This document shows, in pieces, positions 1 through 64,000 of a DNA stretch of 64,000 nucleotides. The stretch spans positions 806,001 through 870,000 of the forward strand of contig NIVC01000152.1 of assembly GCA_002269645.1 (NCBI GenBank), written 5' to 3'. Position 1 is the stretch's first letter. The number at the start of each line of letters is the position of its first letter. The notes under the pieces are model-generated. The model was not told the origin of the DNA. It saw nothing but the letters and a program-made list of their open reading frames with translations, and did no database searches. Position numbers and translations under genes: made by a program. The DNA comes from Macrostomum lignano (Eukaryota).

Positions 1-60
1 AATCGAACCCCCGACCTTTCAGTCGTGGGTCCGACGCTCTAACCAGTAGGCTACAACCCC
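1..60 (-). mobile_element. tRNA-derived SINE head (family A) at window edge
   Basis: Reverse complement GGGGTTGTAGCCTACTGGTTAGAGCGTCGGACCCACGACTGAAAGGTCGGGGGTTCGATT has A and B boxes and nearly matches 43194-43260. The anticodon stem does not pair. Confidence 0.6.
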
Positions 61-1289
61 CAATATTAAAAAACAAATTAAGCCCGTTGTTGCTTCTCAT
101 AGTTTTATGGCGCTGTGAAATTTGTCGTGTATACAGTACCGGTACATGTAAATCTATATGGGCGCTCGCAAATGTTTACTCTAAATCGTGAGTGATGTTT
201 ATTTTTTATAAAATTTGTCAGGTTTTGTACACTTAACATCCATATCTATTTTAGTTATTTTCTCATAATTTTGTACTTCATTTGCGACTAAAACTACTCG
301 ATAACTATTTTTTCGGTTGCTTACATGTATTAAAAATCGCCCCAAAAATAGTTTTCTCAAGGCAGATGAGAATTTTGTGACAGCTGGATCTTGCCACCTG
401 TTGCTCAAGTAATCGCGCCCCATCCACGTTGCTTTGAAGGTGGGCACATTACCATTTAAATTTGGGCGGGGGGCTATGGGTTTAAAAATAACTCTGCAAT
501 GACACAGACCTACAGAAACGGAGATTCGTCTTGCTTAATTTCCGCAGACCAAAGTCCATTGTTACCGCCTGGTTCTGATATTATTAGTCTGTCAGTTTAA
601 CTGGCAGACACCGCGCGATTGTGTGCAGCCAATTTAAGCCGCTTACATTCGGCTAAAATAATCATAATTGCTTCGGCGCCCCAGGTGGATCTTCTTTCAC
701 GAATAGCCAGTTTTGCGTTAATATGGCTTCACAGAGAAAATTTAACATTCCTTCACTAATTGTCTGTCTGTCGGTCTGCTCCTAGCTATAGAAGCAATCC
801 TTTACTGTCTTTGTTTTCTGTCTAAAAAAAATTAACCCCAAAATAAAAGTTATTTGAAAGTCATCGAAAGCTTTGACACCTCAAATTTTTATTCCTTAAG
901 TTTGTTTTTTGTTGCAGAAAGTGCGAAATTTTCACCTGATTTTTTATAGACAAAATACAAATTTATAGGCCTGCAGGTATCGCAGTGCCTCGACTGGGTG
1001 GTCTTTCCATCAATTCTCTTTGATATTTCTCACGGTCAGGTGAGCCGTCTGTCTCATTAGTCAAATGGAATAAAATATTGATAATTTGACTAAAATATTG
1101 ATAATTGAAAATATTGATGATTTAGGTTAAATTCCACCTGGGTAATTTGGTGAATTCTTAACGACAGCACAGCACGCACAGGAATTAATCAAATGGCAAT
1201 AAAAATTTAATATTTAAAGCTAATTTAAATCCAGTTTCATGCATTTGGGTCACGCAAATTTGACAAGACTGGAACCCAGTCAAGCAGAG

Positions 1290-1461
1290 CAGGTGACACT
1301 GCAGTCTAACAGGTGACACTGCAGTCTAACAGGTGACACTGCAGTCTAACAGGTGACACTGCAGTCTAACAGGTGACACTGCAGTCTAACAGGTGACACT
1401 GCAGTCTAACAGGTGACACTGCAGTCTAACAGGTGACACTGCAGTCCTACCAGGTGACACT
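1290..1461. repeat. 20-bp tandem repeat (CAGGTGACACTGCAGTCTAA), ~8.5 copies
   Basis: Directly visible 20-bp periodicity. Confidence 0.95.
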
Positions 1462-1870
1462 CTAGTATGCATCTAGCAAGTTACATTTAAGTCTAACAGA
1501 TAATAAACATGCAATACATGTCGTAAAAAGTTCTCCAACAAGTTTCCACATCGAGATCACAAAATTCTGATCTGATCTGGCCTGTAACTCAACTCCTTCG
1601 TTAAGGAAGGCAAGAGCAGATGAGGATCAAACCCCATCCCCGATGACTAAATGATATATTCAAAATCAGGCCCTGTCAAAGAGGGAATCTATGCATTTAT
1701 TAAGCTGAAATAACGCAGCAGTTTGAGTCCCTATATATTTTTAAGTTTTATTTAGCTTGCTGCATTTTAATTTTGTCTCACAGACAAACGAAAATAAATA
1801 AAAAGACAATTTTGAACAGAATTCAAGCAACAGAATTGCTTTTAGTGTCTTAAGTTAGTTTTTTTCTGCA

Positions 1871-3042
<1,172 letters not shown>

Positions 3043-4197
3043 TAATTTAATAAGAAGCCACTCTGCACTGCATAAAGTTGACCAACTTGTTTAGAATATA
3101 TATTGTGAGTTTGAATGTCCATTTCTAGACTTGCTGATCTCTCAGGTCAGAAATTTGCGTGCTGTCTATGGCCAAACTTGTCTTTGTTCGACAGGCTTTC
3201 AAGATAAATTGCGTTGCATCAAATGCGGTTTGCCAGTTCGACTAGCAAGGCTGGCAGTATCGAGCCAGCTCAAAGTGAGAAGACACCTAACACGAGCCGA
3301 GCACTCAGGATGGGCTTGGGGTGGATCGCTGGAACAAACGGATAAAATTCCCAAGCTGGCAAGCATTAATATTCATAATTCAGTTGGCAGCTCGACAGAC
3401 AGCGAAGGCTCGGCAAGGATTAGGGATAAGGACTCCGGACGACAAAGAGGCGGGGGGATTTTTTAGGCTGCCTAGCTATCCTTGTTTAGCTAGTGAAATT
3501 CCCAACAAGCTAAGATGCTTACTTCGAACATTGAAGGCCGACTAATTCTTAGATCACCTTCCCACACTCACTGAGAGTATTGAATCAGGCCGTCTGCCGT
3601 AGCAAAACCTTAGGTAGTTTTCCATGTTCCTCGCACTCAGATTGGGACACCGCATTTCAGCCCGACACAAGCTGAATTGACAGTCTAAGCCTATGATCTA
3701 TCTATAAATACATTCTAGAAGGGTAAAAGTACATGATCTACTCTATAAAATGTACTGTAAAATAAAGAGCTGCCGTCATTTGACGCATTAATTGCCTCAA
3801 AGTTTTGTTAGACGAGAATGATAAATGAGACTCTGATTCTGAAAGTCGAACTCTCAAAGCGTAAATACAGCCATAAATTTTCAAGGTGAGCAGCTAATCT
3901 TTGGGTAAGACCGGCACTCATAAATAAGCTCTTAATGCATGCTTACAAGCGTGCCCTAGCCTTACTAAAGCTATCTACCTGGCTGCCCGCCAACTACAGA
4001 CAAAGCAAAGCCGACGGAAGTGGCCTGTCAGCAAAATCAGCTGACGACAAGCTGGGTGAAGGGCGAGGCCGACCCGCCTTCCACTTTTCCTTATTTGCAT
4101 AATCAGTGAATAAATACAGTGGGCGAAACCGTGCTCTCATTTCTGCATGCTGGCGGGACGTGAAGATACACAAGCGTGGAAAGCATTATAGCCTAAA

Positions 4198-5645
4198 GGG
4201 GACAATTCTCGTAATGATTTGTGCCAATTCTCATGATTTGTGACGATTCTCATAATGATTTGTGACGATTCTGATAATGATTTGTGACGATTCTGATAAT
4301 GATTTGTGATGATTCTCATAATGATTTGTGACGATTCTGATAATGATTTGTGACGATTCTCGTAATGATTTGTGACGATTCTCGTAATGATTTGTGACGA
4401 TTCTCATAATGATTTGTGACGATTCTCATAATGATTTGTGACGATTCTGATAATGATTTGTGACGATTCTCATAATGATTTGTGAAAATTCTGATAATGA
4501 TTTGTGACGATTCTCATAATGATTTGTGACGATTCTCATAATGATTTGTGACGATTCTCATAATTATTTGTGATGATTCTGATAATGATTTGTGACGATT
4601 CTCATAATGATTTGTGACGATTCTCATAATGATTTGTGACGATTCTCATAATGATTTGTGACGATTCTCATAATGATTTTTGACGATTCTCATAATGATT
4701 TGTGATGATTCTGATAATGATTTGTGACGATTCTCGTAATGATTTGTGACGATTCTCGTAATGATTTGTGACGATTCTCATAATGATTTGTGACGATTCT
4801 GATAATGATTTGTGACGATTCTGATAATGATTTGTGACGATTCTCATAATGATTTGTGACGATTCTGATAATGATTTGTGACGATTCTCATAATGATTTC
4901 GGGACAATTCTCATAATGATTTCGGGACAATTCTCATAATGATTTGTGACGATTCTGATAATGATTTGTGACGATTCTCATAATGATTTGTGACGATTCT
5001 CATGATTTGTGACGATTCTGATAATGATTTGTGACGATTCTGATAATGATTTGTGACGATTCTGATAATGATTTGTGATGATTCTCATAATGATTTGTGA
5101 AAATTCTGATAATGATTTGTGATGATTCTGATAATGATTTGTGACGATTCTCATAATGATTTGTGACGATTCTGATAATGATTTGTGACGATTCTCATAA
5201 TGATTTGTGACGATTCTGATAATGATTTGTGACGATTCTGATAATGATTTGTGATGATTCTCATAATGATTTGTGAAAATTCTGATAATGATTTGTGATG
5301 ATTCTGATAATGATTTGTGACGATTCTCATAATGATTTCGGGACAATTCTTATAATGATTTCGGGACAATTCTCATAATGATTTGTGACGATTCTGATAA
5401 TGATTTGTGATGATTCTGATAATGATTTGTGACGATTCTCATAATGATTTCGGGACAATTCTCATAATGATTTGTGACGATTCTGATAATGATTTGTGAT
5501 GATTCTGATAATGATTTGTGACGATTCTCATAATGATTTCGGGACAATTCTCATAATGATTTCGGGAAAATTCTCATAATGATTTGTGACGATTCTGATA
5601 ATGATTTGTGACGATTCTCATAATGATTTGTGACGATTCTGATAA
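4198..5645. repeat. 22-bp minisatellite (SATAATGATTTGTGACGATTCT), ~65 copies
   Basis: Visible periodicity with C/G and GGGACA variants. Confidence 0.95.
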
Positions 5646-5825
5646 CAGCCAACAGCTAGGTGATTCGGGATACTTGGCAATATTTAATAAGTTTTAAGTG
5701 CTGCTAAGAGTTCAACAAAGTCTTTAAGGAAGCTAAAACTACAGTATATACTCAAGATCAAAGACAGACAGCAATTAGGAAGAAGAATAATAAAAAAGTA
5801 AATTGTTCCCCGCGGATACGCGAAC

Positions 5826-5907
5826 TTGGCCAATGACGTCAATGCGGCTCGTCTAGCCATTCATTATCTACCTGTGCGAGTGCAACACGCCAGGCGTGGG
5901 CGGGGCT
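5826..5907. promoter_or_regulatory. Promoter-like motif cluster (CCAAT overlapping palindromic CRE TGACGTCA, GC box)
   Basis: CCAAT at 5830-5834, TGACGTCA at 5834-5841 and GGGCGGGGC at ~5898-5906 in a small CpG-rich patch. No adjacent gene identified. Confidence 0.3.
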
Positions 5908-6344
5908 CTTAGACGCTAAAAAAGAGAGAAGTTGCTTTTCAAACTCGACTTGAAAAGAAGCAAGCCTTCAATTTCAGTTTAAAAAAACATCTCGCGAAAA
6001 TTGCTTTTGCAGGAAAGAAATTTAGTTGAAATCAGATGGAAAATTCATTTCCTAAAATCTCATAAAAATAAACTTATTTTAAGGTCAGCCACGGTAAGGC
6101 AAGAGATTTGAGATGGGAGCAGTAGAAAGTGCATCAGCTGTTCTCCGTTAGTTTCGTGTGACATTTTATCGAGCCGCTTCTAGGAAAGCCAACAACAGCT
6201 GAGACCCTATCAGTCGATTTATTGTGCGAAGCGAAAGTAACTGCTATAGAACGACTATGAAGAGCACGAATGAATGGAACAATTATACAAGTACAACAGG
6301 TGGGTAATTAAAAAATTAAAGCTAAATTAGTCAACTAATTATGA

Positions 6345-7334
<990 letters not shown>

Positions 7335-7705
7335 TGAGAGTAATTTTCAGGTGACATTCGTTGTATTTTCCGGCGAAATTATAAGCATTCAGAATAACAA
7401 ATAAAGCTCAGTATTGCGGCATCATTGTAGCCATAAGGGAAGTGCAAAAATACCCAAGGCCTTCATGTGAAAAGCTCTGTATCCAGTTTGCAATTTCCGA
7501 TTAATATTGAGGCTTAATCATTTGCTCAAGCCAGCTAAATAATTGAGTATGAGCTGTACCGACAAATTTTTATAGAGTTTTTCTAACGCATTCATTGGAA
7601 CATGAAAGGCTGAGCTGTCGGTTGCACATCTGCCCATTAAGGCAGGTGTAATCAATTATTATTATTATTATTATTGGAGCATAATTTAGTTAGTCTAGTT
7701 TTTGA

Positions 7706-9291
<1,586 letters not shown>

Positions 9292-9317
9292 TAATGAGAA
9301 AACAGTTATTGTTTTTC

Positions 9318-9331
9318 GTTGCCATAGCAAC
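9318..9331. promoter_or_regulatory. RFX X-box (GTTGCCATAGCAAC)
   Basis: 13/14 match to the palindromic GTTGCCATGGCAAC, ~50 bp upstream of the OXNAD1-like ATG. Confidence 0.5.
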
Positions 9332-10030
9332 TGCAACAGGTCGCCATGTACAAACATCGCAGAATTCAAAGTGTCGAACGGTACTTTTTCTATCATATAG
9401 CGGACTCGTAGTTCTTGAAAATGAGAATCAAGTCACATGATTGATTTAGCATAACACAGACAGGTAGAGCACACTAGCATGCATTCACACAATCGGCCAG
9501 AGGAAACAATTGCATGCTTTTTGTCTTCTATCTTTCTAAAAGCAGTCAGTTTTGTTTGATAAAAAACAAAAAGATCAGAGTGACAAAAAGTCAGTTTATT
9601 TTACCCGCGCAGACAGGTAGCTGATATTTTAATTTAGCAAATACTGGCTGAGCTATCAGTGCATCTGCTGAAGGAAATAGATGCTTTTATTTAAAAAACG
9701 TTACAGGGTTAACATCAAACGATAAACCATTGATTGTGCAATCAAGAAATCAACATGCCAACATTGGATGCAGATTAATCTAGCTTAGAACAAAGAAAAG
9801 GACGGTTCGGATTATCGCTAATAGCTCCGCGGCCCAAGATTGTTCAAATCAATCTACTGATTTAATTCGAAACGGCCCCAAGCTAGCTTATATATAGAAA
9901 TTACATAGGAATAAGAGATCGCCTATTGATGCATGATTCCTAGTTGGCAAATTTTTAATTAAATTAATTGGCTACCGCTACCCGTTAGACTGGCTCTATT
10001 TAAGGTAACCAGACTGTAGCCACACCTGAG

Positions 10031-10121
10031 CCGGTGATAGCTCAGTTGGTAGAGCGGAGGACTGTAGAAGTGCAACAAAGCAGCGATCCTTAGGTCGGTG
10101 GTTCAAATCCGCCTCACCGGA
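10031..10121 (+). tRNA. trnY-GTA: tRNA-Tyr(GTA) with 18-nt intron (10068-10085)
   Basis: Acceptor stem CCGGTGA/TCACCGG, C1-G72 and A73, anticodon GTA at 10064-10066, canonical 37/38 intron, T arm GGTGG-TTCAAAT-CCGCC, and a T6 Pol III terminator at ~10128. Confidence 0.97.
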
Positions 10122-10857
10122 GATTACTTTTTTATAAAGCTAAATTCGAAATCGAAATTTTAAACAAATTATTTTTAGACCTCGCTAGTCAGTGAGGAAG
10201 ATGCACCTCATTATTTTTTTCTTGCAAATCTGTCTATTTAATGACGCATTCGTCAGCTATAAAAGTGAATACATTTTTTAACGCCAAAGAAAGTGTTCTA
10301 CGGTACATATCGGCGAATCCAAAAAGCACACGGAGCGGTTTCCTTATGATTTATAGCTGATATTCATTTAAGTTTTAAAGATTTTTTCTTTAATGCAACG
10401 TCCTGACGTTACTTTCCAAAATCAATTATTAAAAAATGAATCGTACATTTCAAAGCCTAAGAAAGTGCCCTATCTACAAAGTTTACTACGCAACATATCG
10501 GCAAAATTGACTGAGCGAATTCGTCAACAAAATTTGGATGAATATGTATATCTGCGTAGTGAAAATAAGGCTGAAAGCAGAAATTTTAAATCTTTCAATA
10601 TTTATTTATTGTTAAACAATAGAATTTGATTTAAAGTGTTAAAATTCACAAACGTATCGTTGATAATAAAAAGGCCTAAAATTCAAACTTTTTATGGGGC
10701 AAAGCTCGTAAAATAGAGCAGAAAAAACTGGTTAGAATCAATGAAGCATTTAAAATGATAAAAACACACTATAGGTATGGCGCATGATACACGTATCCTT
10801 TTGGCCTCTCACAGTATGGTATATTGTCGCGTTGGCTGGGATATATAAACACGCAAT

Positions 10858-11750
10858 CAGCTGACAGATGAGCTGACACAAAGCCTGTCAGATAAACTGA
10901 CACAAAAACAGTCCTGTCAGACAAGCTGACACAAACCAGTCCTGTCAGACGAGCTGACACAAATCAGTCCTGTCAGATGAGCTGACACAAATCAGTCCTG
11001 TCAGATGAGCTGACACAAACCAGTCCTGTCAGATGAGCTGACACAAACCAGTCCTGTCAGACGAGCTGACACAAACCAGTCTTGTCAGACGAGCTGACAC
11101 AAACCAGTTTTGTCAGACGAGCTGACACAAACCAGTTTTGTCAGACGAGCTGACACAAACCAGTCCTGTCAGACGAGCTGACACAAACCAGTCCTGTCAG
11201 ACGAGCTGACACAAACCAGTCCTGTCAGATGAACTGACACAAACCAGTCCTGTCAGACGAGCTGACACAAACCAGTCCTGTCAGATGAACTGACACAAAT
11301 CAGTCCTGTCAGACGAGCTGACACAAAACCAGTCCTGTCAGATGAACTGACACAAATCAGTCCTGTCAGATGAGCTGACACAAACCAGTCCTGTCAGACG
11401 AGCTGACACAAACCAGTCCTGTCAGACGAGCTGACACAAACCAGTCCTGTCAGACGAGCTGACACAAACCAGTCCTGTCAGATGAACTGACACAAACCAG
11501 TCCTGTCAGACGAGCTGACACAAACCAGTCCTGTCAGACGAGCTGACACAAACCAGTCCTGTCAGACGAGCTGACACAAACCAGTCCTGTCAGATGAACT
11601 GACACAAACCAGTCCTGTCAGACGAGCTGACACAAACCAGTCCTGTCAGACGAGCTGACACACACAAGTCCTATCAGACGAGCTGACACAAACCAGTCCT
11701 GTCAGATGAGCTGACACACACAAGCCCCGTCAGATGAGCTGAGCTGACAC
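10858..11750. repeat. 28-bp minisatellite (CAGTCCTGTCAGAYGARCTGACACAAAC), ~31 copies
   Basis: Visible periodicity; the unit contains the inverted repeat TGTCAG-N5-CTGACA. Confidence 0.95.
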
Positions 11751-11824
11751 AAAATTGTTTTGTCGCAAAACCTGCAAAAAGACCTAAAGTAATAAAAAAC
11801 CTTGAAACAGTCAGTGGCACATAG

Positions 11825-12147
11825 CGGTGTTCGGGGTTCAAGTCATTGATTTCGGGTTTTTTTAATCAAATTTTCTGAATTACCATGAAACTACAAAAAA
11901 ATCGTTAGAAATGAGTAATTTTGCATTTTATACTCCATATGCGCCGAGAGAATAAAAGGAACTTTCAAATTTGTGAGCTAATCAGAGGGTCAGACTGGAT
12001 AGAGAAACCGTACTTCATGACATAAAAGATGTGCGAATCAAACACATTTTTTACGCTCCCTCGGTGCCTGATCCCCTGACTCAGTTAAGTAAGTTCGCGC
12101 ACGTCAGGGTTTTTGGGATTCGAGTTTGGGGTTAACCCCGAACGCCG
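11825..12147. mobile_element. Possible small MITE remnant
   Basis: 14-bp inverted repeat CGGTGTTCGGGGTT / AACCCCGAACGCCG (13/14); no clear TSD. Confidence 0.3.
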
Positions 12148-12810
12148 AAAAATGGCCTTCCCGAACACCCCTAAGCACAATATTTCTCGAGTATTCAAAC
12201 TTGAATAATGAATTATTAAACTGTAAATTTAATTTTAAAAAGGCGGAGGAACTTGATCAGCAATTGGGCAACTTGGCTGTTTGTACAAATCTAAACAAAA
12301 TATCATTAGAGAAATATTATATCATATTGGACGATTGTTGGAAAGATCTGCAATCGAATCTAAATGTACAAAATAAATTAAGTTCTTAAACCGTTCTTAA
12401 AATTAATTTAAGCAACTTAAACCGAGGGACTCTGTGACATCCGCCAGCTTTTCGTTTTTCGAGGAGGCTCTTCCCCCTCCTTTTCGTTCTGGCCTGGCGT
12501 GGAAGCGGCTAGCTTCCTCGTCTTGGTCTGCTGGTGGGGGACGGATCCCCCCTGCTGCTTTTTTGCGGGGCAGGTGGCTGCTAAGTAGTTGGCTGCTGGC
12601 TAAGCGCCAACTACCCATCGACAGCCCTTAGTTGCAACTGGTACCACACGGGTTCTCGAGGGCCGCTCTTGTGGGGAGGGCTCGGGCGTCGGCTGTCAAC
12701 TCGACCTGGCGCCTGTGTCCCAAGCCCGCAGCCGGCCTCCCGCCCCCTGATCTTGCAGAGTGTGGACCGGGGGCCTGCCGGAGCCTCGCCTGGGAGCAAT
12801 CCTGGGATAA

Positions 12811-17673
<4,863 letters not shown>

Positions 17674-17813
17674 TCCTTGTGCTCTTTTACCTTGGGGTTG
17701 CGATAGGGGCCTCGCGGCCTATTCGCGGCGCCTGCGCCCCCCGTCAGTAGTAAGTAAGTAAGTAAGTAAGTTCTGAGAGATAAATCTAAAAACATAAGAA
17801 TAGAAATTTCATA

Positions 17814-17862
17814 CTGAGCATCTGGGAGGGTGTTGCGGTGGCCCAGCCACTGAGGATCTGGA
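17814..17862. repeat. ~1.5-unit seed of the 36-bp minisatellite family
   Basis: ACTGAGCATCTGGGAGGGTGTTGCGGTGGCCCAGCCACTGAGGATCTGG matches the 6350-7320 unit. Confidence 0.8.
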
Positions 17863-17937
17863 CATCTAGAGTGATAGCGCAGTGATCCAAACGCTAGAGT
17901 ATACACAGAACACTCTTATACATGTATAGTAAGTTAG

Positions 17938-20351
<2,414 letters not shown>

Positions 20352-20440
20352 TAAACAAGTGTAATCTTCCCATATAACTGTCTAATCCTACAGTATTAGC
20401 TGTAGTTGATAATATGCGTGTTATATTTTAAATTTTAAGT

Positions 20441-20999
20441 ACCCTACCAGTAGCTAGTACACCCCTACCAGTAGCTAGTTCACCCTACCAATAGCTAGTA
20501 CACCCCTACCAGTAGCTAGTACACCCCTACCAGTATCTAGTACACCCCTACCAGTAGCTAGTTCACCCCTACCAGTAGCTAGTACACCCCTACCAGTAGC
20601 TAGTACACCCCTACCAGTAGCTAGTTCACCCCTACCAGTAGCTAGTACACCCCTACCAGTAGCTAGTACACCCCTACCAGTAGCTAGTTCACCCCTACCA
20701 GTAGCTAGTACACCCTTACCAGTAGCTAGTACACCCTTACCAGTAGCTAGTTCACCCCTACCAGTATCTAGTTCACCCCTAACAGTATCTAGTGCACTCC
20801 TACGAGTATCTAGTACACTCCTACCAGTATCTAGTACACCCCTACCAGTATCTAGTTCACCCCTACCAGTAGCTAGTTCACCCCTAGCAGTATCTAGTTC
20901 ACCCCTACCAGTATCTAGTGCACCCCTACGAGTATCTAGTGCACCCCTACCGGTAGCTAGTATACCCCTACGAGGATCTAGTGCACCCCTACCGGTACA
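20441..20999. repeat. 21-bp minisatellite (CCCCTACCAGTAGCTAGTACA), ~26 copies
   Basis: Visible periodicity; explains ORF 20475-21002. Confidence 0.95.
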
Positions 21000-21446
21000 C
21001 AAAAATCAACAAATAAATAAAGAGCAACATACATGTACAGTATCAGACCGAAGCCATAACAAGTATTTTTATTTCTGAACACAGCAATAAACCAGTGAAC
21101 AATACGATAGCACAAGGCATAGACGCTGTACGAGCTAAATACTATATCTTTTACATAGGCTTAGTATATAATAGAATAGAATGTCTGAGAAGAATGTAAC
21201 ATAAATAGATAAAACAAACACTGATTAGAGCCAACCAACACCCATATCTATTGTCTGCAATATATGGATCTATTCAATCGAAATAAATAGGAAATCATAT
21301 AATAAATAAGCAAAATAAGCACACAGAAGCGAGTCATTAACTTCTAATACACAATAGGAACAACCTGATACCTACAGAGTGAAAGCTTAATGAGTGTACG
21401 CAGAGGTTCGTATCAATAATAATCATTGCTGCTGGAGAGCAACGTA

Positions 21447-21595
21447 ACAGGGTGTACAGCGGCTCGGACTGTCTAATCGTCAGGCATGTACACTCTGTGC
21501 CTTGGGGGTTGGCCATCATGGGTGTGAATCGCACGAGACAACCCGTAGCAAAATTTAGTGCACCCCAATCGAACCAGGGATTGTGCTCTGCCCGT
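21447..21595 (-). mobile_element. SINE family B fragment
   Basis: Shares AATCGTCAGGCATGTACACTC...GCCTTGGGGG with 50150-50215 and the reverse complement of 27615-27650. Confidence 0.65.
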
Positions 21596-21794
21596 TGCAT
21601 TTGCTAATGAATATTACCGGCTGTCTCCCAGGCCCCGAAAACTCATGGGTTTAGGCCACAGCCACCAGCTGCTACTGCTTGAGAGCAGCAGAAGCTATAG
21701 TCTATGGTCTGAGCCCCGGGGTTAATCGGCTTATTTAGCAAGTTCACTGCAAAGAATCTATACTCCTTTTATATGTTAATTCGGCCACCAGAAG

Positions 21795-22486
21795 TATAGC
21801 ATTTTCCAAGCCAATTGTTTAATCCTTATGGGGAGAATCAAGCTATTGAAGACTTGTTTTTCACTGTCTATGGCCCAAAAAGGGGTCTATGGAGCAGTCC
21901 AATTTGAGAATCTGGGCGCGCAATTAATCCTTTTCACAGTGCTCGTATATCCTTCACGAAAAACTTCACTGAAATAACGTCTGCAAATAGATGGCATATC
22001 AAAAACCGATTGACATTAACACTTTGATTTCAGAGAAACCAATCAAATCAGACAAAGGCAAAGCCATGGAATACAGTATAAGCCGAGAACAATAGTGTCT
22101 CAAAACAGTGTTGGACAGATTGAAATCAAACCCGATCAATGTTCAGAGAGTTTCTTCCTCGTTTAAGCAGCGCGGAATGAAGCGAAGCATCTGCCGAAAC
22201 CAGCCACCGCATTTGGCTACTGTGATCTCAGCCGTTGCCTCCTACGCAAACCGAAGATGGCAATTAAGCCATATGTATGTTTGTCTAATGAAATCTGTTA
22301 TTGTCTATGGTCCATGGCTTGCGCAACTGTGGAAAGGATTAATAGCGCGCCCAAATTCTCAAATTGGTTGCTCCACAGACCCCCTTTCGGGCCATAGACA
22401 ATGAAAAGCAAGTCTTCAATAGCTTGATTTTCCCACTAAGGATTAAATTGCTTGCTGCTAGGCTCAATTGGCTTGAAAATGCTATA
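21795..22486. mobile_element. MITE/foldback element with ~150-bp inverted arms
   Basis: 21795-~21940 is the reverse complement of ~22326-22486 (e.g. AATCAAGCTATTGAAGACTTG / CAAGTCTTCAATAGCTTGATT); the ends are TATAGC...GCTATA. Confidence 0.8.
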
Positions 22487-23142
22487 TTATTCGTTCTTCA
22501 AAAAATCGAATCAGCTAGACAGGCTTGCAAAAGTCAATTTAGTTTCTAAAAAAGCAGAGAGGAAAAAATCGAAATCCGCTGTGTAACTGACTGAGAAGTG
22601 TGACCTTTCACAACTATATCCTACATCTCTCCTATTAGATAAGTCTGCTTGACTTGTCAAATAAAACCAACAGGTCTGACAGGGAACTGACAGACAGAGA
22701 ATTTGCAGCTTGCGTGATGAGGAAATCCGGTTCAACAGCCGCAGCACAGGGCAGAAGAAGACACAGACAAGACACCAATAATTAAAGCAAAAGGTAGTTT
22801 AACATACCATATCAGCTTTATTAACAGAAGGAATCAAAGGAGAGAAAATATATGAATAAAAGTACACTATTGTTTTTGTGTACAAATTAAACTAGAAACA
22901 AGGCCTAATGTATTGCATTAAATAAATAAATAAGTAATACTATAAATAATACTAATAGATATCGCCTAAATCCAGATGCTAATCTTATTTCCCCTGCTCA
23001 AGAAGTTCATCTGTGTACTCTAGTCTAATTAAAACTAGAACGCCTTAACAAATTACGATTAAAGTACAATTATACGAGTATGACATCTTGAATTTATGAA
23101 CTTGCAGTTCAATGTGGCCCAAGCTTACACGCAGTGCTCTGA

Positions 23143-24505
<1,363 letters not shown>

Positions 24506-24782
24506 GCTTTATTTATAGGCGCAGTTCCAAAGCTGCAACTTGAATTTAAAGTTCTGGGTGCACTTTTTTGGTTGGCCACAATTTTGACACAGAGCTTGTC
24601 AATGGTGCCAAAATATCAATAGCCGTAGCAACACGGATATTGGTAGCTCTACGAGTACTGTTAATGCCAATATGGAATACAAAATTTGAGGTCTGGGCAC
24701 CAATCATAACGCACTGTGCCCTATGATTTTAATTGTAGAATCCAGAAGACGACCTATAAGTGGTTAAGTGACTGAAGTTTTG

Positions 24783-25903
24783 CAGCACGGTTTAGAGATC
24801 AGACATCTATCTACAGAACGGTTTAGAGATCAGACATCTATCTACAGCACGGTTTAGAGACCAGACATCTACAGCACGGTTTAGAGGCCAGAAATTTATC
24901 TACAGCACGGTTTAGAGACCAGACATCTATCTACAGCACGGTTTAGAGACCAGACATCTATCTACAGCACGGTTTAGAGACCAGACATCTATCTACAGCA
25001 CGGTTTAGAGACCAGACATCTATCTACAGCACGGTTTAGAGACCAGACATCTATCTACAGCACGGTTTAGAGACCAGACATCTATCTACAGCACGGTTTA
25101 GAGACCAGACATCTATCTACAGAACGGTTTAGAGACCAGACATCTATCTACAGCACAGTTTAGAGACCAGACATCTATCTACAGCACGGTTTAGAGACCA
25201 GACATCTATCTACAGCACAGTTTAGAGACCAGACATCTATCTACAGCACAGTTTAGAGACCAGACATCTATCTACAGCACGGTTTAGAGACCAGACATCT
25301 ATCTACAGCACGGTTTAGAGACCAGACATCTATCTACAGCACGGTTTAGAGACCAGACATCTACAGCACGGTTTAGAGGCCAGAAATTTATCTACAGCAC
25401 GGTTTAGAGACCAGACATCTATCTACAGCACGGTTTAGAGACCAGACATCTATCTACAGCACGGTTTAGAGACCAGACATCTATCTACAGCACGGTTTAG
25501 AGACCAGACATCTATCTACAGCACGGTTTAGAGGCCAGAAATTTATCTACAGCACGGTTTAGAGACCAGACATCTATCTACAGCACGGTTTAGAGACCAG
25601 ACATCTATCTACAGCACGGTTTAGAGGCCAGAAATTTATCTACAGCACGGTTTAGAGACCAGACATCTATCTACAGTACGGTTTAGAGACCAGACATCTA
25701 TCTACAGCACGGTTTAGAGACCAGACATCTATCTACAGCACGGTTTAGAGACCAGACATCTATCTACAGCACGGTTTAGAGACCAGACATCTATCTACAG
25801 CACGGTTTAGAGACCAGACATCTACAGCACGGTTTAGAGGCCAGAAATTTATCTACAGCACAGTTTAGAGACCAGACATCTATCTACAGCACGGTTTAGA
25901 GAC
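24783..25903. repeat. 31-bp minisatellite (ACAGCACGGTTTAGAGACCAGACATCTATCT), ~36 copies
   Basis: Visible periodicity with a recurring GGCCAGAAATTT variant; no spacers. Confidence 0.95.
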
Positions 25904-25975
25904 TATATATACTTCTTATCTACAGGGAAGTTATAGACTTTTTTCTTATCTACTAAGTTGGCGGGTTTAAAGATA

Positions 25976-26754
25976 CGAGGGCTGTCCCAAAAGTACTTAT
26001 ACTTTTCACTATATCTCCTGTTCTACTGATCGAAATAACATCAGTTTGCACAGATTCATAGCGGCAACTCTCTTCTTTATATTATCTAAACATCATTAAA
26101 AACAATGGAAACAAAAGTTATAAACTAAAATGTAGCAGGACCTCGACCATAGACTTACAGTAAGTCAACAAGTTAACAAAATTTCGAAGTGGTAGCTGAC
26201 AAACGGGTAACTGGCTGCAGTGAATGCTGCAAAATGACTGCTAAGACCCATGAGCCGGTGAAAGTTGAGCATGAATCTCGGCTCAACTGTGCCCCGCCCC
26301 CCAAAAGGTGTATATCACACGTACACTCCTGTACGTGTACACTCCTCTGAGCAACACTTGAATGCACACCCAAGACTTTTAGTGTAGCAAAAGGAGGGAA
26401 CAAAAAGCAACAAAGCTGAAGCCCAGTTTGAAATAGTCTGTTGCTTTAAAAGCTATATGCTTCTCCAAGTTTTTCAATAGATATCTCTTTGTCACAGCAG
26501 CCTAAAAAAGAAGTCTGAGTTCATTCAATCAAAAGTACTTTCGCTACTTTTCGCTAGCTTGTCGAATTACTGTAAGTCTATGGTCGAAGTCCTGCTACAT
26601 TTTAGTTCATAACTTTTGTTTCCATTGTCTTTTTTTAATGATGTTAAAGATAATATAAAGAAGAGAGCTGCCGCTATAAATCGGTGCAAAATGATGTTAT
26701 TTGGATCAGCTACTATTAACTACTAACTATTAACTACTTTTGGGACAGCCCTCG
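25976..26754. mobile_element. Tc1/mariner-type non-autonomous element (MITE), 779 bp, ~190-bp TIRs
   Basis: TA|CGAGGGCTGTCCCAAAAGTA ... TACTTTTGGGACAGCCCTCG|TA with a TA TSD; the arms stay complementary for ~190 bp. Confidence 0.88.
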
Positions 26755-27461
26755 TAATATTAAGCAACGCCTGGTGAGAAATTTTGCTTAGCTGAACTAG
26801 AAGCCAAAAAGTAACTTGGTTTAACTGATCGTAAATCCAGCTTGCTTCCGGTAGGTATAGAGGAAAGTATAATGTTTTCTTTATAGGGCTAATAACAATC
26901 CAAAGTAAAAAGTGCAATTTTATAAACACATGCGAAAGCGAGTGTTTACAAACACGGTTTCTATCAGCGACCTTGCAACAAACCATGCGGCTTGATAATG
27001 TAGATGATCAAGCCACAAAGTTTTCCACATTAAATTGAAGCCGTCTCTGGGTGAAATTAAAAAGCTCAACTAACTGCTCAACCCACCTGCCTGAACTGAC
27101 TGCTTTCAGCTGGTTAAACTCTGCATCATATTAATAGCCCAGATGCGTGATTAGAAAGCAGCTTGAGCGCAAGGGAAAACAAGCATTTTAAAAACCGCCA
27201 GCTAGAGGGTCCGCCAGTGCAAAAAACAAAAACAGATGACTGTGCCTCCTACACAAATTTCGTCATAGGAATACTAATTATAACGATAATGACGATAACA
27301 GATAGGAAGAAAGTTTAGAAATTGCACCTGGCGAGCAGTTTGGGATATTTATCCTCGGGTAAACACAGGGATAAAGCGGTGAAAATATTTTTTTGCAGAA
27401 AATCTATTGAAACTGATGGAATTGAATTAAATTAATATCGCTATAAGATATTAATTAAGAA

Positions 27462-27813
27462 GGGGGGCGTAGCCCTGTGGTCTGGCGCGGGTCTCTGATG
27501 TGCCAGCGGCCCAGGCTCGATTCCAAGTGCAGTCACCTTAATTTGGGGCTTAATTGGAATCTCGGCTTGGCTCTGCTCGTGTAATTAACGATTAACGGCC
27601 TGGAGGGCCAAGCCCCAAGGCACAGTGAAGTGTACATGCCTAACGATAAATACAGTTGGGGCCGCTGTACACTCCTGTGTGAGTGTGTGCCTGTGCGTAT
27701 GACTGCGTACGTATCCGCGCGCTTGTGTGCCTTCTCAGGGGAGTCGGCGGAATGGGCAGTAATGCCTCTCACCGGTTGTGTGACAATGTTGCTTAAAGTG
27801 CGCCAGGGTGCCC
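27462..27813 (+). mobile_element. SINE family B, full length (tRNA-derived head)
   Basis: A-box-like GTAGCCCTGTGG and B-box-like GGCTCGATTCC; highly similar to 48241-48587. Confidence 0.75.
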
Positions 27814-27863
27814 CTATTCTAAAGAAGTACAGAAATAGGAGGGAGATTATTGAGAATAAGGGA

Positions 27864-28180
27864 GGATGGGATAGCAGCCCACAGTGAAAGGGGATGGGAT
27901 GGCAGCCCACAGTGAAAGGGGATGGGATAGCAGCTCACAGTGAAAGGGGATGGGATAGCAGCTCACAGTGAAAGGGGATGGGATAGCAGCTCACAGTGAA
28001 AGGGGATGGGATAGCAGCTCACAGTGAAAGGGGATGGGATAGCAGCTCACAGTGAAAGGGGATGGGATAGCAGCTCACAGTGAAAGGGGATAAGATAGCA
28101 GCTCACAGTGAAAGGGGATGGGATAGCAGCCCACAGTGAAGGGGGGATGGAATAGCAGCTCACAGTGAAGGGAGGGATGG
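27864..28180. repeat. 28-bp minisatellite (GGGATGGGATAGCAGCTCACAGTGAAAG), ~11 copies
   Basis: Visible periodicity. Confidence 0.95.
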
Positions 28181-28878
28181 CTGTTATTCATTTTGCAACA
28201 GAGAAATTAATATATTTGATAAACTTTAATAAGTCCTGTACTAAAAACATGAAATAAATAAATAAAAATGACAAAATTAACAGTGGAAAGCCTTTTTGAA
28301 AATTTTTATTACGATAGTTTAAAACAAAGTGAATGCTGCTGTTGCAATACAACAGACCACATACATATACAGATGGACCAGTGGAGCATGCTAAACCCTC
28401 CCTGTTACAGAATTTAAACTAGCAGAAACTAATGAGCATGAACTTATTGAAACCACTTGAGAAATAACGTCATCTTCGAAGTGCCTGAAGCACACCTTTA
28501 GGTTTCTTGCGCGAACAGACTCCAGAATCTGGTTTGCCAGCTCCAGAATATTAATATGCGTATTATAACCGTGACAACTAGATATAATTAGCATGATGAA
28601 TCAGTTATTAAGCTAGTTAGCTGAGTTAAGAAAGCTGTGTATAGGAAAGTTAGCGCAGCATGACAACAAAGTATGGGATTGGGCATTGAAATTTGCAATA
28701 CAGACAAAGACAGCTTATAAGACACAACAATTATTATTTAGACTATGAAGTCATCAAATACCAAATGGAAGAACTGTATAGAAATAACTGTGTTTTCACT
28801 TAATTTTTAAATGCTTTGCGTTAAACTTATGCTCTTATTAAAACTAAAGACTAGATGCGCAAATTTAAAATTTGCTAA

Positions 28879-29270
<392 letters not shown>

Positions 29271-29352
29271 TCCTAGACAAACAGACCAACAGACAACAAA
29301 ACTGTCAGATGTTCTAAAAAAAGTTTTAATAGTTTTTTCCAATCCATATTGC

Positions 29353-42447
<13,095 letters not shown>

Positions 42448-43193
42448 GGTAATTTTAAAAAACTTAAATGCAGCAATTAAGCAGCTGAAAAATGAAAGCG
42501 TAGCGGTTTTTAAAGACATACTTTTGAGATAGCGCACAATCAGAGGACATGTCACATGATGCAACGCTCATCTAAAAAATTTATACGGTAAAGATGCCAA
42601 AAAACTTGAAAGATTTCCCCGATACGAACTTTATAAAAACCTCTTCCCGCTCAAGACTGGAAGATAAAACCTGTTCGTTCCAGGTTGGTCAGCAGGGCTG
42701 GCCATAGACTATCACTGCCACAAGATTTGTTTGCTGTGGTTTTAAGTCTGGAGAACAAAAAGTCTGGCCATACATTTAGAACTGACAGCCTAGGACAAGC
42801 ATACTCAGCGGCCAAGCATACTCAGCGGCCATGAATTTACAATTTTGCCTATCCAAGGCTGAGATAGCATGACTCTCAAAGCTATGTATCAAAAATACCA
42901 GCTGACAAATAGTGGCTGAGATAGCACGACGAAAGCTAAATGAACTGTACTCTCTGCTATGCAAAGCCTTTCTGGCCGAGAAGAGGGAGTTTTGTCTATC
43001 TGAAGACTGGGCCATTCATTGCATACATTATATCTTATATGCTTTATCCTATTACTCGTATACAATACAAGCATAGGGCAAGATCTTGCTTACTAATTTT
43101 TAAATCTTGGTCTCGCTTACAAGCAGAATAAACTCTTCAAAACTGACATGAGTTTCATAGAAAGAGGAGCACGAATTCATTATTTATATGACA

Positions 43194-43470
43194 GGAGAGG
43201 TTGTAGCCTAGTGGTTAGAGCGTCGGACTCACGACTGAAAGGTCGGGGTTCGATTCTCCACCCACTAGGAACAATTTGTGTCCTTGAGCAAGACACCTAA
43301 CTCGATCTGTATTGCTTCAGTTCATGCCCTAGCTGTAAAATGGGCGCCAGCATTAGCTGGGGGGTGTGTATGGCGACCCCAGGCCTTAGACTAAACAGTC
43401 GTACGCAGCCTTCAGATGCCGCGCAATAGCTGCGGCTGAGCCGTTGGTTCTTATTACTGTTATTATTACG
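43194..43470 (+). mobile_element. SINE family A, full length: tRNA-derived head plus CORE-like central domain
   Basis: A box TAGCCTAGTGG, B box GGTTCGATTC, central TGTGTCCTTGAGCAAGACACCTAAC...CTGTAAAATGGG, and a TTA-rich tail. Confidence 0.8.
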
Positions 43471-43998
43471 GTAGGAACTTTCAAAGAACTGTAACACCCT
43501 GGCTATATATACGATGTTGAATTTTGTGCCCAAGTGAAAGTAACAATGAAATTAACGTAGTTTAGCTGCTTGCTTAACACAGATTTTCGGAAACGTTGCG
43601 GGGGAGCTGGATTGACTAAAATTTCCCTAGCTTAGCTAGTTAAGCTTATTGATTTATTATCTTTTTGTTTAAACAGCTTCCATTATGTAGAAAAAGGCGC
43701 TGTTTACTATGCAGTAGCTAGGCAATTTAAACAGACCACGCTAATAATGCACTAAAGTATCAAACTAGGAATTTTCGAGGAAAGGTAAAACAAAAGAATA
43801 ACAAGTGAGCATGTTTTATAGTACTTTTATATTTGTCTTGTCTTTCACTCTGCAATATTAATAGCAATAACCAAAATGCACGCAAGTTAAGATAAGCACA
43901 ACTATTTGAACCCCAAAACTTTTAATTTAGAGTTTAAGTTAACAATATTACGAAAGTTGAAAATGCAATGAAACTGAATAAACTATAGACAGGCAGCG

Positions 43999-44568
43999 TT
44001 ACATTTCACCGCACTGAGAAATCAGCACAGGAACTTTCGGCTTATTATTAGCTCCAATTGGCACATTCTCAATCTTTCTCAACACCAGCTGCCCATCAAC
44101 TAGCTGGCCAAATACCACGTGCTTCTTGTCAAGAAAGTCGCAAGAGTCGCAGGTGATGAAGAACTGGCAGCCGTTGCTATGCGGACCAGAATTGGCCATA
44201 GACAGCATGCCGGCGCACGAGTGCGTGCAGCTGAAGTTCTCGTCACCGAACGGGCCGCCATAGATGCTGCAAACGCCCGTACCGTCGCCATTAATAAAAT
44301 CGCCGCCCTGAGCCATGAAGCCTTTAATAACGCGATGAAAAGCCGAGCCTTTGTAGCCTAACGGCACGCCGTCTTTGCAAAACTCGCCGGTACAAAATTG
44401 GCGAAAATTTTCGGCAGTTTTTGGTACAACATCGGCAAATAGTTCGAACTGCATCCGGCCGATCTCTTGGCCGCCGACTGTGATGTCGAAGAATACGACA
44501 GGATTGCGGGGATTGTTCATGCGCTCGGCCACAGCCGGTAGCGGCAATTCACCGCTAGGCCCGGACAT
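43999..44568 (-). CDS. PPIH: Peptidyl-prolyl cis-trans isomerase H (cyclophilin H, U4/U6 snRNP), 189 aa, intronless
   Basis: [68 protein letters not shown] and C-terminal ISQCGEM. Confidence 0.95.
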
Positions 44569-45347
44569 TTGCTGGCCACTCAGCGGGACACCGGTTTAAT
44601 TAATACTTTTATCATATTATACAAGATCGAGGCAAGCTAAATTCATCACTTGCTGTCACACGGCGCCTCCTTTGATTGGTGACAAGCCTATTCAGTCGCG
44701 TACTATCCAGAGCCAACTCTGCTTAACTAGCACAGCAACCGCAGTTTCCAATTTAACCAATTGTCATTGTCATTATAATGTTAATAAACTAGCCTTTTCC
44801 TGAACTCTTTTCAAAGCATTGTGACGACCCTAGCTAGACGAAAAATGAAAGAAAATATTGAACATAAACTCATTGTTTTGTATTAGAAGTACGATAATTT
44901 GACATTTTATTATTGTTTACTAAGACGAAAAAATACCAATAATAATTATAGTTATGGGCTTACATTATCAAGCTTTATTTGTGCATGTACTTTATGTACT
45001 AAGGGCATATTATTGTTGCTTATAAATCATTGCAGTAGAAATTATATAGAGACAAAATGCGCCATAAGCTGGACAAATTAATACTTGATCAGCTGACAAA
45101 AAATGCGATTGACAGAAAAGGGGTGCTTAGAAAAATAGACAGCTCGTCATTACAGTCAGTGCATATGGTGCATCATTTATGGTGCGATGCACTGGATGAA
45201 GCGTGCCCTAGCATTATTACATTTCGCTGTACCGTAGAGATTCGTCATCAACAATAATTATCGTGCAGTATAAACCGGAGGTTAAAAACTACTAATAGTA
45301 ATAAAAATAGTAAATAATTGTAAAGCCGTTCTGAATTACAAGTAAAA

Positions 45348-46370
<1,023 letters not shown>

Positions 46371-46781
46371 TCAAAGAAATTCCAACAGGATTCACAACAC
46401 AGCGCCTTAAGAAGTATTAACTTTCAACCGTATGATACGTCAGTCGGTTTATTTAGTGTAGTATTTAAAAACACTACTAAATTCTTTGTCCTTTATTAAA
46501 TTTAGCACGCGATGTTTTAAAAATTAGTTCACCGAGATCGAGTAAACTGTGATACAAAAATAAGCCGCATCTTAAAATAACTGCCGCAATTGAACACCGA
46601 GTCAATTAGAAATGCCGTATTTATACGTATTAGTAAAAAAGTATAGCAGGTAATTTAAAATTTGAGATGCTAGCACAAAAAAAACCAGTTGATTGCTACT
46701 AAGAAGCAGTCCGTTAATACATGCTTAGTTCAGATTTAAGTTAAATAATGACAATAGTCCTGCAGCCCTGCTTTAATAAAA

Positions 46782-47192
46782 CAGGGGTCGGCAACACTCC
46801 GACAGCGGGCTTCCTTCTCTTCTCTCCCTCCTCTCATCTCATCTTCTCCTCTTCTCTTCTCTCCTCCCCTCCTCTCCCTCCTCTCATCTCATCTTCCTCC
46901 TCTTTCTCTTCTCTCTCCCCTCCTTTTCTCTCCCTCCTCTCATCTTCCTCCTCTTCTCTCTTCTCTTCTCTCCTCCTCTTCTCTCTCCTCTCATCTCATT
47001 TCCTCCTCTTCTCTCTTCTTCTCTCCTCTCTTTTTTTTTGTCCTTTATCTTTTCTCTCTTCTCCTCTCCTCTTCTCCTCTCCCATCCTCTCCTCTCCCTT
47101 CTCTTGTCTCTTATCTCATCTCTCATCTCTTTTTTATTCCGTCTCCTATCTCCCCCCTATCGCCCTTGAGGTAAAAAGTTTTCCAACCCCTG
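46782..47192 (-). mobile_element. hAT (Charlie-like) MITE with internal CT/GA tract
   Basis: TIRs CAGGGGTCGGCAA / TTTTCCAACCCCTG. Same family as 31905-33220 in opposite orientation, 14 bp beyond the PCNA copy 2 stop. The 8-bp TSD is only a 5/8 match. Confidence 0.75.
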
Positions 47193-47205
47193 TTATACAG
47201 AACAG

Positions 47206-49266
<2,061 letters not shown>

Positions 49267-50044
49267 TCATTGTGAAATCTACAAGCTTATGGGCGATAAA
49301 TAAATTTTCTGTGATGACTGTAATCGATGGGTTATCTCTCTATCCGTGTCCCTTGAAACTTCACAAAAGCAATCCGGCCCGCTTAAGGTTTATATACCTA
49401 TTCTCATCTCCTTGCCTTTTTTTCTCCCCTCTTCCCTCTATTTTCCTCTTGTACCTGGCCTGCAGCAAAAACCAACAAAAAAGGTTTACCGATCCCTGCT
49501 GTATCCAGTGGAAAAACACAAGAGACAAAATGCCAACAATTCTTAATACAATTGTTGGAACGCTAACAATACTACTTTATATCTTTCTGGCAAAGTAGCA
49601 TGAATGAGAAAAACATCTTCTATAGAGTTGAATGAGGAACAGTTTTACGCGGAATACGCATAACAAATACAAATTATAGGCAACCAATAAGGATTTACTC
49701 GGAACGCAATGACTGTATTTGGAAGTACATTTCTAATCGCCTACGTACCCTGCGTAATAAATTGAAAGAAACTTAATATACGAGTATATAGAACTTTTAC
49801 TAAAAATTAAGATAAACAACTTAGGAAAAGAAATTAACCGTAATTGACAAGCCTGAGACTCAAAAACAATTGGTTGCATATTCCATTTTCGAAGTTGATT
49901 AATGCAAACTGTACACAACACGGCTTGAAATATGGTCTGGATTGAGAAACACGAGCAACTGACTGCGTCAAAATGACTGCACACACGAAGAACTTAAAAT
50001 TGATCCAATTAGTGTGAATTAATTAATATTTGCAAGAGGATTAC

Positions 50045-50331
50045 GGGCACCCTGGTGCAACGCCTTTGGCAAAATTGTTCCACACTCCAGCGCTGACGGC
50101 AACTGCCCAGTCCGCTGACGCAGGCACGCACTCGTACACACGCTCACACAGGGTGTACAGCCGTCCTGACTGTCTAATCGTCAGGCATGTACACTCTCAG
50201 TGCCTTGGGGGCTGGCCCTTATGGATGGGACTCGCACGATCTAAAAATTATTGTAGCCGCACACGGAATCGAACCAAGGGGTCGTGGCGCGCGAGTCAGG
50301 CGCGTAATTTACTGCTGAGCTGCCCTGTCCC
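50045..50331 (-). mobile_element. SINE family B, full length, diverged
   Basis: The minus strand starts with a tRNA-like head (GGTTCGATTCC) and ends CACCAGGGTGCCC like the other copies. Confidence 0.7.
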
Positions 50332-50541
50332 ATTTACATAGTGTGAATCTGTAAACCAGTTGACTTACAGTACAGGATCACAATGATGGCCCAATTTGCC
50401 CAATTTACTTAAGCCTAGTGGGAGGAGTGAAGACAAGGCCTGTTATATAAATTAATTAGTTCTACGATTATTGATCAGTCAGTTAGAAGCGTGGCTATTA
50501 CATAATAGTCTACTCAACATCAGCTATAGGTTTATAGTTCT

Positions 50542-52144
50542 TTAACTCGGATAGTGGCTGGTCTCAGCCTCCAGATGGCGCCTAGTATCCTCCATCTGTT
50601 GGCGCAGCCTCGGCGGCATTCGAGCCCAGACGTCACTAAACATCTCCATAGGATTCGGCTTCAATCGCTTCTCGGCTTGGGCAAATTTCTGCAGCACCCG
50701 TTTTCTAATCGCTTGCTTAGTCGCCGTCTCCTGTTCGTCGCTCCACCAGCCGCGTTTGGTGAGAAATTTTCTCATCCTAATTATCGGATTATCTTCCCGA
50801 TCCCAGAAGCTTAACTCGTCAACGGAACTGTAAGGAAAATAGAGAAATAGCCAGTCGAATCACGAATTTATATTTTCAAATCAGAAGCACACCCATTCCA
50901 TGGTGCATAAAGTCTATGTGTTTACACCCAGTCCGATCTGAGCAATGCTGAGATACCAAAATTCAAAGGACTTCCAGCGAGTAAGAGTTCACTGACAGGA
51001 AGTTTGCTGCAGTGCCCAAAGTCTCCTGCGACTGGTCAACCCCCCCCCCCTGTTCGGCACGGCTCCAATTAGGTAGGCAACAGTAGAAAACTCTGCAGTA
51101 TTACCTGGTAACGCGCGACAGCTAAAGCAAAAACTCACCGATAAGCCGAGCTGTCATCCGACGTGCTGTGATGCCCCAATCGATAAGTCATCATCTCAAT
51201 TAGAGTCGGCCGCATCTCAGTTAAGCACAGCTGTCGGCCTGTTGAGTCACCTCGTACAGAGCGAACACATCGTTGCCATCGACTCGAACAGTCGGTATGC
51301 CAAATGCCGGGCCCCGAATCGCTATACCATCGCCGCGATATTGATCAGACGTAGGCGTAGATATTGCGTAGCCGTTATTTCGGCAGACAAACATTACGGG
51401 GCAGTCTAGCGTGGCGGCAAAGTTCAAAGCGGCATGCGCGTCGCCCTCCGACGCTGAGCCGTCGCCAAAGTAGCAAACAACGCACAGGCCGTTCTGCATC
51501 CGTTTGAACGCGTAGGCGGCCCCGCTAGCTTGCGGCATTTGGGTAGCCAGCGGAGAAGACACGGTCACAAAGCTGTGATCTTTGCTGCCATAGTGAACTG
51601 GCATCTGACGGCCCCTGTTTATATCGCTATCGTTAGAGTAGCACTGGTCCATGAAGCGTTCCAGCTCCATGCCGCGCTGCATGAGAACGCCGGATTCGCG
51701 GTATTGGCAGAACACAAGATCGTTTGGATTAAGAGCGGCCGCATTGGCAACAATGCCTTCCTCGCCAAAGCTGGTCATGTAGAAGCTGATCCGACCCTGT
51801 CTCTGTGAATCGTACAGAATCTTATCCATAATATTAAGCTGGAGCATTGTCTCGTACACTTGCAGGCACAGGTCTTTGTTGCCAGCCAGAGTAGGTTCCG
51901 GCGCTCCATCAACTAGATCGCCGCGTCGGTTCACTAATCTATAAACGGGAATTCCTTCGAAGTTCTCCGGATGGATAAAGTCCAGCTGGGTGGTAAAGCT
52001 CGACCGCGAGCCGGGGAACATTGGCTTCTCATCGTCGGGCGGCATGCCAGATGGCGGAGCCGACAGAAGCCGGCGAGCATTGGACAGGCCTGGCAGCCGG
52101 CCAAGAAGGCTCTGCCGCAAACGACAGGCAAAGGCGGAAGCCAT
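50542..52144 (-). CDS. BCKDHA: Branched-chain alpha-keto acid dehydrogenase E1 alpha subunit (2 exons)
   Basis: Exons 51139-52144 and 50542-50827. Motifs [23 protein letters not shown]-binding GDGSASEGD...NN and [17 protein letters not shown]. 1-nt deletion at ~51236; the exact C-terminus is uncertain. Confidence 0.93.
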
Positions 52145-55100
52145 TAATTGTAATTATTTTATTATCTAGGCTTTCGCGATATGCAATACTTGCAACTCTA
52201 TCTAACATTACTTTCCTTTTTTTTTGGACTAGCAATAACAAAATGCTGTGTCTGCTATTCATCTTTCACATAATAGAAGCTGCTAAGTCAAATTTGAAAA
52301 AAATTATTAATAGAAGTCAAAAAGTGATAAACATTAAGCTTCATTGACAGTTAGGAAATGAGATAATTGTGATAAACAAATTATCACATATAGCTCATAT
52401 TAAAACAAAAAAAGAAATGCTTCCATTGCTGATTTCAAACTTTTGTAAACAGCTTGTACAAACTTGTAATGGTTGTCTGCATTTATAAAAGCTTTGAAAT
52501 GAGCTTTTTATACCACACAATGACTAATTGCAAATAGAATACTTGAGTGTCAAAGAAACAATAAAAGCAAATAAAATTATCAAAGCAAATAAAATCAAAG
52601 AAGCAAATAAAATTTTTATTTGATTAGGCAGTCAGCTGCCAAATTAGCTGCTTTAAATACTGCTTTGACATGTGAATAAGGTTACTTACCAAAATACATT
52701 TAACAACTGCTGTACTTTGTTCTAGACTTCCCCAATAAAAGTTGTCACAGAAAACATTTACTAAATGCCCTAATTTTAGTCAAATAAGACAAGACAGGAG
52801 TATTTAAAAGGCTAGTTGCAGTTCAATCGGCAGGTCATCCTACCATTCAAAAAAGACTATGATAGATGGAAAAAAATCAAGCAGATATGGAAACCTAAAA
52901 GAATGTGTGAAATTCTATAACAACAGAAAAGGCTAAGGCATGGGTATTGGTTGTAAAAATATTGATTTATTACTATTCTTAATTAGAATCAGTGGGCCAG
53001 AGCTACTGACTTAATCATTTACAGTGCCTTTTCGTATAATCTATTTATGTTAAGCAATCAAATGAAACTATAACTATTAGGACAAAGTGATAGCAATATT
53101 TATTATTTTTCTAGTTATAGAACAGTTAAAATTTAGTTATTTTGTTTTTTAGATATTAGGAAACCTAGTAAAGCAAAATATAAAAAACTCTTGCTTGGCT
53201 AATGGGACTTGCTAGCCATACTATATCATGGCCCATCTTAAATAGAGCCAGGAATAAAAATGTGTGAATAAGGGTGCAAAATGAACAATGGCAAGAGCAA
53301 CAAGGTGACAAGGAAGGTTGTATAGATAGAAGTTAATCTGCATTTATAGGATGCATACCCAAGAAGGTATGATGCTTTTACAGGTCTTATAATCACAAGT
53401 GATCTATATTACAGTGAATAGCAGGCAAGATGCTTCTGTTGCAACAACTGCCAACAACTAGTTTGGCATTGCAAAGGTTGTCAAGCAGACTAATAGGCAG
53501 ATTTTGGTGATTATCATTTGCCACTTTAGCAGGTTGATCTTCCTTTTTAGCCTTAGTTAGTGGGGTAAGTTAATTGTTGCTGGCTAGATGCAATTCATTT
53601 CTATTAAGCACCCACAAGGTGTTGCTGCCCTTATTCATTAAAAACAACTATAGATGTAGATATATCAGTAGTTGGCTAGTAAAAAATCTGTTGGCCTTGC
53701 AAAAAAGTAGAAATGCAAAGATGCTCAAGAATACAAAGAGATTTGCAAGAAATTGAGATTACATTGTATAAGATGAAACAAGTAGGCCTAATAAATTATT
53801 AGTTCTGTGAGTAGCAATATACAGATTTGAGGGAAAGGATCCAATTTGGTATTTGCAATATTGCTCATCTGCTGACTACCATGTATGCAATTAAAAAATT
53901 CGGCAATCTTCTAGTTTGTTTTGCAATATTATTTGCCTGTTTATTTTAGTTTAAAATGGTATATCAATATAGTGAAACATTAGAAAACAATACCTATGCC
54001 CAAAAGAGATATGAAATAGAAGCAGACAAGTAACAGTAACAGTTGGAGGGTAGAAAACAGAGGATCTAGTTACAGAGGATAATAATGTGACACCCAATGC
54101 AACACAGCACCAGGTCTAGCCACCAAATGTTATGCCAAGGTATAAGTGGTGCCATAGAAATTCCTTAGATAGCCAGTGAAATAAGAATGTCTTTAATAGT
54201 ATAGTGCTATTTTGCATCCCTTTTGGCAATAGACATCATTTTCTAATGTGTCATTACATTGTAGCACCAATTCAAACTTGAGAATAATATTGCAAAACAA
54301 ACTGGAAGATATCTAATTCTAAACATTGGGTAGATGGTTGCCATGCATGCAATTAAAACTGCCTACTAGGCAATTAAAAAGGCCTACAAGGTTAGTGGAA
54401 TGGATGGCTGCCATGCATACAATTTAAACAATATGTGGATGGATAGCTGTAGCTGCCATGCATGCAATTTAAACACTGGGTGTACAGCTGCCATGCAAGA
54501 TGCACATAACAACACAAGCTCTCTGTAAAGTAAATGCTTTTCTATATTTATTCAACAAATTTGATGTAACAAATACAATTTTTTGTATTGCCTGCCTGGT
54601 TAAAAAGGCCTAATTTAGTAGCCTAATTTAGTGCATATATTCCATATTCAAAATAAAACTATGTCTTGGCCTAGTAGCTGACTAAAACTGACAACAATTC
54701 TACAAGGAACCATCTTTCATATAACTTGGCAATTTTTGATGAGTAGGCCTGGCCTAGCCCTAGAACTAGTAGAAGTAGAACCTAATTTACGAGATCGAAA
54801 ATTTTCTAAAATTTGCACAATTACGCCTGTAGTAAATGTGTAAAAACATGCAATTCCTTCTATTTTCCTGCCAATCGATGCTCCGGAACAGGGATCATTC
54901 CTTTCTCGCAAAGAAAGTTCAGTTCAGTTTATAAGTAATGGGCAAACAAAGGCCCTGCGCCTCAGCCCTGGGGGGGGGCTCTTACGCAATTGATATATTT
55001 TAGTTCCAATTGTATGGTATTTTAGTGGTCAAGTTTGGAAAATCTCGTAAGGAAAGAGGTTTATCGAGGGACCTATATTCTATAACTCGTCAGATTTCAT

Positions 55101-56247
55101 TTTTTTGAAAATAATTTACTTTTACAAAAGTTATAACAAGTTGTTATCGTCAAAGGTAACTTTTTCAAGTTTTTTAGATACCTGAATTAAACAGCTACGA
55201 CTATTATAAATTTTTCGTACGTTTTCTGGACTTTAATTTTAATTTCATTTATTCTGTTAGCACGTCGTAATAATTAGCCAGAACAAAACCTCTTGGTCAT
55301 TCAGGGCTTCAGGTGTTCCTGGCCTGGCCTAAAAACGCTCTAAGTGTTGATAGAAGCTCCATACTGAAAATCGATAGCGTTATGAGAATTAAATGTGTCT
55401 TATTTTAAAATCCGGCATGTTTTTTCTTGGGTGCAGGTACGATCGATATGCTATAGCTAGCCCAATTAAATGCTGTCGAGAAATTTGCTTGCCGAAATAT
55501 TCTAGCCGTAGTTTGCTAGCCGAAGCTTACAAGAAGGAATTTTGTAGCAAGGATTTTGCCAGCCGAACTTGGTGCCTTGTTCTCTTATTTGTTTGCTTAT
55601 TGACAAAGTTAGTCAGCCAACTCTCTGATCCGTACATGTTGTACGATCGTATTAAAGCTTCTAGCTCGTGCGGTCACTACCAGCTACATGTATACTTAGG
55701 CTGAGAGTGGTATGTTAGTATGTATGTTAAAACTTTAAGTACCTGCCTTCTGCGGTAAAACATAATCAATGTCAAAGAGCTAGATTAATCTATATTACGT
55801 GCAAAATCCAATTGCTACTAGCAAAATTCCTGCTAGTAGCAAACTTCATACATGTAGCTCCCATATAATTCTTGTTCAGTATTTCCATTAATTATAGAGA
55901 AACTGTTTTTGGTTCTTATACAGTAAATTGCACAATGAATCCATTTACATGTGCATACTGCAGCTAGCACTGAATTAAATAAAAGGGAGAACTCTCATTA
56001 GCCTTAGGTGTTAAGAGTAGCTGTATTACATGATGAATGTATGCCATGATTGAAAGCAGCTGATAACGACTAAAACAAATAAAGGTTCGCGATTTGCTTC
56101 TCTCGATCTCTAACCTTCAATAAGTATGTTTATTACTAATTCATGTTGGTTGCAATTTCTGATAGGATATTGATCATGCAAATTTGTTAAGCAATTCAGT
56201 GAAAATAGAGCCACAGGATACTGTTTCACGAATTGACGTTTGTCCAC

Positions 56248-59200
56248 CACAGTGTATTTCTTTGGTAAGATTTTTTGAAAAAAATGGCCACTCAAGATTT
56301 TTACCATCATTAATAGATCACATTTTTCTAGAGAGGAAGCCACAATATTAAAAAAATCTTGTCGAGCGGTTGCTGAGTAACTACTGTTTTTCTGTTTTTC
56401 ATGCTGTTTCATGCTGTTTTCATTTTTTTGCTTTGATACAGGCTATAATAGGCAAATTGGTATCAAAAACATTATTCAATGTTTTTCTTTCAACATTAAT
56501 AAATTATATTATTAGTATAAGTTTAAAGAATGCTTGTACAATATAAAAACTCAGCTTGAAACGTAGTTGTACAATGTCAATATAAATTACACATTAAGAG
56601 TGAAAACAATGTCAAAGTCCACACTGACTACATGTCCTACACATGTCGGCTATTATAATGACGCACAGCCTGAAGCAAATGACTTCCAAAGCTGGGATTT
56701 TCTACATCCTTGACCTTGAAGTTCGCCCATAGCTGCTGAAAGTCGTGGTGCACTGCTTCAGATGCCTGTTCACTCCAGGGACCAAGTCCTCGCTGTTGCA
56801 TCAAACAGAACTGTGGCACATGATGCAGCACTGTGTGAACTTTCGGTGTCACTGAGATCCCGAGGTCCATGAACGCCACTTGAAAATCAGCGATCGTCTG
56901 CTGGAAATTGGAGGCCAGTTCATTGCCAAAGCAGCTGGACACAACAAGCCTGAAGCAGCGCAGTGCAGCAACGTACGGCAAGCACTGTAGCGGGCACATC
57001 GATGCCAGAGCATCAACATTCTGCAGGAGCACTTTGCAGCTGTTGCCGGTAAAACTGCCGCCGTGAATTGCCTCCCTGGCGACGTGGCAGTGATGCAGCC
57101 ATCTGTCACACTCTGGCCACACTGACTGCATACTACAGTAAATGGTATTTACTACTCCAGTTAGCAGGTGCAGTTCGGGCGGTGGTACAATTTCTAGGAC
57201 CATTGTTGAGGCTGGGAAATTTTCTAGAAGACAGGGACGTACCACATTTCCAAAATTCTTGGCAGCTGCAAGCTTGGAGCCAGAAGCCTGGAAGTTTGCA
57301 TGGCTGTCTTCGAGAAGCTTCAGTGTGCGATCTGTGCCCTTCTGCAATAGCTTATTCTTGTGGGCATCGCACCAGCAGCAGGGATGAGCAGCACTGTGAG
57401 CCATAAGCCCAAGCAGCATGTTGCACAGCTTTAAGTCGCTAGCGATGGTAAATTTGCCTTGAAGACTGCTCAGTCCAGCTGCCCTCCACAGCAACTCCAG
57501 GTTCTGGTAATTTTCTTGAATGGCTGGTGCGATGGCTACAATAAGAATTCGTTTAACACCGGAGTGCTTTAGCCGACTGCTGCGAGAGTTGCTGCTACAG
57601 GCTGCCTGCGAAGGCTCAGTGGAGTCAACACACCAACTGGAATCAAACACAGACAGGCAGATCTTGAAGAACCCACCACCTCCATCAATGCCAACCTTAA
57701 TCATACAGGTCGATGGGTTCAGTTGTCTTTCTTGAATAATTTGCTCGAGAAGCTGCTGAATGCGCACACAAATAACAGCTGGACGTGATGTTACTTCTGT
57801 CACAACTCCTCGCTCCATGTTGACGAAGTCCAACTGTTGTAGTTCAAAAAAGCTGTCGAGCTGGTGGTGAATGTCAGACAGCTTTTGTTGGAGGTACGAC
57901 TCTACAGCTGTTTTTGAACCCGACGCTGCTCTAATATGGTGAGCCAGCTTCAGCATAGAGCGCGTGCTGAGGCCCATATCCTGCTGAATGCTCACCATGC
58001 TGCTGACGCTCAGCTGCTGTGGTTGCTTCGGCGTACTCTGAGATGGTGGCTCCACTTCCATGTAAAAGCCTTCTGCATTATGTGCCCTTGTAGCAGGAGT
58101 ACAGACATGTGACTTGCCTCGATTTAGCTGCGAGAGGCACTTCACACAGAGCTTCATGCTGACTGGGCGTCGAGTTTTTGACACAGTGCTGGCAGTGGGC
58201 TCGCAACCAATCCTACTTTGACTGTCAGCGCTTGGCCTTCCTCGTGGTCGCCGATTAACTGCTGCTGGATGTCCAAAGTTTGCGGAGCTTTCTCTGGCAG
58301 CCTGACACACAATACAGTTGCATCGAGTAGCTGCTCGGCTTCGTGTTCGAGGAGGCTGGGCTCCAATCTTAGAGTGGTCGAAGTCGGGCAGCGAGGACGA
58401 AAAGTTTCCTTTCTCGTACTCTAGCAGCGTTATCCTGCATTTTGTGCACAGAGCACTTGGTAGCCGATCGTCCTGCGTATCGTAGCCATGCATCTTGAAC
58501 TCTGAGATGAGTGACTGCATGTGCTCATTTATCCGGCGCATTTCCTTGCCCTTATGCATGCAGATGAGGCAGACGATGAGACGAGCATCTTCGTGCGTTC
58601 TGGCACTGCTGCTTTTACTCATAATGCCTAACACTGAGCGTGCTTGGTGTCGATTAAGAAAGGTGCTACACAACAAATCTGATATGTAATGAGACGCAGA
58701 GATTGCGCAATGAATATAAAAACTTCTCTAGTTAGATTAAAGTGAAATCAATCGATAAGAGCGACTTATATATATTCATTGATTGCTGAGCAGACAAGTT
58801 TTTAGCTCAGCAAACTTGTGTGCATTGCGCAATGTATAGCACACTATTTGATTGAGTAATAGATGAGTGACTGCGTTCTTCAACTCCAAATCATGCACAC
58901 ACAGTCTCCCCTCAATAGAGAAGTAGTACAGCTAGTACAAAACCTATTTGTTACATTCAATCACACAATTGTACCCTGTATTTTTGGAACATTCATTTTG
59001 ATTAGCATATGAAATGTGTGTAAAAAACAGCCTATTTGTTGGCTAAACAAATGGACCTTAAGCTTATAAGTGATTTTCTGTTTGAACTAGAAAAACAAAA
59101 ACAAATAGCACGAAACAGCATAAAACAGCATTAAAAACAGAAAAACAGTAGTTTCTTAGCAACTGCTCGATGGATTTTTTAAAGTCTTGTAGCATTCTCT

Positions 59201-59283
59201 CTGGACATACATGATCTATTGATGATAGTAAAAATCTGGGGTGGCCATTTTTTCAAAAAATGTCACCATAGAAATACACTGTG
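56248..59283 (-). mobile_element. Chapaev-type (RAG1/Transib-related DDE) DNA transposon, 3036 bp, apparently autonomous
   Basis: ~170-bp imperfect TIRs that both start CACAGTGTATTTCT, 4-bp TSD CCAC (56244-56247 and 59284-59287), and a single intact transposase ORF. Confidence 0.9.
56637..58622 (-). CDS. Chapaev-type transposase (661 aa from first ATG)
   Basis: N-terminal H-x7-CxxC...P..LCxxC zinc module and CxCxxC. Core motifs KVGIDGGGG (D), ASDLKL (D), HPCCWC, PELHLLTG, KVHTVLHH and WSEQASEAVH (E). No stops or frameshifts. Confidence 0.9.
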   Translation of the reverse strand: MSKSSSARTHEDARLIVCLICMHKGKEMRRINEHMQSLISEFKMHGYDTQDDRLPSALCTKCRITLLEYEKGNFSSSLPDFDHSKIGAQPPRTRSRAATRCNCIVCQAARESSANFGHPAAVNRRPRGRPSADSQSRIGCEPTASTVSKTRRPVSMKLCVKCLSQLNRGKSHVCTPATRAHNAEGFYMEVEPPSQSTPKQPQQLSVSSMVSIQQDMGLSTRSMLKLAHHIRAASGSKTAVESYLQQKLSDIHHQLDSFFELQQLDFVNMERGVVTEVTSRPAVICVRIQQLLEQIIQERQLNPSTCMIKVGIDGGGGFFKICLSVFDSSWCVDSTEPSQAACSSNSRSSRLKHSGVKRILIVAIAPAIQENYQNLELLWRAAGLSSLQGKFTIASDLKLCNMLLGLMAHSAAHPCCWCDAHKNKLLQKGTDRTLKLLEDSHANFQASGSKLAAAKNFGNVVRPCLLENFPASTMVLEIVPPPELHLLTGVVNTIYCSMQSVWPECDRWLHHCHVAREAIHGGSFTGNSCKVLLQNVDALASMCPLQCLPYVAALRCFRLVVSSCFGNELASNFQQTIADFQVAFMDLGISVTPKVHTVLHHVPQFCLMQQRGLGPWSEQASEAVHHDFQQLWANFKVKDVENPSFGSHLLQAVRHYNSRHV

Positions 59284-60201
59284 CCACATTTATCTCTTTG
59301 TTAAATCAGGATAGCAGAGTTCAGGCTCGATTCTTGGGGCAAGCTAGCGGAGCAGTTGAGGAGGCGAAGAGGCGGAGAGCCGGAGCGGCGAGGGGGGCGA
59401 GGACACGAGCGCAGGAGGGCGAGAGGGGACCAAGGGACGAGGGCGGACAGGCTTCATTCTCACTGAACGCTAGTATATATATGATTTCTATAACCCATTT
59501 CATTGGTGTTCGCTTCACGCAATAGGATCTTTACTGCCGCACAAGCATGTGCTGTTCTTTCCTGATAGAAAATCCTTCTAAAGTTCGCAGTAGACTAAAA
59601 AATAACATTGGGCATAACATGCTCAAATTAAGATCACTTCCTTACTACCAAGGTTTTAAAACTGCTTCACAGGAAAAAAAATCAGTTCGGAGAAGTCGAC
59701 TCACGCGCATGTTCATGATCAACTCAGGCGTTAGAAAAAAATCTGGTGGGCACGTGAGTATTTATAAAAAAATTAAAGAATTTCAGATATATACTTTTGG
59801 TAAAAATATAATTCTAGAGTTTGTAAAAAGCGATGTGTTATGAAGGACCGAAAGCAGCAACACCTTGAAGTACTTGCAGGTGGGAAGAGCCAGCAGACCC
59901 AAATTCTGAGCTCCAATCTGGAACCATGATGAGGGTACTCAAACAACAAAATAGGTTGTTCGAACAGCTACATGTATAGGTTAGTTTCTGAACAGGACAG
60001 AATAAAATAGATAGCTGGTGCAGTAGAGCCTTTAAAACTTAACTTTTTAACCAAAACCATGAAGTAAAACAACAAAAAGCAATTTATTACAGAGTTAAGT
60101 TGATTAGACTCACAGCAAGAAGCTAGGCTACATGGTGCATGCGAGGACTTCATGAGGATTTTAGCATAAAGATGCTAAAAGACTCAATGAATCAAGCACT
60201 A

Positions 60202-60579
60202 TCAGCAGGTGGAGTGGAATAATCCAGCAACTCTCTGGCCCTCGCGCACCAGCTCGTTGTATTTAAAGACAGCCTCCTCAGTCTGCAGTACAAAGACCTG
60301 AGCGCATCGCTCCTTGGCATACAGAACAGTACTCTCCGGAACTTGCAACACCAGCTCCATGCCGCAGGAGATCACCAAAGCGTCCAAGTAATGGCTTTTG
60401 TCAAACAGTTCATCTAGGTCAGTTGGTTGAACCCCGGGGTTATGCGAGGTGCCTGTCTCAGACCAGTCCCAAGCGCGACTGCCTGTTGGCCAAACTTTAG
60501 CATCTTTGTAGGGCCTGTCCTTGCCACTCACCAGTATAGAGCCCCATTGAACTTTAGTAATGATTGGTCCAGAGGACAT
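60202..60579 (-). CDS. AAMDC: Mth938 domain-containing protein (adipogenesis-associated), 125 aa
   Basis: WG...YKD.KVWP.GSR.WDW.ETGT.H.PGVQP.D, LQTE.AV..YN.L and C-terminal HSTC. Confidence 0.93.
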   Translation of the reverse strand: MSSGPIITKVQWGSILVSGKDRPYKDAKVWPTGSRAWDWSETGTSHNPGVQPTDLDELFDKSHYLDALVISCGMELVLQVPESTVLYAKERCAQVFVLQTEEAVFKYNELVREGQRVAGLFHSTC

Positions 60580-61444
60580 GGCAACATTGAGTTGACATGA
60601 ATTCCACAGTTTTCGAATTTGATATTCTTTCTAGACAAGCATTATACACAAATAAATGCTAACAAGCTAGACATGTAACTCAAAGTATCTACATTTCAAG
60701 GTCATTCGGGAAAAGGCTTAGCTATCAAGACTCATGGGGGAATGGCTAAGAAGTAAAGACTCGAGAGGGATTGCTGAAATACTATGGTAGGCCAAACATC
60801 AAATGGAAAGTAACAGTTAGGATTAAGCCATGGCCTTAAGAGGCTTTGATGGCAAAGCTCCAAAGCGATGCTGATATCTTAAGCTAGATGGCTGGCTTTC
60901 ATTTGCAAGGTAGATGAATCAAACATCATTCTCCTTAAGAAAGAAACAATAGTTATTATATAAGATCAAAAGCTAAATGTTTTTTTTTATATGGGTAGCT
61001 AAATCATAGCAAAAGTGTTGCATAAGCTCTGATTCTTTGCAACAAGATGCTGAAGACAAGAAAGTAGCCAAGTCAGTAGGCAGATAATATTATTGTCACT
61101 TGCACTATAATATTATTGTCACTTGTCACTATAAGATTATTATCATTATACCAAAAAGATCTATTGTACTTGTAGGAAATACACCATACAAGTGGAGGTC
61201 CAAATTTGAATGTTAAAAAAGCAAGCTACAGGCATGCCGCATTAACTTTGCTTTGCATGTGGATGTGTGTGAGTGCTTTTGTGCATAAATTTTGCAAATA
61301 TAATACTATACTTGTGGGCAACATTATGCTAAAGTTTTGTCAACATTGGTTGAAAATGACAAAAGTTATTAATGTTTTGCTTTAAACCAGGCACATTACG
61401 TGGGCTACCCTGTATAATGACTATAGAACCTTCAATAATGTTCC

Positions 61445-62374
61445 AGAGGGGTGTCCCAAAAGTCGGTGCACTTTCTTTACAACAGCCTTTTCTGACCAAT
61501 CAGAAATGCTTATTTTGTAGCAGTTAACAAGAGAATTATCTGCCCGTTAGAATGACTTTCTATTTATTTTTGTATCTGCTGGCATTCTATAGATATGAGC
61601 AATTTTATGCCCCACCCCCTGTGCTACTTCTACAAATTGTCATACACCAAAGCTTTGTACCTGATGCACAAAACAACAAAACATTCAAAGAATCAACAAA
61701 ACATCCGCAGCATGAAACCTGAGGAAAGAACAGTCAAAAGTTAATCATCAAAATTGTCCTGAGGCTTCTCCACATAGTCACTGCTGCACTGCACACACTT
61801 CTGCCATCGGCTGTGCATGTCATCAAGGGCATCAGCAATATCTGAGCGCGGCATATCATGAAGGAGAACTTGGCGAATCAATGCTTCCCCAGGCTCCCAC
61901 AACAAGCAAAGATTTGTCCATGTAGCAGCTTCTTTATCTTTGGAAAGATGGAAAAGTCAGCTATTGACAAATCTAAAGAGAAGGCGTTGGTGAGAGCAGC
62001 TTAATATTTGCTTGCTCGATCGTCTCCTCTATATTCTTGGCCATGTGGGGACTTGCAATGTCATGGTGCAGAAGGTGCGGAGCCACAGTACCTAGTGGGC
62101 GGATATCTTTGACAGTTCCAACTCCGCAGTCATCGTGCGGTGTGAAACAGTGAACTTTGGACTGCAGATTTCATGCTGCAGATGTTTTGTTGATTCTTTG
62201 AATGTTTCGTTGTTTTGTGCATCAGGTACAAAGCTTTGGTGTATGGCAATTTGTAGAAGTAGCACAGGGGGGTGGGGCATAAAATTGCTCATATCTATAG
62301 AATGCCAGCAGATAAAAAAATAAATAGAAAGTCATTTTAATGGGCAGATAATTCTCTTGTTAACTGCTACAAAA
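61445..62374 (-). mobile_element. Internally deleted mariner element with ~210-bp inverted arms
   Basis: 61513-61721 is the reverse complement of 62164-62374. The interior (minus) encodes LHHDIASPH, DLSIADFSIFPKIK and RWQKCV..DYVE, matching mariner HDNARPH, YSPDLAPSD and the C-terminus. The left end GAGGGGTGTCCCAAAAGT resembles the 25976 MITE terminus. Confidence 0.8.
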
Positions 62375-63689
62375 TTTAGAGCAGAAAAGATCTATAAAAT
62401 AAAATACTATTGAGTTTCATAGTAATAGGCATACATGCGCAACCTCCAAAATTCGGTCAGCCATGTGACTTAGTTTTAACAAAAATGCGACATAGTTCTT
62501 GGCCAAAAATGCGACTTACATGTAAAAAACCTAAAGCAAAATTAACGAAACTTTGGGTAAACGGTAGAAGTACTCGTAACTATGACTGTCTTACTAAGCC
62601 AAAATGCCTCGTCAGCTACTTAGTACTACTACTTGGGTGTTTTTTGGGTGGGCATTTTTGCAACTTCCTTGGTTGGCCGCCAAATCGGTTGGCTAGATCG
62701 GCCAACTCGGCCGACTGTTGCGCATGTATGGTGATAGGTCATGGCAAATTTTTGCTATATATAAGAAAGCTAAATAGAAAAATAGAAAAAAGCAACTAAG
62801 AGCTTTTGTCATTTTGGTATGAAGACCTACCTATAGAAGGATGCAAGGCCTTTCCTGGGAAATACTTAGATTAAAAAAGAAATGACAAGAGTCTACAAAA
62901 AGGAAATGAAATACTTTACAGATATAATATAAAAAATAATTTCTATTTCTTTAGGCATATTGCAAGAAGTGATAGAATATTAAAGGCAATAGTTGAATAT
63001 TATTTTAAAGGTTGAGAAATAAGGAAATAAAGGCAAGCCACAATTGACTAGATAGGCAATTGAAAGAATGAAATAGAAAAAAGGTAAAGGCCAAGTATAG
63101 CTAAGAAAAATTTCTTTAGACTAAAGGTCAAGAAAAGTCATTATTTAAAAATGTGTATCAATGGACATAATGGCTAGGGACTTATGATGATAATAATAGT
63201 GTTCCAAAAGTATTTAGCCCCTATAGTAACTTCTAAACTGCAGTACAAGTATACAAATGAATGAAAAATTATACACAAGCACATGTATATAGGCCAAGCA
63301 GCTATGTAGAGTTTGGGCTCTCAGTTGAATATTTAAAATCTATCAGGAAGAATGTGAAGCCTAGCTTCTATAGTGCAATGTGTACTCAACCTAAATTTCT
63401 ATGGTCACAAACTCTAACCAGAGCTGTGGTTTCAAAGCATTTTTACTGGTGCCTAAAGTTAGTAGTTGTCTATCTGTTTCTAAGTTGCCTATCATACTTT
63501 TCTATAGATGAAATGAGTGAAATAATGAAATGAGTTACAATAAGGAAAAGGCCCAGTTTTTTGCTTATATAGAAAAGCAACTTGGCAAGAATGCTGCAAA
63601 AATTAACTGTATACTAAGTCAGAGTTGGAATGACTAAGCACCATGCTATGCCACCATAAAAAACTGGCTGGCTAACTTATAAATCTAGA

Positions 63690-63960
63690 AGATAGACATC
63701 ATTTGAAGACCTGCCCCAATGTGGCTAGCCTGTTTCTGCAAGTTGGGATGACAGGTTGCAAGAAATTTTGATGCTTGTCAGTGATGATCCACATATCACT
63801 GTGTGAGAGATTTTTGAAGACTGAGATACCTACTATAAGTATCTACAGAATCCTAATAGATATCCTGAAATTTCACAATGTTGCTTCTTTCTGGGTACCA
63901 AAGATTCTGATAGCACAGCAGATGGAGCAGAGGAGACTGCATGCAGCCATTATCAAGGAC
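63690..63960 (+). pseudogene. Decayed mariner transposase fragment (HTH and WVPHEL linker)
   Basis: EDLPQCG*PVS, DDPHITV*EI and YRIL.DIL.F..V.S.WVPKIL; stops fall at expected Arg (CGN) codons. Confidence 0.7.
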
Positions 63961-64000
63961 TGTTTTGTGAGATTAGGTGAGCAGAAAAACAACATCTACA

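Follow-up and report, generated by a model that had tools for sequence, protein, structure and literature searches.

A 3,036-bp element at positions 56248-59283 of the 64-kb stretch of Macrostomum lignano DNA analyzed here (the window) is very probably a Chapaev-group DNA transposon of the cut-and-paste type, autonomous and structurally intact, that encodes a DDE transposase predicted to be RAG1/Transib-like. We assign it to Chapaev because of the 4-bp duplication of its target site (TSD), its CAC...GTG termini, its transposase motifs, the BLASTP matches of its N-terminal CHAPA domain and the lack of any match to Chapaev3 N-termini. Within the group it belongs to the RING-less subgroup, together with the Repbase elements Chapaev-1/2/5_HM (Hydra) and Chapaev-1_AA (Aedes aegypti). 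Elsewhere in the window, an ORF at 40170-41957 matches M. lignano proteins at 100% and 89% identity. The features of the element are collected in Table 1.

Table 1. Features of the element, in window coordinates or transposase residues
Feature	Position	Strand	Remarks
Left TSD copy, CCAC	56244-56247		Direct reading; same as 59284-59287
Left terminal heptamer, CACAGTG	56248-56254	+	Equals the consensus RSS heptamer
Left terminal inverted repeat (TIR), ~170-195 bp	56248-56440	+	Element's 3' end with respect to the gene
Left nonamer-like A-tract, AAAAAAATG	56278-56286	+	23 bp inside the left heptamer; 8/9 match to the Transib nonamer AAAAAAATC
Subterminal ~10-bp direct repeats, CATGCTGTTT x 2.6	56392-56423	+	Inner edge of the left TIR
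Transposase gene, 661 aa plus stop	56637-58622	-	Single exon
CHAPA zinc domain	residues 10-110		H10, C18, C21, C59, C62, C101, C103, C106
AT-hook-like motif, RPRGRP	residues 124-129		In a disordered linker
Second zinc knuckle	C159/C162/H172		
RNase H-like core	residues ~305-400		D313, D396
Other conserved motifs	C415-x2-C418, L484-H485, H596-x4-H601, E622		
Noncoding stretch, ~470 bp	58623-59090	-	Start codon to right TIR; no ORF of at least 80 aa; presumed promoter and 5' UTR
Right TIR	59091-59283	-	
Subterminal ~10-bp repeats, AAACAGCATA x 3.6	59113-59148	+	Inner edge of the right TIR; mirror the left-arm set
Right nonamer-like A-tract, GAAAAAATG read inward	59246-59254	-	Spacer 22; 7/9 match to the Transib nonamer
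Right terminal heptamer, CACTGTG on + strand	59277-59283	-	CACAGTG read inward
Right TSD copy, CCAC	59284-59287		Direct reading

Boundaries of the element

An earlier note on this DNA had described CACAGTG heptamers at both termini, TIRs of ~170 bp and a CCAC TSD, and all three descriptions held: the heptamer is present at each end, CCAC adjoins both ends directly, and the TIRs extend over ~170 to 195 bp at 84 to 86% identity. MAFFT alignment of the two ends gave ~195 alignable columns at 86% identity with the outermost 14 bases identical, blastn of the TIR arms gave 173 bp at 84%, and a repeat search found one arm of 163 nt (79%) and a terminal one of 36 nt (92%). The base just outside the heptamer differs between the arms (C versus G, read in the same orientation), which makes the boundary unambiguous. 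CACAGTG is so common in the window (24 matches where 7.8 would be expected, with a 28-bp tandem array contributing 11 of the 24) that the heptamer alone is weak evidence. The 14-mer CACAGTGTATTTCT has no occurrence in the 64-kb window other than at the element's two ends. An exact 4-bp duplication has a 1/256 probability of arising by chance; long inverted repeats with such a duplication precisely at their outer edges rule chance out. The subterminal repeats at the inner edge of the left TIR, mirrored by those of the right arm, are possible additional binding sites for the transposase.

The transposase gene

The uninterrupted 661-aa transposase that had been reported earlier was recovered on the minus strand as a 1,986-nt ORF, with an ATG at 58622, a stop codon at 56637-56639 and a start consistent with the N-termini of its homologues. 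A word-indexed search returned 82 homologues, the best at 43% identity, and in an alignment of 45 family sequences the motifs that the note had quoted lie on invariant or nearly invariant columns, at D313, D396, C415, C418, E483-L484-H485, H596, H601, E618 and E622. Across the 45 homologues, each residue of the DDE triad and of the C(2)C, LH and H(4)H motifs is either invariant or shows at least 90% conservation. None of the family's 20 invariant and 57 nearly invariant positions has been lost from the window protein. Its CHAPA domain shows the ligand pattern H-x7-C-x2-C ... C-x2-C ... C-x-C-x2-C. The ORF listing of the element contains no second gene, with no other credible ORF of at least 80 aa beyond overlap artefacts; there is therefore no RAG2-like gene, as had been stated before.

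Relationship to RAG1 and Transib

At the sequence level, neither phmmer of the protein against PDB sequences nor hmmsearch with the 45-sequence profile against all PDB sequences matched RAG1 or Transib, the matches obtained being spurious ones of tropomyosin coiled coils to the low-complexity linker. A phmmer search with the RAG1 core failed to find the window protein, and a Pfam scan gave sub-threshold noise only (RICH, zf-AD, and DUF1280) and no RAG1 family match. Profile alignment and structure prediction gave a different picture. Alignment with the mouse RAG1 core by hhalign had an E value of 1.1e-4 at a probability of only 56% over 219 columns, and it placed D396 on D708, C415/C418 on C727/C730, H596/H601 on H937/H942 and E622 on E962, with the LH motif also in register. 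The residue correspondences that had been proposed to mouse RAG1 stand at these positions, while that to D600 could not be aligned reliably. A greedy extension of the alignment (mact 0.01) to include the first aspartate added columns of near-zero confidence and paired β-1 of the window protein with β-2 of RAG1, and these columns were discarded. The proposed equivalence of GIDG (D313) to D600 rests instead on the topology of the RNase H fold in the predicted model.

The AlphaFold2 model (pLDDT of 87, pTM of 0.70) was compared with the PDB by Foldseek, and every one of the 31 matches at an E value of at most 1e-3 was RAG1, BbRAG1L, or HzTransib, with the next-ranked match at an E value of 0.1. 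The RAG1 and RAG1L matches ranged from 7e-12 to 4e-7 over ∼570 to 610 columns at ∼12 to 13% identity (best RAG1 match, 6.7e-12 over ∼600 columns; BbRAG1L, 4e-7), and HzTransib matched at 8e-7 with TM-scores of 0.44 (query) and 0.58 (target). TM-scores of ∼0.5 do not represent a tight superposition, as is expected of a multidomain protein in a different conformation. The comparison with RAG1 and HzTransib structures that the earlier note had proposed as a check was thus significant only for RAG1, BbRAG1L, and HzTransib, and the prediction that the transposase folds like the RAG1/Transib core is largely supported. In the predicted architecture, the RNase H-like catalytic domain with D313, D396, and E622 is split by a large helical insertion domain with a putative C2H2 zinc site of C415, C418, H596, and H601.

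The absence of sequence-level matches to RAG1 and Transib in the Pfam, phmmer and hmmsearch searches would be expected if the element were a generic CMC-type DDE transposon (CACTA/Mirage-like), whose likeness to RAG1 amounted to an RNase H fold with coincidental CxxC and HxxxxH pairs and whose CACAGTG was a chance variant of CAC...GTG. The frequency of CACAGTG in the window and the ends of the relatives (CACGGTG, CACAGGT, and CACAGCG), among which the RSS heptamer is not exactly preserved, agree with this, and the PDB has no CACTA or Mirage structures, so that Foldseek is blind to any RAG1 likeness of theirs. Even so, the Foldseek matches cover ∼570 to 610 columns of RAG1, RAG1L, and HzTransib with no hAT, Tc1/mariner, integrase, or other DDE/RNase H protein at an E value below 0.1, and the second aspartate, both zinc-ligand pairs, the LH motif and the glutamate are in the RAG1 register. 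CACTA elements have CACTA ends, a 3-bp TSD and usually a second gene, and Mirage has a 2-bp TSD, whereas the TSD here is 4 bp. The heptamer-spacer-nonamer layout described below, seen in four of five lineages, also speaks against a generic element, as does the CHAPA domain, which has been described as limited to Chapaev, TransibSU, and RAG1 (PMC4411706). We therefore consider a generic CMC-type origin very improbable.

Assignment to Chapaev

The Chapaev group, reportedly described by Kapitonov and Jurka in Repbase Reports in 2007, is named CMC-Chapaev in RepeatMasker. Its hallmarks are a 3- to 4-bp TSD, invariable 5'-CAC...GTG-3' termini and the C(2)C, LH, and H(4)H motifs (PMC4079192), and it has been treated as a clade of the Transib superfamily sensu Kapitonov and Koonin (2015), who published both its link to RAG1/Transib and the common N-terminal CHAPA domain (PMC4411706). 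We compared the N-terminal region with the CHAPA references of supplementary file 5 of that study, transcribed with some OCR noise. In this small set, residues 10-166 matched Chapaev-2_HM with 59 bits (30% over 159 aa, E value of 2e-14), followed by Chapaev-1_HM (39 bits), Chapaev-5_HM (31 bits), and Chapaev-1_AA (27 bits), and Chapaev3 N-termini gave no significant BLASTP match. The RAG1-like N-terminal zinc module noticed earlier is accordingly a CHAPA domain. With these references the element has in common the 4-bp TSD, the CAC...GTG ends, the single ORF, the C(2)C/LH/H(4)H motifs, the CHAPA ligand pattern, and a GRP motif just after CHAPA. It differs from them in its flatworm host and in an N-terminal region that is only 24 to 30% identical, and on this N-terminal comparison it represents a different family within the group.

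Chapaev3 (Merrow, Garfield, and Conan), CACTA/EnSpm, and Mirage also have CAC termini, a DDE core, and the C(2)C/LH/H(4)H motifs. The Chapaev3 TSD, however, is a 3-bp TWA rather than CCAC (PMC4079192, PMC3014272), and the Chapaev3 N-terminus starts with a cysteine and not a histidine.

The ends of the element, RSS-like with an A-rich nonamer beyond a 23-bp spacer, and its RAG1/Transib-like predicted fold would also fit a Transib proper or a transposon of the RAG-like (ProtoRAG/RAGL) kind. Compared with Transib (HzTransib, PDB 6PQN, 6PQX, and 6PQY), it has a similar predicted core, with the DDE residues and a C2H2 site straddling an insertion domain, a TIR composed of heptamer, ∼23-bp variable spacer, and A-rich nonamer (PMC1131882), and no RAG2 partner. 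On the other hand, its TSD is 4 bp rather than 5 bp, its TIRs are ∼170 to 195 bp long against ∼38 bp, its core is preceded by the CHAPA domain and a zinc knuckle, and its sequence similarity to Transib is below HMM detection; the RAG1 core misses the window protein in phmmer and the window profile misses RAG1 and Transib. TSD length varies within Transib (bioRxiv 10.64898/2026.08.26.747230), and the TSD alone is therefore weak evidence. The N-terminus nevertheless matches Chapaev CHAPA, and canonical Transib reportedly consists of the core with no further domain (PMC4411706). RAG1 and RAG1L (BbRAG1L, PDB 6B40; mouse RAG1, PDB 4WWX) are the best structural matches and also have a CHAPA-type N-terminal zinc module (PMC4411706), but the element has neither a RAG2/RAG2L gene nor a RING finger, and its TSD is again 4 bp and not 5 bp. 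Unlike ProtoRAG/RAGL, it does not hold a convergent pair of RAG1-like and RAG2-like genes between its TIRs, and unlike vertebrate RAG1, it is a mobile element and not a domesticated recombinase. A Transib or RAG-like identity is accordingly hard to credit, and the choice of Chapaev over Transib or ProtoRAG made in the earlier note is borne out by the TSD, the CHAPA match, and the absence of a RAG2-like ORF.

The terminal signal

A search for TIRs in 18 related loci yielded definable termini only in L001, L004, L008, and L015, all of which start with CAC. L001 and the Brassicogethes locus L004 have CACGGTG at both ends, the latter with TIRs that are 99% identical and flanks (GGTC/CGTC) without a clean TSD; the Macrostomum locus L008 has a CACAGGT end and an exact 4-bp TSD, GTAT; and the marine contig L015 ends in CACAGCG and CACAGTG, its flanks (GTAT/TGAT) likewise giving no clean TSD. 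The sequences of L013 and L018 begin inside the TIR, no convincing inverted repeats were found in L003, L005, L006, L007, L009, L011, L012, L014, and L016, which are short contigs or degraded copies, and L010 was set aside as a multi-exon gene model that had swallowed a fragment.

The Transib TIR consensus is a CACAATG-like heptamer, 23 bp, and the nonamer AAAAAAATC (PMC1131882). In four of the five lineages with defined ends, the exception being Brassicogethes, which has no A-tract, we found a heptamer, ∼21 to 24 unconserved bases, and an A-rich nonamer, AAAAAAAT[G/T]. Between lineages the spacers have only 2 to 10 of 22 bases in common, and the level of match of the A-tract is reached at just 2.5 to 11% of the other offsets in the same arm. 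The ends of the element share the layout of the Transib TIR and of RSS23, with a conserved CAC[A/G]G.. heptamer, an unconserved spacer of 21 to 23 bp, and an A-rich nonamer. The terminal heptamer of the present element equals the RSS consensus, and its distance to the A-tract is RSS23-like. An asymmetry of the 12/23 type was considered and rejected; both arms have 22- to 23-bp spacing, and a spacer of 11 to 13 gives only 3 to 4 matches out of 9. Since both ends have ∼23-bp spacing, nothing suggests a 12/23 rule. We found no prior statement of RSS-like heptamers or nonamers in Chapaev TIRs in the open-access literature, a search that did not extend to the original Repbase Reports and is no proof of novelty.

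Proposed mechanism

The CCAC duplication shows that the element integrated through a 4-bp staggered cut. By analogy with the biochemistry of RAG1 and HzTransib, a transposase dimer would pair both ends, with the active site occupied by the heptamer, and an NBD-like region, the conserved GRP AT-hook or both would recognize the A-tract. A nick at the border of heptamer and flank would free a 3'-OH that attacks the opposite strand, so that the flanking DNA closes in a hairpin and the transposon is left with a blunt end, and the ends would then be inserted 4 bp apart without a RAG2-like partner. A joint reading, in which Chapaev has a true RSS23-like end signal read by an NBD-like/AT-hook module, cuts by RAG/Transib-type hairpin formation without RAG2, inherits an RSS that predates the Transib-Chapaev split, and is represented here by a still active copy, is tentative, and we would rate it as rather doubtful in its entirety.

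Age and activity

With one copy visible, recent activity is plausible but no more than consistent with the sequence data. The retention of CpGs, which had been taken as a sign of youth, does not serve as one, the observed/expected ratio being lower in the element (0.61) than in the window (0.78). The insertion could instead be a genuine Chapaev that has lost its mobility and would then not be a live enzyme: a relic of greater age, present once or in few copies, with an ORF that is open by chance or maintained for a host function. Its TIR arms are only 84 to 86% identical (a 14 to 16% difference), its CpG ratio is without sign of youth, no further copy, fragment, MITE derivative, or empty site occurs within the 64-kb window, and the exact protein is absent from a 15-billion-protein collection, the nearest relative being the one at 43% identity. 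Another M. lignano Chapaev lineage (P0071/L008), moreover, has a scrambled C-terminus and has lost its H(4)H and E motifs. Against a relic stand the perfect TSD, the identity of the outer 14 bases at both ends, and the open 1,986-nt ORF with every family-invariant residue kept. Unequal ends are seen in many transposons, and since neutral decay of 14 to 16% in the arms would make an open frame of 661 codons very unlikely, the differences between the arms are more probably built into the family. An immobile relic is thus, in our estimate, rather unlikely.

Significance

The element is a good specimen of a known and very common kind of transposon and not a new kind. Its novelty is low because Chapaev has been known since 2007, a 2015 publication already tied it to RAG1/Transib, and the family profile matches more than 10,000 protein clusters (10,913 at an E value of at most 1e-3 and 1,721 at an E value of at most 1e-30). 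Its importance is limited by the abundance of the family, with thousands of clusters and many full-length ORFs, by the RAG1 placement having already been published, and by the mobility of this copy being, from its sequence, only plausible.

Nevertheless, among the known relatives of RAG1 that have both the catalytic core and part of the N-terminal zinc region, the Chapaev transposases are the most distant, and we know of no Chapaev transposase whose biochemistry or structure has been studied so far. A copy that appears intact and has clean ends offers a sensible starting construct for asking whether hairpin-forming cleavage directed by the heptamer, and recognition of the nonamer, go back to the ancestor of the whole RAG1, Transib, and Chapaev assemblage, and it could also address the 4-bp versus 5-bp stagger and the contribution of RAG2. 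Another conceivable use is as an endogenous vector for gene transfer in M. lignano. If the joint reading were true, the RSS architecture would be older than the Transib-Chapaev split and not an invention of Transib/RAG, and the element would provide the first biochemically testable Chapaev enzyme, in a flatworm already used for transgenesis.

Architecture of the element

Direct reading of the sequence confirmed the anatomy that an earlier note had described: the 3,036-bp element begins and ends with CACAGTG, is flanked on both sides by an exact CCAC target-site duplication (TSD), and encodes an uninterrupted 661-residue transposase. The terminal inverted repeats (TIRs), put at ~170 bp in that note, were recovered by blastn with 84% identity over 173 bp, by end-to-end alignment with 86% identity over ~195 alignable columns, the outermost 14 bases being identical, and by a repeat search as two arms, one of 36 nt at the terminus (92%) and one of 163 nt (79%). 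A repeat of ~10 bp, CATGCTGTTT, is present in 2.6 to 3.6 copies at the inner edge of each arm. The bare heptamer is common in the window, with 24 occurrences against 7.8 expected, 11 of them in a 28-bp tandem array that accounts for much of the excess; weight was therefore placed on the long TIRs and on the exact 4-bp TSD at their outer edge. The 14-mer CACAGTGTATTTCT is present in the window solely at the two ends of the element, which integrated with a 4-bp stagger.

The start of the transposase frame is consistent with the N termini of homologues. An ORF scan found no second gene inside the element, in agreement with the reported lack of a RAG2-like ORF. No further copy, fragment or empty site was found within the 64-kb window, and the exact protein was absent from the public protein collection in which it was looked up.

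Features of the element and its surroundings (window positions)
Feature	Position	Strand	Detail
Left terminal heptamer, CACAGTG	56248-56254	+	Direct reading of window 56100-59450
Right terminal heptamer, reverse complement of CACAGTG	59277-59283		Direct reading of window 56100-59450
TSD, CCAC	56244-56247 and 59284-59287		Directly outside both heptamers; direct reading
Transposase ORF, 661 aa	ATG 58622 to stop 56637-56639	-	Sole real ORF of the element
Long ORF run	12949-13872; 13872-15350; 16372-17673 (overall 12949-17673)	+
ORF	13872-15350	+	Endonuclease-reverse-transcriptase domain, Exo_endo_phos_2, E 9e-23
ORF	16372-17673	+	RNase H, E 2e-13
28-bp tandem array, unit containing CACAGTG	27880-28167	+	11 heptamers at 28-bp spacing (29-bp once)
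ORF, 595 aa	40170-41957	-	DEAD/DEAH helicase domain
Purine-rich, G-rich low-complexity stretch	59358-59428	+	~2.2 copies of a 31-bp unit (GAGGGGCGAAGACACGAG...)

Genomic surroundings

The window, which is eukaryotic, also carries non-LTR retrotransposon ORFs with endonuclease-reverse-transcriptase and RNase H domains, and judging from its ORFs the long plus-strand run resembles a LINE-type non-LTR retrotransposon that may be largely intact. Positions 32001-34000 show an extreme strand asymmetry (GC skew 0.60 and AT skew 0.46 over 2 kb), one strand being almost wholly purine; two long, mutually overlapping minus-strand ORFs at 31923-33156, which this region overlaps, are probably low-complexity artefacts. 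The helicase-domain ORF matches a M. lignano "RNA helicase" with 100% identity at 25% coverage and a M. lignano protein annotated as peptidylprolyl isomerase with 89% identity at 44% coverage, a discrepancy suggestive of paralogues or of wrongly joined gene models. These matches identify the host as M. lignano or a species very close to it. The low-complexity stretch to the right of the element lies 75 bp from its insertion site.

The element belongs to an abundant Chapaev group

A word-indexed search returned 82 homologues of the window protein, the best with 43% identity; those with a name were all uncharacterised proteins, from Brassicogethes aeneus and M. lignano. A family profile built from 45 full-length members was searched against 1.84 billion representatives. 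At E<=1e-3 it matched 10,913 clusters, a count that fell to 5,795 at E<=1e-10 and to 1,721 at E<=1e-30; the family is very abundant. Invariant or nearly invariant positions of the alignment include D313, D396, C415, C418, E483-L484-H485, H596, H601, E618 and E622 in the core and the N-terminal zinc ligands H10, C18, C21, C59, C62, C101, C103, C106, C159, C162 and H172, all of which the window protein retains.

Chapaev transposons are recognised by TSDs of 3-4 bp, by termini that are invariably CAC/GTG and by the C(2)C, LH and H(4)H motifs, and Chapaev3 is distinguished by 3-bp TWA duplications (PMC4079192). The element shows every one of these Chapaev hallmarks and lacks those of Chapaev3. The N-terminal CHAPA zinc domain is common to Chapaev, Chapaev3, TransibSU and the RAG1 N-terminal region (PMC4411706, Kapitonov & Koonin). 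In BLASTP comparisons with CHAPA references transcribed from the supplementary alignment of that paper, the window protein matched Chapaev-2_HM (59 bits, 30% over 159 aa), Chapaev-1_HM (39 bits), Chapaev-5_HM (31 bits) and Chapaev-1_AA (27 bits), and nothing significant was obtained with the Chapaev3, Chapaev-1_BF/NV or RAG1 CHAPA sequences. The Chapaev assignment made earlier is thus upheld and, on sequence grounds, the matches place the element as a distinct family within the RING-less Chapaev subgroup.

Pfam DUF1280 (PF06918, a Caenorhabditis family of "unknown function") matches 7 of the 45 profile members (best E 6e-7) and, weakly, residues ~181-326 of the window protein (E 0.21). The DUF1280 family could correspond to part of a Chapaev/CMC-type transposase, from the pre-RNase H region through the first catalytic strand.

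Relationship to RAG1 and Transib

A Pfam scan of the window protein gave no RAG1 family match, and PDB sequence searches by phmmer and with the family profile returned no match. Aligning the family profile by hhalign with the mouse RAG1 core, from a sequence verified beforehand against PDB, gave an E of 1.1e-4 and a probability of 56% over 219 columns. The register pairs ASD396LKL with GYD708EKL of mouse RAG1, C415xxC418 with C727xxC730, PPELH485 with the ALH795 region, H596xxxxH601VP with H937xxxxH942VP, and WSEQASE622 with WASEGNE962.

An AlphaFold2 model computed from the family alignment had a mean pLDDT of 87 and a pTM of 0.70, with low confidence limited to the linkers 115-152, 187-196 and 336-350. 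Foldseek against PDB gave 31 matches at E<=1e-3, every one of them RAG1, amphioxus RAG1L or HzTransib. The best was RAG1 4WWX_E (E 6.7e-12, 602 columns, TM 0.49/0.54), with RAG1L (6B40) at E 4e-7 and HzTransib (6PQX) at E 8e-7; this search returned no DDE or RNase H enzyme besides these, the first match beyond the 31 having an E of 0.1. The predicted model presents a DDE/zinc architecture of the RAG1 type.

For the first aspartate, D313, hhalign gave no reliable placement. In the model D313 ends strand β-1 (306-315), D396 directly follows β-4 (392-395), and both lie in one β1-β2-β3-α1-β4 unit; D600 and D708 of RAG1 occupy these canonical positions of the RNase H fold, from which we infer that D313 would be the counterpart of D600. 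Among the RAG1 landmarks mapped in the earlier note, D708, C727/C730, H937/H942 and E962 are therefore borne out by the alignment register, and the pairing of D600 with GIDG comes from the model topology and not from the alignment. We conclude that the window protein is truly related to RAG1 and Transib, in line with the published view that Chapaev forms a clade within the Transib superfamily (PMC4411706) and with the CMC-Transib grouping of RepeatMasker (bioRxiv 10.64898/2026.08.26.747230).

Terminal signals

Ends could be defined for four related elements. Their variants point to CAC[A/G]G as the conserved terminal core, the perfect V(D)J recombination signal (RSS) heptamer being one of several variants.

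Ends of the element and of related elements
Element	Source	Terminal heptamers	TIRs and flanks	Spacer (bp)	Match to Transib nonamer
Window, left end	M. lignano	CACAGTG		23, then AAAAAAATG	8/9
Window, right end	M. lignano	CACAGTG		22	7/9
L008	M. lignano, different lineage, protein 31% identical	CACAGGT, both ends	Exact 4-bp TSD GTAT	22	8/9
L015	Tara marine contig, degraded copy	CACAGCG / CACAGTG	GTAT / TGAT	22	8/9
L001	Metagenome contig	CACGGTG, both ends	Right flank beyond contig end		7/9
L004	Brassicogethes aeneus	CACGGTG, both ends	134-bp TIRs, 99%; GGTC / CGTC		None

The Transib TIR consensus, CACAATG followed by a variable 23-bp spacer and AAAAAAATC, has been set beside RSS23 (PMC1131882), and A-tracts were scored against its nonamer. 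An equally good match occurs at just 2.5-11% of the other offsets per 180-nt arm, and the spacers have 2-10 of 22 bases in common between lineages. The end signal is bipartite: a heptamer and an A-rich block, both conserved, lie on either side of a free spacer, an arrangement that reads, as sequence, as the RSS/Transib pattern. Both arms have equal spacing, so there is no hint of a 12/23 rule. In the open-access literature, a scope outside which the original Repbase Reports fall, we found no RSS-like heptamers or nonamers reported for Chapaev.

A GRP motif (RPRGRP, residues 124-129) is kept across the family in the linker that follows the CHAPA domain. The GGRPR motif of RAG1 reads the nonamer, and by likeness to it this AT-hook-like element could be a candidate reader of the A-tract.

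GGTC lies directly outside the left CACGGTG in two unrelated elements, those of the beetle and the metagenome contig, which might point to a preferred target site or to one further conserved terminal base. L008 (NIVC01000136.1, element ~2262-5483, ~265-bp TIRs) represents a second, very different Chapaev lineage in M. lignano and lies in what resembles an intron of a gene model with a MIF4G domain. In the protein annotated for L008, BOX15_Mlig027848g1, the frame is lost directly before the H(4)H motif, and this copy is thus probably dead.

Mobility and proposed mechanism

Mobility is favoured by the perfect TSD, by the identity of the outer 14 bases and by a 661-codon frame that is open and retains all conserved residues; TIR arms that diverge by 14-16% and the single copy in the window count against it. 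The arm divergence is probably intrinsic, because equal neutral decay would be unlikely to leave the ORF intact. Retained CpGs had been read as a sign of youth, an argument that fails since CpG observed/expected is lower in the element (0.61) than in the window (0.78). Taken together, we rate present-day mobility at slightly under an even chance.

By analogy with RAG1 and HzTransib, the transposase would assemble a paired-end complex, nick at the heptamer border and form a hairpin on the flanking DNA, leaving the transposon ends blunt; strand transfer would then take place 4 bp apart without a RAG2-like cofactor.

Overall, the original observation is confirmed and its interpretation supported. 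The element adds a new family to a group that is known and abundant and whose relationship to RAG1 has already been published. Worth keeping are the RAG1-type architecture, confirmed structurally in the predicted model, and the heptamer-spacer-nonamer layout in several Chapaev lineages, and the element offers a clean candidate construct with which a Chapaev transposase could be studied biochemically for the first time.
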